Shown piece by piece: positions 1-64,000 of a DNA stretch of 64,000 nt (positions are counted from its first letter, which is position 1; each line of letters starts with the position of its first letter). A program made the position numbers and the translations under genes. The DNA is from Escherichia phage vB_EcoM_IME537. Below the pieces are notes generated by a model. It did not search any database and was not told the origin of the DNA. It saw only the letters and a list, made by a program, of their open reading frames with translations. The stretch lies in the sequence record NC_054921.1. The stretch is one strand, 5' to 3'.

Positions 1-1003
1 GAATTTTATCAATTGCTTGAACTGATTCTACGTCAATGATGTTATAACTAATGTATCGTTGATGATTAGTCTCACGAAGTTTATTAATAGGACCATCGTA
101 CGGCAATTTACCTTTTTTGGTTTCGTGCTGAGCAACTGATTCCAAAGAGAACGATGGCAAATTAGTAAATGCGAACTTCTTGTACAAATCTAAATAATCA
201 AGAATAGATACGCCATCAATAGAATAAATTTCTTTGCTACCGTACATATTTTGAATTAGTTTAGATTTTACTCGACCGATTGGAGAGAAACGTTTCATAC
301 TGCGTTCACCGAGAACCATTTTAACACGATTCATGATATACGGAACGTCAAATCCCTCAATATTCCAACCAGTAAAAATAGCAGGTCGTTTCTGTTCCCA
401 GAGATTAATATATTCCATGAGCATATCACGCTCATTATCAAATGGCATATAAATTACTCGGTCAAGAATTTCTTGAGGAACTTCATCACCACCTTCACAG
501 TCAAGCTTAGCAGCTAACTTTGCATCCCATTTTGATACTGAGCCGTACATTGAATTCAACAAATCAAAGACGTAAAAACGGTCGTCAATTGAATCATAAT
601 GAGTGATAGCATCAATTTCATATTCTGCTTTCATTGGGTCAGGAAATTTATCGCCAGTAACCTCAATGTCACAGTTAGCTACACGAACAAATTTTCGGTC
701 ATAAACAATTTCTGAACCATATGTATCACTGATATAAGCGAGTTTAAAATCGTTCATACCGAGAGCTTCGAGACCGATGTCTTCCATTCGTTTCATCCAA
801 TCTCGTGCATCTTTCATTGATGGAAATTTTTGAGGAGCACAGTTTTTACCGTAAATGTCTTTGTATTTTGATTCTTCCTTACAGTGTCTAAACATAGTCG
901 GAAGATATTCTACTTCACGAGTACGTTCCTTTCCGTTTTCATCAATATAACGTTCAATAATGTTATTTCCGACTGTTTCAATAGAGATATAAAATTCTTT
1001 CAT
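1..1003 (-). CDS. 43: DNA polymerase gp43, N-terminal part (C-terminus lies beyond window start)
   Basis: ATG at 1003..1001; translation begins MKEFYISIETVGNN, as T4 gp43; runs off the window edge. Confidence 0.9.
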   Translation of the reverse strand, partial: MKEFYISIETVGNNIIERYIDENGKERTREVEYLPTMFRHCKEESKYKDIYGKNCAPQKFPSMKDARDWMKRMEDIGLEALGMNDFKLAYISDTYGSEIVYDRKFVRVANCDIEVTGDKFPDPMKAEYEIDAITHYDSIDDRFYVFDLLNSMYGSVSKWDAKLAAKLDCEGGDEVPQEILDRVIYMPFDNERDMLMEYINLWEQKRPAIFTGWNIEGFDVPYIMNRVKMVLGERSMKRFSPIGRVKSKLIQNMYGSKEIYSIDGVSILDYLDLYKKFAFTNLPSFSLESVAQHETKKGKLPYDGPINKLRETNHQRYISYNIIDVESVQAIDKI

Positions 1004-1061
1004 AGATATTCCTTAGTTTATAGCCCGAGTTATTAGGCTCTTGATATATTATACTCCAAAT

Positions 1062-1078
1062 AAGGGCCGAAGCCCCTT
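1062..1078 (-). other. intercistronic C(UUCG)G tetraloop hairpin on minus-strand transcript
   Basis: GGGCCGAAGCCCC on plus strand = GGGC-UUCG-GCCC on the transcript; lies between regA and 43. Confidence 0.4.
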
Positions 1079-1080
1079 GC

Positions 1081-1449
1081 TTAATTACCAATCGTATATT
1101 TGGGAACGAGTTTCCATTCATGTTTTTGCTTAAAAGAAATAACTCGGAAGTTATTAGTTAAATCTTTCATAAAAGTTCTTTGACCTGGAGCGATTTCAAT
1201 CAGTCCCCAATCTTCTAACAGCCATGCAATCGAATCACGACGAACTTCATCTTCTTCTGTCATTTCAACCTGGCGACCATCCATACGAAGCATTTCTTTA
1301 AAATGAACGATATAGTATAGTCCTTTTTTCTGGAGAATATGACAGGATTGATACAGAACTTTATCTTTATTATTAGCAATTCCCATACGAGTCAAAGTTT
1401 CTTTAACTTTCAGAAAATCTTCAGGTTTTTTAAGAGTAATTTCAATCAT
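1081..1449 (-). CDS. regA: translational repressor RegA
   Basis: 122-aa ORF, ATG start; matches remembered T4 RegA length and sequence. Confidence 0.93.
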   Translation of the reverse strand: MIEITLKKPEDFLKVKETLTRMGIANNKDKVLYQSCHILQKKGLYYIVHFKEMLRMDGRQVEMTEEDEVRRDSIAWLLEDWGLIEIAPGQRTFMKDLTNNFRVISFKQKHEWKLVPKYTIGN

Positions 1450-1450
1450 T

Positions 1451-2014
1451 TTACCATTCCAATGCTAGTTTTTTGAGTTGTTTCTGTTCTTTTACATTCT
1501 TAGTCACTTCTTTCAAAAAATCATCCGTGACTAAACCTTTTAGTTCTTTTAATACTAAAGAAAGTTTTCCATTTTTAGTAAGAATTGATTTATAGTTAAT
1601 TGCATCATTTGTATTAACTTGATACCGCTTAGCAAGTAACTTAATAATCAATACTTCGGTAGAATCTTCAACCAGTTTTGCCCATTTACCATATCTTTTA
1701 CCACGAGGAACAGCAGCCATTAGATAATTAAAATGGGCTTCATCGCTTAAACCTGATCCAATTAAATTCATAGCATATACAGCTGGCATGCACTCAGGAA
1801 ATTGTGATAATGCATTCTCAACCATGTATTTTGAATAATCTTTTTGAGCAATAGAGCATTTAGTTTTATTATTAATAGCTCCAATTATTTCAAAAAACTC
1901 ATTTTCAGCTTTTTCCTTAAAAGAATCAGCAGCAGATTGGACAGCTGTCCAATCTTTTGAATACCAAGCAACTTGATGCTCGTTTAATTGAATATCATCT
2001 TCAAATAAGCTCAT
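1451..2014 (-). CDS. 62: clamp loader small subunit gp62
   Basis: 187-aa ORF, ATG start; T4 synteny regA-62-44. Confidence 0.92.
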
Positions 2015-2015
2015 A

Positions 2016-2975
2016 TCACTTCCACTGCATTTCGCATGCCAATTGAATGAAAAGATATGCTAAATGTAATTCCGTATTAGCCGCAATTCCATGATACTGG
2101 TTATTTTCACCAACAATTTCATACATACGAATAATACTTTGCGGAGTTACGCGTGTATAAATTTCTTCGGCAAGTTTACCTACGAACCACGAATAATCAG
2201 CTGCATATTTTGGTGCTAAAGCTCTGAGCTGTTTAACATCTTTATTTTTGAGAGATTCAAGAACATCATCAATAGCACCACGATCGTTAGTAACCAGTGA
2301 TAAAATACCAGCATCCAAAACACCTTTAGATGAATAACTATCGAGCTCGCCAATAGTTTTACGAAAATCAGGAAAATTCTTTTTAACCAAAGCTGCTACA
2401 ACTTTCATATCAGCTATAGCAATTCCTTCACGCTTACAGATTTCAGTCAATCGCCGAATCATCTGCTTCATCATTTCAATTTTATCTTCATCGGTCGGTT
2501 GACCGAACGTAATAACTCGACAGCGTGACTGAAGTGGTTTAATAATACCATCAATATTGTTAGCAGTAATAATAATACTACAGTTTGAACTATAAGCTTC
2601 CATAAAGGAACGAAGATGTCGCTGAGACTCTGCTAATCCTGAACGGTCAAATTCATCAATGACGATTACTTTTTGACGGCCATCAAATGAAGCTGCACTA
2701 GCAAAATTGGTCAAAGGACCGCGAACGAAATCAATTTTACAATCTGACCCATTCACAAACATCATATCAGCATTTACGTCATGACACAATGCTTTTGCTA
2801 CGGTTGTTTTACCTGTTCCTGGAGAAGGAGAATGAAGAATAATATGTGGAATCTTACCTTTACTTGTAATAGATTTAAAGGTTTCTTTATCAAAGGCGGG
2901 AAGAATACATTCATCGATAGTAGATGGACGATATTTCTGTTCAAGAATGTGTTCTTTTTCATTTACAGTAATCAT
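2016..2975 (-). CDS. 44: clamp loader ATPase gp44
   Basis: Walker [11 protein letters not shown]; start set to ATG 2975 ([16 protein letters not shown]), giving 319 aa; the track start at 2990 is TTG. Confidence 0.93.
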
Positions 2976-3007
2976 AATTTCCTCATTCAAGTTTTAGTGT
3001 AAATTAT

Positions 3008-3025
3008 AAAGGGCCGAAGCCCTTT
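3008..3025 (-). other. intercistronic C(UUCG)G hairpin followed by U-rich tract (terminator or RNA stabiliser)
   Basis: AAAGGGCCGAAGCCCTTT between genes 45 and 44. Confidence 0.4.
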
Positions 3026-3026
3026 A

Positions 3027-3713
3027 TTAAAAGTCGTGGGTAGAATCAGCTTCAAGAGCTACTACATAATTCGCGTGTTCACCTTCAAATTTAGCAGCAC
3101 CTTGTTTACCTTTTGCCCAGAGCAGAAGTTTATAATTTCCTGGTTGCATTTTCATATTTGCCATATTGATAATGAAATTAAATGTATTTTCACCATCATA
3201 ATCACCAAGAGTCAAAGAATATTTAACACGAGTCAAAGCAGAATCTTCTACTTTATTAAAACCGTTAATTACGATTTTACCTTCTTTTACTGTGATAGCA
3301 ATTGTATCAATCTGCAGACCACGAGATACACGCAATAGCTGTTGAAGGTCTTCAGCTTTAATTTCAGTAACAACAGATGCTACCGGGAATGGAATTGGTT
3401 TATTAGGAGCAACTACTGTACTCGGATCGGCTGCTGGCCAAAAAATTGTTGAACGGGCATCAGCAATTTTAATATTACCATCTTCTGACTGGGAAATTTC
3501 TGCATCATCATTAACTAGAGACAGAATACCGAGAAAACCGTTCAAATCGTAAATTGCTACATCAAAATCAATAGTGTCAGAAATATTTGCTTCCGCATAA
3601 GTTGTACCATTAACCGCGCGAGTCATAATAAATTGACCGGATTTAAGCATAATACCAGAGTTAATAGTAGCGAAATTTTTAAGCAGAGCAGTAGTATCTT
3701 TAGACAGTTTCAT
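3027..3713 (-). CDS. 45: sliding clamp gp45
   Basis: 228-aa ORF, ATG start; sequence as remembered for T4 gp45. Confidence 0.93.
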   Translation of the reverse strand: MKLSKDTTALLKNFATINSGIMLKSGQFIMTRAVNGTTYAEANISDTIDFDVAIYDLNGFLGILSLVNDDAEISQSEDGNIKIADARSTIFWPAADPSTVVAPNKPIPFPVASVVTEIKAEDLQQLLRVSRGLQIDTIAITVKEGKIVINGFNKVEDSALTRVKYSLTLGDYDGENTFNFIINMANMKMQPGNYKLLLWAKGKQGAAKFEGEHANYVVALEADSTHDF

Positions 3714-3768
3714 GTAATTTCCTTCAATTCAAATGAGATTTAATTTTATAACTAATTTAATAAAGCAA

Positions 3769-4158
3769 TTAACGATTAAAATCAGCAGCAATTGTTTCCG
3801 CAACAATTTGAGCAGCAACAATTAGACGTTCATCTGCATTACCGCAATAATTATCTTCAAGGCGTTCACCGCATGAAGTCATAATAAATTTAGCACCAGC
3901 ATTTAGAGATTCTGCCGTATGTTTGCGCATCAGTTCAATCCATTTATCACTCACTTCACGATCGATAGCTTCATAATATGCATGACGAGCAGGTGCAGAT
4001 TTAATTTTGTTCTGAATAACTTCCATTGCGTTATCAGAAAGAGACAAAACCCATGCTCGACGAATTTTATTTTGGTTTTGTGGATTTGATTCAGAACGCA
4101 CGTGTTTTGGCTGAATATCTTTTACATCAACAGTATAATTCACAGTAATTTTAGTCAT
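3769..4158 (-). CDS. rpbA: RNA polymerase-binding protein RpbA
   Basis: 129-aa ORF in the T4 rpbA position. Confidence 0.8.
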
Positions 4159-4167
4159 AATACACCT

Positions 4168-4356
4168 TTAGTCATAATAATCAGTAACAGTCCAAGCATC
4201 ATTTCTGTTGGACATTATTTTCGTATATTCTGATTTAAATGCATTCTTAAGCATAGATTCAGTAACTATATGCTCTTCATTAGAAAAATTATTTCTCAGA
4301 ATATATCGTTTTATTTCAGGAATAGTTAATAGATGCTGTCCAGTTGAATATTCCAT
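4168..4356 (-). CDS. 45.2: hypothetical protein (T4 45.2 position)
   Basis: 62-aa ORF with ATG start; synteny. Confidence 0.55.
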   Translation of the reverse strand: MEYSTGQHLLTIPEIKRYILRNNFSNEEHIVTESMLKNAFKSEYTKIMSNRNDAWTVTDYYD

Positions 4357-4411
4357 GTTTTTCCTCCATAGAGATTATACTCTAATAAATTAAAGCATAA
4401 TCTCTTATAAA

Positions 4412-6094
4412 TTAAACCATTACAGTAAACCGACCAACTTTCTTCATTTGAAGATGCTGACCATATGCTTGTGGGTCATGGTCTCTATGTGAAATAACAA
4501 AAACATTAGTATTTTTTAAACTATCTAAAATAGTTGAAATAGCTTTTACACCTTCAACATCGGTTGCTGAATCAAAAACTTCATCGAGAATTAGTGTGTT
4601 TATTTTAACACCTGAAACTTTTTCAGCAATATCACGCCAAGTAAATAAAAGAGCAATATCAATTCGTGCTTTTTCACCTTGACTAAATGAAGCATAACTA
4701 AAATCTTCACGACCACGGGATTTAATTGTCTCATTAAATTCTTCATCTAATGTAAACACATAATCCGCTTCCATTATTTTAAGATAATGGTTAATCTGCT
4801 TATTAAATAATGGAATGTACTTTTTAATAATAGCACCTTTAATACCAGAATCTTTGAGCATGTCAGTCAAAATTCCTCTGTGGTATTTTTCCATTACTAA
4901 ATTAGTTTTTGTCTTAACAATTTTATCAAGTTCTTCTTGAAGCAGTGCTATTTCATCAGCATGGTCAATAAACTCAGATGATGCTTTTTCTATAGCCGCT
5001 TTAACTTTTTTAGCTTTATCTACCGTCGTGATTAAGGATTGCTTTTTATTGCGAATATCATTTGCCAACGTCTGCTGGGTTTTAATATTATCTCGGTATT
5101 CATCAACAAGAACTTTTAAATTATCACGATGTGTTGAAAGCTGTTCAAACGAATGCGTGCATTCAGAAACTTTATCTTTAATTTTAGAAACAACTTTATC
5201 ACCGGAACTTAATTGTGACAAACAGGTTGGACATAATCCACCTTCGTGATACATATTAATGACTTTATTATATGAGTCAATTTTTGATTTAATTAAAAAT
5301 GCTTCTTGACCGATTTTATTAAATGCATCAGTCGGGTCTTCATCTAAAACAATATTAACTAATCTTTCATTAGCTTCTTCTATTTCCGATTTTAGCGTTC
5401 TAGCTTCTTTTGCCAAATCATCGTACATATTCTGCAGACGAGTAAGGTTGTCACCAGACAATTTTTTCTGGCGTTCAACATTATCATTATATATTTTAAT
5501 TTGCTGGATAATACTATCTTTTTTAACATCAAGCACTTGGTTTTGTGAATTTAATTCACGTATTAGTGCTTTATTAAGCTTATCCATTTCAGCTAATGTT
5601 CCTACCTCGAGCAGGTCTTCGACGAGTTTTCTTCTTGCAGGAGTGGATAGGCCCATAAAAGGGGTATATCCAGCCGTGCCGAGTACGACGATCTGTTTGA
5701 AACTGGCGTATGACATTCCGATAAGCTGTTCAAATTCTGCTTGGAAATCTTTACTGCTGGCAGATTCATTAAGACGTGTACCGTTAACGGTGATTTCGAA
5801 AACATTTGGTTTTTGTCCTCTTTTGATATAGTACTTTTTCTCATCATATTCCATCCACAGCTCAACTAAAAGCTCTTTCTTATTTGTGCTGTTTATTAAT
5901 TGGCCTTTCTTTACATCACGAAATGGCTTGCCAAAAAGCCCAAATGTGATGGCTTCTAACATAGTAGACTTACCACCGCCATTTCGTCCAGTAATAAGAG
6001 TTTTTTGAACCTTATCTAATTGAATGTCAATAGGATTTCCACCTACTGACATTATATTTTGATACCTAACTCGGTTTAGTTTAAAATTCTTCAC
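4412..6094 (-). CDS. 46: recombination endonuclease subunit gp46 (SbcC/Rad50-like ATPase)
   Basis: 560 aa; Walker A GRNGGGKST; long coiled coil; apparent GTG start overlapping the upstream stop. Confidence 0.9.
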   Translation of the reverse strand: MKNFKLNRVRYQNIMSVGGNPIDIQLDKVQKTLITGRNGGGKSTMLEAITFGLFGKPFRDVKKGQLINSTNKKELLVELWMEYDEKKYYIKRGQKPNVFEITVNGTRLNESASSKDFQAEFEQLIGMSYASFKQIVVLGTAGYTPFMGLSTPARRKLVEDLLEVGTLAEMDKLNKALIRELNSQNQVLDVKKDSIIQQIKIYNDNVERQKKLSGDNLTRLQNMYDDLAKEARTLKSEIEEANERLVNIVLDEDPTDAFNKIGQEAFLIKSKIDSYNKVINMYHEGGLCPTCLSQLSSGDKVVSKIKDKVSECTHSFEQLSTHRDNLKVLVDEYRDNIKTQQTLANDIRNKKQSLITTVDKAKKVKAAIEKASSEFIDHADEIALLQEELDKIVKTKTNLVMEKYHRGILTDMLKDSGIKGAIIKKYIPLFNKQINHYLKIMEADYVFTLDEEFNETIKSRGREDFSYASFSQGEKARIDIALLFTWRDIAEKVSGVKINTLILDEVFDSATDVEGVKAISTILDSLKNTNVFVISHRDHDPQAYGQHLQMKKVGRFTVMV

Positions 6095-6306
6095 AAAAGA
6101 TTCCTTTTAATGTATCTTTTAGACCATTCTATCATATCATCATAATCTAAAAAGTATTCATCAAATTCAGCCATGCAAACAACACCTTGTGCTGCTTTTG
6201 ATGTGATATAAATTATTCCAACATATCTAGAATCTTCTTCGGTGTAATCAATATTTGCTATGAATTCATCGTTAATGTCAAATGTCGAAAACTTCACAGT
6301 ATGCAT
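6091..6306 (-). CDS. 46.1: hypothetical protein (T4 46.1 position); start uncertain
   Basis: ORF in frame to 6354; in-frame ATGs at 6354, 6306 and 6174, none with a strong SD. Confidence 0.4.
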   Translation of the reverse strand: MHTVKFSTFDINDEFIANIDYTEEDSRYVGIIYITSKAAQGVVCMAEFDEYFLDYDDMIEWSKRYIKRNLL

Positions 6307-6541
6307 CCTTAATACAAGATACAGCCATATCTTGTAATGATTTAGGTGTGTCATTATCTAAAATGTTGAAGTTAAAAGATACAGCCCAGTCAGTGCAGAC
6401 CGTAACCTTTTTAATACAATTATCTTCAACTTCTAGCGGTTCAAACCAATATTCAATAATTTCTTTATGCCCAATATCATCTTTTACTTCGCATTCAAAA
6501 TGCTGACTCATCATAACATTTTTAAATTCATCAAAAGTCAT
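6278..6541 (-). CDS. 46.2: hypothetical protein (T4 46.2 position)
   Basis: 87-aa ORF; ATG overlaps the gp47 stop (ATGA). Confidence 0.55.
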   Translation of the reverse strand: MTFDEFKNVMMSQHFECEVKDDIGHKEIIEYWFEPLEVEDNCIKKVTVCTDWAVSFNFNILDNDTPKSLQDMAVSCIKDAYCEVFDI

Positions 6542-7557
6542 TGTGTTGCCTCTACATATAACTGATTTGCATATTGAATAAGTGCTTCGCGATCAGAATC
6601 AGTGATGTCTGGAATTGCATTAATGTATTCTTCCATCAATGTCTGAAGAGATTGAACTTCAACTTCTTCATTATCATCTGACTCAACAGAGTTATCAATC
6701 TTTGACACAACTCGTAATGAATGCACAACTTTTTCTAGTTCAGATTCGAACTTCGTCAGATTTTTGTCTACCTCAGTTACTATAACACGTACTGACAGAT
6801 TTGTAAAATCTTTGTAGTCAATTTTTCCCTTAAATGGGTATTGAATTCGACGATGCCAAGTAGTGTTGTTTGGAATAAATTCCATTCGTTCTGTTTCTGT
6901 ATCAAACATCCAGAACCCGCGAGGGTCATTCTCGTCACCTGCAGTTAGTGTCCATGGTGTCCCAATATATCTGACGTTAGCAGCCTCAGAGATAGTATGG
7001 AAGTGACCAGACCACACTTCTTTATAAGTCTTAAGGAAATCAGGTTCAAGACCGTGAGATTTCATTCCTTTATAAAAATAAAATCCATTCAGTTCCCAGT
7101 GACCAACACAAAAAGAAGCAGATGAAGTTTTGATGTGTTCAAGAATTTCACCAGTATTTTCTTCACACATCCAAGGAATTAAATCAATCAAACATCCGTC
7201 AAAATCTACTGTAGTAGGCTTATCATATACTTTAACATTAGGATATTTAGCCAAAAGCTCAGTAGAAGCATTTGGAGTTAAAGTATTTTTAAAGTGCATA
7301 TCATGGTTTCCTACAACAGTATGTAGGGTAATACCAGCATCATCAAGCATTTGAACTATTTCACGGGCAAACTCCATAGTTTTATGTGTGATTGCTTTTC
7401 GCACATCAAAAATATCACCATATTGAATCCATGTAGTAATTCCATTTTTCTTAGAATATTCTATCGCCTGCTTAATTCCATCCAACTGGATTGATTGAAC
7501 CCACTCATCATCGGCTTTAACGCCTAAATGCCAATCACCTAAATTTAAAATTTTCAT
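6538..7557 (-). CDS. 47: recombination endonuclease subunit gp47 (SbcD/Mre11-like)
   Basis: 339 aa; phosphoesterase motifs GDWH, GDIFD, GNHD. Confidence 0.9.
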   Translation of the reverse strand: MKILNLGDWHLGVKADDEWVQSIQLDGIKQAIEYSKKNGITTWIQYGDIFDVRKAITHKTMEFAREIVQMLDDAGITLHTVVGNHDMHFKNTLTPNASTELLAKYPNVKVYDKPTTVDFDGCLIDLIPWMCEENTGEILEHIKTSSASFCVGHWELNGFYFYKGMKSHGLEPDFLKTYKEVWSGHFHTISEAANVRYIGTPWTLTAGDENDPRGFWMFDTETERMEFIPNNTTWHRRIQYPFKGKIDYKDFTNLSVRVIVTEVDKNLTKFESELEKVVHSLRVVSKIDNSVESDDNEEVEVQSLQTLMEEYINAIPDITDSDREALIQYANQLYVEATQ

Positions 7558-7694
7558 ATATCAAGAACCGTCATTGAAATGCAAAATAAAATTATTGAAA
7601 TAAATCCATCTGGAGTGCTAAAGAACCCAATCCAACATGCTCTAGCAAATAGATAAAATGCAAGAAAAAGTATCACATATCCAAGAAATATCAT
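7554..7694 (-). CDS. small hydrophobic peptide, translationally coupled to gene 47
   Basis: 46-aa ORF MIFLGYVILFLAFYLF...; stop overlaps the gp47 ATG; below the track's 60-aa cutoff. Confidence 0.3.
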   Translation of the reverse strand: MIFLGYVILFLAFYLFARACWIGFFSTPDGFISIILFCISMTVLDI

Positions 7695-7717
7695 TATATC
7701 AAACTCCGTATAAAGCT

Positions 7718-7735
7718 AAAGGGCCGAAGCCCTTT
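7718..7735 (-). other. C(UUCG)G hairpin overlapping the a-gt stop
   Basis: AAAGGGCCGAAGCCCTTT. Confidence 0.35.
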
Positions 7736-8936
7736 ATTTTGTAATAATGTCAAACTGTTCTTTAAAGCAGAAGCTTGAATCTTGGTGCTGATACAAAAAT
7801 TCATAAGCTTTTTCACGTTCACGGTCATAAAGAGCTCGGTCAGATGACAGTTCTTTAATACGTTCAAATGTTGATTCCATGTCATTTTCATCAAACCAAA
7901 CGATACCGCTATCGTGCGAAATTAATGGAGTATTATCAACACGGAATTTTAAATTTTCGCCAGTAGATTTCCAAAATACTGGAATTGTTCCACATGCACC
8001 AAGCTCGAGATGAGTATATTCTAAAGAACGCTGTAGATATTTTTTATCTAATTTACTCAGCTGATAACCAAATCCGGATTTACTCATGCGTTCAAGCATT
8101 TCGCTATTTACATAACGGTCGAGAATTTGCGTCGGCAAATTAGGAGCAATTTTAATTTGGTCTACTTGATGAAGACGATAATACTCGTATGGAATTCCTT
8201 TTTCTTTAATAGGAATGAACGCTGGAGAACGTTCCAGACCTTCCATAATAGTACTTAGTCCTGCAGGTTTAAGATGTTTTTCGTGAAAATCAAACATCTG
8301 ATAAAAGCCTTTCCATGTAGTAGTACGACCAATCCAACGATTGATATTCATGTTAATTTCAGAAACATCTTTCCAGTAGGTTGATCGAACCTTCGCAATA
8401 TCCATGGGAGGCTGAAAGTTATATACGGTCGGTGCTTCTTCAATATCATCAAATAGAGAAACAGTTTCCGGATACCATTCTTTCATCAGAACTTTATTAA
8501 AATCACCATTATCAGAATGGCTAAAAATAACATCAGCCCGACGAACAGTTTCTTCTAATCCCAAATTTCGACGCAAAGAAAGAGAAGAATGGTCATGCTG
8601 ATAAACTACAACACGAACCGAAGGTTTAATGTTATCAATAATTTTTTTATAGTTATTAATGGTGTCTTCTTCAACTGAAGTAGCAGGAACTGAATTGATA
8701 ACTAGAATATCACAATCATTTACCAGCTTAAGCGTTTTATCGTATTCTTTTGCCAATAAAACCGGAATTGAAAATGATTTATAATCATGCGCGCAATTAC
8801 GAGTAAATGATTTATCTTTAGCATAAACCAAAGTTACTTCATGACCATTTTTAATAAACCAATCACGCTGCTCAAGAGAAAATTTAGTTACACCGCAACC
8901 TTCAAGACCTCGAGCCATAAAAATGCATACTTTCAT
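7734..8936 (-). CDS. a-gt: DNA alpha-glucosyltransferase
   Basis: 400-aa ORF; close to remembered T4 a-gt sequence. Confidence 0.9.
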   Translation of the reverse strand: MKVCIFMARGLEGCGVTKFSLEQRDWFIKNGHEVTLVYAKDKSFTRNCAHDYKSFSIPVLLAKEYDKTLKLVNDCDILVINSVPATSVEEDTINNYKKIIDNIKPSVRVVVYQHDHSSLSLRRNLGLEETVRRADVIFSHSDNGDFNKVLMKEWYPETVSLFDDIEEAPTVYNFQPPMDIAKVRSTYWKDVSEINMNINRWIGRTTTWKGFYQMFDFHEKHLKPAGLSTIMEGLERSPAFIPIKEKGIPYEYYRLHQVDQIKIAPNLPTQILDRYVNSEMLERMSKSGFGYQLSKLDKKYLQRSLEYTHLELGACGTIPVFWKSTGENLKFRVDNTPLISHDSGIVWFDENDMESTFERIKELSSDRALYDREREKAYEFLYQHQDSSFCFKEQFDIITK

Positions 8937-9002
8937 TTAATATCCTCATTGTTTTGGTTTATTTTACCAAAAATTTATAAAGCAATATAGGAGCCGAGGC
9001 TC

Positions 9003-9176
9003 CTATCCGCATAATACGCCATACAGAGGCTCATTAGAGCTTCTAAATTTTATGCGCTTATATGTTATAGTTCCTTCTGCTTTAGCTTTATCGTGAGCCT
9101 CTTTAAAGCGTCTCATCATTTCTACTTTAGAGGAACGAATTTTATTATAATCTATTTCAGAAGTCTGGGTGTTCAT
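9003..9176 (-). CDS. small hypothetical protein
   Basis: 57-aa ORF MNTQTSEIDYNK...; stop lies within a palindromic hairpin. Confidence 0.3.
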   Translation of the reverse strand: MNTQTSEIDYNKIRSSKVEMMRRFKEAHDKAKAEGTITYKRIKFRSSNEPLYGVLCG

Positions 9177-9179
9177 CTT

Positions 9180-9383
9180 TCACAGTTGCCACCATTTTTT
9201 GACTTGATAAGAATCAACCCACACTTTCATATTAGGGTCTGCTCTTACAATAGGAGGATTAACTTCTTTAATTGAACTATCATGGTATTCTTTTTCAGAA
9301 ATTTTCACACAAAGATGACCGTTCAAAGATTCAGTAAATCCTGCATTAATTTTAAGACGCTTGAATTTTACGTGTGTAAGCAT
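9180..9383 (-). CDS. hypothetical protein
   Basis: 67-aa ORF from ATG 9383 (track start 9386 is TTG). Confidence 0.4.
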   Translation of the reverse strand: MLTHVKFKRLKINAGFTESLNGHLCVKISEKEYHDSSIKEVNPPIVRADPNMKVWVDSYQVKKWWQL

Positions 9384-9669
9384 CAATCATATCCTCAATC
9401 TGCGATCTAGTAGTCTTCCAAAGAATACTAATGAGTTCATCATTATATGGCTGTTTTAGAATATCCCGACTTTTCTTGATAGCATATTCGTATTGAGCAA
9501 AATTATTATTTTCAGCTGCAATTTGAGCGTGTTTATAAAGACGGTTCAGTTCGCGTTTATTTTTAGACAATAACTTATTTGCTTTTCTTTCTGCTTCAAG
9601 ACGGTTCTTTTCTTCAATAGAAGAAATAAGCTTTTCCACTTCATCATTAATTTCGGGTTTATCAGTCAT
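9352..9669 (-). CDS. hypothetical coiled-coil protein
   Basis: 105-aa ORF, ATG start. Confidence 0.5.
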   Translation of the reverse strand: MTDKPEINDEVEKLISSIEEKNRLEAERKANKLLSKNKRELNRLYKHAQIAAENNNFAQYEYAIKKSRDILKQPYNDELISILWKTTRSQIEDMIDAYTRKIQAS

Positions 9670-9670
9670 A

Positions 9671-9889
9671 TTATTTCTCTAATATAAAATAAAAATCATC
9701 ATCTGTTAAATGATACCGATAGTTTAATTCTACACCATTAGATTTAAAAGCGGTATCATACGGATTTTCTGGATCAATATCAATGTCAAGAGCTAAAACT
9801 TCCCTGAGATACATTTTAAGTAAATAGGGAATAGCTTCAACTTCAGGTATTTCTTCCAAGAATCCGGAGAGGTTAATCGTTAGCCTCAT
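9671..9889 (-). CDS. hypothetical protein
   Basis: 72-aa ORF, ATG start, immediately downstream of gene 55. Confidence 0.45.
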
Positions 9890-10430
9890 ATAAAAAATCC
9901 AAACTAGGAGAATCGTCTACAACACTTTTCTTTTCAGCCCCTGGTGTTCTATAGGTTGATTCTTCGTAATGCGTCATTTTATCGTAGATGTCTTGAATAA
10001 AAGTTTCATCTACTAACGCAACCATATCGTCGTCACGACTGTCATAGACATTGTGAACGAAGTAACTGTATTTCTTTGCAACTTCCTTACGTTCTTTTTT
10101 AATACGTTGGACGAATGCATTAAAACAAGCTTGAGTTATATATGCATGTGGGTTTTTATATTTCGTTTCATCAAAATTATGAAGTCCTTTAATAGAAGCT
10201 TCTATACCATCTGCAATCATTTCTTGTTTCCAAGACTGGGTGTATCCTGAAAAGTTGAAACGTTTAGATAAGCCTTCTGCAATAAGCATAATGGCTAATC
10301 CGATAGTATCATTCTGACGAACTACTTTATTTGGGTCTTTATTATTTGCTAATTCTGTTTTCCAATCAATAATAGCTTGTAAAAGCTCTTTATTGTTTAC
10401 GTAATTATATTTAGGCTTAGTTTCTGACAT
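9873..10430 (-). CDS. 55: late-transcription sigma factor gp55
   Basis: ATG 10430 with SD AAGAGGTGA; 185 aa starting [16 protein letters not shown] as in T4. Confidence 0.9.
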
Positions 10431-10508
10431 TTTCACCTCTTAGCTCAATTCATAGATCTATTATATCATAATATTTGAAGATCTATCTTAAAGCATAGAG
10501 GATATCAG

Positions 10509-10778
10509 TTATCTAAGTAAACAGTATGCTTGGAACACTTTCTCCATCATCTTTTTAAATTCATGAATATCTATGTAATGACTAGTTAAATCAGCATGAT
10601 ATAAAAAGTCTAAAAACTTTTCATGTGTGCTAACATATTCGCTTTCATTTAATTCAGAAACATGGCTTTCCCAATATCCAACACCAGTCTTATTTGGGAA
10701 AAATGAAATTTTCATATATTGGTCAACATAGAAAATTCCATAATTTTCAATAGTAATAGAAATATTAATAAATTTCAT
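10509..10778 (-). CDS. hypothetical protein
   Basis: 89-aa ORF, ATG start. Confidence 0.45.
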   Translation of the reverse strand: MKFINISITIENYGIFYVDQYMKISFFPNKTGVGYWESHVSELNESEYVSTHEKFLDFLYHADLTSHYIDIHEFKKMMEKVFQAYCLLR

Positions 10779-10990
10779 ACATTCATCAACTTAGCCGCTT
10801 CAAGAGCTGCATCTAGTGAATCAAATTGGTCAACATATTCAATCAGTTTACCGTAATTGGCATATAACCACCATTGGCTAAATTCATACTCAAGGATGAA
10901 TCCGTTTCCTTCAATTTGAGTTAAACCAATGCCGTTTGTATTTACTTCATATCCGGCAAGACGTAAATCGTTAATAAGAGCTTCGTTCAT
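10775..10990 (-). CDS. hypothetical protein
   Basis: 71-aa ORF; ATGA overlap with the downstream gene. Confidence 0.45.
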   Translation of the reverse strand: MNEALINDLRLAGYEVNTNGIGLTQIEGNGFILEYEFSQWWLYANYGKLIEYVDQFDSLDAALEAAKLMNV

Positions 10991-10992
10991 AA

Positions 10993-11319
10993 TTATGCCT
11001 TAGTAATTTTCAGGTCAGCAAATTTTTTCTTGCGTTGATTTTTCATACGACGAATAGTTTTATCAGAAATTTCATGCTTTTGATAAGCTTTAGATTCTAC
11101 ACCAAAAGCTTTAACATCAAATTCTGACAAGATATATTGAACCATCAATTCACGGACAGTATTTCGTCCAATCTTCTGATCATTCTGTTTCATCGTCTGA
11201 TGAAGCTCTTTTTCCCATTTATCCAAAATTTGAGGAGTTACAATATCGCCTTTTTCTAGCAGAGAAACTACTTTATCATATGCATAAGAATTGATAGCGT
11301 TTTTAATTTGAATAGTCAT
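10993..11319 (-). CDS. hypothetical protein
   Basis: 108-aa ORF, ATG start. Confidence 0.5.
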   Translation of the reverse strand: MTIQIKNAINSYAYDKVVSLLEKGDIVTPQILDKWEKELHQTMKQNDQKIGRNTVRELMVQYILSEFDVKAFGVESKAYQKHEISDKTIRRMKNQRKKKFADLKITKA

Positions 11320-11357
11320 ACATTATCCTCAATTGCATTAAAATTTTATTATCCAAA

Positions 11358-11373
11358 AAGGGCCGAAGCCCTT
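11358..11373 (-). other. C(UUCG)G hairpin followed by U-rich tract
   Basis: AAGGGCCGAAGCCCTT. Confidence 0.4.
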
Positions 11374-11572
11374 ATTTAAATTGTTTGGCACCCTTCCAGC
11401 CTTCGTACATCATTGCGGCTGATATTAATATTGCCCCTGAACAGCTTGAATATTTGTGATTCCAAAACCAGTTCAGAAAAACTTCGTCATCAATACCTTG
11501 GGCTATCATATTTTCAAAGAACTGACGACGAGCTTCGGCAATTCGTTGTGATAATTTAGATTCAGGATTCAT
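11372..11572 (-). CDS. hypothetical protein
   Basis: 66-aa ORF, ATG start. Confidence 0.45.
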   Translation of the reverse strand: MNPESKLSQRIAEARRQFFENMIAQGIDDEVFLNWFWNHKYSSCSGAILISAAMMYEGWKGAKQFK

Positions 11573-11704
11573 TTAAATTTTCCAGTTACCATTTTCATCA
11601 ATGAATTTAATCCAGTCATTTACTGACCACTTGGTCGTATCGCCTTTTGGAGCAACATTTAAAGTGTATAATCCTTGTTTAAAAAGCATTCGTTTGATAT
11701 TCAT
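11573..11704 (-). CDS. small hypothetical protein
   Basis: 43 aa from ATG 11704 with SD GAGGA; the longer track ORF starts at a TTG. Confidence 0.35.
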   Translation of the reverse strand: MNIKRMLFKQGLYTLNVAPKGDTTKWSVNDWIKFIDENGNWKI

Positions 11705-11711
11705 ATTTTCC

Positions 11712-12005
11712 TCAGCTATAACGATAACACTCGTTTGATTTGCGCTTAGCAACTCGTTGAGAAGTATTGTAATCAAAATCGTCATCAATGTAAACTGATT
11801 TTTTCAACTTTCTTACTTCACTGCGTAATTGACGATTTAGCTCATCTTTAACTTCTGAATCAATGCCTTTCATTCTACGCCATTTATCTGAGCGAAAAAT
11901 GTTTTCAACCATATCTTTATGACTTACACCATCAGGAGCTTTACGCTTTCCGAAATAGTCATAATCACGTACTTTTAAATCTTTACGACGATACGTTTTA
12001 CCCAT
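11712..12005 (-). CDS. hypothetical basic protein
   Basis: 97 aa from ATG 12005 (track start 12050 is GTG). Confidence 0.45.
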   Translation of the reverse strand: MGKTYRRKDLKVRDYDYFGKRKAPDGVSHKDMVENIFRSDKWRRMKGIDSEVKDELNRQLRSEVRKLKKSVYIDDDFDYNTSQRVAKRKSNECYRYS

Positions 12006-12180
12006 GGAGTTTAATTTCCTTAGCAACTGAACTAAATACAGCACGGTCACAAATCATCTGTTTATGTAACTTAAGTATAAGATAATAAACTTCAAAACCG
12101 TTTACGTAAGTAACACGAACAACATTACCATTAATAAAATAATATTGTCCCTTTTTAATTTCTTTATCAACCACAACCAT
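11998..12180 (-). CDS. hypothetical protein
   Basis: 60-aa ORF; early promoter immediately upstream. Confidence 0.4.
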   Translation of the reverse strand: MVVVDKEIKKGQYYFINGNVVRVTYVNGFEVYYLILKLHKQMICDRAVFSSVAKEIKLHG

Positions 12181-12210
12181 ATCAAATCCTCAAAGGCAAT
12201 TCATATGTTA

Positions 12211-12240
12211 ATAATACCATAGTTTGAACTTCTTGTAAAC
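12211..12240 (-). promoter_or_regulatory. sigma70-type early promoter (-35 GTTTACA, 17-nt spacer, -10 TATTAT)
   Basis: reverse complement reads GTTTACA-N17-TATTAT. Confidence 0.5.
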
Positions 12241-12318
12241 AACTTTGTGAAAACTATTTTAGGGAATGATAAGAAGGGAACGATAGCTTAGAATGGTAAT
12301 ATACAGAATGTGAGAAAG

Positions 12319-12336
12319 AAAGGCCCAGAGGGCCCG
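12319..12336 (-). terminator. hairpin plus U-tract downstream of the glutaredoxin gene
   Basis: GGCCCAGAGGGCC; transcript reads GGGCCCUCUGGGCC then UUUCUUUCUC. Confidence 0.4.
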
Positions 12337-12338
12337 TC

Positions 12339-12632
12339 TTAGTCTTCTATGATATCTCTATCATATCCAAGTGAAATGAGAGTTTCTTTGAAGTGTTTAA
12401 TGTTCTTTTGTCTAGAATCATTGATGAAAATGACTGGATAACGAATGTTAAGAGATGTGAATCCAGCGCGTTTAGCAAGAGATACAATCAGCGGACGATC
12501 ATACTCAATCTTACCATTATTTGTAAGAACTTTATAGAAAGTAAAAGGAGCATTGAGCTCCTTTAGAAGTTTTGTAACTGATTGACATCCAGGACAACGA
12601 CCTACTTCATCTGGAATTCCATAGACTTCAAT
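12339..12632 (-). CDS. nrdH: glutaredoxin/NrdH-like redoxin; start codon uncertain
   Basis: CPGC redox motif; no in-frame ATG after the upstream gene's stop; feature drawn from the ATT codon just after that stop. Confidence 0.5.
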   Translation of the reverse strand: MEVYGIPDEVGRCPGCQSVTKLLKELNAPFTFYKVLTNNGKIEYDRPLIVSLAKRAGFTSLNIRYPVIFINDSRQKNIKHFKETLISLGYDRDIIED

Positions 12633-12633
12633 C

Positions 12634-12945
12634 TTATTCTTTAAGTTCGAGTTTTGTTCCACGAGAAATAATTCCTTGATAAGCCCAGTATGGCGGGTTA
12701 ACAGAATCATCGCCAGAATTTTCTTCAGGAAAATAAACCTGGATAACAAATCCAGATGCATCAAAGGTAAAATAAACCGTAGGTAATTCACCTAACAATT
12801 CAGCACGGTTATTAATTTCTTCGAGTTCTCGTTCTCGTCCAGCCCAAAAACTAGGATTTAGATTACATTCATAGAAATAATAGTCATTACCGAACATATC
12901 AAAACCCTTCCAACTCTCTACCACATACCGCTCAAAACTAATCAT
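12634..12945 (-). CDS. hypothetical protein
   Basis: 103-aa ORF, ATG start. Confidence 0.5.
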   Translation of the reverse strand: MISFERYVVESWKGFDMFGNDYYFYECNLNPSFWAGRERELEEINNRAELLGELPTVYFTFDASGFVIQVYFPEENSGDDSVNPPYWAYQGIISRGTKLELKE

Positions 12946-12947
12946 AA

Positions 12948-13163
12948 TTAAGCCTTTTTATCAAGAACAGCATTCAGTTTGTTAGTAATTTTATCCAGAC
13001 GCTCATTGAACTCGCTAGAAGACAGTCCTTTTTCTGGAGAAATTAAGCTAATCACGAAAAATATAGCAATAAAAGGAATAAGAAAAATAGCACCAACTGC
13101 CATAAACAAAAAGAACGTCACAGTTGTAAGAAAATCAGCTAAACCTTTACGAAATTTATACAT
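12948..13163 (-). CDS. small membrane protein
   Basis: 71 aa from ATG 13163 with SD AAGGG; hydrophobic core. Confidence 0.45.
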   Translation of the reverse strand: MYKFRKGLADFLTTVTFFLFMAVGAIFLIPFIAIFFVISLISPEKGLSSSEFNERLDKITNKLNAVLDKKA

Positions 13164-13277
13164 ATTTACCCTTAATTTATTAACCAAGCATTGATAAGTA
13201 CTAAACTATACTGCGAATAAAATTCTGGACCAAAATGAAAAATCATATCATTTATAGTATCAATAATATAATTCAGT

Positions 13278-13748
13278 TTAATCATGTTTCCACACCCCAT
13301 CGGTATTTGACCAAAGCCGCTGATTATCTGAACCTCGCCACAGCTTTTTGGTCGGAAGATTTTTCTCATACTTCCCATCAATAATAACATCAACATATTT
13401 AAGCATTTCTAGTTGTTTAATATCTTCAAACTTATATCCTGTCCACAACCAAATGCTTTTATTCGGATAAAGATTTTTTACCGTTTGAACAATGCAATGA
13501 ACATCATCTCGGTTATCAGGATAAAGAGGGTCTCCTCCAGTTATAGTTAATCCTTCTATATAATCATTATTCAAACATTCAATTAATTGTTCTAGTGTTT
13601 CACCAGTGAATGGAACGCCATTTCTAGCATTCCATGTTGATTTATTATAACACCCTTCACATTTATGCAAACACCCCGTAACGAAAAGAACGACCCTGCA
13701 TCCAGGGCCATTTACAAAATCGCAGGGATAAAATCTATCGTAATTCAT
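13278..13748 (-). CDS. nrdG: anaerobic ribonucleotide reductase activating protein NrdG (radical SAM)
   Basis: 156 aa; CxxxCxxC-type cluster (CLHKCEGC). Confidence 0.9.
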   Translation of the reverse strand: MNYDRFYPCDFVNGPGCRVVLFVTGCLHKCEGCYNKSTWNARNGVPFTGETLEQLIECLNNDYIEGLTITGGDPLYPDNRDDVHCIVQTVKNLYPNKSIWLWTGYKFEDIKQLEMLKYVDVIIDGKYEKNLPTKKLWRGSDNQRLWSNTDGVWKHD

Positions 13749-15024
13749 TGGTGTTTAACCCTATGCATGATTTCTTTATTTTTGCCGAGATTAAATCCGC
13801 GTTCATTCGGATTTCCCAAATAACCACAAGTTCTTCTTATTGTGTTCATCTTTTTAGGATCAGTTTCTCCACAAACAGAACAAACAAATCCGTTTTCAGT
13901 AGGAGTCATTTCATGGGTACTTCCGCATGTAAAACATTTATCTACTGGCATATTAACACCAAAATAATCTAAATGTTGTGCAGCATAATCCCATACAGCC
14001 TCAAGACCTTTTAGGTTATTTTTCATATCAGGAAGTTCAACATAAGAAATGTGACCACCTGTCGCAATGAAATGATATGGGGCTTCGCGAGAAATCTTTT
14101 CAAACGGAGTAATATTTTCTTCTACTGAAACGTGGAAACTGTTAGTGTACCAGCCTTTATCAGTAACATCCTTTACACTTCCATATTTTTCGGTATCAAG
14201 TTTACAGAAGCGATAGCACAGGTTTTCAGCAGGTGTAGAATACAAACTAAAAGCAAAACCGGTTCTTTCAGTCCACTGCTTAAGATGAGCATTCATTTTA
14301 GTTAAAATTTCTTGTCCAATATCACGACCGACAAGAATATTCAATTCGTGAATACCAATGTATCCTAAGGACACTGAACTTCTACCGTTTTTAAATAACT
14401 CAATTATATCGTCATCAGGTTTAAGACGAACCCCGAATGCGCCTTCTTGGTAAAGAATAGGAGCAACAGTAGCTTTAACTCCTTTTAAGGAACTAATTCT
14501 ACACATCAATGCTTCAAAACATAAATCCATTCGCTCATTGAACAATTCGGCAAATTTCTGTTCATTGAACTGTGTTCCAATATAAGAATCTAACGCAATG
14601 CGAGGAAGATTCAGTGTTACAACACCAAGATTATTACGTCCATCAAGAATTTCATTACCAGTCGAATCTTTCCATACACTCAAGAAACTACGACAACCCA
14701 TTGGAGAAACAGGAATAGATGAACCGGTGATAGCTTTATTGTTCTTAGCCGAAATGATGTCAGGATACATTCTTTTGCTTGCACACTCTAGAGCAAGCTG
14801 CTTAATATCATAGTTCGGATCGTCTTTATAAAGATTAACACCTTCTTCAACGAACATAACAAGTTTAGGGAAAATAGGAGTTATCCCATCACGACCGAGA
14901 CCTTTAATACGATTTTTCAGAATTGCTTTCTGAATCATTCGTTCAGTCCAGTCAGTTCCCGTGCCAAATGTAATTGTTACAAAAGGCGTTTGTCCATTAG
15001 AGCTGAAAAGTGTATTTACTTCAT
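13745..15024 (-). CDS. nrdD: anaerobic ribonucleoside-triphosphate reductase NrdD, exon 2
   Basis: open frame continues upstream of the track start; predicted 3' splice site after G at 15025; C-terminal glycyl-radical region. Confidence 0.8.
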
Positions 15025-16069
15025 CATTATATTCAGCATGAGTCGCAAATTCATGCCCGTTTATATGAAACAACAAAATTTGGATAGTCCATAGATATGC
15101 AACGTTCTTTTATAGTGCTAGGATGAAAATTTAGCGCTTTAGCTGCTTCTATATAAGACGTATACTTAATACCGTCAACAACCACATATTCAGGAACTTT
15201 ATGAATAGTAGTCTTAATACTCAAAACAAGAGGATGAGTTTCGACTTCACTTTCAGTGCAATTTAAATATTCCGCTGCTTTTTTAAAACTTCTAAAAGTT
15301 TTATTTTTAAGCTTTATCGATACTTGTTTTTTACTTTTTCGACTATTGATATTATTTTGCACATGTTCCTTAGATCTTCCGTTTTTAGCATAATATTCAG
15401 CTACAGAAGATTTTATATTGTTTTTATGAGATTCGGATAACACTTTACCCTTATGAGCATCTCTTAATTTTTGAATATGTTCTTCAGTATCCGGATGCTT
15501 ATAAAACTTTTTACCGCCTATGGATTTATTTAAACATTTTTTGCTATAAAAATATTTACGTATGACCTCTTCTTCATGTTTTAATGCATCTTTATAACTA
15601 TCAAATGTTTTTAAAATTATCCATTTAGTAGGTGTATCAGTTTTTAAGCGTTCATTTATATACTTAGATGACGTTGTGTAAGTTTTCCAGTTTGTGGGCT
15701 TGTTTTTAATTGTTCTAAATTTTTTATAACCGATATAAATGTCGCCATTAGAAAACTTAACTAAGTATGTAAATGCGTCTTTATCTTTTATTTTAGTACA
15801 ACGTCTTTTTATCCATTTCATTGTTTCACCTCGTATTCATAAGATAATCTTATTTATACAAGATGACTGCTGCATGTCGCCATGCAGATTAGACTATATC
15901 TTCATCTTTCGATGCCGGCCGTTTCGAATAGCATTAGCTTCTATTCTACACCGCTACATTCATCACGGTTAGTCGTTAGGCATTTAGTTCAAAAGAACAT
16001 TTAGCACGGGATTGTCTACTAGAGAGGTTCCCCGTTTAGACCGGTTTTACATGAGCCTGAATTAAATTA
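15025..16069 (-). mobile_element. group I self-splicing intron in nrdD carrying a homing endonuclease ORF
   Basis: splits nrdD; exon 1 ends in U, intron ends in G; contains I-TevII-like ORF. Confidence 0.8.
15051..15821 (-). CDS. I-TevII: intron-encoded GIY-YIG homing endonuclease (I-TevII-like)
   Basis: 256-aa ORF with its own SD GAGGTGA; N-terminal GIY-YIG-type motifs (DIYIGYKK). Confidence 0.8.
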   Translation of the reverse strand: MKWIKRRCTKIKDKDAFTYLVKFSNGDIYIGYKKFRTIKNKPTNWKTYTTSSKYINERLKTDTPTKWIILKTFDSYKDALKHEEEVIRKYFYSKKCLNKSIGGKKFYKHPDTEEHIQKLRDAHKGKVLSESHKNNIKSSVAEYYAKNGRSKEHVQNNINSRKSKKQVSIKLKNKTFRSFKKAAEYLNCTESEVETHPLVLSIKTTIHKVPEYVVVDGIKYTSYIEAAKALNFHPSTIKERCISMDYPNFVVSYKRA

Positions 16070-16607
16070 ACTCATAAGCTTGGAATGCATCGTATACGTC
16101 TTTTTCTGTTTTAGATTGGGCATAATTCAATGCATCAGCGATTTGCCATTTTTCTGCATCCTCAATATGTTTTGCATAGGTGCGTTTAACATAAGGAGAA
16201 AGTACTTTATCTACATTCGCAAAAGTCGTTCCGCCATATTGATGAGAAGCAACCTGCGCAGTAATTTGTGCCATAATTGCAGTAGCAACGCCAATTGATT
16301 TAGGAGTTTCAATCTGCGCATTACCAAGCTTAAATCCGTTCTCAAGCATTCCTTTTAAATCTACTAAACAACAATTAGTAAATGGAAGAGCAGGGGAATA
16401 ATCAATATCGTGGAAATGGATAATTCCGCTTTCATGCGCTTTCATAATAAAAGACGGGACCATATTTTTGGCAATGTGTTTAGACACAATACCAGCCATA
16501 AGGTCCCGTTGAGTTGGAAAAACACGAGAATCTTTATTAGCATTCTCGTTTAAAAGGTCTTTATTAGTTTTATGAATCAATCCTTCAATTTCTTTTTCAA
16601 TTGTCAT
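16070..16607 (-). CDS. nrdD: anaerobic ribonucleoside-triphosphate reductase NrdD, exon 1
   Basis: ATG 16607; joined with exon 2 gives 605 aa across junction AYE|YEVNTL. Confidence 0.8.
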
Positions 16608-17077
16608 TTTAAACTCTTTCTAAGCTGCTTCTTAAATGAAGCTATTAATTGTGTTTTGGTGTCAGATTCATTATATTCAAATCCTCTTTGAAGCATCTCA
16701 GCTATCATTTCCTCTTTTCCTAAACGAGAAAATTCCTTTGATTTATCTCCAACAAAGTTAGGGTGAATATTATTTTGGGTGTAATCGGATTTTAAATAAG
16801 TAAGTAAATTTTCTAACCATTCAAGATAATCAACGCCTTGTCCCTTTAAGCCAGAACGATTAAATTTGTGCTTCATTTGACCTTCCGCAGCATTGCAGAG
16901 ATTACAGAGCAATCCACGTACCTTTCCTGCTTTTGGTCCATTTAATTCATGGTCATGGTCAAGGTGATTAGCTTGAACATCAGGATTTAGTTCTCGTTGG
17001 CAAATTAAGCATTTACCGTTTTGTGCATTATAAAATTTTTGTTTTTCTTCTTTGTATAATTTGCCAGTCAATAACAT
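16604..17077 (-). CDS. 49: endonuclease VII (Holliday junction resolvase) gp49
   Basis: 157 aa; sequence as remembered for T4 endo VII (zinc-binding CxxC motifs). Confidence 0.92.
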   Translation of the reverse strand: MLLTGKLYKEEKQKFYNAQNGKCLICQRELNPDVQANHLDHDHELNGPKAGKVRGLLCNLCNAAEGQMKHKFNRSGLKGQGVDYLEWLENLLTYLKSDYTQNNIHPNFVGDKSKEFSRLGKEEMIAEMLQRGFEYNESDTKTQLIASFKKQLRKSLK

Positions 17078-17119
17078 AATAAAACCCTTACCTTGAATAG
17101 ATAAGGGTATTTATTATTT
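17078..17119 (-). terminator. hairpin plus U-tract downstream of the small ORF
   Basis: transcript reads CCCUUAUCUAUUCAAGGUAAGGG then UUUUAU. Confidence 0.35.
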
Positions 17120-17296
17120 TCAAGTATTGTAAAACATTCGATGCAATCGCTTATATTGTCGAATCATCTTTTTAGTAGGACGAGAATAAGTTCCTACACA
17201 AGTGGTCATATTAGGGTCAGTAGGACTTCCTTTAATAAAAAGTTTCCAGACTTTACCACCATTTAGCTTTTCAGTATAAATCAATTCAGTTTTCAT
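17120..17296 (-). CDS. small hypothetical protein, translationally coupled to the upstream gene
   Basis: 58-aa ORF MKTELIYTEKLNGGKVWKLF...; TAATG overlap; below the track cutoff. Confidence 0.35.
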   Translation of the reverse strand: MKTELIYTEKLNGGKVWKLFIKGSPTDPNMTTCVGTYSRPTKKMIRQYKRLHRMFYNT

Positions 17297-17742
17297 TAGA
17301 ATGGCCTATCAGAAAAAGAAATTTGAGTTTCAAGCCATTCAATATATTCTGCCGCAGCTTGCATCAAATTTCCTTCATAACCATCGTTGTTTTCTTGCGC
17401 AGCTAATTTAGCTAATGCATATGAAATGCGTTCACCCTGAAAAGCGGCTTTAGGTTTATGAATAGCTTGATCAACTCGTTCTACAACTTCTTCAATTTCG
17501 CCATTTTCTACTGATTCAGTATTCCACAAGCACCAATACGTAATTGGCTTATCATAGATGTTAATAACCTTTCCGTCAGAAAGTTCAATTTCAATAATTC
17601 CAGTATCAGGTTCTATGTCATCTTCACATTCTTTTACAAGTTCACGAACTTTAAAGACAGTACCTGCACTAAGTTCCGGCCAGTAATTACACAGCCCCTT
17701 ATCAGCACGATTAATTCTAAACCACTTATCTACTGTAATCAT
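17296..17742 (-). CDS. pin: hypothetical protein; possible Pin (host Lon protease inhibitor) by synteny only
   Basis: 148 aa from ATG 17742 with SD GGAGA; sits next to gene 49 as pin does in T4. Confidence 0.4.
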   Translation of the reverse strand: MITVDKWFRINRADKGLCNYWPELSAGTVFKVRELVKECEDDIEPDTGIIEIELSDGKVINIYDKPITYWCLWNTESVENGEIEEVVERVDQAIHKPKAAFQGERISYALAKLAAQENNDGYEGNLMQAAAEYIEWLETQISFSDRPF

Positions 17743-17864
17743 GTCCCATCTCCATATCAATTATGTCATTTATTGTAGGTTCATTATATACTGTTTCTTC
17801 ATCAGTGTAAACCGGTTCTTCCGGCTCTGGCTCTACAGTTTCCCATCTAACCGCCCACCAAGGT

Positions 17865-18035
17865 TTAACCCCGAAGCTTATTAAGTTCTTCATAATCAAT
17901 CCAGGATTCTAGTCCTGATGGCAAATCATATTCAATTTCCCAAAGAAGTTCTTCAATTTTCTGAAGACGATCTAATTCTTCAGCTGGAATAGTAACCATT
18001 GACGGAGTTCTTGATACATTAATATCGTAAATCAT
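17865..18035 (-). CDS. small hypothetical protein
   Basis: 56 aa from ATG 18035 with SD GGGGTAA. Confidence 0.35.
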   Translation of the reverse strand: MIYDINVSRTPSMVTIPAEELDRLQKIEELLWEIEYDLPSGLESWIDYEELNKLRG

Positions 18036-18037
18036 AT

Positions 18038-18253
18038 TTACCCCAGTTTGACCATACAATCGCCGTATTTCCATTTAGAAATAGACTTTTCACCGTTAGA
18101 ATAATAAACTTCGAGTTTAGCACGGTTATTTTTAATTTGAATAATCTTTGCTGTCATCAAAGTTCCATATCCATAATAAACTGCAACTTCATCACCTACA
18201 TATACCGCGCTTCCGCGGTAGTCATGGATATAATCAGTTCCTTCGAGCATCAT
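18038..18253 (-). CDS. hypothetical protein
   Basis: 71-aa ORF, ATG start. Confidence 0.45.
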   Translation of the reverse strand: MMLEGTDYIHDYRGSAVYVGDEVAVYYGYGTLMTAKIIQIKNNRAKLEVYYSNGEKSISKWKYGDCMVKLG

Positions 18254-18513
18254 TTGAAGTATTCCCGCAATTGGTCAAATCCACCAATATGACTTCCATC
18301 AGGAGCAAATACCTGAGGCATCGTCAATCCGATTTGAGTATCACGACCTAGTTTAGTCAGAAGCTCAGCAATTTTCTCATCATCAAAAACACCTTTTTCC
18401 GGCATAATGTTGATAAATTCAAACGGCTGTTTCTTCACGGTCAAAAGACGTTTTGCATTATCACAATACACGCATTTATGAATGTTGCTATCATAACCAT
18501 ATACTTTAAACAT
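18250..18513 (-). CDS. nrdC: thioredoxin/glutaredoxin NrdC
   Basis: 87 aa; CVYC redox motif; matches remembered T4 NrdC. Confidence 0.92.
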   Translation of the reverse strand: MFKVYGYDSNIHKCVYCDNAKRLLTVKKQPFEFINIMPEKGVFDDEKIAELLTKLGRDTQIGLTMPQVFAPDGSHIGGFDQLREYFK

Positions 18514-18581
18514 ATTATTCCTTAATTCCTAATACTTGTTTAAAAGTCTCGTCGTAATCAAGACTTTGGCCCGTTTGTTCT

Positions 18582-18755
18582 TTATGTTTGTATAATATCA
18601 CTTACTTCTGATAGCATATTTTTATATGAACGAGTTAAAGCTGATTTAAGCACGCTGTATCTATCAGGAAATTTACCATGTTCATTATAATAAGCTATTG
18701 CTAATTCACGGACTGCCTTTTCAGCAGTCTCCATATATTCTTTACGCTTTGTCAT
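18582..18755 (-). CDS. small hypothetical protein
   Basis: 57 aa from ATG 18755. Confidence 0.35.
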
Positions 18756-19059
18756 TTTCTTCTCGGTCAAATCGATGTTTACAATGACGACATTTATATT
18801 CAAGCTCTGGTTTACGCCAGTTAATCAATTGGACCTGTTCAGTACCACATTTTGGGCAGTTCGGAACATTCTTAGAAGCCCTTTCGCGGCGTTCAACCAT
18901 AACCATAATGGCATCCCAAGCAGGAGGTTTAAAGTCTAGATCGTCACAGCCATGAATCTTTCCACGCATTTCTAAATCGTCTTCTTCACCAGCCATAATA
19001 ATTTTAATTAGACTGGAATTACTTGAAGCTGCAATATCTTCTAATAAGCGCTTTTTCAT
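18742..19059 (-). CDS. hypothetical zinc-ribbon protein
   Basis: 105 aa; CPKCG...CRHC. Confidence 0.5.
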
Positions 19060-19985
19060 TTCAATACCTCAATAGCATTACGTAAACCATTTGCTTTGGC
19101 AGTTAAAGCCTTAAGAACTTTAGTATGCTCTTCAATCTGTTTTTCAACTTCAATTAAGCGTGTATTAAGATATTCGCGTTCTTCACTCAGGTTATCAATC
19201 TTTTCTACTTTAGGTTCTTTTACAACTGGCTTATATGTATTAGGGTTCTTCAGTTTAATTAGAATGCGTGAACTGTATAACATTGAACCATTATCTTCGG
19301 TTTCGTCATACATTTCCACTACGTCCATCATCTCCACCATCGTGCAGAGTTTATAAGACAACGAACGAATAGTTTTGTTATGCTTATTAATTTCTCTAGC
19401 TGTCATGGTGCCGAGATTACGTGAGTAATAATAAGGAACCTGGATATTAATTAATACTGATGAACCACCTGGCTTGTGTGTTACTTCATCAGCAATAACC
19501 CAGTCCTTAACATGAACTGTATTTGTACGGTCATCGCCCGCGGTAAATAGTTTACGAGCATGCTTAAAAAGCATATTCACTTGGTCATTGAATTGACAAG
19601 CGAATTTATCAGCAAATTTAGTTTCAGGAATGGTAGATAACCAATCAGCCAAATGGGTCTTTTTAACATCGTTAACAATAGTAAATTCAACCAAATCGGT
19701 TATAGATGTCGCAGATTTAATGAAGCTCGGCTTCATAAAGTTTTTAATGTTATCACTAGCTACAGTAGAAGATAACAGACGAGAACGTTTAAACCATTGA
19801 AGCAAATTGCCTAACGAATGAGAATAAGCGTTTTGAGTATCTTTACAGATATGATTTTCCTGGCCAACATATTGAAAGAAATCACGAAGAATATTATTGA
19901 TTACTGCTCTGTGCCCAATCTGATAATTACGGTGTTTAGTAATAAGACTATCAAAATAATCAATATAATGTTTACGAGTTTTCAT
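19056..19985 (-). CDS. paralog-family protein 1 with C-terminal coiled coil (function unknown)
   Basis: 309 aa; C-terminal heptad-rich tail; related to the next three genes. Confidence 0.6.
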   Translation of the reverse strand: MKTRKHYIDYFDSLITKHRNYQIGHRAVINNILRDFFQYVGQENHICKDTQNAYSHSLGNLLQWFKRSRLLSSTVASDNIKNFMKPSFIKSATSITDLVEFTIVNDVKKTHLADWLSTIPETKFADKFACQFNDQVNMLFKHARKLFTAGDDRTNTVHVKDWVIADEVTHKPGGSSVLINIQVPYYYSRNLGTMTAREINKHNKTIRSLSYKLCTMVEMMDVVEMYDETEDNGSMLYSSRILIKLKNPNTYKPVVKEPKVEKIDNLSEEREYLNTRLIEVEKQIEEHTKVLKALTAKANGLRNAIEVLK

Positions 19986-20037
19986 GTTCTTCTCACTTGG
20001 TTAATGATTTATACTCCGAGCCATCCTTGGCTTTAAA

Positions 20038-21039
20038 TTACTTAATTAACTGTAAAGCTTGTTCAAGACGATCCAGGCGATTAACAGATTCTTCCCAAAT
20101 CCTTTTAGCCTGCTCATATTCTTTCTGTGCTTTATTAGAAATTTCTAGAACTTCTTTATAAGCTTTTTCTAGTGCAATAACTTCTGGACGAATTTCTACC
20201 GGTTCAAGTGAATCATCAAGACATTCCATTAGTTCCTCAAGGGTAGTTTCTTCTTTAGGAGTATTCACAATTTCATCACATTTTTGTTGGTAAATTTCTT
20301 TATCAGTCGGTGAGTACGCGCACTTTACTTCACGGAGACTAACTACAATTTTATATCCTTCCCAACCGCACATATTCTTAAAAGGATAAGTATGAATATT
20401 TTCTACCGTTTCCATACAAAATAATGCAGTCTCTAATTGACGAGTTATATCACTAGCAATTGAGAAAAATTTATTAATGTTCTTTTGATTAGCTTCTGGT
20501 GTAAAAAATCCATAATTCACAAAAATAGCTGCTTTATTTTTATCAAGTTCATATTCTTTTATGATAATCATGTCAGAAGCCCAAGGATGAATTTGACGAT
20601 AATCACCATAGCATAATTTAGAAGCTGATTTTAGAATTTGCTTTTTGAAAAGTCTGAAATTACTAATCCAACGACGAGTAAAAATATTCTCAGGGTCTTC
20701 TTTATTATTAAGATGATAAGAATTAACATCACCGAACCAATTATATCCTACTACATCTTTGGTTCGTTTAATTTCTTTCCCAAAATTACCAAGAATATCC
20801 TGATTAACTAAATATGAAAGAAGACGAGAACCTTTAAAGGTTTCCTTAATATCACCTTTATCTTCGCGACTAGAAATTTTATGAACTTCATGAATAAATT
20901 TGCTGGAAGAAACAATGCTTACATCAATATTATTGAGCCATTGATTGATAATGGAAATAACGTTATTCTGACTAGACATAGGTTTAACTTTATCATCAAT
21001 AACGCTATTAAATGATTTGATATATTCGTTACGAGTCAT
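20038..21039 (-). CDS. paralog-family protein 2 with C-terminal coiled coil
   Basis: 333 aa from ATG 21039 with SD GAGGAG; shares FRLFKKQILKSASKL-type core. Confidence 0.6.
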   Translation of the reverse strand: MTRNEYIKSFNSVIDDKVKPMSSQNNVISIINQWLNNIDVSIVSSSKFIHEVHKISSREDKGDIKETFKGSRLLSYLVNQDILGNFGKEIKRTKDVVGYNWFGDVNSYHLNNKEDPENIFTRRWISNFRLFKKQILKSASKLCYGDYRQIHPWASDMIIIKEYELDKNKAAIFVNYGFFTPEANQKNINKFFSIASDITRQLETALFCMETVENIHTYPFKNMCGWEGYKIVVSLREVKCAYSPTDKEIYQQKCDEIVNTPKEETTLEELMECLDDSLEPVEIRPEVIALEKAYKEVLEISNKAQKEYEQAKRIWEESVNRLDRLEQALQLIK

Positions 21040-21096
21040 ATTAATCTCCTCAGTAGAAAGTAAGAACATTATACCACATCCTTGTGGTAAAGTAAA

Positions 21097-22119
21097 CTAG
21101 TTCAGTGCATTTAGTGCATTGTTCAGTTTAGAACGTTGCTTCGTGAGATTTTTGACTTTTTCTTGAGCTTTTTCTAGCATCTTTTCAGCTTCTAGCACTT
21201 CATTAGTTGCTTTAACGAGTTCATCATCTACTGCCTTGATAGACTTCTCAATCGCATCTGCATGCCATTTTTCAACAGGTTTAAGACTCGGATTTTCAAT
21301 AGGAAGAAAATTCACTTTATTGAATTTCCATGCATCTTTATTACCTGAACTATACATCCAAAATTTAGGATCGTTTGATGAGTAATTGGATAAATTTAAG
21401 TTATCTTGCACTTCCTGCTTTTTCTCTTGTGTGACTTCGTCCTTTCTCAAAAAATCGTATTTAAATGAAACGATCATATCAAGTTCATATGTTGTTGTAT
21501 GTTCCCAATTTCGCTCAAAATGAGGTAAAATCTTAGACTGAACAGCGGCAACAACATCCATATACTTAAATGCTTCTGTTAACTGCGATTTAAGGCATTC
21601 ACAAATTGAAAGAGAATTTTTTGTATTAGGTTTAAAGCTAATTCGTGCAGTTCTATTATTTTCTTTTAATGGTCTTACTTCCATCTGAAGAGTATAACCA
21701 TCAAATTTCAGATTCTTTAAGTTAATATCAGAACCTTTTAATCGACTCGCAGTTGATAAAATTTGTTTTAATTGTTTACGGAATAGAGCAATAAATCTCC
21801 ATTCAATACGATAATGATTTGGATTGAAAAATCCAGATGATAAATCGACCTTACTTTGACCGACGCCTTGAACAAATAGAGGATTTTTATAATCAATAGT
21901 TTTACAGAAATCGGTGAGCTGCTCACGAGCCGTCATTTGCGTAATATACCCTGCTTCGCTAAAATTACGCACCCATTCACCGCTATTCGTATACTTAAAG
22001 TGATGAATAACACGATTAACTTTATCAGGGTCTAAATTATTTTCACACAAAAATGTCATAACATCACGGGTATAGCTGGCATTACGAACCATATCTTCAA
22101 TTTGAGAACGAGTTTTCAT
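21097..22119 (-). CDS. paralog-family protein 3 with C-terminal coiled coil
   Basis: 340 aa; SD AAGGAA; core FRKQLKQILSTASRL. Confidence 0.6.
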   Translation of the reverse strand: MKTRSQIEDMVRNASYTRDVMTFLCENNLDPDKVNRVIHHFKYTNSGEWVRNFSEAGYITQMTAREQLTDFCKTIDYKNPLFVQGVGQSKVDLSSGFFNPNHYRIEWRFIALFRKQLKQILSTASRLKGSDINLKNLKFDGYTLQMEVRPLKENNRTARISFKPNTKNSLSICECLKSQLTEAFKYMDVVAAVQSKILPHFERNWEHTTTYELDMIVSFKYDFLRKDEVTQEKKQEVQDNLNLSNYSSNDPKFWMYSSGNKDAWKFNKVNFLPIENPSLKPVEKWHADAIEKSIKAVDDELVKATNEVLEAEKMLEKAQEKVKNLTKQRSKLNNALNALN

Positions 22120-22127
22120 GGTGTTCC

Positions 22128-23015
22128 TTAAGATTTAAGTAAATCAACAATTTTAATTAACTTTTCACGCTCAGATTTAGCTTTACTACTCAATCCAGAT
22201 AGTCTGAAAATTTCATCATCATATTGCTGAATAGAAATATTTAGCTCTTCAATTTGCTTATTAAAATAATCAATTTGTTCAGAATGTTTTTCGTTACTAC
22301 GAACTGGTACAGGTTTTGTAGGCAATTTAGTTGAACTGGATTCATCCGGGCGATAAATTAAAATACAACTTGAACCAATCGGACATTTAGCACCAGACAC
22401 ATATTCTAATGTTCCGGCTTCTTTTAAAACTTCAAAAGCTAAACAGAGATGATGACCCATATTGGCATAATCTGTAGAGTGAGCTCTGATGTAATAATCA
22501 TCTCCACGAGTACTAAATTTAAAGCATTTAAGGTCTTCTGTATTATTGGTCTTAAAAATCATTTGTTTATCTAGACCTTTAGCTAATCGAGCGCCTAATG
22601 CTAATAATCGTCGTTGATTTTTCCACAAATCCGCAATCATTTGATCGAATGATAATTTTGGCATTAGTCGACCATAAAGGTCATATCCTTTATTATAATT
22701 ACGAAGGATTTCACTCGCATTAATGCGAGACAACGCTCCAATTTTATTAAGGGCTTTCATAATGCGTTTAGATAAAAGCATTCCAGACCCGTTTGGTCGC
22801 TGTAAATGTTTTTCTAATCCAAATCCAATATCAACTTTAAACTTATCTAAAATTTCGGCATGAACATCTTTATCAATAACATTCAAATCCAAAGTTGGGT
22901 TAAATCTATGAAAAAATTTATCTGGCTCTCCACGACGAAGTACAGTCCATTCATTTGATTTTTTATTAACTAAAGATTTAATTACTGCATTGACATTATT
23001 AATTGCTACTGACAT
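22128..23015 (-). CDS. paralog-family protein 4 with C-terminal coiled coil
   Basis: 295 aa from ATG 23015 with SD GAGGAA; core NQRRLLALGARLAKG. Confidence 0.55.
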   Translation of the reverse strand: MSVAINNVNAVIKSLVNKKSNEWTVLRRGEPDKFFHRFNPTLDLNVIDKDVHAEILDKFKVDIGFGLEKHLQRPNGSGMLLSKRIMKALNKIGALSRINASEILRNYNKGYDLYGRLMPKLSFDQMIADLWKNQRRLLALGARLAKGLDKQMIFKTNNTEDLKCFKFSTRGDDYYIRAHSTDYANMGHHLCLAFEVLKEAGTLEYVSGAKCPIGSSCILIYRPDESSSTKLPTKPVPVRSNEKHSEQIDYFNKQIEELNISIQQYDDEIFRLSGLSSKAKSEREKLIKIVDLLKS

Positions 23016-23022
23016 ATTTTCC

Positions 23023-23430
23023 TCACTCAATTTCAATTTTACTAAATACACAGAATATGATTGAACAGACTACATAAGCACCGCACACAGATTGAACTAA
23101 TACCATCCCAAAGAACCAAACAATATTATCAAACAGTGTCTGTTTTACGTCGAAAGGACGTAAACTTACAGTAATATTATCACCTTTTTCTATTGAAGAA
23201 TACATCTCTGGGGAAATATATTCACTAAATCTATAACCGTCTTTGAGTTCATATACAGCAATAAACGATAAACTAGACCCTTTTCCTTGTGTTCCTGTAA
23301 TGGTATTAACTACAGTAACATCATAATCTTTATAATGCATATAATCATTAATTGCGTAATAACCGTATGCAATTGCTATACATAAACAACATATCAATAA
23401 ATTCAATCTTTTAATTATCAACTGTTTCAT
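23023..23430 (-). CDS. membrane protein
   Basis: 135 aa; hydrophobic N-terminal and C-terminal segments. Confidence 0.5.
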   Translation of the reverse strand: MKQLIIKRLNLLICCLCIAIAYGYYAINDYMHYKDYDVTVVNTITGTQGKGSSLSFIAVYELKDGYRFSEYISPEMYSSIEKGDNITVSLRPFDVKQTLFDNIVWFFGMVLVQSVCGAYVVCSIIFCVFSKIEIE

Positions 23431-23485
23431 AATAATCTCAATTAAAAGGGCTTAGAACCATTATACCATCCTTGGTATAAAGCAG

Positions 23486-24013
23486 TTATGCGAGTACCGT
23501 CTTTAACCGTTCTTCAAACTTCCGAAGAGTATTTTGGCGTTCAGCTCTTTGCTTTTTGTAAGTTTCAATACGCTCTGAAATGAGAGTGTATCGTTCATTT
23601 ACTGATTCTTTCATAAAATCAGGAATTTCACGAGAAGCTTTAATCTCGTCAAATTTATCAATAACAGCTTGCTCTTCAGCAATTAAGTTATCATACATTA
23701 AAATATCTTTCTTGATGAACTCAATATCTTCTTGAGTTACACGAGATAATTTAGATGCTTTATCCTTTTTGTACTGTTCGTTAGTATCACGAGACCAGTG
23801 TAATGTACGATTTTTATTCGTATTTTTGTAAATTTCTACAATACCGATCTCATCAATAATAACGATCCAATTCCAACGGGATTTGTAAATTTGTCCTCCA
23901 TCAACAATGATTTCACCTCCGATTGAGATGTCGTTAAAGAACTTGCTTTGTGCTTCAGATTTAAATTTACCATCGTTGTAATTTACCAGGTTGAAAATAT
24001 CTTTAGCGTTCAT
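23486..24013 (-). CDS. hypothetical protein
   Basis: 175 aa; early promoter directly upstream. Confidence 0.5.
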   Translation of the reverse strand: MNAKDIFNLVNYNDGKFKSEAQSKFFNDISIGGEIIVDGGQIYKSRWNWIVIIDEIGIVEIYKNTNKNRTLHWSRDTNEQYKKDKASKLSRVTQEDIEFIKKDILMYDNLIAEEQAVIDKFDEIKASREIPDFMKESVNERYTLISERIETYKKQRAERQNTLRKFEERLKTVLA

Positions 24014-24041
24014 TTTCTGTTCCTCCGTAGTTGATAGTTGT

Positions 24042-24071
24042 ATAGTACCACAGAGGAACAGTCTTGTAAAC
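24042..24071 (-). promoter_or_regulatory. sigma70-type early promoter (-35 GTTTACA, -10 TACTAT with TG extension)
   Basis: transcript strand GTTTACAAGACTGTTCCTCTGTGGTACTAT. Confidence 0.55.
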
Positions 24072-24073
24072 CA

Positions 24074-24388
24074 CTAAAAGAAACTTCTTTCACAATTTTT
24101 TCCACTGAACCATGCGCTCACTGCTTTCTTAGTCTCAGGAGCAGTGTTATCCATAAACCATTCAAAGGCAGCCTTTTTATGATTCTGGAGGGCTTCTCGG
24201 GCTTTAATCTGCTCACGGTCTATTAACACTAACATATGAGCCTTTCTTGTCACCATGGGCTTCTTATGATTTTTTGAATACTCCCAGTCATTTGTCCATC
24301 GCATTGTCGTTGCGAACTGAAATACTGCTTCTTTAATTTTAGTTTCGTAAATTTCACGAGCCTTTGAGTATAACATCACTACCTCCAT
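24074..24388 (-). CDS. hypothetical protein
   Basis: 104-aa ORF, ATG start. Confidence 0.45.
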   Translation of the reverse strand: MEVVMLYSKAREIYETKIKEAVFQFATTMRWTNDWEYSKNHKKPMVTRKAHMLVLIDREQIKAREALQNHKKAAFEWFMDNTAPETKKAVSAWFSGKNCERSFF

Positions 24389-24458
24389 TCACCAGTTTAA
24401 TTCTAGTCATCTTTTTAATGGCAGTCCATATAATCTATTTCTGAACTGCCTTTTTGTC

Positions 24459-25178
24459 TTAGGATTCTTCTAAATGTCTTTTCTGAAAAGTTGATACCAT
24501 ACTACGATACGGTTCATTTGGATATCCGTGTTTTATAGCTTCCTTTGTAAATTTTCTCCATCCATATTTAGTTTCTTTCCAAAGCTCGAATAATTCATCT
24601 TCATACTGCCATATAGTTAAATGAGAACGCTTTGCAGCTTTAATTCCATTAATATGCTTTTCTTTTACTGCAGGATTGCTTAGTTTCTTTTTAATAATAT
24701 TACTAACTTTTCTAACAAAAACTGGGTCCTTATATCGTTGCGAAGTTTTTATTGAAGTGTTTAATTTAGCTTCCGGCGTGGATGTAACCTCTTTCATCTT
24801 TTTCTTCATATGCTGTATATGATTAGGATTTTTCCATAAATTTATAGAATGCTTTTTGCATTTTATCCTAGTTTCATCTGCAACCTTTCCTCCTTCACCC
24901 CCGTATGACAGGTTAACACAGTTTTTTCCATATTTCAATTTACCTGCCATGATATATAATATTTCAGCTTGTACCATTTTATCATAATTATCAAAAACTT
25001 CTAAAACCGTTTTTGATAATATGTGGTCATTTGACACTTTTACACGTTCTATATAATTTCCACTACCAACATACGAATCATTGATGTTATTAGTTATATG
25101 TCGACCATAATAGTATTTCTTAATACCTGTCTTTAAATTTAATATTTCAGTTTTATAGATAGTAAAATATTTTTTCAT
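24459..25178 (-). CDS. free-standing Seg-family GIY-YIG homing endonuclease
   Basis: 239 aa; N-terminal GIY-YIG-like motifs and GGEGG, as in the segB product in this window. Confidence 0.65.
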   Translation of the reverse strand: MKKYFTIYKTEILNLKTGIKKYYYGRHITNNINDSYVGSGNYIERVKVSNDHILSKTVLEVFDNYDKMVQAEILYIMAGKLKYGKNCVNLSYGGEGGKVADETRIKCKKHSINLWKNPNHIQHMKKKMKEVTSTPEAKLNTSIKTSQRYKDPVFVRKVSNIIKKKLSNPAVKEKHINGIKAAKRSHLTIWQYEDELFELWKETKYGWRKFTKEAIKHGYPNEPYRSMVSTFQKRHLEES

Positions 25179-26143
25179 TTTAATAATACCGTTTCAGCAA
25201 TTTCTTCCCAACCGTTTTTATCGGTCATAATAAAGTCAGCAAGATAAAGAGCAGTACGCAGTGAAACATTGCGTAAACGATTAACATTGACTTTCATCCA
25301 TGATAATGCTTTATAAGTTTCTTCATCAGAAAGACCGCGCTTTTGCATCATGTCGGTTGAAAGAATAACATCTTCAACCCTGACCATAATTTCTTCATTA
25401 GTGTGAACACCCAAATCCAAATAAACTGAGCGGGATACTAATGCTTGTAAATGTGGAGCAAGTTTAGTACCACGGTCTAATTCGCGGTCAATGTCAACGT
25501 TTGTGATAAAAACAATCGTTCCTTTAAATTCAAACTCACGCTCAATGCCTTTTTCTTCTAAGTAAGAAGATGCAGTGCTCCAGCAGACTTTACGGGTCTC
25601 TCCAGTGTCCAGAGCGGCTTTTAGAAGATTAAGAATGTCCATATCAGAGAAAACATCCACATCATCAATCAAAAGGACAGAATTCTCTTCACGATTATTC
25701 CAAAGTTGTTCATAAAGACCGATACCGGAGATTTTACCGTTAATGCTTTTATATTCAATGTATCCATTATCATTTGCTTTATTCAAAGCTTTATCTAAAG
25801 AATACGTTTTACCAATACCTGCTGCACCAGAGATAATTAATGAACGAATGTTTCCGTTAATAATACCATTCGTCATCATTCCCATAACATTAAATCTTTT
25901 ATTAATGCGGGTTTTCATATCTTCATATGATTCTTTAACTTCTTCAACTTTTACACCATCATATGAAATGTCTGATTTGTAAACCCAAACACCGCGACGT
26001 TTACCGTCAATTTCAACAAAAACTTTACCATCTCCTTGTGCATCTACCGGAGCATTATCTGGGAACCATTCACCTAAGAGCTCAAAAGTTCCAGAGATTT
26101 CTTTACCGAAGTAGATACCCTTATTGATAGTTACAGTTTTCAT
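25175..26143 (-). CDS. P-loop NTPase (AAA-like)
   Basis: Walker A GAAGIGKT, Walker B VLLIDDVD; start set to ATG 26143 with SD GGAGA. Confidence 0.6.
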   Translation of the reverse strand: MKTVTINKGIYFGKEISGTFELLGEWFPDNAPVDAQGDGKVFVEIDGKRRGVWVYKSDISYDGVKVEEVKESYEDMKTRINKRFNVMGMMTNGIINGNIRSLIISGAAGIGKTYSLDKALNKANDNGYIEYKSINGKISGIGLYEQLWNNREENSVLLIDDVDVFSDMDILNLLKAALDTGETRKVCWSTASSYLEEKGIEREFEFKGTIVFITNVDIDRELDRGTKLAPHLQALVSRSVYLDLGVHTNEEIMVRVEDVILSTDMMQKRGLSDEETYKALSWMKVNVNRLRNVSLRTALYLADFIMTDKNGWEEIAETVLLK

Positions 26144-26179
26144 TTTATTCTCCAATTTTACATTTGTTTTGATAGGGTA

Positions 26180-26209
26180 ATAGTATCACACTACTACCCT
26201 GCTGTAAAC
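26180..26209 (-). promoter_or_regulatory. sigma70-type early promoter within an inverted repeat
   Basis: GTTTACA-N17-TACTAT; flanked by GATAGGGTA / TACCCTGC. Confidence 0.5.
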
Positions 26210-26212
26210 AAT

Positions 26213-26476
26213 TTATTTTAATGTTCGCCAAATTTTTACTGCTTCGCGACGAGATACTTCTACAGCTCCAAGTTCTACAGCTTTTTGGCGTCGCCGAGCG
26301 TGTAAGTCATAATGTTTAATGCGTTTATCTTGAAACCAAGAACGTTTCATTCCTATTGCTTCTGCCATTTCGTGAAGCTCTTCAATATCTCCATCAGTGA
26401 ACATATGACAATTTTTAGTTGGATGACCGCGAAGTTTCCATCCATGATTCATTAAAACATCTACGTAAACTGTCAT
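26213..26476 (-). CDS. small conserved protein, DUF4031-like (recalled motif only)
   Basis: 87 aa; GWKLRGH...EELHxxAxxIG...WFQ...HYDL pattern. Confidence 0.45.
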   Translation of the reverse strand: MTVYVDVLMNHGWKLRGHPTKNCHMFTDGDIEELHEMAEAIGMKRSWFQDKRIKHYDLHARRRQKAVELGAVEVSRREAVKIWRTLK

Positions 26477-26622
26477 TGATTCTTCTCCAAATAAGTTTCG
26501 ATAATTTTCTGAGCGAGATAAACTGCATTATCTTCAGTTGCATCTTCTAAGAAACTTTCAAAACACTCTGAAATTTCTTCTGTGTCAATCAACTTTTTTA
26601 CTTCAATTGGTGTAATTTTCAT
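26473..26622 (-). CDS. small acidic hypothetical protein
   Basis: 49 aa from ATG 26622; the track's N-terminal extension spans a hairpin. Confidence 0.3.
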   Translation of the reverse strand: MKITPIEVKKLIDTEEISECFESFLEDATEDNAVYLAQKIIETYLEKNQ

Positions 26623-26687
26623 TTTGTTTTTCCGTTTAAGTGTTTGTTTTGATAGTTGTATAGTACCATAAGCCCGAAGGCTCCCTA

Positions 26688-27701
26688 TCATTTATAATAA
26701 CTTCGGTGGTTTTCAAGATAGACCTTCTCAAGGAAGTCATCCCAGAAACTCATGTCTACTGTTTTAGGCATACCGTTCTTAGAAGCTTCAGTAGATGCTG
26801 CTTCTACTTGATCGACCACATCTTCCAAAAACTCTTGAACCGTTTTAAATGGATGTTTACCCAACTTCACGTCAAGAATAAATGGAGCGTCTTGAAGTGG
26901 ATAAACCAAGTCACCAGTTTTGTAAATTTCCAATAGTTGAAGTCCACCACGACAAGCATGGCTCAGAGCTTTCCAGTCAATACCTTCGTTGGCTTCGGCC
27001 TTACGGGCACGTTCACCATATTCAGCATCTAATTTGTTCAGTGACTGCTTAAGCTCAATAAGAGAAAGCGTTGTCTGATATTTACGACCCAACACAGTGT
27101 AGAACATTTGCGGGCCTGTTTTCTCATAATTATGGAACACCCATTCACAGAACTCGTTTTCTGGAAGACGATGCTTAATATCTTCAACTTTAGTGCGACG
27201 AAGTCTATCAGGGATTCCTTCTTGATAGTCGACCCACTGGTCAGGGATTTGATTAACTACTTTCAATACATCACGTAATGCGGCCAAACGAGAACCCTTG
27301 ACACCGTATTTAGAAGCTTGCTTACGGACATATCCTAAATAGGATTTCATGTTAGTCGTATAAAAACGAGAACGGTTGTCTTGAATAAACTTCCACACAT
27401 CAGGCAAATCAGATTTAACCACTAGCTCAGGTGGAGTGTGAAGCATATCTAATGCTACAGTTTCACCATCTGCTGCTAATTTAAAGAAATACTTAAGACT
27501 GTATAGTTCATGGTCAATATCATCTTTAGTGTTTTTAGATGATGTGTTGTTAGTGTTTTTACTCATGTGCTCTTTAACGTTTCCAATAAGAATATCACGA
27601 GCAGGAGGAACAAAGATTTCTTTAAAATCTACATCAGATTCTGGTGTAGAAGTTCCATAAAGATGACTACCAAAATAACTTTTCATTACTGTTTTCATCA
27701 T
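26688..27701 (-). CDS. Pol-beta-superfamily nucleotidyltransferase, specificity unknown
   Basis: 337 aa; N-terminal GS-x10-DVD motif (GSHLYGTSTPESDVDF) and a downstream acidic residue (ALDMLH). Confidence 0.55.
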   Translation of the reverse strand: MMKTVMKSYFGSHLYGTSTPESDVDFKEIFVPPARDILIGNVKEHMSKNTNNTSSKNTKDDIDHELYSLKYFFKLAADGETVALDMLHTPPELVVKSDLPDVWKFIQDNRSRFYTTNMKSYLGYVRKQASKYGVKGSRLAALRDVLKVVNQIPDQWVDYQEGIPDRLRRTKVEDIKHRLPENEFCEWVFHNYEKTGPQMFYTVLGRKYQTTLSLIELKQSLNKLDAEYGERARKAEANEGIDWKALSHACRGGLQLLEIYKTGDLVYPLQDAPFILDVKLGKHPFKTVQEFLEDVVDQVEAASTEASKNGMPKTVDMSFWDDFLEKVYLENHRSYYK

Positions 27702-28159
27702 TCAGCCTTATATTCAATAACAGGACACACTTTAGCTTTACGAGCTTTTAAAAATTCAACGATAATCGATTTCTTGGGTTGAATAGGAGGTAAACCTTTA
27801 TACGCCCTATCAATGTTTTCTACGTGTAAAGCATAATCCTTTTTCCATTTATAATCTTTATATTTTTCACGCAAATGTGCAGGAATAACAAATGAACCGA
27901 TAATAAGTAAAACAACAAAAAGCGCAAGTATAAATGCCGATGGAAGAAGAATCCATAAACTACCGAAAATAAGCCAACGTTGTAGGCTTTCTGCACAAAT
28001 AATTGTTAGCCCTACGAGTATAGCACATCCAAAAATAGAAACGAAAAATGTAGGAATGGCAATAGACCAAAAATATGCGCATAGTGTCTTAGGTCGTTGC
28101 CATTCATCGTTAAACAATTTGAATAATTTATAGTGCCAAGAGTTTTCATTAATAATCAT
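27698..28159 (-). CDS. membrane protein
   Basis: 153 aa; 3-4 predicted transmembrane helices. Confidence 0.5.
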   Translation of the reverse strand: MIINENSWHYKLFKLFNDEWQRPKTLCAYFWSIAIPTFFVSIFGCAILVGLTIICAESLQRWLIFGSLWILLPSAFILALFVVLLIIGSFVIPAHLREKYKDYKWKKDYALHVENIDRAYKGLPPIQPKKSIIVEFLKARKAKVCPVIEYKAE

Positions 28160-28161
28160 AA

Positions 28162-28683
28162 TTATCCTTTCATTGAAGGTGTAACAGTTGTTAAATACTT
28201 AATCATAGCCTCAGCTTCTGATTTTGATAATGAAATTTCTCCATTGTTTTGACGAATAGAAATAAAATCCGGATGACGGTCACCACCAGCTTTTAAAACA
28301 CACATATAAGTATCAGTTTCATCTTCAATATTTGAAATGATTGAAGCAGTTCCACATGAATGCGGTTTTTGATAAATCAATACAGCTTTTCTTCCGCCAT
28401 TTGACTGTTCATAAACTTTTAATACATCAAACAAATCACTTCTTTTATCAATAGCTAAAATGTTATTTTCATCTTCAATGTTAAATCCTTCGGATACTTC
28501 ATAAAGTGTCACCCATAAATCGCCAATATCAATAACAGCGTTCACTTTTCCATGACTTTCAAGAGCATGACAAATTTTCTTGATTTCGTCATAACTCATT
28601 TTAATAATATCATCTCCTTGACTAAGAAAGATGTCATTTTTAAATTCAACACGAATTAAACCGCTTCCACTTGAAATAAACAT
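28162..28683 (-). CDS. hypothetical protein, intact member of a two-gene paralog pair
   Basis: 173 aa; GFNIE motif; C-terminal domain homologous to the out-of-frame region upstream. Confidence 0.5.
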   Translation of the reverse strand: MFISSGSGLIRVEFKNDIFLSQGDDIIKMSYDEIKKICHALESHGKVNAVIDIGDLWVTLYEVSEGFNIEDENNILAIDKRSDLFDVLKVYEQSNGGRKAVLIYQKPHSCGTASIISNIEDETDTYMCVLKAGGDRHPDFISIRQNNGEISLSKSEAEAMIKYLTTVTPSMKG

Positions 28684-29231
28684 ATTTCCTCACTTTGAAA
28701 TCATAGTTGGAATAACAGAATCAAGATAAGTCTTTAGCGCAATAGCTTCGTCTTTGGTAAATGTGACAATATGTGCTCGAGAATCATCAATTTGACGAAT
28801 AGTTAAGACATCTCCTTCTTCATAGCATTTTGATACATTTAAAACAGTTTCATCATTCTGATCGCACTGATCGCAAGCGTTAGTAATAATAGCATTGCAA
28901 TTTTAAGCCATTTTAAACTATGTTTTCTTTCATTAGAATAATAAAAATATTTAATGTAAGTTATAAAATTATCCCAATTATTAATTGATAAGCATATTGA
29001 CTCGCTTTCAATGTTAAATCCTGGGCATAAAGAATAGAAATGAATTTTATGCTCATCATTAATGCTTACAATTTTATCAGTATAAGGATATTCAATTTGG
29101 GTTAAATGAATGATTTCACTAGGCGTAAAATATAGCATATCGTCTTCTTGCGTCAAACGATACATGTTATTTACTTTTTCTATAGCCAATTCACCAAAAA
29201 GCGGACTAACTTCTAGTACTAATCGTTTCAT
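28684..29231 (-). pseudogene. frameshifted paralog of 28162..28683
   Basis: ORF 28839..29231 carries the GFNIE N-domain; the homologous C-domain is encoded in a different frame at 28684..28838 with no start codon. Confidence 0.45.
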
Positions 29232-29232
29232 A

Positions 29233-29499
29233 TTAATCCTTTTTATTGGCACGAATTTGTTCTAAAATTTTAGAATATTCCTTTGTATCAGATTTACGTA
29301 CAATTGATACACTATAAGGCATACTATCGGTGTCTTTTATAAAGCGTTCCAAATGACACTCTAACAAAATTTCTGGATTATAAATCGTGTACATCAAATT
29401 ACCTGTTGCTCCACGATATTGGCAGATTTCTACTGATTGAACACCATTCCATAATTTTGTTAAAACTAAATCACCTACTTCTAATTTAGGAAAGCCCAT
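29233..29499 (-). CDS. hypothetical protein
   Basis: 88 aa from ATG 29499. Confidence 0.4.
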   Translation of the reverse strand: MGFPKLEVGDLVLTKLWNGVQSVEICQYRGATGNLMYTIYNPEILLECHLERFIKDTDSMPYSVSIVRKSDTKEYSKILEQIRANKKD

Positions 29500-29500
29500 G

Positions 29501-29686
29501 TTATTCACCAATTAAAGTTTCAATATAAGAATCAAGATTTACTTTAGCTTCTTCCATAAGAGTTTTGTATTTAATCTTGTTAGCATGTCCGGAGAAAGCT
29601 GATTCATCAATAATTGTTGATGTATGAACAGCTTTACTATACGTCTCAATTAATTCTCTTAATTTAAAAGCCTGCTCACTTGTCAT
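29501..29686 (-). CDS. small hypothetical protein
   Basis: 61-aa ORF, ATG start. Confidence 0.4.
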   Translation of the reverse strand: MTSEQAFKLRELIETYSKAVHTSTIIDESAFSGHANKIKYKTLMEEAKVNLDSYIETLIGE

Positions 29687-29818
29687 TACATACTCCTTTG
29701 AATAATATCAATAATGTTATTCACCAGATTATAAGTAAACATTGGGTAATTATATTGAATCATCACATACACAACAAACAAAACTTTCATTCTCTTCTCC
29801 TTGGCAGTTGACAAGATT

Positions 29819-29848
29819 ACTATACCATAACCTTGCCAACTTGTAAAC
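29819..29848 (-). promoter_or_regulatory. sigma70-type early promoter (-35 GTTTACA, -10 TATAGT)
   Basis: GTTTACAAGTTGGCAAGGTTATGGTATAGT on the transcript strand. Confidence 0.45.
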
Positions 29849-29850
29849 CA

Positions 29851-30024
29851 TTAAATGACGTTTTCAATAAAATTCTGAAGCTTTGTATGAGCATCAACCA
29901 TGATTTTCATTTCTTCTTTGGCGAAAGCTGTACCTCTTTCCCGAGCAGAACACTCATAGTCAGAAACTGCATTAGCATATTCTTCAATTAGTTTCATTAA
30001 AAACATCTGCTTTTCAGTTTTCAT
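29851..30024 (-). CDS. small hypothetical protein
   Basis: 57-aa ORF MKTEKQMFLMKLIEEY...; below the track cutoff. Confidence 0.3.
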   Translation of the reverse strand: MKTEKQMFLMKLIEEYANAVSDYECSARERGTAFAKEEMKIMVDAHTKLQNFIENVI

Positions 30025-30208
30025 TATTCCACCTAATCATTTCAAGATATTGAACTAACTTAGCTTTGGATTTATCCAAATCCTTTTTAGCTGCTTCTAT
30101 ACCGTCGTATGAATATCCTTCACAATGCTCAACTGCCAATTGATATGAATCTATTTCAATATCACGTGCTAATTTAATGATTTTTTCAAACTGTTCGCGT
30201 GTTAGCAT
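30014..30208 (-). CDS. small hypothetical protein
   Basis: 64-aa ORF. Confidence 0.4.
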   Translation of the reverse strand: MLTREQFEKIIKLARDIEIDSYQLAVEHCEGYSYDGIEAAKKDLDKSKAKLVQYLEMIRWNNEN

Positions 30209-30210
30209 AA

Positions 30211-30393
30211 TTAAACTCTCGTATTATGATCGATAATTTCATCAAGAAACATATCTAACGCTTCTACAGCATTATCAACTTTAGCTTCAAGTTCTTCAAT
30301 ACCTGATAAGGCAAAGTTAATGCGTTCCTCATCTGCTTTACGAATTGAAGCCACTAATTCCTTGATTTTATCCGCTTGTTCGATACTAATCAT
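30211..30393 (-). CDS. small acidic hypothetical protein
   Basis: 60 aa from ATG 30393 (track start is GTG). Confidence 0.4.
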   Translation of the reverse strand: MISIEQADKIKELVASIRKADEERINFALSGIEELEAKVDNAVEALDMFLDEIIDHNTRV

Positions 30394-30581
30394 TATTCCA
30401 CCACATATGAAAGAGAGAATATTGCACACGCCATGTGAGTTGCAACTTCATCACACATATTATAACGTTTCTTAAGAAGTTCTACAAGTTCTTCACTAGT
30501 AACTTCATCCATGTCGACGAAAAAATCACCATTAATGATGACGTAGATATTTCCTTCTTGATTGAGTGCTTCAATTTTCAT
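30393..30581 (-). CDS. small acidic hypothetical protein
   Basis: 62 aa from ATG 30581 with SD AGAGGAGAA; promoter upstream. Confidence 0.45.
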
Positions 30582-30609
30582 GATGTTCTCCTCTTTATCC
30601 GATGGTTGT

Positions 30610-30639
30610 ATAGTATCACAGCTCAAATGGAAAGTAAAC
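30610..30639 (-). promoter_or_regulatory. sigma70-type early promoter (-35 GTTTACT, -10 TACTAT)
   Basis: GTTTACTTTCCATTTGAGCTGTGATACTAT. Confidence 0.5.
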
Positions 30640-30676
30640 CGGTAAAATGAAAAAAGTCTCCCGAAGGAGACTAATG

Positions 30677-31063
30677 TTATTCGAGGGAAAGAAGATACTT
30701 ACTCTGGTAAAACATTCCAGTAATATCATCTATCGTGCTTTGAATGGCTGGAGGCATTTCTTTATAAATGCTGTTAGATTGGTCTAGTATACGATCAATC
30801 ATTTTAATTGTGTCGGTAGGAAGTTTACTGGCATCCGGAATTGACGGCGTGTATTTTCTACCAGAATACCCCAAATATTGCTCACCAAATTTATCAATCA
30901 AATCTGGCAACTCGGAGAAAATAAAATCGTATGCTTTGTGTCTAGCATAATTTTTAGTTTCAAAATGCGCAGAATGAAAATAAGCTTGTGCAGCCATTAA
31001 TAAACCTAAGTATTCATCTGCCTTTGAAGGTTTTCCACTTTGTGAAAAGTCGCTGAATTTCAT
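30677..31063 (-). CDS. rI.-1: hypothetical protein (T4 rI.-1 position)
   Basis: 128-aa ORF; synteny only. Confidence 0.45.
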
Positions 31064-31353
31064 TCAGTCTCCAATTTAATGTTCATAATTCTAGCGTATG
31101 ATTGTGCCATCTCCGCGCCTCGCTCTATACATTCAAAATCGGAAGAGCACGGGTCATTTTTATAAGTCGTTCGCATAAAACTATAGAACTGTTCAGATGA
31201 TTCTACGCTTTTGTTTTCAAAAAGCATATAAACGTGTCTAATACCAGATTCCATAAATTTATCAAAATGAGGATCGGCATTCGCTTCAATCGGTGGAGAT
31301 AAAGCAAACGCTAATCCTAGCATGGCAAATAGTGCCGTTGCTTTTAAGGCCAT
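31060..31353 (-). CDS. rI: lysis inhibition regulator rI (periplasmic antiholin)
   Basis: 97 aa; N-terminal signal anchor; matches remembered T4 rI. Confidence 0.85.
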   Translation of the reverse strand: MALKATALFAMLGLAFALSPPIEANADPHFDKFMESGIRHVYMLFENKSVESSEQFYSFMRTTYKNDPCSSDFECIERGAEMAQSYARIMNIKLETE

Positions 31354-31365
31354 AAAGGCCTCCTA

Positions 31366-31578
31366 TCATTTTTGTCCTGTATTTACTTTATGCCGATGCA
31401 CGGCCTTAACTTTATCAAGGTATTTTTCAAAATTTCGCAATCTAGTATAGTCTGCCGGAGATTGGTTGAGTGATACTTCTCGACGCAAAGCTGAAATGAT
31501 ATTTCCAACTTCCCTACGAATTTCATCTAATTGAAGAACAGTAAGATTGCGAAGTTGCTTTTCAGTTAATTGTAGCAT
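31366..31578 (-). CDS. rI.1: hypothetical protein (T4 rI.1 position)
   Basis: 70-aa ORF; synteny only. Confidence 0.45.
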
Positions 31579-31620
31579 ATATACCCCTTTAGTTAGATAA
31601 ACCTATTTATAACTTTTGCA

Positions 31621-32202
31621 CTAACCGAGCTTTTTAGTTAATTCATTCCAATGTTTTCTACACAAAGAAACATAAATTTCATCACCAATACAGATTTGAT
31701 TACCTTCTTTAACGGGTGTTCCATCTTCCATTAATCGAGCTGTCATAATAGCTTTTTTACCACAATGACAAACTGCCTTTAGTTCAATAAGTTTATCTGC
31801 AATCGCCAAAAGTTCTTTAGAACCTTCAAATAATTTTCCGGCGAAATCAGTCCTTAGACCATAGGCCATAACAGGAACATTATATGTATCAACAATTCGG
31901 CTCAATTGATGCACCTGTTCAGTTTTTAAAAACTGGGCTTCATCTACAAATACGCAATGAATATCTTTTTGTGCTTCAGCCCATTTATAGAACTCGAAAA
32001 TATCCATATCATCTGTAATAATATTTGCTTCCTGCTTAATTCCAATGCGAGAAACGACTTCACAGACAGAATCGCGAGTATCAATAGCAGGCTTAAGAAC
32101 TAATACACTCATTCCGCGCTCTTTATAATTATGCGCAGCAGTCAAAAGAGAAGCAGATTTTCCAGCATTCATTGCTGCATAAGTAAAAATTAAACTCGCC
32201 AT
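31621..32202 (-). CDS. tk: thymidine kinase
   Basis: 193 aa; P-loop AAMNAGKS; C-terminal zinc-ribbon cysteines. Confidence 0.9.
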   Translation of the reverse strand: MASLIFTYAAMNAGKSASLLTAAHNYKERGMSVLVLKPAIDTRDSVCEVVSRIGIKQEANIITDDMDIFEFYKWAEAQKDIHCVFVDEAQFLKTEQVHQLSRIVDTYNVPVMAYGLRTDFAGKLFEGSKELLAIADKLIELKAVCHCGKKAIMTARLMEDGTPVKEGNQICIGDEIYVSLCRKHWNELTKKLG

Positions 32203-32211
32203 ATCACCTTC

Positions 32212-32397
32212 TTAAAGCGTATTCACATAAGCTATTAATTCGTTTTCTTTCTTATCAAACCGATCAGCAAATTCTTCTTGCTGTTCGGGAGATAGCGGGC
32301 CGTATTCATCATAAAAGGTGTTTGCTTCTGTATGCTCATCTAGAAGTTCATGGATAAGCTCAAACAATTTATCTTTTTGTTCTTTACTCAGACTCAT
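32212..32397 (-). CDS. small highly acidic protein
   Basis: 61 aa, strongly D/E-rich. Confidence 0.45.
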   Translation of the reverse strand: MSLSKEQKDKLFELIHELLDEHTEANTFYDEYGPLSPEQQEEFADRFDKKENELIAYVNTL

Positions 32398-32563
32398 ATA
32401 TTAATTTCCAGGAGTTTTAAAATAATTCGCTTTTGCTTAAATATTTCCATAGTTAAATGACCAGTATCTTTTTGACCGATTCCAATGGCAAAACCTTTAT
32501 TGACAGCGAGTTCAATTAAATTATCAAGCTCACGTAACACTTCATACTGTAACTCAGAACTAT

Positions 32564-32776
32564 TCATTTCGGTTTACCTTCTTTAACGAAATCTGGATAA
32601 GGATAAAATCCCGAATAAAATCCTTCACCTTTATGATTGATGCATCCTTTATTAGAACAATAGCACCAATAATCGAAATCACAAGCCATTTCATCGTTGC
32701 ATAAAGCAAAAACAACTGGCCATTTACACTTTTCACAATGGGCATTTTTAAGAATACTAGTTTGGCTCATAACCAT
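32564..32776 (-). CDS. small cysteine-rich (zinc-binding?) protein
   Basis: 70 aa; CEKC...CNDEMAC...CYC...C. Confidence 0.4.
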   Translation of the reverse strand: MVMSQTSILKNAHCEKCKWPVVFALCNDEMACDFDYWCYCSNKGCINHKGEGFYSGFYPYPDFVKEGKPK

Positions 32777-32994
32777 GTAACCTTTAAGCAGTATTCTTCT
32801 ACATGCTGTTTACGACCTTTCTTATCAATAAAGGTATATTCAACGAATGTTCCAATGTAGTCTTTATCTACGTCATGTGGACTATTAATTGGGCATTTAG
32901 TACGGCAAATGCGTTCCCATTGACGAATAATTACTGCCTTATTCTTTGGGTCATATGGATGTGGATAATGTATATTCATAATAATGGTTCCCAA
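32767..32994 (-). CDS. hypothetical protein
   Basis: 75-aa ORF. Confidence 0.4.
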   Translation of the reverse strand: MGTIIMNIHYPHPYDPKNKAVIIRQWERICRTKCPINSPHDVDKDYIGTFVEYTFIDKKGRKQHVEEYCLKVTWL

Positions 32995-33443
32995 TCAACA
33001 ATCACAATTTCTAATTTAGAGGAATATGTATCTAAAATCCCCTCAATAATATCCCAGTTCCCTTTACCTATGCCTGCACCAATCCTAGGCATATAGATTG
33101 TAGGTTTAATCAGTTTATTTTCACCAAACTCATTTAATTCTAACATACAATTCATTAAAGCGGAATACTCAAAATTTGGCCCTGGTTGAAATTGAGTATA
33201 AAGGTTGAAGCAATACGCTTTATGAGTCCTAAAGTATTTTTCATAGACTGAGTAAGAACCAAGTTTAGTTACATCACCCCATTCAGTCTGTAATTTATCA
33301 GCTTCCAAAATTTTAGGGAAAGCTTTGGTTAATTGACCCGCTACGCCTGAACCCATAGTATGAAAACAATTGCATCCATGCGCAATATTTTTACCTTCAG
33401 CGAAAAGGGCGACAATATCGCCCTTGATATATTTTACAATCAT
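32976..33443 (-). CDS. macro-domain-like protein (ADP-ribose binding or processing)
   Basis: 155 aa; HGCNCFHTMGSGVAGQL resembles the macro-domain N-x(6)-GGGV loop. Confidence 0.5.
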   Translation of the reverse strand: MIVKYIKGDIVALFAEGKNIAHGCNCFHTMGSGVAGQLTKAFPKILEADKLQTEWGDVTKLGSYSVYEKYFRTHKAYCFNLYTQFQPGPNFEYSALMNCMLELNEFGENKLIKPTIYMPRIGAGIGKGNWDIIEGILDTYSSKLEIVIVDWEPLL

Positions 33444-33787
33444 CTAGTACTCAATCCTCGATTATAAGAATCTACCAAACGGTCAACCATTGAATGACAA
33501 GCGGCTTTATCTTTCTCCTCCGCAACTGAACATTCTAAGGTATTCCACTTTTTAGCATATCGTTTTAATAATGTATCGTTTTTGTATCTGCTTGATTTAT
33601 CTCTTTCTCCGTCTTTATATGCATATATTAATTTCTGCGCAAATTCAGCTTGGCATGCTTTATTTTTCCCACAATAATCTGCCGCAGTGCGATTTACATA
33701 CTCTCTAATTTCAGTATATGATGTATTTGCTAACGCAGAAGCAGAAAATGAAATTAATCCTATACATAAAACCAAAATTTTAGTCAT
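33440..33787 (-). CDS. vs: valyl-tRNA synthetase modifier Vs
   Basis: 115 aa with signal peptide; T4 synteny. Confidence 0.75.
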   Translation of the reverse strand: MTKILVLCIGLISFSASALANTSYTEIREYVNRTAADYCGKNKACQAEFAQKLIYAYKDGERDKSSRYKNDTLLKRYAKKWNTLECSVAEEKDKAACHSMVDRLVDSYNRGLSTR

Positions 33788-34325
33788 TTACTATTTCCAA
33801 AAGTTTATTATTTTTAAGGTAATTAGCCTTTTCTAGGACTTCAGAAGCATATTTAGAACCTGCTTTAACATTCCATCCCGAATTATAAGAGGATATTGCC
33901 TTTCTTATATCGCCCTTATGTATATTTAACCAATAAGAAAGTTCAATGTACGCCCAGGAAGCTGAATTGGACCGTTTATTCAACATTCTTTTTATTTCAG
34001 CATCGGTCATATTATAACCAAGTTCCTTAACTCTCGCTCGCATAGTAGGCAAATAATTTTGGAACATTCCATAAGCGTGATGCTTTGGTTTAGATTTTAA
34101 ATTAACTCCGGCAGAGCTTTCTTGCCATAAAATAGCAGCCATTATATGACCTAATCCACCCTTGTGGATATTTTTATGTGTTTTATATTTTCCATCCTTA
34201 GAAAATTGTTCCCCGAATTGATACGCGTAACGCATGTTATCGAGTTGGACATTACTGAAAGTATGCTCGGAGCTATGTGCCATCATTGAAATGGCCAATA
34301 GACCAGCGAGTAGTGCTTTTCTCAT
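33780..34325 (-). CDS. vs.1: secreted lytic-transglycosylase-like protein
   Basis: 181 aa; signal peptide; SLT-like motif region. Confidence 0.6.
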   Translation of the reverse strand: MRKALLAGLLAISMMAHSSEHTFSNVQLDNMRYAYQFGEQFSKDGKYKTHKNIHKGGLGHIMAAILWQESSAGVNLKSKPKHHAYGMFQNYLPTMRARVKELGYNMTDAEIKRMLNKRSNSASWAYIELSYWLNIHKGDIRKAISSYNSGWNVKAGSKYASEVLEKANYLKNNKLLEIVND

Positions 34326-34332
34326 GCTTACC

Positions 34333-34794
34333 TCATTGAGTTTTAATTACTGCTTTAGAAGCCTTTCCTGGTAAACGACGACTGTTGATAATTGCCATCC
34401 TACATTGAAGTGACGGGTCTTTGAACTTCGCGTTAGGTTTACAAACTGTAAATCCAAGCCAAAGATTTCCATCTGTGATTTCTAAACGTCCAGGACGATA
34501 TTCAACCCCATCAATAAAATCCTCGTCAATGTCAGGACGCGGAGGCATACTCAGGAATTCATTAACTTCTAAAACATGGTCTTTTATTTTGTGGAATAAT
34601 TCAAAAACATATGTCTCATCAATCTCCCGTTGAATTGCACGGTCAAGAAGATGCTGAGAATATTTTAGATGAAACGATGAGACCCCTGCTGCTTTTGATG
34701 CCTCACGAATCTCATTGTTAATTTGACGAAACTCCGACTCAAAGTGACGACGAAGCTTATTTCGACGGATAAAAACTTCTGTATTGATAGTCAT
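34333..34794 (-). CDS. regB: site-specific RNA endonuclease RegB
   Basis: 153 aa; matches remembered T4 RegB. Confidence 0.9.
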   Translation of the reverse strand: MTINTEVFIRRNKLRRHFESEFRQINNEIREASKAAGVSSFHLKYSQHLLDRAIQREIDETYVFELFHKIKDHVLEVNEFLSMPPRPDIDEDFIDGVEYRPGRLEITDGNLWLGFTVCKPNAKFKDPSLQCRMAIINSRRLPGKASKAVIKTQ

Positions 34795-34853
34795 ATTATT
34801 CTCCTCTTAACTGATAGAAAAATTATACCACAGTCAAGAGGAAAAGTAAACAG

Positions 34854-35132
34854 TTATTCTTTAAATCTAATCAATTTATTCATAGACTTTGAAACTTCTG
34901 CACGAACCTCATGTAGATTTTTGAGCTGTTCAAGACGCTGCTCATAGTAAGCAATTTCATCTTCTTCGAGACAGTCCTGTGAATCTTCTTTAAGATAACG
35001 TGCATAGTCCTGGAAAGCGTTACGAACTACTTCCTGGAAGTCATCAAGACTTTGAATTTTCTTAGGAGCAACAGATACACGACGAGGGGCAGTATAATAC
35101 TCATAACCAAACCCTGCGCTTAATTGGGCCAT
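34854..35132 (-). CDS. vs.3: hypothetical protein (T4 vs.3 position)
   Basis: 92 aa from ATG 35132 with SD GAGGAA. Confidence 0.45.
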
Positions 35133-35398
35133 TAATATTTTTCCTCTGGTTGGAACACAGCACGGCAAGCCCACATACTGGCTTCTTTGAGCTTCGTTTT
35201 AGCAATAGTTAACTGATCGATGCTTTCAGCATAATTCTTCGCGAATTCATAGTCTTCGCAATTATTTAGCACTTCCCAGAATTCGTCATATAAAGCATCA
35301 AAGATAAGTCCTAAACGAACTTCAGCGTCTTTAATAGCATTTACTTTACCGATTTTCTCTTCAGTGTGCGGCTTATAACCTTTAATATCTTCAATCAT
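35132..35398 (-). CDS. vs.4: hypothetical protein at the T4 vs.4 position; candidate Acb2-type cyclic-oligonucleotide sponge
   Basis: 88 aa from ATG 35398 with SD GAGGA; assignment by gene order from regB only. Confidence 0.45.
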
Positions 35399-35612
35399 AT
35401 TTGACTTCCTCACCAGTACATAAATCGTATTCAACTAAACGAATAGGTTCATGAATTCCATATCCTTGAACAGAAATTTCTGTCGTAGGATAAATTCCAT
35501 CAATATCGCCCATATTCCACGCTTCATTAAATTGCTGTTCGCCTGAATTACTAAACCACTCGGCGAAAGCATTTAGCACATCTTCAGAACCTTCAATAAT
35601 TATCTTTGCCAT
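35391..35612 (-). CDS. vs.5: hypothetical protein (T4 vs.5 position)
   Basis: 73-aa ORF. Confidence 0.4.
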   Translation of the reverse strand: MAKIIIEGSEDVLNAFAEWFSNSGEQQFNEAWNMGDIDGIYPTTEISVQGYGIHEPIRLVEYDLCTGEEVKYD

Positions 35613-35974
35613 TACAAACTCTCAGTAAAGGTACGAGCAATAACGTCGCGTTGCTGTTCCGGAGTCAGAGAGTTAAAGCGAACTGCGTATCCGGATACAC
35701 GGATGGTCAGCTGCGGATATTTTTCCGGATGCTTAACTGCATCTTCCAGAGTTTCACGACGCAGAACGTTTACGTTCAGGTGTTGACCACCCTCAATTTT
35801 AACTGTAGGCTGTGTTTCAATTTCAATTTCACGGGCATGCAAACCATAGAAAATTTCTGGGTCTACAAAAGAGTCCTCTTTAAAGGTTTTAGAGACAATA
35901 ATTCGTGCTTGAATACCATCTTCAAAATAAATAGTACCTTTATGTGTGCCTTCAAGAATTTGATATGCTTTCAT
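35612..35974 (-). CDS. vs.6: autonomous glycyl-radical cofactor (GrcA/YfiD-like)
   Basis: 120 aa; C-terminal glycyl-radical motif RVSGYAVRF. Confidence 0.75.
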
Positions 35975-35981
35975 ATAAACC

Positions 35982-36311
35982 TCAATTAGAAAATAAATTT
36001 ATCCAAGATTGTTCTTTAATTAAAAATGGCTCAGAATCATATGCCATTAAACTCTGTGTGATTAGTCCTTTAAAAGGCCCATCAATAAATTCCATGGTAA
36101 AGTATGGAATTTTATTCATTAATCTCGCATTAGGAGCAGTACATAAAACTCTGCATCCTTTGAATACGCCTTTTTGCAATTTGTATTGCTTAGGATAAAA
36201 TTCGCTTAAAATGTTATTTTTTGCCAAAATTTCAAAATGATTCACCAATTTATTTTTAATAGTTTTTGGTGAAAAATAAAGATATTCGAAAAGCTGAGTG
36301 TCTGTCATCAT
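35982..36311 (-). CDS. vs.7: hypothetical protein (T4 vs.7 position)
   Basis: 109 aa from ATG 36311, overlapping the upstream stop. Confidence 0.4.
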
Positions 36312-36850
36312 TGCATTCCGATTACGAAAAACTGTGGACGAGTAATACCACCAATGCAGCATTTACTATTGCAGCAGTGTTGCACAGTTTCAATATGAAT
36401 ATCGTAAATTTTATCCATATCAGGAGATTTAACAGGCTCATCGATTATATACAAAATTCGAGAAAGCGATAAACCTCTGAACTTGCTACCTCTATTACCA
36501 ACAAAACTACGGACAGAATCAGTAAATAAACGGAATCGAATATCATCGCTAGAATAACGAGAAAATTCTTTTTTAATGCGGCCCGCAGAAATTTTAGCGT
36601 AAGCTGAAGTATTAGAAAGAACAATAACTGTTCCACCATCATACAACCAATTAGCGGCAAAATTAGTTACTGCAGTTGATTTACCAGATTGTCTGCCACC
36701 ATCTAAACGAAGTGTACAATATTCTTTAAATAAATGCGACGAATCAGGTACATAAAATCCACTATTACAAATTTCTTCTACTCTAGCATCAGAATGGTGT
36801 GTAAAAGCATTCATCAGGGATAGATAAGGACCAGTTAAAAATGTTCTCAT
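36308..36850 (-). CDS. vs.8: small P-loop NTPase
   Basis: Walker A GGRQSGKST, Walker B ILYIIDEP; start set to ATG 36850. Confidence 0.45.
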   Translation of the reverse strand: MRTFLTGPYLSLMNAFTHHSDARVEEICNSGFYVPDSSHLFKEYCTLRLDGGRQSGKSTAVTNFAANWLYDGGTVIVLSNTSAYAKISAGRIKKEFSRYSSDDIRFRLFTDSVRSFVGNRGSKFRGLSLSRILYIIDEPVKSPDMDKIYDIHIETVQHCCNSKCCIGGITRPQFFVIGMQ

Positions 36851-36991
36851 TTTATTCTCTCTAAATTTGGGCCATTCCATGGCGCATGAATTGTCCATTT
36901 CTGTATTTACCCATTACCGCACTTGGGCTCGACCTTATTACAGGTTGGCGGGAATCCCTCACAGAATCATGAGGTCCAGGTTGTTCCCATG

Positions 36992-37465
36992 TTATTTGAA
37001 CGATTTAACGTACTGAATAGAACCTTTACTATTCACGAAAGCGATTTTACCATTTTTATTATACATGGTAGCAGTACGCTGATAACCATAAGTTTGTTTA
37101 CCAGATTGATAACCAACTAATGCGAAATTATCTTCACCCATTTTATTCTGTTTAGCGCGAATACGTTCATGTCCATGCGCCATAAGAACCTTAGCATCAC
37201 CAGTTGCAATGGATCGACGAGTTTTTTCATCTTCAACTGTATTAACAAAATCATCAAATGAATCAAATTTAGCATGAGATTTATTATACAGTTTTCCATC
37301 TACTGCATAATTATATCCCTGTACATCCATCTCAACTTCTGTACCATCATCTAATACAGCAGTAATTTTCTGTCCTTTTTTAAATTTCAAAAGATCAGTA
37401 AAAGATTCAGCAATAATTTGAGAATTAATAGCTGCTTCAGTAATAAATTCTTGATATGTTTTCAT
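36992..37465 (-). CDS. internal-protein-like gene with N-terminal capsid targeting sequence (ipII/ipIII locus)
   Basis: 157 aa; N-terminus MKTYQEFITEA matches the T4 internal-protein targeting sequence. Confidence 0.65.
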   Translation of the reverse strand: MKTYQEFITEAAINSQIIAESFTDLLKFKKGQKITAVLDDGTEVEMDVQGYNYAVDGKLYNKSHAKFDSFDDFVNTVEDEKTRRSIATGDAKVLMAHGHERIRAKQNKMGEDNFALVGYQSGKQTYGYQRTATMYNKNGKIAFVNSKGSIQYVKSFK

Positions 37466-37508
37466 ATGTTTCCTTTAAATGTAAATATTTTAATTAGTAA
37501 CTGTGAAT

Positions 37509-37538
37509 ATACTATCACAGTTCTAGGAGAAAGTAAAC
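37509..37538 (-). promoter_or_regulatory. sigma70-type early promoter within an inverted repeat, upstream of the internal-protein-like gene
   Basis: GTTTACT-N17-TAGTAT; flanking ACTGTGA / TCACAGT. Confidence 0.5.
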
Positions 37539-37542
37539 AACT

Positions 37543-38073
<531 letters not shown>

Positions 38074-38529
38074 TTAAAAGAGGTTGTTCATTATTCGGTA
38101 AAGTGAAGGACCCATCACATATTGCCACTGAGTACGAGGAATAAGAGCAAAAGCGTCCATCTCTGGAATCATAACGCCATCTTTATTTTCAAAATAAGAC
38201 TCGCAATGGCAATTTCTAAACATCTCATGCTCTACTGGAATCGTATAATAAAATAACTGTAAGTCTTTATTACTAGAATATTTAAATACACCTAGGTCTT
38301 CTAGAAGGTCTGGATTATAATTGCTAAAACCAGTCTCTTCTAAACATTCTCTTCGTGCTGCATCTAGTACGCTTAAATCAGAATTTTCTACGCGGCCCTT
38401 TGGGATATCCCAGCGATGTGCCATCATTCCAGGCTTACGAGAACCAGTAACCCGTCCCATGAATAAATCTTTATCTTCGGTCATAAAGATAATACCAGCT
38501 GATAGTGTTTTCATTTTAATTTCCTGCAT
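38074..38529 (-). CDS. nudE: Nudix hydrolase NudE
   Basis: 151 aa; Nudix box GRVENSDLSVLDAARRECLEETG; an alternative ATG at 38514 has a better SD. Confidence 0.8.
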   Translation of the reverse strand: MQEIKMKTLSAGIIFMTEDKDLFMGRVTGSRKPGMMAHRWDIPKGRVENSDLSVLDAARRECLEETGFSNYNPDLLEDLGVFKYSSNKDLQLFYYTIPVEHEMFRNCHCESYFENKDGVMIPEMDAFALIPRTQWQYVMGPSLYRIMNNLF

Positions 38530-38999
38530 TCAGTGATAAAGTTATTTAAATTTTGAGTATATTTCTTTTCATCAAAAATCTTTTGTTGTCTGCGTAGCCG
38601 CCATGGCATTTCAATGAACGTGTACCATATCCCAGATAATATTGCTGCTGTAAAAATATTAACAAGTATGGTTAAAAGAATCCAATCTCCTATTCTGTCC
38701 ATTGGATTTTTTATAAAAAAGTAAAATACGAATGATGTCACAGGAAGACTAATAATATACCACAGAATCATAATCTTATCTGTGAACCAATCAGCGTTCG
38801 TTAATTTAGCGCGACCATTATGAATACACACGAATTTATCATCTGTTGCAGTAGATGGCTTAACTGGTTGATATCCCATTCTAAACTCCCTAATCAGCAA
38901 ATTTTTCATATCTTCGGAACAGCCATTCCAGTCAACTCTATCAACTGGAATGCCATCATCCCCATCATCTAAATCATACCAGCGAGTTTTTAAAATCAT
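38511..38999 (-). CDS. membrane protein, tandem paralog 1 of 3
   Basis: 162 aa; transmembrane segments; C-terminal FITECRK. Confidence 0.5.
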   Translation of the reverse strand: MILKTRWYDLDDGDDGIPVDRVDWNGCSEDMKNLLIREFRMGYQPVKPSTATDDKFVCIHNGRAKLTNADWFTDKIMILWYIISLPVTSFVFYFFIKNPMDRIGDWILLTILVNIFTAAILSGIWYTFIEMPWRLRRQQKIFDEKKYTQNLNNFITECRKLK

Positions 39000-39358
39000 C
39001 TGATTTTCCTACAATCACTTACAAACTCTTTCATTGATTCATTTTCAATATAAGACATGTAGTTATTATATTCTTTTAATTGTATTTTGTAATCCTTTTT
39101 TCTTTGCCAATTTATTTTAAAATTATCATAATGAAAATATAACATGGTACCAAAGAATGAAAATAATGAAATCGCTATAGTAAAACGAAGTTCACTCCAA
39201 ACCTCTGTTATAATTGCTGAACCATCGATGTTTAAAATAATACAGTCAATCATTAATCCAATAAGACTACCCGCAAGAGCTGTAAATACTGATACAGCAA
39301 GAATTAATAGTGCCTCAGGAAACGAATATTTGACTTTATTTAGTTTTGGCTTTTGCAT
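38996..39358 (-). CDS. membrane protein, tandem paralog 2 of 3
   Basis: 120 aa; C-terminal FVSDCRK. Confidence 0.5.
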   Translation of the reverse strand: MQKPKLNKVKYSFPEALLILAVSVFTALAGSLIGLMIDCIILNIDGSAIITEVWSELRFTIAISLFSFFGTMLYFHYDNFKINWQRKKDYKIQLKEYNNYMSYIENESMKEFVSDCRKIR

Positions 39359-39732
39359 CGTGATTCCTTAACAAATTTCATAATTTCATCAAATTCATAC
39401 GCAGCAAGTTTAAGCTGATGTTCTTTTTTAATCTTTTTGCACTGGGCTTTCCACTCACGTACGCGTTTACGATAATGTCTTCCTTGATACCAGTATCCTA
39501 CCCAATTTACAGGTACTAATAAAAGCGGAATTATTAATGGAAGAATTAGTGTTGCTCCAAATATTGCACCAGATTCAATATCAGTCATAACGTCTATAAC
39601 CATTCCAGCAATCAGCAGAATCACAAATGATACAGCTACCACAGGACCTATTAATACATCAGTAGGAATTAGCTGACGCTTTAGTTCATACTTCACAGGT
39701 TTACTTGGAAGGTATAGTGATGGCTTTGACAT
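39340..39732 (-). CDS. membrane protein, tandem paralog 3 of 3
   Basis: 130 aa from ATG 39732; C-terminal FVKESRCK. Confidence 0.45.
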   Translation of the reverse strand: MSKPSLYLPSKPVKYELKRQLIPTDVLIGPVVAVSFVILLIAGMVIDVMTDIESGAIFGATLILPLIIPLLLVPVNWVGYWYQGRHYRKRVREWKAQCKKIKKEHQLKLAAYEFDEIMKFVKESRCKSQN

Positions 39733-40315
39733 ATTCTCTACATTCCTTAACAAATTTTTCTAGTAATAAATCGCTTTCAAAATTAGGATTTTCCACGAAT
39801 TTATCAAAAAGATCATCAACAATAGTCAAGATATTCTTTTTACTAAGAATACGCTTATTTTCATATTTTGTTTCAGAATCAACTATAAGAGTAAAGAAAT
39901 ATTTCTTTCCCTGAAATTTTACCGTAGTATCAATATAGAACAAATTTGACTTTTGTAAATTACGTTTAAACCATGCATCACTTAAACTATAAACGCCAAG
40001 ATAATCATAATCGTCGTTTAAATAACAAACCGTCCATTCAGGAGAAATGAAATCAGTAAATTCAACATCAAAATCACACGTCAATGAATGAATTGATTCA
40101 ATACTGTTAATGAGTATTCCAGGACGTATTAAAGACTTTTTACCTCTAGAAAATCTTCCAGAAAGACTTTCATCAGTTTCATATGAAGACCCCCAATAGT
40201 AATTACGTCCTTCTGCCATACGTTTAAGAGCATTTAGTAATTGGTCTGGAACATCAACCTGTCTTTGGAACTCTTCAAACATTGAATTGAAATCACTTTG
40301 CATTTTCATTTTCAT
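39701..40315 (-). CDS. hypothetical protein
   Basis: 204-aa ORF, ATG start. Confidence 0.5.
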   Translation of the reverse strand: MKMKMQSDFNSMFEEFQRQVDVPDQLLNALKRMAEGRNYYWGSSYETDESLSGRFSRGKKSLIRPGILINSIESIHSLTCDFDVEFTDFISPEWTVCYLNDDYDYLGVYSLSDAWFKRNLQKSNLFYIDTTVKFQGKKYFFTLIVDSETKYENKRILSKKNILTIVDDLFDKFVENPNFESDLLLEKFVKECREYVKAITIPSK

Positions 40316-40334
40316 TCCTATTTACTCCAAGTAT

Positions 40335-40352
40335 AAGGGGCCGAAGCCCCTT
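40335..40352 (-). other. intercistronic C(UUCG)G hairpin
   Basis: AAGGGGCCGAAGCCCCTT. Confidence 0.35.
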
Positions 40353-40356
40353 ATCA

Positions 40357-40950
40357 TTATTTCAGAGAATTAATGTATTCCTGAACATCGGCAGAGGTAG
40401 TTTCAACCCCGGAAATATTACCGTTAAAGGTTTCAACTCGAGCAAGAGTATCTTCAATATCAACCTTAGTCAGTGCTGCGATTTCAACTACATCATCAGC
40501 AGTACTAATTCCAAGGGCATTTGCCGCACGAGTTTCACGGATATATTCCAATTTAACTGCAAGTTCTTGGCGAGCATCATCTAACTCAACTACTTTCTTG
40601 GCGATTTCAATTCGCATTTCAGCATAACCATCAGCTTTAGTAGTCAACTGCTCAGCTGTTCGACGATATAGTAAACCGAGCTTAGCATGCATTGTTACAT
40701 CTTGACCTTCGGAAAGAAGTTTGCGAATTTCACGCTCTTTTGATTCGGCTTGTCGATTCTTTTCGATAACAAGTTCACGAATACGTTTTTCTTCATTAAT
40801 AGATTTAACAGAAGCAGTTTTTAGGTCTTTAATTTTATCAAGAAGTTTTGCTGCTGCAGCAGTATACTGTTCTTCGACAGATAGATTTTTAGCCATAGCA
40901 GAACCAAGTTTAGTGCGAATAAACTCAACAATTTTCTTCAGTGTGTTCAT
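40357..40950 (-). CDS. coiled-coil protein with PspA/IM30-like character
   Basis: 197 aa; almost entirely heptad-rich helix. Confidence 0.45.
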
Positions 40951-40993
40951 AGTATTTCCTTAGGTTAATTGAGATTTAAAATCTGCGGAAGAA

Positions 40994-41524
40994 TTATATC
41001 CCATTATTTGAGAGATGTAAACTATTTTTAATTTTACAAATTCGTTCAGCTTCATCGATAGCAGCATTAATAATGCTTTTAGCTATAGGAGTACTAATAC
41101 TAGTAGCTTTTACACTTAACACGATTTCTTTATCTTTACCAGGCCAACCCCACGATTTTTCACCGTGAGTGCCTTTAATTACAGCAGACACCTCAAGTGA
41201 GCATCCATTATCACATGTTTTTACATTAACAACCCAAGGGTCACTTTTCTCAATCGGTTTCTCAATCGGTTTATCCCAGTAAATATTAAGAATACGTGGA
41301 ACATCAAATTTGGCAGGACAAATCTTAACCGTAAGACCTTCGCTTTCTAGCCAATTAATAAGAGGGCGTTCATACAGGCGACGATGTGGGCTTGGGATTC
41401 GACAAGCCTTATGTCCGTTGCTTGCGGCTTCACTAAGCTGTTCTAATACCTGCTTTTGCATTATTGATAAAATACCATCAAAAGATCTTTCGGAAGTTTC
41501 ATTCAGTTCGGTATAAAGAGACAT
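40994..41524 (-). CDS. hypothetical protein
   Basis: 176-aa ORF, ATG start. Confidence 0.5.
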   Translation of the reverse strand: MSLYTELNETSERSFDGILSIMQKQVLEQLSEAASNGHKACRIPSPHRRLYERPLINWLESEGLTVKICPAKFDVPRILNIYWDKPIEKPIEKSDPWVVNVKTCDNGCSLEVSAVIKGTHGEKSWGWPGKDKEIVLSVKATSISTPIAKSIINAAIDEAERICKIKNSLHLSNNGI

Positions 41525-41579
41525 AACAGTTTCCTCAAATTATAGGCTCATAATATCTCAATCATGAGCCTATGTAAAC

Positions 41580-41843
41580 TTATTTCATATTATTGAAATA
41601 TTCTTCTGCGATTTCGTCGTTATCATGGTAAACTTTAGAAGACAGTTTAACATAACCTTCAGCAGTGAACATGTTAATCACAACCTTTACAGTATACCAC
41701 TGACCGTCTTCATTACCCATTACTGCATAAGTTTCAAACATCGGATGGTCAGGACCGATAACTTTAATATCATTCACTGTACGACCGAAATCTTCTGAAA
41801 CACATTTCATAAAGAAGTTGAACAGTTCGCCGTAATTATCCAT
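41580..41843 (-). CDS. hypothetical protein
   Basis: 87 aa from ATG 41843 with SD GGAGA; the track's longer ORF would begin upstream of the promoter. Confidence 0.4.
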   Translation of the reverse strand: MDNYGELFNFFMKCVSEDFGRTVNDIKVIGPDHPMFETYAVMGNEDGQWYTVKVVINMFTAEGYVKLSSKVYHDNDEIAEEYFNNMK

Positions 41844-41886
41844 TTCATTCTCCAAGTTGTTTTCTGTATCAGTAGTTGATAGTTGT

Positions 41887-41916
41887 ATAGTACCATGGAA
41901 GAACAGAGATGTAAAC
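41887..41916 (-). promoter_or_regulatory. sigma70-type early promoter (-35 GTTTACA, -10 TACTAT)
   Basis: GTTTACATCTCTGTTCTTCCATGGTACTAT. Confidence 0.5.
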
Positions 41917-42053
41917 AGTTTTGTGAAAAAAAAAAATTTTAAAAAGTTTTGGGGAATTCTAGGGCAGGGAGGGGCAATTAAAAGATAGGATAATATATTA
42001 TAAAGGGTATAAACTAAATGATGCCTAGAGAGGTCCAAAAAGGCCTAGATACC

Positions 42054-42081
42054 AAAAAGCCCCAACCTTTCGGCTGGGGCT
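42054..42081 (-). terminator. rho-independent terminator, copy A of a direct repeat
   Basis: transcript AGCCCCAGCCGAAAGGUUGGGGCU then UUUUU; 8 nt downstream of the 42089 stop. Confidence 0.6.
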
Positions 42082-42088
42082 AAGAATG

Positions 42089-42562
42089 TTATTTAATTTG
42101 TTTAGCAGACCAAATGCGGTCTTTGATAATTTTTTGGATGTCTTCAACATACTCAAGAGAGTGAGCATGCGGGTTATCTTTGAAACTATAAGCACGAGCT
42201 AACTTTTGGCCTTCAGTTTTGATTACTAAAAGCTCTTTAAGGATAGCTTCATATTTAGAAATAATTCCTTTAACAATATTTTTTTCTTGTGCAGCTTTAG
42301 GATCTGCTTTAGGAGCAGGTTTACCCGAAGCCTTTGCAAAAGCAGCGCCAGTAGCAACTAAACTTTTCCAGGCCATACTAACTGCATTTCCCGTAAATCC
42401 TTCTGCTTTCATGTCGCGAGCAAACTGGAATCGTGATTCGTCAGAAGCATCTTTATAGGAATATTTACCCGCTGCAATGGCTGCTTTTGCGACAGCTTGA
42501 ATTTCGGTGCTAGATGCTTCATTTAACACCGCTTCATTTAAAAATTGAGCATATGATTTCAT
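42089..42562 (-). CDS. internal-protein-like gene with capsid targeting sequence, lying between two terminator repeats
   Basis: 157 aa; N-terminus MKSYAQFLNEA; late promoter upstream. Confidence 0.6.
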   Translation of the reverse strand: MKSYAQFLNEAVLNEASSTEIQAVAKAAIAAGKYSYKDASDESRFQFARDMKAEGFTGNAVSMAWKSLVATGAAFAKASGKPAPKADPKAAQEKNIVKGIISKYEAILKELLVIKTEGQKLARAYSFKDNPHAHSLEYVEDIQKIIKDRIWSAKQIK

Positions 42563-42599
42563 CTTATTTCCTGTTCTAATTCGTGGATTTAATATATTA

Positions 42600-42607
42600 T
42601 ATTTATA
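42600..42607 (-). promoter_or_regulatory. late promoter TATAAATA
   Basis: TATAAATA on the minus strand about 38 nt upstream of the 42562 start. Confidence 0.5.
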
Positions 42608-42609
42608 CT

Positions 42610-42637
42610 AAAAAGCCCCAACCTTTCGGTCGGGGCT
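42610..42637 (-). terminator. rho-independent terminator, copy B of the direct repeat (end of tRNA/stable-RNA transcript)
   Basis: transcript AGCCCCGACCGAAAGGUUGGGGCU then UUUUU. Confidence 0.6.
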
Positions 42638-42640
42638 AAG

Positions 42641-42944
42641 CCTTGCGGCAACCTTGTAGGGGTTCCACCTGCTAAGGCAAGTGTTTGTACGAAACGCCGG
42701 GATTCGAACCCGGTTATTAAGTAGTTGACGCTACTCAATATTTTTAAAAGGCCATATCTCGACCATATCCGAACGTTCCGTCAAAAACGCTACTCGGCTT
42801 ACGGCAAAGATATTTCCTCGAATCGATAATTCGGTGCGCCGTTTCTGCTGTGATAGTAAAGAGCCAGAACACAGTAAAACTGTGGGAGGAAACTATACTC
42901 CAGGGAACATCAGTCCGACGACTTACCGGTAGCGACCCGGTTTC
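42641..42944 (-). ncRNA. putative stable small RNA region (T4 RNA C / RNA D equivalents)
   Basis: no convincing ORF; tRNA-like T-arm GGGTTCGAATCCC; T4 synteny downstream of tRNA-Arg; boundaries not resolved. Confidence 0.35.
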
Positions 42945-43295
42945 TTAATATTCTTTTAAAGAATCAATATATTCACGGCGTTTACGCCACAAATCAATTG
43001 CTTCATACGCGGATTCAGCATTTCGAATTAGCCGGCATTTATGTAAAGACTTATGATTTTGATATTGTGTAGATAACGGAATTGTATCTAAAAGGTCTTT
43101 ACGATCAAAATATTCGTAACCATCTAAACCAAATGAACGATTTTTGAGAAATTGCCAATGACCATATTCGTTTTCGACATAAACATAATCTGCATGCTGA
43201 TAAAGCAAATTAATTACACGTTCAGAAATAACAGTATCATTATGATTAAAATAGAATGTTAAATCATGAACTACTAAATAAACATTACCTTTCAT
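42945..43295 (-). CDS. hypothetical protein
   Basis: 116-aa ORF, ATG start. Confidence 0.45.
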   Translation of the reverse strand: MKGNVYLVVHDLTFYFNHNDTVISERVINLLYQHADYVYVENEYGHWQFLKNRSFGLDGYEYFDRKDLLDTIPLSTQYQNHKSLHKCRLIRNAESAYEAIDLWRKRREYIDSLKEY

Positions 43296-43313
43296 ATTTT
43301 CCTCACTTATAAT

Positions 43314-43389
43314 TGGTCGAGGCAGTAGGGATCGAACCTACGACCTAGGACTTAGAAGGTCCTTGCTCTTCCTTCTGAGCTATGCCCCG
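43314..43389 (-). tRNA. tRNA-Arg: tRNA-Arg (anticodon UCU), CCA encoded
   Basis: hand-folded cloverleaf; T-arm GGTTCGATCC; anticodon loop CTTCTAA. Confidence 0.8.
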
Positions 43390-43392
43390 TAA

Positions 43393-44058
43393 TTAAAATT
43401 TCATTTTTCGACCTTTAAACCATCCTTCTGGAATTGGGTCAGTTTTCTTAATACGTTTAGAAACTTTTTCATCTAATGAATGAATCCACATCATACCAAA
43501 TTGGGAATTCTTTTCTCCTTTCTGGTGATTATTTTTAGCGTGAATTTCTTTCATTTTATTAATAGTTTCAGGAGTATGATGCTTATTTAAAAATCTGCTA
43601 TTATTTAAAAATTTTTCCTTGTATTCAGGAGTTGACCACAAACGTTTAAATACATTTGAACCAATTTTACGATATTTTTCTTGAAGTAAAATATCATTTT
43701 CAAAACGTGATTTAAACGATTTAGCTCCTTTTAAGCTAGCATCTTTCTTCTGGTTTAGCATCCCAGGAATATTTATATGGTCCCATCCACCTTCACCGCC
43801 AAGTTTTAAATTATACACATCTGGTCTATTTAAAAACTCTTCTGTGACAATATTTTTCTCGGCTTCAAGCATAGATTCTTTATCATCAAAATACTCTAAT
43901 ATTTCTTTAGAGAAATTTTCTATACCATACTTGTCTTGGGCTCTTTTTAATAATTTACCAGAACCCATATATCCATCATCTAAATTTTCGGTAGAATGCA
44001 CACCAATATAAATTTTATTATTAATTTTATTTGTTATTTTATAAGTGTAATGGAACAT
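43393..44058 (-). CDS. segB: GIY-YIG homing endonuclease SegB
   Basis: 221 aa; YTYKITNKINNKIYIG...GGEGG; embedded in the tRNA cluster as in T4. Confidence 0.85.
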   Translation of the reverse strand: MFHYTYKITNKINNKIYIGVHSTENLDDGYMGSGKLLKRAQDKYGIENFSKEILEYFDDKESMLEAEKNIVTEEFLNRPDVYNLKLGGEGGWDHINIPGMLNQKKDASLKGAKSFKSRFENDILLQEKYRKIGSNVFKRLWSTPEYKEKFLNNSRFLNKHHTPETINKMKEIHAKNNHQKGEKNSQFGMMWIHSLDEKVSKRIKKTDPIPEGWFKGRKMKF

Positions 44059-44099
44059 AAATATCTCCTATTTCTAAGAGTATTTATGTTCCCAAAATA

Positions 44100-44171
44100 T
44101 GGCCCTGGGTGGAATTGAACCACCATCTGGCGATTATGAGTCGCTTGCTTGAACCTTCCAGCTACAGGGCC
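44100..44171 (-). tRNA. tRNA-Ile: tRNA-Ile (anticodon CAU; lysidine-type assumed by T4 gene order)
   Basis: cloverleaf; T-arm GGTTCAATTCC; anticodon loop CTCATAA. Confidence 0.7.
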
Positions 44172-44177
44172 TTGATA

Positions 44178-44250
44178 TGCTGATTGACGGAATCGAACCG
44201 CCGACATCCTCATTACAAGTGAGGTGCTCTACCTACTGAGCTAAATCAGC
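44178..44250 (-). tRNA. tRNA-Thr: tRNA-Thr (anticodon UGU)
   Basis: cloverleaf; T-arm GGTTCGATTCC; anticodon loop CTTGTAA. Confidence 0.8.
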
Positions 44251-44257
44251 GAAATTA

Positions 44258-44344
44258 CGGAGGCGATAGGATTTGAACCTATGAGTCGCCGGAGCGACTG
44301 CCGGTTTTCAAGACCGGTGCATTAAACCACTCTGCCACGCCTCC
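44258..44344 (-). tRNA. tRNA-Ser: tRNA-Ser (anticodon UGA), long variable arm
   Basis: 87 nt; anticodon loop CTTGAAA; T-arm GGTTCAAATCC. Confidence 0.8.
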
Positions 44345-44346
44345 AG

Positions 44347-44420
44347 TCTCCGCGGCAGGATTTGAACCTGCGACATTCTGCTCCCAAAGCAGACGCTCTA
44401 CCAAACTGAGCTACACGGAG
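44347..44420 (-). tRNA. tRNA-Pro: tRNA-Pro (anticodon UGG)
   Basis: anticodon loop TTTGGGA; T-arm GGTTCAAATCC. Confidence 0.8.
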
Positions 44421-44432
44421 TAAATTAAATTT

Positions 44433-44504
<72 letters not shown>

Positions 44505-44509
44505 AAATT

Positions 44510-44596
44510 TGGTGCGAGAAGTGGGACTCGAACCCACAAGGAAATCATTCCGCAGCATTTTAAGTGCTGTGCCTTTACCAATTTGGCCATTCTCGC
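44510..44596 (-). tRNA. tRNA-Leu: tRNA-Leu (anticodon UAA), CCA encoded
   Basis: 87 nt with long variable arm; anticodon loop CTTAAAA; T-arm GGTTCGAGTCC. Confidence 0.8.
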
Positions 44597-44597
44597 G

Positions 44598-44670
44598 CTG
44601 GGAATAAAGGACTCGAACCTTTGCATCCTGGAATCAAAATCCAGTGCCTTACCAACTTGGCTAATTCCCA
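44598..44670 (-). tRNA. tRNA-Gln: tRNA-Gln (anticodon UUG)
   Basis: anticodon loop TTTTGAT; T-arm GGTTCGAGTCC. Confidence 0.8.
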
Positions 44671-44767
44671 ATTATTAACAAAGGCTCTTAAGCAAGAACC
44701 CTTGATGATAGAGGGTATTAATCAGTGCGATATGAGTTAATAATAACAAATAATTCTTAAAGCATAT

Positions 44768-45055
44768 TTACCATTTATAATAATACATATTTACGATGCA
44801 TTCAAGACCCAAAGGATTCTTGAAAATATCATATTCAAGAGGACCTTTTTCTGTTTCAATAAAGAAATCAAAATTTACTGTATTAAATTTACGTTCTTCC
44901 TTCACTAATTTAACTTGAGAAGATGAACGGTCAATGTAAACCTTTTCAACTTCAAAACATGTTAAAATGCCATAATCATCAATCAAAGCTTTAGCCGCGT
45001 CTTGATCATATTTATATCCATTTTCAATGGATGATACTTTCGCATAAAGAATCAT
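44768..45055 (-). CDS. hypothetical protein
   Basis: 95-aa ORF. Confidence 0.45.
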   Translation of the reverse strand: MILYAKVSSIENGYKYDQDAAKALIDDYGILTCFEVEKVYIDRSSSQVKLVKEERKFNTVNFDFFIETEKGPLEYDIFKNPLGLECIVNMYYYKW

Positions 45056-45057
45056 TA

Positions 45058-45441
45058 TCAGCCTTCATCAACAATAGTGTGAGTATGGGCATTTACGATT
45101 TGCCACCAGTCAAAACTATCGCCAAATCGTTTTGATTTATTGTCTTCAATAATTTGGCGTAATTCATCTTCTGTTTCAGCATACGCAATCAAATCATCAT
45201 ATCCACCACGAGGATAATAATTATCACCTGCAAAAAGTAAAAAGTTTGGTTTAATGTTATTGAACTCTTCAAGAGTAATAACTTTTCCTGACGGTTGAAC
45301 AATCTCTACATATTTATATCCCAATTTTTGAGCAGCATCTACTGCTTCAAGCAGGGTATCATGAGCCCATCCAATTTGGCAATCTGGCTTTTCAGATGGA
45401 TTAGCCTGATAATCCGCGTACACTTTATACATTCTATTCAC
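45058..45441 (-). CDS. hypothetical protein
   Basis: 127-aa ORF. Confidence 0.5.
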   Translation of the reverse strand: MNRMYKVYADYQANPSEKPDCQIGWAHDTLLEAVDAAQKLGYKYVEIVQPSGKVITLEEFNNIKPNFLLFAGDNYYPRGGYDDLIAYAETEDELRQIIEDNKSKRFGDSFDWWQIVNAHTHTIVDEG

Positions 45442-45619
45442 CTTTAGAAATTTTATCCATAACGATAGCGATTAAACCAATTAAAAATGCTACTACAAGT
45501 GAAAAAACATTTTCTGCTGTAGTCAATAATCCGCATATAAATCCAACAAACATTGAAAAACTAAAAGCGGAAACAGAAATTGCAATAGCAACATTTCGAA
45601 TTAATTCACAACGTTTCAT
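45434..45619 (-). CDS. small membrane protein
   Basis: 61 aa; two hydrophobic helices. Confidence 0.4.
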   Translation of the reverse strand: MKRCELIRNVAIAISVSAFSFSMFVGFICGLLTTAENVFSLVVAFLIGLIAIVMDKISKGE

Positions 45620-45647
45620 TTTATTCTCCTCAGTAGTTGATAGGGTA

Positions 45648-45677
45648 ATAGTATCACTACCCTATCTAAAAGTAAAC
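45648..45677 (-). promoter_or_regulatory. sigma70-type early promoter within an inverted repeat
   Basis: GTTTACT-N17-TACTAT; flanking GATAGGGTA / TACCCTATC. Confidence 0.5.
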
Positions 45678-45911
45678 TTATTTTTTACGAAAAATTGATT
45701 TATTTTCTGCTGCCCATTTTTCAATAACTGCAGCAGGACCAGTAACAACAATTTTATCACCGTAATCTTCTGCGGCGAGTTGACCGAAATTATCTAATGC
45801 ATCACGAAGAACTCCATGAGGCATTTCACCCATTTTATCTTTCTTACCAGTGTAAATAAACTCAACTTTTACATCAGCCGCTTCATTGATAAATTCTTTG
45901 AAAGTTTTCAT
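45678..45911 (-). CDS. internal-protein-like gene (ipI locus) with capsid targeting sequence
   Basis: 77 aa from ATG 45911; N-terminus MKTFKEFINEA. Confidence 0.5.
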   Translation of the reverse strand: MKTFKEFINEAADVKVEFIYTGKKDKMGEMPHGVLRDALDNFGQLAAEDYGDKIVVTGPAAVIEKWAAENKSIFRKK

Positions 45912-45945
45912 TTTGATTTCCATTTGGTTTTGTTTTGATAGGGTA

Positions 45946-45975
45946 ATAGTATCACAACTAAAACTCCATGTAAAC
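45946..45975 (-). promoter_or_regulatory. sigma70-type early promoter within an inverted repeat
   Basis: GTTTACA-N17-TACTAT; core GATAGGGTAATAGTATCAC also found at 26171 and 45640. Confidence 0.5.
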
Positions 45976-45987
45976 AACTTTATGAAA

Positions 45988-46245
45988 TTATTTCAAATCT
46001 TCTAATCGTTTCTTCATCTTAGAACCATTTTTAGCAATTTCTCCTGCATCGGAGCATAATGCTAAAAGTGCTTTAACTTTAGTTTGGTCTCCTTTAAAAG
46101 ATGAAGGATCGACTGCAGCAGCAAGTTCTTTAATACGAGAGAAAAGACGCTCAGCTTCAGCTAAAGCCATTCCAAGCTTTACTTCCATACCGTGAGAAGA
46201 TTCAGTGATAGTAGTTTTTGTAGCAAACTCTTTGAAAGTTTTCAT
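45988..46245 (-). CDS. internal-protein-like gene (ipI locus) with a degenerate targeting sequence
   Basis: 85 aa; N-terminus MKTFKEFATKT lacks the xEA cleavage context. Confidence 0.5.
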   Translation of the reverse strand: MKTFKEFATKTTITESSHGMEVKLGMALAEAERLFSRIKELAAAVDPSSFKGDQTKVKALLALCSDAGEIAKNGSKMKKRLEDLK

Positions 46246-46275
46246 TTTATTTTCCTAATTAATTTTGATGAGGTA

Positions 46276-46305
46276 ATAATATCACTACCTCATCAGTATG
46301 TAAAC
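46276..46305 (-). promoter_or_regulatory. sigma70-type early promoter within an inverted repeat
   Basis: GTTTACA-N17-TATTAT; flanking TGATGAGGTA / TACCTCATCA. Confidence 0.5.
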
Positions 46306-46317
46306 AACTTTGTGAAA

Positions 46318-47014
<697 letters not shown>

Positions 47015-47015
<1 letters not shown>

Positions 47016-47740
47016 TATAGTACCTTTAGTGTATTTTTAATTTTAGAAAAAAGTTCTTCAAGAGAACCATCGTTTGTAATTACTAAATCACCATCACGAA
47101 TTGGCAATCCAGCTTCTGTAATATGTGTATCATTGGATTTTTGACCAGGACGAACTACATGAATTACTGTAGCACCCATCGCCCTAGCCGCATCCATTTC
47201 ATGATCTTGACGAGTATCAGGAACGATATAATAATCATAACCTGAGTTAAATTTATCAAGATAATCTAAAGCAAATAATTTTACCCAATACATGCGGTCG
47301 AAGTTATTAACAATCAAATCCGTACCTAGGGCTTGCATCAGACGACGGACTGACCATTGATCTTCAATATTATTTATAACGTCAATAATCTTGTTACATG
47401 CTACGGAATCAACTGATTCTTGTCCTTCGTCCTCAAAAACACACACCCCCTTAATTGGGCTTTTACCGTTAAGATAGCAAAATGCTTGTTCCATAATCGT
47501 GATTACTTCTGATTTAGTCAGATTTAAATTAGTCTCACGATCATAGTCAATTCCTTCAAACTCTTTACGAGTTAAGCAAGGATAGTCAGTGTTTTCTGCA
47601 AATACACCCCATGCATAAGCCAATGCATCTTTAATAGGACCAGCAAGTTGATATTTAACTGCAGAATAATTATTCATGATAAAATCTGCAGTAGTATCTT
47701 TTCCACTACGCTTTACACCACTTAAAAAGATTAGTTTCAT
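47015..47740 (-). CDS. 1: deoxynucleoside monophosphate kinase gp1
   Basis: 241 aa; P-loop GVKRSGKDT. Confidence 0.9.
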
Positions 47741-47789
47741 ATGTTTCTCCTCAAATTTAGTTAAGATTATAACACATGAAACTGAAGCA

Positions 47790-48320
47790 TTAAACTTCTG
47801 CTATAATTTTGCCATCTTTTTCTACTTGAAAATACGTATAAGGAATCGTTGCTGTACATACTAAAGCTGGGTCTGAATCTTCAGTGTAGCTAAATTCTAC
47901 TTCAGACAGGTCAGAAACCCAAGGCTTATAAAAATTTATTGACATCACGATTTCAGTTTTACTATTATCTAAAATGTAAAGCGTAATGTATTCAGGACCT
48001 GTTTTTTGGGCAGTATTTTCACCTGTAAGATAGTTGCTAGTTCCTAGCATCCATTCATACATTCCTATCCACGACTTAAGCTCTTCATCAACTATAAATC
48101 TCACAATGAGTGGGTCGTACTCAAATGTAACACCTGGACGTTGTGCTCGGCCCAGTCCAAACGGCCCAGTCACGGTATCAGTAACAGGTATTCTAATTCC
48201 TGGAATAGGAACTGATTGAGCATTTAAAGTAAAAGCAGATGTAGTATTACTATGTGGTATTGATACTACAAAGTTAGTTGTATTTGCTTGGTTAAAAATT
48301 TGTTGTAGTGCTTGCGACAT
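47790..48320 (-). CDS. 3: tail completion and sheath stabiliser gp3
   Basis: 176 aa from the ATG at 48320 (MSQALQQIF), chosen to match remembered T4 gp3 length; Shine-Dalgarno not checked; track ORF is longer. Confidence 0.75.
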   Translation of the reverse strand: MSQALQQIFNQANTTNFVVSIPHSNTTSAFTLNAQSVPIPGIRIPVTDTVTGPFGLGRAQRPGVTFEYDPLIVRFIVDEELKSWIGMYEWMLGTSNYLTGENTAQKTGPEYITLYILDNSKTEIVMSINFYKPWVSDLSEVEFSYTEDSDPALVCTATIPYTYFQVEKDGKIIAEV

Positions 48321-48426
48321 ATATTCCTCATAATGCTTTATAAATGTTGGTGGTATAATGGGTCTAAGTCCCTTCCATTCAATTCCAATTAGAACAAACA
48401 ATAGAAAAGAATGGAAGATAATAGAA

Positions 48427-49251
48427 TTAGATATTTGACCAGACTTTGTTTGCAGAGAAACGTTTTCCTTTTGAAACGAACTGCTGAAGTGGCATCAACA
48501 CAACGTTCGCCCAGTCTTTCGGGGCGATTTCAACAAGGCTACCCATGATATTACCAGGTATATATGCCTTAATCATTTGGTCTGCACCCCTAAATCCTTT
48601 CACTTGACTCCAATCAATTTTTAATTTCGTTTTATTAGTAATAGTAGGTGTATTTGAATATTGCTTTAAAAGCTCTTCTAGAAACTGTTGACGAGCTTTA
48701 GGTGGAATATAGTGCAAGTTCAATCCATACATTAAATTATGTTTACCTAAACCGAGGTAAATTATCAAAGGAAATTTATCCCAATAAGGAAGAGTTTCTT
48801 TGTGTTTAGCATCGTAAGCAAAAGCATATATTCGTCCCGGCTGCGGGCGAACAACTTTATGTCCTTTTACCTGCTTAATAGTTTCAGCAAACCACTTTCT
48901 GGTTTTATTATTAATTGCTGCGCCTTCATTACGAATTTTATCACGCAATGTTTGTCTGAATGAATTTATCATAAGCAGTTGTCTTTCTTGCTTATTGAGT
49001 TTATTCATTGGTTTTGATTCAAGCTTTTGAATCTTTTCGGCTGTTTTAATTCCTGAAGCATATTTTGACATTGCCGAAGTAAACGTAGAGTATTTGATTC
49101 CTCTTTCTTCAGCAAATTGCTTTCCTGTCATTCCTTTTGCTTTGGCCTTTTTGTATTCAAGACCTATCTGAATCCATTTCTTTTCGTTTAATGATTGCTT
49201 AACCTTTGGAACTTGGGGAGTGCTTTCATTAATTATTTGAAAAATAGCCAT
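48427..49251 (-). CDS. 2: DNA end protector gp2
   Basis: 274-aa ORF; synteny. Confidence 0.85.
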
Positions 49252-49703
49252 TATGCCCCCTTAAAGCCAAGAGCTCGTAATCCATCTTCTGTTAGAATTC
49301 TAAATTTTATTCCACGCTTTTCAGCTAACGATTGTGCTGCTTTCCATTTGTCAGTATTAACTGAATATGTATAAATTTCATTCATAAATCTTTTCTTCGC
49401 TGCGGTTGTTAGATGTGCTGGTTTAACTGGTGGTTGTGTTTCTTTTTTAGGCTTTATTTCAATAAAAAATTCTTGTCCAGAAGAATCTTTCATCCAAATA
49501 TCCATGAAGTATCTACGTTTTTTCCCTTCTGCATTACAAAAATAAGGAATTACTGCTGTTTCACTGCCCCATGCAATAATTTCTGGATTTTTATCTAACC
49601 ATTCAAAAAAGAATTTTTCCCAATTTGATCTATACGTAATTTTTTTAGGGTCACCTCTATATTTTGATATATTTTTAGGAACCCATTTTCCAGAATATGC
49701 CAT
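49251..49703 (-). CDS. 4: head completion protein gp4
   Basis: 150 aa; SD AAGGAGA; late promoter upstream. Confidence 0.85.
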
Positions 49704-49714
49704 TGGATTCTCCT

Positions 49715-49722
49715 TATAAATA
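49715..49722 (+). promoter_or_regulatory. late promoter TATAAATA for gene 53
   Basis: TATAAATA about 29 nt upstream of the 49751 ATG; SD AGGAGGG. Confidence 0.6.
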
Positions 49723-49729
49723 GATAATA

Positions 49730-49737
49730 TATTTATA
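49730..49737 (-). promoter_or_regulatory. late promoter TATAAATA for gene 4 (divergent)
   Basis: TATAAATA on the minus strand upstream of the gp4 start. Confidence 0.55.
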
Positions 49738-49750
49738 AACAGGAGGGCCC

Positions 49751-50341
49751 ATGCTCTTTACATTTTTTGATCCGATTGAATATGCGGCCAAAACGGTGAA
49801 TAAAAACGCGCCGACTATTCCTATGACAGATATTTTTAGAAACTATAAAGACTATTTCAAACGCGCTCTTGCGGGATACCGCTTACGTACTTATTATATT
49901 AAAGGTTCACCACGCCCGGAAGAATTAGCAAATGCTATATATGGAAATCCACAGTTGTATTGGGTTTTATTGATGTGTAATGATAATTATGATCCGTATT
50001 ATGGATGGATTACTTCACAGGAAGCTGCTTATCAAGCATCTATACAAAAATACAAAAATGTAGGTGGAGACCAAATAGTATATCATGTGAATGAGAATGG
50101 TGAAAAATTTTATAATTTAATATCATACGATGATAATCCATATGTTTGGTATGATAAAGGCGATAAAGCTAGAAAATATCCTCAATATGAAGGAGCACTT
50201 GCTGCGGTCGATACGTATGAAGCTGCTGTTCTTGAAAATGAAAAACTTCGTCAAATAAAAATAATAGCAAAATCAGACATCAATTCATTTATGAACGACC
50301 TTATACGTATAATGGAGAAATCTTATGGAAATGATAAGTAA
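49751..50341 (+). CDS. 53: baseplate wedge subunit gp53
   Basis: 196-aa ORF; synteny. Confidence 0.88.
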   Translation: MLFTFFDPIEYAAKTVNKNAPTIPMTDIFRNYKDYFKRALAGYRLRTYYIKGSPRPEELANAIYGNPQLYWVLLMCNDNYDPYYGWITSQEAAYQASIQKYKNVGGDQIVYHVNENGEKFYNLISYDDNPYVWYDKGDKARKYPQYEGALAAVDTYEAAVLENEKLRQIKIIAKSDINSFMNDLIRIMEKSYGNDK

Positions 50342-52052
50342 TAACCTCAACTGGTTTGTTGGTGTTGTTGAAGATAGAATGGACCCATTAAAATTAGGTC
50401 GTGTTCGTGTTCGTGTGGTTGGTCTGCATCCACCCCAAAGAGCGCAAGGCGATGTAATGGGTATTCCAACCGATAAATTGCCATGGATGTCAGTTATTCA
50501 ACCTATAACTTCTGCAGCAATGTCTGGAATTGGAGGTTCTGTTACAGGACCAGTAGAAGGAACTAGAGTTTATGGTCATTTTTTAGACAAATGGAAAACT
50601 AACGGAATTGTCCTTGGCACGTATGGTGGGATAGTTCGCGAAAAACCTAATAGACTTGAAGGATTTTCTGACCCAACTGGGCAGTATCCTAGACGTCTAG
50701 GAAATGATACTAACGTATTAAACCAAGGCGGAGAAGTAGGATATGATTCGTCTTCTAATATTATCCAAGATAGCAATCTAGACACTGCGATAAATCCTGA
50801 TGATAGACCATTATCAGAGATTCCAACTGATGATAATCCAAATATGTCAATGGCTGAAATGCTTCGCCGTGATGAAGGATTAAGACTAAAAGTTTATTGG
50901 GATACCGAAGGATATCCGACAATTGGTATTGGTCATCTTATCATGAAGCAGCCAGTTCGTGATATGACCCAAATTAATAAAGTTTTATCAAAACAAGTTG
51001 GTCGTGAAATTACCGGAAATCCAGGTTCTATTACAATGGAAGAAGCGGTAACTTTATTTGAACGCGATTTGGCTGATATGCAACGTGACATTAAATCACA
51101 TTCTAAAGTTGGCCCAGTTTGGAAAGCAGTTAATCGTTCTCGTCAAATGGCGTTAGAAAATATGGCATTCCAAATGGGCGTTGGTGGCGTAGCTAAATTT
51201 AACACAATGTTAACTGCTATGTTAGCCGGAGATTGGGAAAAAGCATATAAAGCCGGTCGTGATTCATTGTGGTATCAACAAACAAAAGGCCGTGCATCCC
51301 GTGTTACCATGATTATTCTTACAGGGAATTTGGAATCATACGGTATTGAAGTGAAAACGCCAGCTAGGTCTTTGTCTGCAATGGCTGCTACTGTAGCAAA
51401 GTCTTCTGACCCGGCTGACCCTCCTATTCCGAATGATTCGAGAATTTTATTCAAAGAACCTGTTTCTTCATATAAAGGTGAATATCCGTATGTTCACACA
51501 ATGGAAACTGAAAGCGGTCATATTCAGGAATTTGATGATACCCCTGGGCAAGAACGATACAGATTAGTTCATCCGACTGGAACGTATGAGGAAGTATCAC
51601 CATCAGGAAGAAGAACAAGAAAAACCGTTGATAATTTGTATGATATAACAAATGCTGATGGTAATTTTTTAGTAGCCGGCGATAAAAAGACTAACGTTGG
51701 TGGATCAGAAATTTATTACAACATGGATAATCGTCTTCACCAAATAGATGGAAGCAACACAATATTTGTGCGTGGCGATGAAACTAAGACAGTTGAAGGT
51801 AATGGAACTATCCTAGTTAAAGGTAATGTTACTATTGTAGTTGAAGGTAATGCTGACATTACAGTTAAAGGGGATGCTACTACTTTAGTTGAAGGAAATC
51901 AAACTAATACAGTAAATGGAAATCTTTCTTGGAAAGTTGCTGGGACAGTTGATTGGGACGTTGGTGGTGATTGGACAGAAAAAATGGCATCTATGAGTTC
52001 TATTTCATCTGGTCAATACACAATTGATGGATCGAGGATTGACATTGGCTAA
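50325..52052 (+). CDS. 5: baseplate hub subunit and tail lysozyme gp5
   Basis: 575 aa; internal lysozyme domain (MAEMLRRDEGLRLKVYWDTEGYPTIGIGHL); C-terminal beta-helix repeats. Confidence 0.93.
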   Translation: MEMISNNLNWFVGVVEDRMDPLKLGRVRVRVVGLHPPQRAQGDVMGIPTDKLPWMSVIQPITSAAMSGIGGSVTGPVEGTRVYGHFLDKWKTNGIVLGTYGGIVREKPNRLEGFSDPTGQYPRRLGNDTNVLNQGGEVGYDSSSNIIQDSNLDTAINPDDRPLSEIPTDDNPNMSMAEMLRRDEGLRLKVYWDTEGYPTIGIGHLIMKQPVRDMTQINKVLSKQVGREITGNPGSITMEEAVTLFERDLADMQRDIKSHSKVGPVWKAVNRSRQMALENMAFQMGVGGVAKFNTMLTAMLAGDWEKAYKAGRDSLWYQQTKGRASRVTMIILTGNLESYGIEVKTPARSLSAMAATVAKSSDPADPPIPNDSRILFKEPVSSYKGEYPYVHTMETESGHIQEFDDTPGQERYRLVHPTGTYEEVSPSGRRTRKTVDNLYDITNADGNFLVAGDKKTNVGGSEIYYNMDNRLHQIDGSNTIFVRGDETKTVEGNGTILVKGNVTIVVEGNADITVKGDATTLVEGNQTNTVNGNLSWKVAGTVDWDVGGDWTEKMASMSSISSGQYTIDGSRIDIG

Positions 52053-52086
52053 TATACTTCCAATGAGCGCTGATTTAGGAGAATCC

Positions 52087-52581
52087 ATGGAAGGTTCTTC
52101 TATCGACGTCACCTTTACCGCTCAATTAGAAACAGGTGAAACGTTAGTATCTATAAATATAACTAGTTACGAAGAAACTCCTGGGGTTTTAGTAGAAGAA
52201 AATCGTTTATATGGAACGTATGAATCTGTGTTTGGATTTGGAAATGACGCATTGAAATATCGTTTAGATGATGAATTTAAAACTGCTGCTTCATGGGAAG
52301 ACCTTCCAACTGATTCTAATACTCAGTTATATCTATGGAAAGCTCCTCAAAACCTCCAGAAGACATTCACTTATGAAGTAACATTAATATATGACTACCA
52401 AGAACAAAGTGAATCTGGAGGTTCTGGCAGTAATTCTAGGTCATCTTCTGATACTACTGAACCAACGGATCCTCCTGCTCCAATAAGAAAAACTCTTGTT
52501 AAAAATTACACAAAAACTATAGTTGGAAATTGGAGCCGTTGGGCTAATAAATTGAGAAGCTACGTATATGAGAGGCAATAA
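52087..52581 (+). CDS. 5.1: gp5.1
   Basis: 164 aa from ATG 52087 with SD AGGAGAA; track start 52024 is TTG inside gene 5. Confidence 0.6.
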
Positions 52582-52874
52582 TGTCAGGATTAAGTTATGA
52601 TAAGTGTGTTACTGCTGGCCATGAAGCATGGCCTCCAACAGTTGTGAATGCTACACAAAGTAAAGTATTCACTGGAGGAATTGCTGTTCTCGTAGCAGGT
52701 GATCCAATTACAGAACATACAGAAATTAAAAAGCCATATGAAACACATGGCGGAGTGACACAACCTAGAACTTCTAAGGTATATGTCACTGGAAAGAAAG
52801 CTGTTCAAATGGCTGATCCAATATCATGCGGTGATACTGTGGCTCAGGCATCATCTAAAGTATTCATTAAATAG
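52581..52874 (+). CDS. 5.4: PAAR-repeat spike tip protein gp5.4
   Basis: 97-aa ORF; synteny. Confidence 0.8.
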
Positions 52875-52882
52875 GATTTAAA

Positions 52883-54865
52883 ATGGCAAATACCCCTGTA
52901 AATTATCAATTAACAAGAACAACAAATGCTATTCCCGAGATATTCGTCGGGGGTACATTTGCTGAAATAAAACAAAACCTCATTGAATGGCTTAATGGCC
53001 AAAATGAATTTTTGGATTATGATTTTGAAGGCTCAAGATTAAACGTTCTGTGTGACCTTTTAGCTTATAATACATTATACATTCAGCAGTTTGGTAATGC
53101 TGCCGTATATGAAAGCTTTATGCGTACTGCTAACTTACGTAGTTCAGTAGTTCAAGCGGCGCAAGATAATGGATATTTACCTACTTCAAAATCAGCTGCT
53201 CAAACTGAAATTATGCTAACTTGTACAGACGCATTGAATAGAAATTACATTACTATTCCTCGTGGTACTCGCTTTTTAGCATATGCAAAAGATACTTCTG
53301 TTAATCCTTATAACTTTGTCTCTACCGAAGATGTTATTGCTATTCGTGATAAAAATAACCAGTATTTTCCACGTTTAAAATTAGCCCAGGGACGTATAGT
53401 AAGAACTGAAATCATTTATGATAAATTAACACCTATTATCATTTATGACAAAAATATAGATAGAAACCAAGTTAAACTATACGTTGATGGAGCAGAATGG
53501 ATTAACTGGACAAGAAAGTCAATGGTTCATGCTGGTTCTACATCAACAATTTACTACATGCGTGAAACTATTGATGGAAATACTGAATTTTATTTTGGTG
53601 AAGGTGAGATTTCTGTTAACGCGGCAGAAGGAGCATTGACCGCTAATTATATTGGAGGTCTTAAACCTACCCAGAACTCTACGATTGTTATTGAGTACAT
53701 CAGTACTAACGGTGCAGATGCGAATGGTGCAGTCGGATTTTCATACGCAGATACATTAACAAATATAACTGTCATCAATATTAACGAAAATCCAAATGAT
53801 GACCCAGATTTTGTTGGGGCAGATGGCGGCGGCGATCCAGAAGATATTGAGCGTATTCGCGAATTGGGTACTATTAAACGCGAAACCCAGCAACGCTGCG
53901 TAACTGCAACCGACTATGATACATTCGTCTCAGAAAGATTCGGTTCTATTATTCAAGCGGTTCAGACTTTCACTGATTCTACTAAACCTGGTTATGCATT
54001 TATTGCTGCTAAACCTAAATCAGGACTATATTTAACTACTGTACAACGTGAAGATATTAAAAATTATCTAAAAGATTATAATTTAGCTCCTATTACACCA
54101 TCAATTATTTCTCCTAATTATCTTTTTGTTAAGACTAATTTAAAAGTCACATATGCTTTAAATAAGCTGCAAGAATCAGAACAGTGGCTAGAAGGTCAAA
54201 TAATTGATAAAATTGATCGTTATTATACCGAAGACGTAGAAATTTTTAATTCATCTTTCGCTAAATCTAAGATGTTGACATATGTAGATGATGCAGATCA
54301 TTCTATCATTGGCTCATCCGCGACAATTCAAATGGTACGTGAAGTACAAAACTTCTATAAAACGCCTGAAGCGGGTATTAAATACAATAATCAAATAAAA
54401 GATCGTTCTATGAAATCTAATACGTTTTCATTTAATTCTGGACGAAAAGTTGTAAATCCTGATACTGGTTTAGAAGAAAATGTATTATATGACGTTCGTA
54501 TAGTATCAACAGACCGAGATTCTAAAGGAATTGGTAAAGTTATTATTGGTCCATTTGCTTCGGGTGATGTTACAGAAAATGAAAACATTCAGCCATATAC
54601 AGGCAATGATTTTAATAAATTAGCAAGTTCCGATGGACGTGACAAATACTATGTTATCGGTGAAATAAATTATCCAGCTGACATGATTTATTGGAATATC
54701 GCTAAAATTAATTTAACATCCGATAAATTTGAGGTTCAGACTATTGAGCTATATTCTGATCCAATAGACGATGTTATTTTCACGCGCGATGGTTCACTGA
54801 TTGTATTTGAAAATGATTTACGTCCACAATACTTAACTATCGATTTGGAGCCTATATCACAATGA
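52883..54865 (+). CDS. 6: baseplate wedge subunit gp6
   Basis: 660-aa ORF. Confidence 0.9.
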   Translation: MANTPVNYQLTRTTNAIPEIFVGGTFAEIKQNLIEWLNGQNEFLDYDFEGSRLNVLCDLLAYNTLYIQQFGNAAVYESFMRTANLRSSVVQAAQDNGYLPTSKSAAQTEIMLTCTDALNRNYITIPRGTRFLAYAKDTSVNPYNFVSTEDVIAIRDKNNQYFPRLKLAQGRIVRTEIIYDKLTPIIIYDKNIDRNQVKLYVDGAEWINWTRKSMVHAGSTSTIYYMRETIDGNTEFYFGEGEISVNAAEGALTANYIGGLKPTQNSTIVIEYISTNGADANGAVGFSYADTLTNITVININENPNDDPDFVGADGGGDPEDIERIRELGTIKRETQQRCVTATDYDTFVSERFGSIIQAVQTFTDSTKPGYAFIAAKPKSGLYLTTVQREDIKNYLKDYNLAPITPSIISPNYLFVKTNLKVTYALNKLQESEQWLEGQIIDKIDRYYTEDVEIFNSSFAKSKMLTYVDDADHSIIGSSATIQMVREVQNFYKTPEAGIKYNNQIKDRSMKSNTFSFNSGRKVVNPDTGLEENVLYDVRIVSTDRDSKGIGKVIIGPFASGDVTENENIQPYTGNDFNKLASSDGRDKYYVIGEINYPADMIYWNIAKINLTSDKFEVQTIELYSDPIDDVIFTRDGSLIVFENDLRPQYLTIDLEPISQ

Positions 54866-57800
54866 CAGTAAAAGCACCTTCAGTCACTAGTCTCAGAATT
54901 TCCAAGTTATCCGCAAATCAGGTGCAAGTACGCTGGGATGACGTTGGTGCTAATTTCTACTATTTTGTAGAAATCGCTGAGACAAAAACAGACTCGGGGG
55001 AAAATCTCCCGAGTAATCAATACAGATGGATTAACTTAGGATATACTGCAAATAACAGCTTCTTTTTTGATGATGCCGACCCATTGACATCATACATTAT
55101 TAGAGTAGCCACAGCTGCGCAAGATTTTGAGCAGTCTGATTGGATTTATACCGAAGAGTTTGAAACTTTTGCTACAAATGCTTATACATTTCAAAACATG
55201 ATTGAAATGCAATTAGCCAATAAATTCATTCAGGAAAAATTTACTCTTAATAATTCTGATTATGTTAATTTTAACAATGACACTATAATGGCTGCGTTGA
55301 TGAATGAATCATTTCAGTTCAGCCCATCATATGTTGACGTTTCATCAATAAGCAATTTTATTATTGGTGAAAATGAGTATCATGAAATACAAGGTTCTAT
55401 TCAGCAAGTATGTAAGGATATTAACCGAGTTTATTTGATGGAATCAGAAGGGATTTTATACCTTTTTGAGCGTTATCAACCTGTAGTTAAAGTATCCAAT
55501 GATAAAGGACAAACTTGGAAAGCTGTAAAGCTCTTCAATGACCGTGTAGGATATCCTTTATCTAAGACAGTATATTACCAATCTGCGAACACAACATACG
55601 TTCTAGGATACGACAAGATTTTCTACGGCCGCAAATCTACTGATGTTAGATGGTCAGCTGATGATGTCAGATTTAGTTCGCAGGATATAACATTCGCTAA
55701 ACTTGGCGACCAATTACATCTAGGATTTGATGTAGAAATTTTTGCCACTTACGCGACTTTGCCAGCTAATGTATACCGCATTGCAGAAGCTATTACTTGC
55801 ACTGATGATTACATTTACGTTGTCGCCAGAGACAAAGTTAGATACATAAAAACGAGTAATGCACCTATAGATTCTGACCCATTATCTCCAACATATTCGG
55901 AAAGACTTTTTGAACCTGATACTATGACTATAACTGGAAATCCTAAAGCAGTATGTTATAAAATGGATTCTATTGGTGATAAAGTTTTTGCTCTTATTAT
56001 TGGAGAAGTTGAAACATTAAATGCTAATCCTAGAACATCAAAAATAATTGATTCTGCTGATAAAGGAATATATGTTTTAAATCATGACACGAAAACATGG
56101 AAAAGAGTTTTTGGCAACACTGAAGAAGAAAGAAGACGTATTCAACCGGGATATGCGAATATGTCAACTGATGGTAAATTAGTTTCTCTATCTTCGAGTA
56201 ATTTTAAATTTTTAAGTGATAATATTGTTAATGACCCTGAAACTGTGGTGAAGTATCAGTTAATCGGTGCTGTTAAATATGAATTTCCTCGTGAATGGCT
56301 AGCTGATAAGCATTATCATATGATGGCATTTATAGCAGATGAAAAATCTGATTGGGAAACTTTTACACCTCAGCCGATGAAATACTATGCAGAACCATTC
56401 TTTAACTGGTCTAAAAAATCTAACACACGCTGTTGGATAAACAACTCTGATAGAGCTGTAGTAGTTTATGCTGATTTAAAATACACCAAAGTTATAGAAA
56501 ATATTCCGGAAACATCGCCAGATAGATTAGTTCATGAATACTGGGATGATGGTGATTGTACGATAGTAATGCCAAATGTTAAATTCACGGGATTTAAAAA
56601 ATACGCGTCTGGGATGCTTTTTTATAAGTCTTCTGGTGAAATAATTTCTTACTATGATTTTAACTATCGTGTTAGAGACACGGTTGAAATAATTTGGAAG
56701 CCAACTGAAATATTTTTAAAAGCATTTTTACAAAACCAAGAGCATGAAACTCCTTGGTCGCCTGAAGAAGAGCATGGATTAGCTGACCCTGATTTAAGAC
56801 CATTGATTGGCACAATGATGCCTGATTCTTATTTGCTACAGGATTCGAATTTTGAGGCATTTTGCGAAGCATATATTCAGTATCTTTCTGATGGATATGG
56901 AACTCAGTATAACAATTTACGAAATTTAATTCGTAACAAATATCCACGAGAAGAGCATGCATGGGAATATTTGTGGTCAGAGATATATAAAAGAAACATT
57001 TATTTAAATGCTGACAAACGCGATGCTGTTGCAAGATTTTTCGAATCACGTAGCTATGATTTTTATTCTACTAAAGGAATTGAAGCATCATACAAATTTC
57101 TTTTTAAAGTTCTTTATAATGAAGAGGTTGAAATTGAAATTGAGTCTGGGGCTGGTACTGAATATGATATAATCGTTCAATCTGATTCTTTGACTGAAGA
57201 TTTAGTAGGACAAACGATTTATACTGCTACAGGAAGATGTAATGTTACTTATATAGAAAGAAGCTATTCCAATGGCAAATTGCAATGGACCGTAACTATT
57301 CATAATCTTTTGGGAAGATTAATTGCCGGTCAAGAAGTTAAAGCAGAAAGACTCCCTAGTTTCGAAGGCGAAATTATTCGCGGGGTTAAAGGAAAGGATT
57401 TGCTTCAAAATAATATAGACTATATTAATAGAAGTAGATCATATTATGTAATGAAAATTAAATCAAATTTACCTTCTTCCCGCTGGAAATCTGACGTTAT
57501 TCGTTTTGTTCATCCAGTAGGATTTGGATTTATAGCAATTACTCTTTTAACAATGTTTATTAATGTCGGTTTAACTCTTAAACATACAGAGACTATAATT
57601 AATAAATACAAAAACTATAAATGGGATTCTGGATTGCCTACTGAATATGCTGATAGAGTAGCTAAATTAACTCCAACCGGTGAAATTGAGCATGACTCAG
57701 TAACAGGCGAAGCAATTTATGAACCTGGCCCAATGGCTGGTGTAGAATATCCTCTTCCTGATGACTATAATGCTGAAAATAATAATTCAATATTTCAAGG

Positions 57801-57960
57801 TCAATTGCCATCTGAACGACGTAAATTAATGAGTCCTCTATTTGATGCATCTGGAACAACATTTGCGCAATTTAGGGATTTAGTTAATAAACGTCTAAAA
57901 GATAATATAGGAAATCCAAGAGACCCTGAAAATCCAACACAGGTTAAAATAGATGAATGA
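54862..57960 (+). CDS. 7: baseplate wedge initiator gp7
   Basis: 1032-aa ORF. Confidence 0.9.
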   Translation: MTVKAPSVTSLRISKLSANQVQVRWDDVGANFYYFVEIAETKTDSGENLPSNQYRWINLGYTANNSFFFDDADPLTSYIIRVATAAQDFEQSDWIYTEEFETFATNAYTFQNMIEMQLANKFIQEKFTLNNSDYVNFNNDTIMAALMNESFQFSPSYVDVSSISNFIIGENEYHEIQGSIQQVCKDINRVYLMESEGILYLFERYQPVVKVSNDKGQTWKAVKLFNDRVGYPLSKTVYYQSANTTYVLGYDKIFYGRKSTDVRWSADDVRFSSQDITFAKLGDQLHLGFDVEIFATYATLPANVYRIAEAITCTDDYIYVVARDKVRYIKTSNAPIDSDPLSPTYSERLFEPDTMTITGNPKAVCYKMDSIGDKVFALIIGEVETLNANPRTSKIIDSADKGIYVLNHDTKTWKRVFGNTEEERRRIQPGYANMSTDGKLVSLSSSNFKFLSDNIVNDPETVVKYQLIGAVKYEFPREWLADKHYHMMAFIADEKSDWETFTPQPMKYYAEPFFNWSKKSNTRCWINNSDRAVVVYADLKYTKVIENIPETSPDRLVHEYWDDGDCTIVMPNVKFTGFKKYASGMLFYKSSGEIISYYDFNYRVRDTVEIIWKPTEIFLKAFLQNQEHETPWSPEEEHGLADPDLRPLIGTMMPDSYLLQDSNFEAFCEAYIQYLSDGYGTQYNNLRNLIRNKYPREEHAWEYLWSEIYKRNIYLNADKRDAVARFFESRSYDFYSTKGIEASYKFLFKVLYNEEVEIEIESGAGTEYDIIVQSDSLTEDLVGQTIYTATGRCNVTYIERSYSNGKLQWTVTIHNLLGRLIAGQEVKAERLPSFEGEIIRGVKGKDLLQNNIDYINRSRSYYVMKIKSNLPSSRWKSDVIRFVHPVGFGFIAITLLTMFINVGLTLKHTETIINKYKNYKWDSGLPTEYADRVAKLTPTGEIEHDSVTGEAIYEPGPMAGVEYPLPDDYNAENNNSIFQGQLPSERRKLMSPLFDASGTTFAQFRDLVNKRLKDNIGNPRDPENPTQVKIDE

Positions 57961-58957
57961 TTCAAGTGTTATCTATCGTGCGATAGTTACTTCAAAATTT
58001 AGAACAGAAAAAATGTTGAATTTTTATAATTCAATTGGAAGTGGTCCGGATAAAAACACTATCTTTATTACATTTGGAAGATCAGAACCGTGGTCATCAA
58101 ATGAAAATGAGGTGGGCTTTGCTCCACCTTATCCCACCGATTCTGTATTAGGTGTAACTGACATGTGGACTCATATGATGGGAACAGTAAAGGTTCTTCC
58201 ATCTATGCTTGATGCAGTTATTCCTCGTCGTGATTGGGGAGATACTAGATATCCGGATCCATACACATTTAGAATTAACGATATTGTAGTGTGTAACTCA
58301 GCTCCTTACAACGCTACCGAATCAGGCGCAGGCTGGTTAGTATATCGTTGTTTAGATGTTCCTGATACTGGAATGTGCTCAATTGAGTCTTTAACTAATA
58401 AGGATGAATGCCTTAAGCTAGGTGGAAAATGGACTCCTTCTGTTAGGTCAATGACTCCTCCTGAAGGTCGAGGAGACGCGGAAGGAACAATCGAACCTGG
58501 AGACGGGTATGTATGGGAATATCTTTTTGAGATTCCGCCTGATGTATCTATAAACAGATGCACGAATGAATATATCGTGGTTCCTTGGCCCGAGGAATTA
58601 AAAGAAGACCCGACTAGATGGGGGTATGAAGATAACCTCACTTGGCAGCAAGATGATTTTGGATTAATTTACCGGGTTAAGGCAAATACTATTCGTTTTA
58701 AAGCATACTTAGATTCAGTTTATTTTCCTGAAGCTGCATTGCCAGGAAATAAAGGATTTAGACAAATATCGATAATCACGAATCCTCTTGAAGCTAAAGT
58801 TCATCCAAATGACCCAAACGTTAAAGCTGAAAAGGATTACTATGATCCGGAAGATTTAATGAGGCATTCGGGCGAAATGATTTATATGGAAAATAGGCCA
58901 CCTATTATTATGGCAATGGATCAAACGGAAGAAATCAATATTCTGTTTACATTTTAA
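57953..58957 (+). CDS. 8: baseplate wedge subunit gp8
   Basis: 334-aa ORF. Confidence 0.9.
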   Translation: MNDSSVIYRAIVTSKFRTEKMLNFYNSIGSGPDKNTIFITFGRSEPWSSNENEVGFAPPYPTDSVLGVTDMWTHMMGTVKVLPSMLDAVIPRRDWGDTRYPDPYTFRINDIVVCNSAPYNATESGAGWLVYRCLDVPDTGMCSIESLTNKDECLKLGGKWTPSVRSMTPPEGRGDAEGTIEPGDGYVWEYLFEIPPDVSINRCTNEYIVVPWPEELKEDPTRWGYEDNLTWQQDDFGLIYRVKANTIRFKAYLDSVYFPEAALPGNKGFRQISIITNPLEAKVHPNDPNVKAEKDYYDPEDLMRHSGEMIYMENRPPIIMAMDQTEEINILFTF

Positions 58958-58962
58958 ATTAA

Positions 58963-58988
58963 GGGAGCCCATGGGCTCCCTTTTTCTT
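58963..58988 (+). terminator. rho-independent terminator after gene 8
   Basis: GGGAGCCCATGGGCTCCC then TTTTT. Confidence 0.65.
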
Positions 58989-58996
58989 TATAAATA
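58989..58996 (+). promoter_or_regulatory. late promoter TATAAATA for gene 9
   Basis: TATAAATA about 25 nt upstream of the 59021 ATG. Confidence 0.6.
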
Positions 58997-59020
58997 CTAT
59001 AAACTCATAAGGAAACCGCT

Positions 59021-59887
59021 ATGTTCATTCAAGAACCAAAGAAATTGATTGATACCGGCGAAATTGGTAACGCTTCTACTGGTGATATCTTATTCGACGG
59101 TGGTAATAAAATTAATAGTGATTTTAATGCAATTTATAACGCGTTTGGCGATCAGCGTAAAATGGCAGTAGCAAATGGAACTGGAGCAGATGGCCAAATT
59201 ATCCATGCTACTGGATATTATCAAAAACACTCTATTGCAGAGTACGCAACTCCAGTAAAAGTTGGCACTAGGCATGATATTGATACCTCTACTGTAGGTG
59301 TTAAAGTTATCATTGAAAGAGGCGAACTCGGCGATTGTGTTGAATTCATTAACTCTAATGGATCAATATCAGTTACTAATCCTTTGACAATTCAAGCTAT
59401 TGATTCAATTAAAGGTGTTTCAGGTAATTTGGTAGTAACTAGCCCATATAGTAAAGTTACTTTACGTTGTATTTCATCTGATAATTCTACGTCAGTTTGG
59501 AATTATTCTATTGAAAGTATGTTTGGCCAAAAGGAATCACCGGCCGAAGGTACATGGAATATTTCTACATCTGGGTCAGTTGACATTCCATTATTTCATC
59601 GTACTGAATATAACATGGCTAAATTGTTAGTTACATGCCAATCAGTAGATGGAAGAAAAATTAAAACGGCAGAAATAAATATTCTTGTAGATACTGTTAA
59701 TTCAGCGGTCATTTCTTCTGAATATGCTGTCATGCGAGTTGGGAATGAAACCGAAGAAGACGAAATCGCTAATATTGCATTTAGTATTAAAGAAAATTAT
59801 GTAACGGCGACTATAAGTTCTTCAACTGTCGGTATGAGAGCAGCAGTTAAAGTTATCGCTACGCAGAAAATCGGGGTGGCTCAATAA
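59021..59887 (+). CDS. 9: baseplate wedge / long-tail-fibre connector gp9
   Basis: 288-aa ORF. Confidence 0.9.
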   Translation: MFIQEPKKLIDTGEIGNASTGDILFDGGNKINSDFNAIYNAFGDQRKMAVANGTGADGQIIHATGYYQKHSIAEYATPVKVGTRHDIDTSTVGVKVIIERGELGDCVEFINSNGSISVTNPLTIQAIDSIKGVSGNLVVTSPYSKVTLRCISSDNSTSVWNYSIESMFGQKESPAEGTWNISTSGSVDIPLFHRTEYNMAKLLVTCQSVDGRKIKTAEINILVDTVNSAVISSEYAVMRVGNETEEDEIANIAFSIKENYVTATISSSTVGMRAAVKVIATQKIGVAQ

Positions 59888-61692
59888 TGAAACAAAATAT
59901 TAATATCGGTAATGTTGTTGATGATGGTACCGGTGACTACCTGCGTAAAGGTGGTATAAAAATAAATGAAAACTTTGATGAACTTTATTATGAACTTGGT
60001 GATGGAGATGTTCCATATTCAGCCGGTGCCTGGAAAACTTATGATGCTTCATCTGGACAAACACTAACGGCAGAATGGGGAAAATCATATGCCATTAATA
60101 CTTCGTCTGGAAGAGTAACTCTACAACTTCCTAAAGGAACTGTTAATGATTACAACAAGGTAATTAGAGCTAGAGACGTATTCGCTACATGGAACATCAA
60201 TCCAGTTACTTTAGTAGCTGCTTCCGGAGATACAATTAAAGGGTCGTCATCGTCAGTTGAAATTAATATTCAATTTAGTGATTTAGAGCTCGTTTATTGC
60301 GCTCCAGGACGTTGGGAATATGTCAAAAACAAACAAATTGACAAAATTGTTAGTTCAGATATTAGTAATGTAGCTCGCAAAGAATTTTTAGTTGAAGTTC
60401 AAGGACAAACTGACTTTTTAGATGTTTTCAATGGAACTAGTTATAATGTCAATAACATCAGAGTAAAACATCGTGGTAACGAATTGTATTACGGTGATGT
60501 ATTTAGCGAAAATAGTGACTTTGGCTCTCCGGGCGAAAATGAAGGCGAATTAGTTCCTCTTGATGGATTTAATATTCGATTAAGACAGCCTTGTAATATT
60601 GGTGACACCGTTCAAATTGAAACATTTATGGATGGTGTATCACAATGGAGAAGTTCATATACAAGACGCCAAATAAAAGTACTAGATTCAAAACTAACAT
60701 CAAAGACTTCTTTAGAAGGAAGCATTTATGTTACTGATTTATCGGCGATGAAATCAATTCCATTTTCTGCATTTGGATTAATTCCTGGTGAACCCATTAA
60801 TCCTAATTCTCTTGAGGTTCGTTTTAATGGAATTTTACAGCAGCAGGCTGGAACCGCTGGATATCCTCTGTTTTTGTGTGAAGGCGCTAGTTCAGATACG
60901 CGAGAAGGTTGTATATCTCTTGGTGGTGAATGGAAAGAATCAAACACAGATTATTCTATAGAATATGAAGATGGAAAACCTACCAGTCTTTTATTTGATA
61001 GAAAATTTGAATCAGGTGATATAATCGTTATAACGTGGTTCAATAATGATTTAGGAACTCTTTTAGAAAAAGATGACATTATTGAATTAACGGATGACCG
61101 TTATGTTAGCAAAGGATCATCTACCGAAGTTACTGGTGATGTAGCCTTAACAGATTTTGATAAAATCGGTTGGCCAAATGTTGAAAAAGTTGATTCTTAT
61201 ACTAGAATGTATAATTCAATATCATCTATTTTCGACAGCATTTATCCTGTTGGTTCAATTTATGAAAATGCTATAAATCCAAATAATCCGGTGACTTATA
61301 TGGGATTTGGTTCATGGAAATTATTTGGTAAAGGACAAGTTTTAGTAGGATGGAATGATGATGTTACGGATCCAAACTTTGCTTTAAACAATAATGATTT
61401 AGATTCTAGCGGAAATCCTTCACATACTGCCGGTGGAACAGTTGGAACAACATCGGTGACACTTGAGAACGCAAATCTTCCTGCGACTAAAACTGATGAA
61501 AAAGTTTTAATTGAAGATGAAAACGGATCAGTTATTATTGGAGGTTGTCAATATGACCCAGACGAAACTGGTCCTATATATACAAAATATCGTGAAGACT
61601 ACGCAACAACAAACTCTTCACATACTCCTCCTACTAATATTAGTAATATTCAACCGTCTATTACTGTATACCGTTGGATAAGGATTGCATAA
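59887..61692 (+). CDS. 10: baseplate wedge subunit and tail pin gp10
   Basis: 601-aa ORF. Confidence 0.9.
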
Positions 61693-62351
61693 TGAGTTTA
61701 CTTAATAATAAAGCGGGAGTTATTTCCCGCTTAGCAGATTTTCTTGGTTTTAGAACTAAGAAAAATGATATTTCGGTTATGAATAATCAGCCAGTAGGCG
61801 CTGTAACAATTTCACAAATAGCAAAGGGTTTTTATGACCCAAATGTAGAATCTGCTATCAATGATGTTAGAAATATGGCAGAGCAACAAGTTGGAGCTGT
61901 ATTAGTTAATATAAGCGGCGTATCTCCTACTGGCGTGCAGCAAACAGACTATTGGTCATTTGAAGGAACTGTTACTGATACTTCAGCTAAACCCGGAGAC
62001 CCAGTTATTGTTAACATGTTTGGCATTCCTGTTAAAGCTACCAACGGAATGACTTCAATCGAATTTACCAGTGCCGTTAGAACAGCTCTACAGGAAATGG
62101 TTGCAAAATTTATTGCAATTGATTCATTTGAAGACCATCCTACCATAGGAAATAAAATACAAGTTAAGTATTTAGATAACCAAGAACATATCTTAGAACA
62201 ATACTCTGATAAAGGAATTACTTTCAAACAGGAAATAATTTCTCCTTCTAAACCTGGATACGGAACTTGGCAATTATTAGGTGCGCAAACTGTCACGCTA
62301 GATAGTCACACACAACCTACGGTATTTTATTATTTTGAGAGAATAGCATGA
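61692..62351 (+). CDS. 11: baseplate wedge subunit and tail pin gp11
   Basis: 219 aa from ATG 61692 (MSLLNNK), overlapping the gp10 stop. Confidence 0.85.
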
Positions 62352-63898
62352 GTAACAATACATATCAGCACGTATCAAATGAATCAAAATATGTTAAATT
62401 CGATCCTACTGGATCGAATTTTCCTGACACTGTCACGACAGTGCAGTCTGCATTATCAAAAATAAGTAATATCGGTGTAAATGGTATTCCTGATGCAACT
62501 ATGGAAGTTAAAGGAATAGCAATGATTGCGTCAGAGCAAGAGGTTTTAGATGGAACTAATAATTCTAAAATCGTTACACCAGCTACATTAGCAACAAGAT
62601 TATTGTATCCAAATGCTACTGAAACTAAGTATGGTTTAACGCGCTATTCAACAAATGAAGAAACATTAGAAGGCTCAGATAATAATTCATCAATAACGCC
62701 GCAAAAACTGAAATACCATACTGACGATGTGTTCCAAAATAGATATTCGTCTGAGTCATCAAACGGGGTTATTAAAATATCATCTACACCTGCAGCTTTA
62801 GCTGGAGTTGATGATACTACAGCAATGACTCCATTAAAAACGCAAAAACTTGCAATAAAATTAATTTCACAAATAGCTCCTTCCGAAGATACTGCATCAG
62901 AATCTGTGAGAGGTGTAGTTCAATTATCTACTGTTGCGCAAACTCGTCAAGGAACTCTCCGCGAAGGATATGCAATTTCTCCGTATACCTTTATGAATTC
63001 TGTTGCAACACAAGAATATAAGGGTGTTATACGTTTAGGAACACAATCAGAAATTAACAGTAATTTGGGAGATGTTGCAGTAACAGGTGAAACACTAAAT
63101 GGTCGAGGAGCTACTGGTTCTATGCGTGGAGTAGTTAAATTAACGACGCAAGCCGGTATTGCCCCTGAAGGTGATAGCTCTGGTGCATTAGCATGGAACG
63201 CAGATGTAATTAATACTCGTGGTGGACAAACTATTAATGGTTCTTTAAATTTAGACCATCTTACAGCAAACGGAATTTGGTCGCGTGGCGGAATGTGGAA
63301 AAATGGCGATCAACCTGTTGCCACTGAAAGATATGCGTCCGAAAGAGTTCCAGTTGGAACTATTATGATGTTTGCGGGAGATTCAGCACCTCCGGGTTGG
63401 ATTATGTGCCACGGTGGAACAGTGTCAGGAGATCAATATCCTGATTATAGAAACACAGTTGGAACAAGATTTGGTGGGGATTGGAATAATCCAGGGATTC
63501 CTGACATGCGAGGTCTTTTTGTTAGAGGAGCTGGCACGGGCGGTCATATTTTAAATCAACGTGGACAAGATGGTTATGGGAAGGATAGACTTGGTGTAGG
63601 ATGCGACGGAATGCATGTTGGTGGCGTTCAGGCACAACAAATGTCATACCATAAACACGCTGGTGGTTGGGGGGAATATAACAGAAGTGAAGGCCCATTT
63701 GGCGCGTCTGTTTATCAAGGATATCTTGGAACTAGAAAATATTCCGACTGGGACAATGCTTCATACTTCACCAATGATGGATTTGAATTAGGTGGACCGA
63801 GAGATGCCCTTGGTACACTTAATCGTGAAGGATTAATTGGTTATGAAACTAGACCATGGAATATATCATTAAACTATATTATTAAAATTCATTACTAA
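62348..63898 (+). CDS. 12: short tail fibre gp12
   Basis: 516-aa ORF; repeat-rich. Confidence 0.88.
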
Positions 63899-63907
63899 GG
63901 ATTACAA

Positions 63908-64000
63908 ATGATTGAATTAAAAGAGTTACCTTTTGTTGATAGCGTTCCTGGCGAAGGCCAGGAACGTATTTCATGGATTAAAAACGGTGAAGAAATACTA
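63908..64000 (+). CDS. wac: fibritin (whisker) Wac, N-terminal fragment cut by the window end
   Basis: SD AAGGA; begins MIELKELPFVDSVPGEGQERISWIKNGEEIL. Confidence 0.7.
   Translation, partial: MIELKELPFVDSVPGEGQERISWIKNGEEIL

What the first reader, a model, noticed from the sequence alone, without database searches (positions are those of the whole stretch)
42054..42637. Internal-protein-like gene cassette bracketed by a 31-nt direct repeat of a terminator hairpin
The 157-aa ORF 42089..42562 starts with MKSYAQFLNEA, which resembles the capsid targeting sequence of T4 internal proteins. It sits between two near-identical terminator hairpins (42054..42081 and 42610..42637, two mismatches over about 31 nt) and has its own late promoter TATAAATA at 42600..42607. 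The flanking direct repeats look like the footprint of a cassette inserted by recombination between terminator sequences. If packaged and injected with the DNA, the protein could be a new anti-restriction factor analogous to IPI, which blocks GmrSD.
Basis: partly seen in the sequence, partly recalled or inferred. Interest (0 to 1): 0.7.

Follow-up and report, generated by a model that had tools for sequence, protein, structure and literature searches.

The report
Unannotated candidate T4-type internal protein cassette
A widespread but unnamed gene of T4-like phages, missing from T2, T4 and T6, has the sequence features of a head-packaged, injected "internal protein" and sits between two copies of one terminator; the gene type and its flanking repeat are known, so it is a useful candidate, not a new kind of system.

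Summary
A 157-aa ORF (42089..42562, minus strand) lies between two copies of a 36-nt repeat (42049-42084 and 42605-42640, 33/36 identical). Each copy is a strong minus-strand terminator hairpin. A TATAAATA late-promoter motif sits 37 nt upstream of the ATG.

The window is a Tequatrovirus. The ORF is not at either classical IP locus. It lies between the tRNA-operon RNA rnaC and gene e.8, a site that is empty in T4, T2, T6 and PST and there holds a single terminator.

The first 10 residues (MKSYAQFLNE) keep all four positions shown by experiment to matter in the T4 capsid targeting sequence. That leader is conserved in distant homologues. A second, unrelated ORF (187 aa, MKTYAEFLTE...) occupies the same site in other phages and resembles ORF157 only in those 10 residues. 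That is the hallmark of internal proteins.

The gene is syntenic in Mosigvirus and Jiaodavirus. The terminator repeats are therefore more likely substrates for repeated loss and exchange than the scar of one insertion.

All databases checked call the protein hypothetical. The RB32 GenBank record already notes the flanking repeat. Packaging and anti-restriction function remain untested. Verdict: new member of a known kind, moderate interest.

The parts
42605..42640 (-). Proximal copy of the 36-nt direct repeat. It is the terminator that ends the tRNA/rnaC transcription unit (hairpin 42614-42637, T-run 42609-42613).
   Evidence: Same sequence and position as the single terminator downstream of rnaC in T4.
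42600..42607 (-). T4 late-promoter consensus TATAAATA. It overlaps the last 3 nt of the proximal repeat copy and lies 37 nt upstream of the ATG.
   Evidence: Conserved in G4507, G29 and RB32 and in Klebsiella phage KpV477. Independently annotated as a promoter in phage Lutter. The motif alone is not enriched in the window.
42567..42572 (-). Shine-Dalgarno-like AGGAAA, 4 nt upstream of the ATG.
   Evidence: read directly from the sequence
42089..42562 (-). ORF157: a 157-aa, lysine-rich basic protein (pI 9.5), orthologue of RB32ORF133c and member of phrog_2280. Candidate internal (head-packaged) protein.
   Evidence: Purifying selection: 17-20 synonymous against 3 non-synonymous codon differences to three relatives.
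42518..42562 (-). Codons 1-15: CTS-like leader MKSYAQFLNE|AVLNE|A, with two L-x-E motifs as predicted gp21 prohead-protease cleavage sites.
   Evidence: Criteria for the CTS taken from PMC9026906.
42049..42084 (-). Distal copy of the 36-nt repeat. It is the terminator of the ORF157 transcript (hairpin 42058-42081, T-run 42053-42057).
42688..42826 (-). Context: rnaC (species 1 RNA) homologue, the last gene of the tRNA operon upstream of the cassette. Coordinates are approximate.
   Evidence: By eye alignment with the annotated T4 sequence. Rfam has no family for it.
41580..41846 (-). Context: e.8 homologue, the first gene downstream of the cassette. The conserved spacer 41847-42048 carries its early promoter.

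Best explanation
ORF157 is a real, conserved late gene of T4-like phages. It most likely encodes an additional internal protein (IP).

Proposed mechanism:
1. Late in infection the gene is transcribed from its own TATAAATA promoter as a monocistronic RNA of about 540 nt. The tRNA-operon terminator lies just upstream of this promoter and a near-identical copy of it ends the RNA.
2. The 10-residue leader MKSYAQFLNE targets the protein to the scaffolding core of the prohead.
3. The gp21 prohead protease cuts after Glu10 and/or Glu15.
4. A basic, Lys-rich protein of about 15.5-16 kDa stays in the head with the DNA and is injected into the next host.
5. There it probably neutralises a defence that acts on incoming DNA. 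This last step rests on analogy with Ip1-3, which inhibit GmrSD-type restriction enzymes.

The site between rnaC and e.8 is a third polymorphic IP-type locus with four allelic states: empty, ORF157, ORF187, or both. All junctions lie in the terminator (core GGGGCTTTTT). Homologous or microhomology recombination between terminator copies removes or exchanges the genes. The gene itself is probably ancestral at this position.

Shown here: the sequence features, their conservation, purifying selection, and the allelic states.
Inferred: transcription timing, packaging, cleavage, injection and target.
For: Leader:
- ORF157 keeps Tyr4 and Phe7 (targeting) and Leu8 and Glu10 (processing, L/I-x-E). These are the four positions mapped by mutagenesis of the IPIII CTS (PMC9026906; T4 IP sequences).
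- Among 1127 candidate starts in the window, ORF157 ranks 4th, directly after the orthologues of Ip4, Ip6 and Ip5. This holds with a PSSM built from seven annotated IPs and with BLOSUM62 scoring (33 against 20 for the next candidate; mean -4, sd 7.4).
- The regex MK[STA][YF]..F finds only these four ORF starts in all six frames.
- The leader is conserved in homologues down to 42-53% identity: MKSYAEFLTE, MLKFNEFLAE, MLEYSEFLKE, MKFKEFLAE.

Hallmark of IPs:
- A second ORF at the same site in other phages (187 aa, MKTYAEFLTEA...) resembles ORF157 only in residues 1-10/11, by BLASTP and by hhalign.
- Silas et al. state that Ip1-3 share only the leader (PMC12373910).

Protein and expression:
- The protein is basic and Lys-rich (pI 9.5, 20 K against 4 R) and under purifying selection.
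- The TATAAATA motif is conserved directly after the terminator in four Tequatrovirus sequences and in a Klebsiella Jiaodavirus.

Allelic states:
- Empty: T4, PST, T2, T6, RB10.
- ORF157 only: the window, RB32, G4507, Lutter.
- ORF187 only: T4_ev151, HY03, ESh36.
- Both: G29.

Synteny: Mosigvirus OLB35 and Jiaodavirus KpV477 carry the gene at the same position.
Against: - There is no direct evidence that the protein is in virions. No proteomic data were found.
- The leader differs from every annotated IP leader at positions 3, 5, 6 and 8 (S, A, Q, L). With a strict PSSM it scores only 3.6, against 25-31 for annotated IPs.
- TATAAATA is no more frequent in the window than chance predicts. Mosigvirus has only a 7/8 match.
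- The locus is outside the two IP loci described in the literature.
- The mature part has no detectable similarity to any protein of known function or structure.
- Silas et al. tested ip4-10 against a GmrSD panel and found no new inhibitors. A CTS therefore does not predict GmrSD inhibition.
Confidence: 0.6

Rival explanations
1. The protein is packaged through its CTS, but its role is physical or structural rather than anti-defence. It would neutralise DNA charge or assist condensation and ejection of DNA inside the head.
For: - The protein is Lys-rich and basic (pI 9.5), with a predicted disordered linker KASGKPAPKADPKAAQEK.
- Solid-state NMR of T4 showed that lysines of the internal proteins contact DNA phosphates (PMC3012670).
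- The mature protein has no similarity to any known inhibitor.
Against: - The gene is dispensable in nature. It is absent from T2, T4, T6 and PST.
- All three T4 IPs with known function are specific inhibitors of host nucleases.
- Presence/absence polymorphism is typical of arms-race genes.
Confidence: 0.2
2. The protein is a late cytoplasmic protein that is not packaged. The IP-like leader would be a relic of recombination with ip genes, or a chance resemblance.
For: - The leader is only 6/11 identical to the IPII/IPIII leader and scores modestly with a strict PSSM.
- The gene lies outside the known IP loci.
- Every database calls it hypothetical.
Against: - The leader, including the L-x-E site, is conserved across genera while the rest of the protein diverges or is swapped.
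- An unrelated neighbouring ORF carries the same leader.
- The experimentally critical positions 4, 7, 8 and 10 are all kept.
- The score gap to all other ORF starts is clear.
Confidence: 0.15
3. One reading: the cassette was inserted recently into an originally empty T4-like site. The route would be recombination between terminator sequences, for example through a mini-circle intermediate of the PeSL type. The duplicated terminator would be the scar of that insertion.
For: - The empty site in T4 carries exactly one copy. Its 5' part matches the proximal copy and its 3' flank matches the distal copy.
- In RB49/phi1, ORFs flanked by repeated terminator-promoter elements form circles (PMC2839356).
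Against: - The same hybrid copy is expected from a deletion between the repeats.
- The gene with the same terminator-TTTTTAGTATAAATA leader sits at the same position in Mosigvirus and Jiaodavirus. In Jiaodavirus the downstream terminator is unrelated.
- About 70% of sampled Tequatrovirus genomes carry ORF157.
- The simplest history is an old gene with repeated losses, plus re-gain by ordinary homologous recombination in mixed infections.
Confidence: 0.25

Closest known systems
T4-type internal proteins: IPI, IPII and IPIII of T4, and Ip4-Ip12 of other T-even phages (Repoila et al. 1994; Mullaney & Black 1996; Silas et al. 2025)
   Same: - About 10-residue N-terminal leader MK(T/S)(Y/F)x(E/Q)F(I/L)xE followed by Ala/Ser.
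- L/I-x-E protease site.
- Small, mostly basic proteins that are unrelated to each other beyond the leader.
- Non-essential, with presence/absence polymorphism among close relatives.
- Flanked by repeated regulatory sequences.
   Different: - Lies at the rnaC-e.8 site, not at the ipI locus (trna.4-57B) or the ipII/ipIII locus (denV-e).
- The only promoter-like motif is a late one placed directly after a strong terminator. Ip5 and Ip6 in this window sit behind early-type promoters.
- The flanking repeat is a G+C-rich terminator, not an AT-rich promoter/stem-loop element.
- Not named as an Ip in any record or paper I could read.
- Packaging is untested.
PeSL cassettes (promoter-early stem-loop) of RB49/phi1 and other T4-like phages (Arbiol et al. 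2010, PMC2839356; Comeau et al. 2014, PMC4122927)
   Same: - A G+C-rich terminator hairpin is immediately followed by a promoter.
- The element is repeated on both sides of small non-essential ORFs.
- Indel boundaries between close relatives fall in the repeats.
   Different: - The promoter motif is the T4 late consensus TATAAATA, not a sigma-70-like early promoter.
- The sequence is unrelated to PeSLs.
- Only this one locus carries the repeat in the 64-kb window.
- Mini-circles were not tested.
RB32ORF133c and RB14ncORF136c (GenBank annotations of RB32 and RB14)
   Same: RB32ORF133c is the orthologue of ORF157, and its note reads 'flanked by 34 bp imperfect direct repeat'. RB14ncORF136c is the 187-aa neighbour family.
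   Different: Both are annotated only as hypothetical proteins. The IP-type leader is not mentioned there.
IPI* (processed IPI), inhibitor of GmrSD
   Same: Only the leader logic and the proposed mode of delivery.
   Different: There is no sequence or fold similarity. IPI* is a compact alpha/beta protein of 76 residues. ORF157 is predicted to be all-helical, with two domains joined by a disordered linker.

Membership tests
T4-type internal protein (CTS-bearing, head-packaged) | N-terminal capsid targeting sequence of about 10 residues, with aromatic residues at positions 4 and 7 (targeting determinants in IPIII) | tested here: met
   MKSYAQFLNE has Tyr4 and Phe7. It ranks 4th of 1127 ORF starts, after three annotated IP orthologues. 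The leader is conserved in distant homologues.
T4-type internal protein (CTS-bearing, head-packaged) | gp21 prohead-protease site L/I-x-E at the end of the leader (positions 8-10), followed by a small residue | tested here: met
   Leu8-Asn9-Glu10|Ala11, and a second Leu13-Asn14-Glu15|Ala16. The motif definition comes from PMC9026906. Actual cleavage was not tested.
T4-type internal protein (CTS-bearing, head-packaged) | Mature parts of different IPs are unrelated; only the leader is shared | tested here: met
   ORF157 against ORF187: similarity is confined to residues 1-10/11. ORF157 against Ip4: none. No hit to IP PHROGs.
T4-type internal protein (CTS-bearing, head-packaged) | Synthesis at the time of prohead assembly (late transcription) | tested here: inconclusive
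   TATAAATA lies 37 nt upstream of the ATG and directly after a terminator, and it is conserved in relatives. The motif is not enriched in the window, and there are no transcript data.
T4-type internal protein (CTS-bearing, head-packaged) | Physical presence of the processed protein in virions and injection with the DNA | not testable with these tools
   No virion proteome containing this protein was found. A search of the supplements of PMC13119998 for peptides of the Klebsiella homologue gave nothing.
T4-type internal protein (CTS-bearing, head-packaged) | Location in one of the two described IP loci. This is a descriptive feature, not a strictly defining one. | tested here: not met
   The gene lies between rnaC and e.8. 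The ipI-locus genes of this window are at 45678-46245 and the ipII/III-locus gene (Ip4) is at 36992-37465.
PeSL mobile regulatory cassette | Stem-loop terminator immediately followed by a strong sigma-70-like early promoter | tested here: not met
   The terminator is present, but the adjoining motif is the late consensus TATAAATA. No sigma-70-like site was found at 42560-42610.
PeSL mobile regulatory cassette | Repeated copies flank non-essential ORFs, and indel boundaries between close relatives fall within the copies | tested here: met
   There are four allelic states with junctions in the terminator.
PeSL mobile regulatory cassette | Formation of excised mini-circles | not testable with these tools
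   This needs inverse PCR on infected cells or virions.
IPI*-like GmrSD inhibitor | Sequence or fold similarity to IPI*, or to another known anti-restriction protein | tested here: not met
   No match in Pfam, NCBIfam or PDB sequences. Foldseek against PDB and BFVD gave only self-family hits. The AF2 model has mean pLDDT 75.
IPI*-like GmrSD inhibitor | Inhibition of a type IV (GmrSD-family) restriction enzyme | not testable with these tools
   This needs plating or biochemical assays.

The most novel reading that the evidence does not exclude
The rnaC-e.8 intergenic site is a third, so far undescribed internal-protein locus of T-even phages. It would encode two new families of injected proteins (ORF157/RB32ORF133c and ORF187/RB14ncORF136c). 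These escaped notice because T2, T4 and T6 all lack them. They would disarm host defences not covered by Ip1-3. Their gain and loss would run through a terminator-plus-late-promoter module that is the late-gene counterpart of PeSLs.
Probability: 0.35. Interest if true: 0.6.

Novelty: new member of a known kind. Interest (0 to 1): 0.42.

Why it matters
All three T4 internal proteins are now known to be injected inhibitors of distinct GmrSD-type restriction enzymes. Further IPs are therefore prime candidates for new anti-defence functions.

ORF157 is present in roughly 70% of sequenced Tequatrovirus genomes, and ORF187 in about 30%. Many of these phages are candidates for phage therapy. Both proteins are annotated only as hypothetical, and both are absent from the model phages T2, T4 and T6.

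Recognising them as candidate IPs has three uses:
- It gives two directly testable proteins for host-range and anti-defence studies.
- It would improve the annotation of hundreds of genomes.
- It adds a third example of regulatory-repeat-mediated gene shuffling in T-even phages.

Tried and rejected
Function of the mature protein:
- Pfam, NCBIfam and PDB sequence searches gave nothing significant.
- PHROGs gives only phrog_2280, 'unknown function'.
- The AF2 model (pLDDT 75) searched with Foldseek against PDB and BFVD returned only members of its own family and generic helical hairpins.
- The exhaustive HMMER search of 1.8 billion representatives found only T4-like phage homologues. Two further hits to repeat proteins share an 'AAGSYSYK' word and were rejected as spurious.

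Idea that ORF157 and ORF187 are paralogues (both hit phrog_2280):
- Rejected. BLASTP and hhalign find similarity only in residues 1-10.

Virion evidence:
- The primary fHe-Yen9-01 paper is not held.
- The Klebsiella phage proteome supplements contain none of six peptides or fragments of the homologue.

Literature:
- Repoila et al. 1994 is not held.
- Comeau et al. 2007 was not looked for in the library. I therefore cannot exclude that one of the '>30 IP variants' mentioned there is this gene.

Data access:
- The IMG/VR scan with the terminator sequence gave only 34 loci and was not used further.
- Several fetched loci were not visible to Python, so junctions in those loci were read by eye.

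Full report
**1. Observation**

The region was read directly and its ORFs listed. On the minus strand, in order of transcription, there are:
- a terminator hairpin (stem 42637-42614, GAAA loop, T5 tail);
- TATAAATA (42607-42600);
- an AGGAAA Shine-Dalgarno-like sequence;
- a 157-codon ORF (42562-42089) starting MKSYAQFLNEA;
- a second terminator hairpin (stem 42081-42058).

The two hairpins belong to a 36-nt direct repeat (42049-42084 and 42605-42640) with 33/36 identity and a spacing of 556 nt. Shuffled sequence gives 0 matches.

Both copies are called terminator-like. As RNA they fold to -22.8 and -24.9 kcal/mol, better than all 200 shuffles. The two mismatched stem bases exchange an A-U/G-U pair for G-U/A-U. 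Both stems therefore stay perfect on the minus-strand transcript, which fits selection for terminator function.

TATAAATA by itself is not over-represented in the window: 13 copies against 11.2 expected. Only its position and its conservation count as evidence.

**2. Where this is**

The window is a Tequatrovirus. The 1.9 kb around the ORF is 96-97% identical to many T4-like coliphages. The ORF157 protein is 100% identical to that of Shigella phage SH7.

I compared the window with the annotated T4 and RB32 records. The minus-strand gene order there is 57B, the ipI locus, trna.4-trna.2, the tRNA genes with segB, rnaD, rnaC, then e.8, e.7 ... e, then the ipIII/ipII locus.

ORF157 lies between rnaC and e.8. 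It is therefore not at either classical IP locus. The window's classical IP genes are elsewhere:
- Ip6 at 45678-45911 and Ip5 at 45988-46245 (the ipI locus);
- Ip4 at 36992-37465 (the ipII/III locus).

**3. The site is polymorphic and the junctions lie in the terminator**

T4 has a single copy of the terminator right after rnaC. It is followed directly by the conserved spacer that carries the e.8 promoter. PST is the same. T2, T6, RB10, F2 and ACG-C40 align across the site in one piece.

Other states:
- RB32, G4507 and Lutter have the window's arrangement.
- T4_ev151, HY03 and ESh36 carry a different 187-codon ORF between the rnaC terminator and a second terminator with a different stem.
- G29 has both: ORF157, then a terminator, then the 187-aa ORF (frameshifted there), then a third terminator.

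In every case the sequence changes partner within or right after GGGGCTTTTT.

I estimated frequencies from a sample of rows spread evenly down the ranking. About 18% of sites are empty, 50% have ORF157 only, 11% have ORF187 only, and 21% have both or a larger insert. This is a rough estimate. It agrees with the tblastn counts: 367 records with at least 90% identity to ORF157 and 165 records with ORF187.

**4. Is it a real gene?**

Yes. Against three relatives, 17-20 codons differ synonymously and only 3 non-synonymously.

Homologues are found in 510 phage records. They occur in Tequatrovirus, in Mosigvirus (about 74% identity), and in Jiaodavirus and Yersinia phages (N-terminal domain only). 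The exhaustive profile search finds nothing outside T4-like phages.

**5. Is it IP-like?**

The review of Black's work (PMC9026906) summarises the experimental definition. The first 10 residues of IPIII suffice for packaging. Residues 4 and 7 matter for targeting, and residues 8 and 10 for processing. gp21 cuts after Glu in L/I-x-E.

- The IPII/IPIII leader is MKTYQEFIAE|A.
- ORF157 has MKSYAQFLNE|A, which keeps Tyr4, Phe7, Leu8 and Glu10. A second LNE|A follows five residues later.

A PSSM built from seven annotated IP leaders places ORF157 4th of 1127 possible ORF starts in the window, just behind Ip4, Ip6 and Ip5. The margin to the next candidate is small on this strict measure (3.6 against 1.5). 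With BLOSUM62 scoring the gap is clear: 33 against 20, with a background of -4 +/- 7.4.

The leader is kept in homologues as distant as 42-53% identity.

The most telling result concerns the 187-aa ORF that shares the site. It starts MKTYAEFLTE|A and is otherwise unrelated to ORF157. BLASTP and hhalign align residues 1-10/11 only. 'Nothing in common but the leader' is exactly how the known IPs relate to one another (PMC12373910; PMC3012670).

The predicted mature protein is basic and lysine-rich (pI 9.5-9.6, 20 Lys). The AF2 model has mean pLDDT 75 and shows:
- a disordered leader;
- a four-helix domain (residues 18-75);
- a disordered Lys/Pro/Ala linker;
- a helical hairpin (residues 88-154).

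**6. Function of the mature part**

It is unknown. There is no hit in Pfam, NCBIfam or PDB sequences, and no fold match.

The anti-restriction idea rests only on analogy. Ip1, Ip2 and Ip3 each inhibit a different GmrSD-type enzyme, while ip4-10 showed no activity against the panel tested (PMC12373910).

**7. Insertion or loss?**

In Mosigvirus OLB35 the gene sits in the same place, between two related terminators.

In Klebsiella phage KpV477 it again follows the tRNA cluster. A hairpin with a different stem precedes it, but the junction ...GGGGCTTTTTAGTATAAATAT is the same. An unrelated terminator follows it.

The terminator, late promoter and gene therefore form an old unit at this position. 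The T4-type empty site is exactly what recombination between the two repeat copies would leave behind.

I therefore favour an ancestral gene with recurrent loss, and re-gain by ordinary recombination in mixed infections. I rank a recent insertion lower. The present data do not prove either direction.

**8. What is already known**

- The RB32 GenBank record (2006) says of the orthologue 'flanked by 34 bp imperfect direct repeat'.
- Phages G4507, G29 and Lutter have the terminators annotated, and Lutter also the 8-nt promoter.
- Repeated regulatory elements around IP genes, and terminator-promoter cassettes (PeSLs) that mediate modular shuffling, are established concepts (PMC2839356, PMC4122927). 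The window's own ipI locus shows three copies of a 71-nt promoter-region repeat around Ip6 and Ip5.

What I did not find in any record or paper available to me is the recognition of this protein as a candidate IP. The same holds for the 187-aa neighbour, and for the rnaC-e.8 site as an IP-type locus.
- All names in NCBI and UniProt are 'hypothetical' or 'uncharacterized'.
- PHROGs says 'unknown function'.
- The papers speak of two IP loci.
- Repoila 1994 is not held and I did not look for Comeau 2007 in the library. Comeau 2007 is cited for '>30 IP variants'.

**9. Verdict**

- the locus is a third site, not one of the two known IP loci;
- the gene is probably old at this position;
- the flanking repeat was already noted;
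- there is no link to IPI beyond the leader.

It is a new member of a known kind. It is worth testing as an injected anti-defence candidate, but it is not a surprise to a T4 specialist.

Noticed in passing
L041:633-1196 (-) (phage T4_ev151); also L003:1045-1607 (G29), L040, L042: A second, unrelated CTS-bearing ORF (187 aa, MKTYAEFLTEAAKLP...; RB14ncORF136c family; 165 phage records, all 'hypothetical') occupies the same rnaC-e.8 site in other Tequatroviruses. It occurs alone or downstream of ORF157. It is absent from this window. In G29 and OE5505 it is split by a frameshift.
   Followed up: partly
window 45635-46333: Three copies of a repeat of about 71 nt (62-80% identical) containing an early-promoter-like GTTTACAT...TATTAT region bracket the Ip6 (45678-45911) and Ip5 (45988-46245) genes. 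This is the classical IP-locus repeat architecture. RB32 notes a '43 bp direct repeat' around Ip7/Ip9.
   Followed up: partly
window 42945-43295 (-): A 116-aa ORF (phrog_3355, unknown function) lies between rnaD and tRNA-Arg. In T4, RB32 and PST these two RNA genes are adjacent. This is another presence/absence polymorphism inside the tRNA operon.
   Followed up: no
window 40994-41524 (-): The e.7 position is occupied by an unrelated 176-aa ORF (phrog_6869), as in RB32 (RB32ORF130c, 'similar to RB69ORF146c, replaces e.7').
   Followed up: no
protein P0014 (94 aa, Logan contig of 2898 nt): A chimeric protein. Its N-terminal part resembles the trna.3 homologue (window 45058-45441) and its last 31 residues are those of ORF157, joined at a short (E/K)DN microhomology. 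This suggests a natural deletion of about 3 kb that removed rnaC, rnaD, all tRNA genes, segB and trna.2.
   Followed up: no
phrog_2280: PHROGs places ORF157-type and ORF187-type proteins in one family, with full-length, high-scoring matches for both. Direct BLASTP and hhalign find similarity only in the first 10 residues. The family looks like a merger of unrelated proteins, perhaps bridged by the Klebsiella/Yersinia variants with a different C-terminal half.
   Followed up: partly
L044:2497-3027 (Klebsiella phage KpV477): The ORF157 homologue there is interrupted by an in-frame TAA and is only partly covered by the record's two short CDS annotations (2341-2505 and 2495-2731). This is either a pseudogene or a sequencing error. 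Other Klebsiella phages (P0011, 177 aa) have it intact.
   Followed up: no
window 42518-42547 (-), codons 6-15: Tequatrovirus ORF157 has a 5-residue tandem duplication in the leader (LNEAV-LNEAS), giving two L-x-E sites. The Mosigvirus orthologues have only one.
   Followed up: no

Follow-up and report, generated by a model that had tools for sequence, protein, structure and literature searches.

Internal-protein genes ip5 and ip6 and their repeated early-promoter units at the ipI-type locus of Escherichia phage vB_EcoM_IME537

The interval between genes 57B and trna.4 holds a single gene, ipI, in phage T4. Which genes occupy this interval in Escherichia phage vB_EcoM_IME537 (NC_054921.1), what separates them from each other and from their neighbours, and what might their products do upon infection? 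These questions were addressed by analysis of a stretch of 64,000 nucleotides (the window). Two divergent internal-protein-like genes had been predicted at the ipI locus, and this identification is borne out. The ORFs are located at 45678..45911 (77 aa) and 45988..46245 (85 aa), and both are encoded on the minus strand, which the original prediction did not state, as are all genes at the internal-protein (IP) locus. The order of transcription is gene 1 (dNMP kinase) and 57A, followed by 57B, ip5, ip6 and a trna.4-like ORF; further downstream there are trna.3-like and trna.2-like ORFs and then a cluster of eight tRNAs, interrupted by a segB-like homing endonuclease gene. The Rfam search of 42000-47000 returned the eight tRNAs and no other match. 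The span initially assigned to the feature, 45648-46305, encloses both ORFs but is too narrow on the two sides, since it cuts through the repeated unit downstream of ip6 (unit C, below) and ends at the -35 element of the minus-strand unit upstream of ip5 (unit A, below); the full feature extends over ~45635-46333.

The two neighbours serve as conserved anchors of the locus. On the left, 57B (46318..46773, minus strand) belongs to the Acb1 anti-CBASS nuclease family (Pfam PF23474 Acb1, 2.6e-60) and is syntenic with its counterparts in T4, T6 and GiZh, which places the IP locus in a counter-defence neighbourhood. On the right, the trna.4-like ORF (45434..45619, minus strand) encodes a predicted membrane protein of 61 aa (PHROG 1692, 5.8e-35) in synteny with T4 trna.4. 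Since the slot between 57B and trna.4 is that of T4 ipI, ip5 and ip6 are positioned at the ipI locus, one of the two polymorphic IP loci, the other of which adjoins the lysozyme gene e. The region 45400-46800 has 97-98% DNA identity to Ge15, T6, GiZh, PST and many other T-even phages, and at least 80% of the region is present in 262 phage records. We conclude with high confidence that IME537 is a T6-like Tequatrovirus whose ipI-type hyperplastic locus has the two-cassette configuration 57B - ip5 - ip6 - trna.4. Each cassette consists of a strong promoter of the T4 early type, a ribosome-binding site, the MKTFKEF leader and an unrelated protein body. It should be mentioned that the IP genes, the leader and the ~70 bp promoter/inverted-repeat units were described by Repoila et al. 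1994 (summarised in PMC2839356 and PMC4122927). The genes, leader, promoter/inverted-repeat units and shuffling hypothesis have thus been on record since 1994, with annotation in hundreds of GenBank entries; the present analysis establishes gene identity, conservation, promoter motifs, inverted repeats and breakpoints inside the repeated units for this phage.

The upstream gene, ip5 (ipV), encodes a precursor with the leader MKTFKEFATKTTITE and a predicted mature body of 70 aa that starts with SSHGMEVKLG (7.5 kDa, pI 9.2). Over its full length it matches a PHROG family labelled internal protein (1e-49). The protein is found in 495 phage records, being identical or nearly so (at least 95%) in ~250 of them and at least 99% identical in 176. 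The downstream gene, ip6 (ipVI), has the classical 10-residue leader MKTFKEFINE followed by AADV, and its predicted mature body of 67 aa, starting with AADVKVEF (7.4 kDa), has a pI of 6.8, close to neutrality, whereas the classical IPs are described as "basic". Ip6 matches PHROG 8111, "internal virion protein", over its full length (2.2e-51) and occurs in 245 phage records; at the level of at least 99% identity, no record of the phage collection matches the Ip6 of IME537. The names ipV/Ip5 and ipVI/Ip6, with the product "internal head/virion protein", are those of the GenBank/RefSeq annotation (GiZh, T6, JB75), and Ip6 is annotated as such in GiZh, JB75, VR7 and others. Two longer starts of ip6, TTG at 45977 (99 aa) and ATG at 45923 (81 aa, "MEIKMKTF..."), were considered and rejected, because the leader must be N-terminal and the GGAAA at this place serves as ribosome-binding site.

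Structural prediction offers little beyond these assignments. Ip5 is modelled as a two-helix hairpin (pLDDT 69) and Ip6 by AF2 as a small alpha/beta fold (pLDDT 79.5). The family alignments are shallow (5 and 10 clusters from a large protein database). The best BFVD match of the Ip6 model is the Ip6 of VR7 (TM 0.97), the others being generic, and fold searches with either model provided no functional lead. No significant Pfam family was found for Ip5 or Ip6. The PDB sequence search gave nothing below E = 0.7 for Ip5 and no match at all for Ip6, and no IPI entry was returned by PDB sequence or fold searches with the sequences or models of the two proteins.

The relation of both proteins to T4 IPI is confined to the N-terminus. 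As predicted, each of the two ORFs begins with MKTFKEF, a capsid-targeting sequence of the MKT(Y/F)(Q/K)EF type, and these residues (1-7 of IPI) are the only sequence common to Ip5, Ip6 and IPI, with TITE at the leader's end shared in addition by Ip5 and IPI. At the DNA level, the ribosome-binding site and the first seven codons form a direct repeat of 31 nt with copies at 46225..46255 (ip5) and 45891..45921 (ip6) on the minus strand, 90% identical to each other. BLASTP against T4 IPI aligned residues 1-26 of Ip5 and 1-14 of Ip6 only, so that neither protein has the full-length match to IPI that would speak against divergent genes. By these alignments, Ip5 and Ip6 are different internal proteins and not diverged copies of ipI.

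The second of the predicted proteins, Ip5, had been thought to lack a cleavage context after its targeting sequence, and for this reason to be possibly unprocessed or the product of a decaying copy. The prohead protease gp21 cuts after the Glu of the motif L/I-x-E, and the propeptides of IPs are 10-19 residues long (PMC9026906). Both Ip5 and Ip6 have a predicted L/I-x-E site at the propeptide end within this range: I8-N9-E10 before A11 in Ip6, and I13-T14-E15 before S16 in Ip5. The reading of Ip5 as a protein packaged without processing, or as a decaying duplicate of an internal-protein gene, draws on the sequence ...FATKTTITES, which has no x-E-A after the canonical 10-residue leader position, and on the predicted cleavage leaving Ser rather than Ala as the new N-terminus. 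However, the I-T-E and the following SSHGMEVKLG are invariant in all six members of the Ip5 family, and the sole L/I-x-E of T4 IPI, I17-T18-E19, is in the same TITE context. A Gaprivervirus homologue of Ip5 joins a 10-residue leader, MQTYQTF-ITE, directly to the SSHGMEVKLG body, indicating that the five residues ATKTT in Ip5 were inserted in front of a site that is itself intact. When compared with a Gaprivervirus-type homologue of 81-86% identity, the mature part of Ip5 has a dN of 0.08 with saturated synonymous sites (dN/dS ~0.03). Judged from these substitutions, it is under strong purifying selection, and the many near-identical records counted above likewise argue against decay. We therefore consider an unprocessed or decaying Ip5 scarcely credible. 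It is noted that two further L/I-x-E matches, LAE 28-30 and IKE 38-40, are present in Ip5, both inside predicted helix 1, so that the cleavage pattern is not certain. For ip6, the dN/dS is 0.12-0.14 against diverged Gaprivervirus-type homologues, and on these substitution patterns neither gene is decaying. Four of the six non-synonymous differences between ip6 and its T6 counterpart are clustered within the first 10 codons, which fits an exchange of the leader segment.

A repeat search found a 71-nt direct repeat in three copies on the minus strand, carrying TTTAC(A/T)-N17-TA(C/T)TAT; a TG before the -10 element was flagged for the first two of them. Unit A (46263..46333), upstream of ip5, begins at the last codons and the stop codon of 57B, and is near-identical to the unit upstream of T4 ipI. 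Its -35 element TTTACA (46304..46299) is separated by a spacer of 17 from the TG-extended -10 element TATTAT (46281..46276), which is bracketed by perfect 10-nt arms, TGATGAGGTA at 46266-46275 and TACCTCATCA at 46286-46295 (plus strand). The predicted hairpin has an energy of -17.4 kcal/mol (z = -4.97), and none of 200 shuffles was as good. Unit B (45933..46003), upstream of ip6, has the -35 element TTTACA (45974..45969) and the -10 element TACTAT (45951..45946), with a spacer of 17 and the TG. Units A and B fit the T4/PST early-promoter consensus TTTACW-N17-TAYWAT (PMC4122927) as well as the UP/-35/TGn/-10 description of T4 early promoters (PMC2988021), and the predicted early promoter in front of each gene is thereby confirmed. 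However, unit B retains a single arm, GATAGGGTA at 45937-45945 (plus strand), the partner position of which reads AACTAAAAC, and no significant hairpin is predicted for it (-9.3 kcal/mol, z -1.85, with 10 of 200 shuffles folding as well).

Unit C (45635..45705) follows ip6 and precedes the trna.4-like ORF. Its -35 element GTTTAC (45677..45672) directly follows the stop codon of ip6 (45678-45680), and its -10 element TACTAT (45653..45648) is bracketed by perfect 9-nt arms, GATAGGGTA at 45639-45647 and TACCCTATC at 45658-45666, with a predicted hairpin of -16.4 kcal/mol (z -2.94, 0 of 200 shuffles as good). The claim that the -10 region of each IP gene sits inside an inverted repeat is thus correct for ip5 and not for ip6. 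The pair GATAGGGTA/TACCCTATC, which had been ascribed to an IP gene, belongs to the trna.4 promoter: with this repeat lying 3' of the ip6 stop codon and unit B being one-armed, the wrong repeat had been attached to ip6. Units A and C are distinguished at two paired positions, where the changes are compensatory (G-C to A-T at one, A-T to G-C at the other).

To place these units in a wider frame, the IP loci of T4, RB15, IME537 and IMG/VR relatives were surveyed, giving 45 distinct promoter-like units. Perfect arms of at least 8 bp around the -10 element are present in 11 of them (24%), compared with 0.7% in shuffled controls, and no fewer than four unrelated sequences are found as arms: TGATGAGGTA, GATAGGGTA, AGGTCTATAG and AGGG(C/T)TAT. 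Most of the other units have mismatched arms, for example a C-type 5' arm with an A-type 3' arm (relatives L021 and L028), unit B and the T4 trna.4 promoter. Within the window, a strong hairpin over the -10 element is predicted at 4 of 16 early-promoter-like sites, two of which, at 41578 and 26208, are outside the IP locus. The survey and these two sites indicate that the promoter/hairpin motif is real and recurrent and is not confined to IP genes.

Do these repeated units mark the borders of interchangeable cassettes? The hypothesis of cassette shuffling is that of Repoila et al. 1994, restated in PMC2839356 and PMC4122927, and it was also put forward in the original prediction for this locus. 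In 34 relatives, located through 57B, between 0 and 5 leader-type ORFs of many unrelated kinds were found between 57B and trna.4. The placement of ip6 varies: it is alone in L036, follows ip5 in IME537, L005 and T6, and is the last of four or five ORFs in L017, L019 and L020. In front of each gene there is a unit of ~110 nt comprising the end of the upstream gene, the -35 element, the -10 element inside the inverted repeat, the ribosome-binding site and the leader codons. This repeated unit would provide the homologous sequence through which cassettes are inserted, deleted or replaced.

The breakpoints revealed by BLASTN support such a role, being found against T4, RB15 and metagenomic relatives inside the ~110-nt repeated unit. 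T4 is co-linear with IME537 from 57B through unit A to about codon 12 of the IP gene (46211), and is co-linear again from 45657, a position within the -10 core of unit C. The RB15 match takes in ip5 and unit B, ends within the ip6 leader (45876) and begins again at 45660. With L035, co-linearity is broken at 46225, just past MKTFKEF, and at 45677 (unit C -35). A 113-nt segment of L036 matches both unit A with its leader (46333..46225) and unit B with its leader (46003..45891), as expected if ip5 had been lost by recombination between units A and B. The 5' portion of the T4 trna.4 promoter corresponds to the 5' half of unit B, and its 3' portion to unit C. In addition, a paralogue of Ip5 with 48% identity is encoded beside e, at the other IP locus, in 228 records, which shows that movement has occurred from one IP locus to the other. 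These comparisons support the view that exchanged cassettes are bounded by the repeated promoter units. The location of breakpoints in repeats is consistent with homologous recombination, and an active part for the inverted repeat is not proven thereby; the breakpoints are also compatible with PeSL-like excision of mini-circles between flanking units.

The inverted repeat around the -10 element could instead be mainly an RNA or transcription element and no device for recombination, with shuffling making use of any available homology. Read-through transcripts of the upstream gene might be stabilised, or weakly terminated, by it as a 3' hairpin, or it might be the operator of a dimeric regulator. 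A hairpin in read-through RNA would form directly after the upstream stop codon, and the retention of pairing despite different arm sequences among the units indicates that the structure is under selection; the hairpin-bearing early promoters at 41578 and 26208 are similar, and the PeSLs of other T4-like phages have been read as promoter-terminator composites (PMC4122927). On the other hand, the hairpin is not followed by a U-tract, and no terminator-like site was detected by the terminator scan. RNA initiated at the promoter of the unit itself would begin within the 3' arm and so be devoid of the hairpin. Moreover, about three quarters of the IP-locus units, including the ip6 promoter, have lost the pairing and are conserved nonetheless, and many breakpoints are in the leader codons and not in the repeat. 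Weighing these points, we regard a mainly transcriptional function of the inverted repeat as possible, though short of an even chance. A related matter is the timing of expression. No late-promoter motif TATAAATA is present directly upstream of ip5 or ip6, the nearest one on the same strand being at 47378..47371, inside gene 1; supply of the proteins at prohead assembly would therefore need read-through or persistent activity of the early promoters.

The leader and the predicted cleavage sites suggest what may become of the proteins. In T4, the leader targets the IPs to the scaffolding core, gp21 cleaves it, and the proteins reside in the head and are injected with the DNA, with ~360 copies each of IPI and IPII and ~370 of IPIII per head (PMC9026906). 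Following this precedent, the leaders of Ip5 and Ip6 would direct the precursors into the scaffolding core of the prohead, gp21 would remove them at the sites given above, and the mature proteins of ~7.5 kDa would be packaged in the head and injected with the DNA. There they probably neutralise a host defence acting on the incoming DNA, in analogy to T4, where Ip1, Ip2 and Ip3 each inhibit a distinct enzyme of the GmrSD type IV family, which is very diverse (PMC12373910). The nature of such a defence can be weighed in several ways. Ip5 and/or Ip6 could be functional analogues of IPI*, that is, injected inhibitors of a GmrSD-type subtype attacking glucosyl-hmC DNA. They occupy the ipI position of T4 and are close to IPI* in size, and for each of the three T4 IPs whose target has been identified, that target is a GmrSD variant from this diverse family. 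However, ip4-10 gave no reproducible inhibition in a panel of GmrSD enzymes, for the clusters active in that panel (PMC12373910, Supplementary Fig. 9). T6 has both ip5 and ip6, and T2 has at least Ip5, and yet both phages are restricted by the GmrSD of ECOR21 and ECOR17 (PMC12373910) and by the UTI89 enzyme, and T2 also by the CT596 GmrSD (PMC4437046). Beyond the leader, there is no sequence or fold similarity to IPI. A GmrSD-type target for Ip5 or Ip6 thus appears unlikely.

A role apart from counter-defence is still less probable. The two proteins would then be dispensable fillers of the core or of the packed DNA, in the way that IPIII has a part in head morphogenesis; no target is known for either of them, IP-null mutants of T4 show aberrations of head assembly (PMC9026906), and the mature Ip5 is basic. 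We find this improbable, because the gene content is highly variable among close relatives while each body is under purifying selection, a pattern typical of arms-race accessory genes, and the locus adjoins the anti-CBASS gene Acb1. A generic role would not explain the many unrelated folds, and Ip6 is not basic. Returning to a defence as the target, we propose tentatively that Ip5 and/or Ip6 may be injected inhibitors of a non-GmrSD defence, which would account for the negative result of the published GmrSD panel, and that, in addition, the -10 core GTGATAYTAT may be a preferred site of crossover, with mismatched-arm promoters as scars of exchange. This core is invariant between the arms of the inverted repeats. 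The promoters meant here as scars are those of ip6 and of T4 trna.4. Taken as a whole, this combined proposal is somewhat unlikely.

As a discovery, the locus adds little to what has been described. Useful corrections to the original prediction are that Ip5 has an intact gp21 motif and is strongly constrained, and that the second inverted repeat is that of the trna.4 promoter. Ip5 and Ip6 are among the commonest IPs of therapeutic T-even phages, and finding their targets would bear on the prediction of host range.

We have compared the IME537 locus with several known systems. The PeSL (promoter-early stem-loop) mobile regulatory cassettes of RB49/phi1, PST/T4 and nt-1/KVP40 (Arbiol 2010, PMC2839356; Comeau 2014, PMC4122927) likewise combine a repeated early promoter with a stem-loop, flank small variable ORFs of hyperplastic regions at insertion/deletion boundaries, and share the promoter consensus that units A and B fit. 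The stem in IME537 brackets the -10 element, in contrast to a stem adjacent to the promoter as a terminator. A PeSL in the sense of Arbiol 2010 has a near-consensus sigma-70 promoter and an adjacent G/C-rich terminator stem-loop, and the stems here are AT-rich, so that the units fall outside that class. In repeat and promoter they correspond to the Repoila-type element, a repeat of ~70 bp with a T4 early promoter that is found both upstream and downstream of IP ORFs, and three copies are present; the inverted repeat that overlaps the promoter in this type of element is seen in units A and C but not in unit B. The T-even IP-locus elements have themselves been described as analogues, not homologues, of PeSLs, with T4-type early promoters and AT-rich stems that have no polyG/polyC (PMC2839356).

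With T4 IPI and IPI*, the two proteins have in common the genomic slot, a near-identical promoter with inverted repeat upstream, the leader core MKTFKEF, the TITE context in the case of Ip5, and the mature size (7.4-7.5 kDa, compared with 8.0 kDa for IPI*). They differ from it in their mature bodies, which are unrelated in sequence, and in that phages carrying Ip5 and Ip6 are restricted by GmrSD enzymes, including the one that is blocked by IPI*. T4 Ip2 and Ip3, from the second IP locus beside the lysozyme gene, belong to the same leader-bearing, injected class, and that locus is where the 48%-identical Ip5 paralogue resides; GmrSD targets have been identified for Ip2 and Ip3 and none for Ip5 and Ip6, and a literature search pairing Ip5 with GmrSD retrieved no papers. 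The closest agreement is seen with T6-type relatives, in which Ip5 is identical, Ip6 is 93-97% identical, and no difference is seen in the flanking genes (57B and trna.4), in gene order or in the promoter units. The leader of Ip6 varies even among these phages, being MKTYQEFIAE/TA in T6 and MKTFKEFIAE/SS in GiZh, compared with MKTFKEFINE/AA in IME537.

Many database entries place the start of Ip6 four codons earlier, giving an 81-aa product that begins MEIK-MKT (protein cluster P0007, 68 member sequences; four-codon extension and MKT start at 45911..45923, minus strand). This longer form is disfavoured by the leader logic and by a GGAAA ribosome-binding site located inside the extension, which together indicate that the MKT codon at 45911 is the true start. 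The leader variant of the window's Ip6, MKTFKEFINE/AA (45678..45911, minus strand; the slash marks the predicted gp21 cut), has no exact match in the phage collection, the best match having 97.4% identity. Compared with T6 and GiZh, its differences are concentrated in the first 12 codons.

Besides ip5 and ip6, the sole ORF in the window with a strict leader is a 157-aa ORF at 36992..37465 (minus strand), directly downstream of lysozyme e (37543..38037) at the second IP locus. Its product starts MKTYQEFITE/AA and matches PHROG 3155, internal virion protein (6e-102). In phage EcNP1 (L042:1501-1782) and in 227 other records, the gene directly after lysozyme e, at this other IP locus, encodes a 93-aa Ip5 paralogue with 48% identity and the leader MKTYSEFLSE/SILNE/A.

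The product of another 157-aa ORF, at 42089..42562 (minus strand), begins MKSYAQFLNE/AVLNE/ASSTE, which resembles a leader and contains the L-N-E protease motif twice. The late-promoter motif TATAAATA (42607..42600, minus strand) lies 38 nt 5' of the ATG of this ORF. The product falls into PHROG 2280, a family of 'unknown function', and 510 phage records list it as 'hypothetical protein'. This ORF may encode an unrecognised internal protein, sited outside both classical IP loci.

Two further early-promoter-like sites with a strong hairpin across the -10 were found at 41578..41550 (-18.1 kcal/mol) and 26208..26180 (-16.2 kcal/mol), both on the minus strand; therefore, the promoter-in-inverted-repeat motif is not restricted to IP loci. 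TGATACTATTACCCTATCAAAACAAA is common to the 26208 site and the ip6 promoter unit.

The IP locus adjoins a known counter-defence gene, since 57B (46318..46773, minus strand) has a Pfam match to Acb1, an anti-CBASS nuclease, at 2.6e-60; the gene is often annotated as 'RNA ligase' or 'hypothetical'. A 221-aa ORF for a segB-like homing endonuclease of the GIY-YIG type (43393..44058, minus strand) lies inside the tRNA cluster (43314..44670), with tRNA-Arg on one side and seven more tRNA genes (Met, Thr, Ser, Pro, Gly, Leu, Gln) on the other. The same arrangement of the segB-like ORF among tRNA genes is present in T4 and T6; GiZh lacks this ORF and has more tRNAs.
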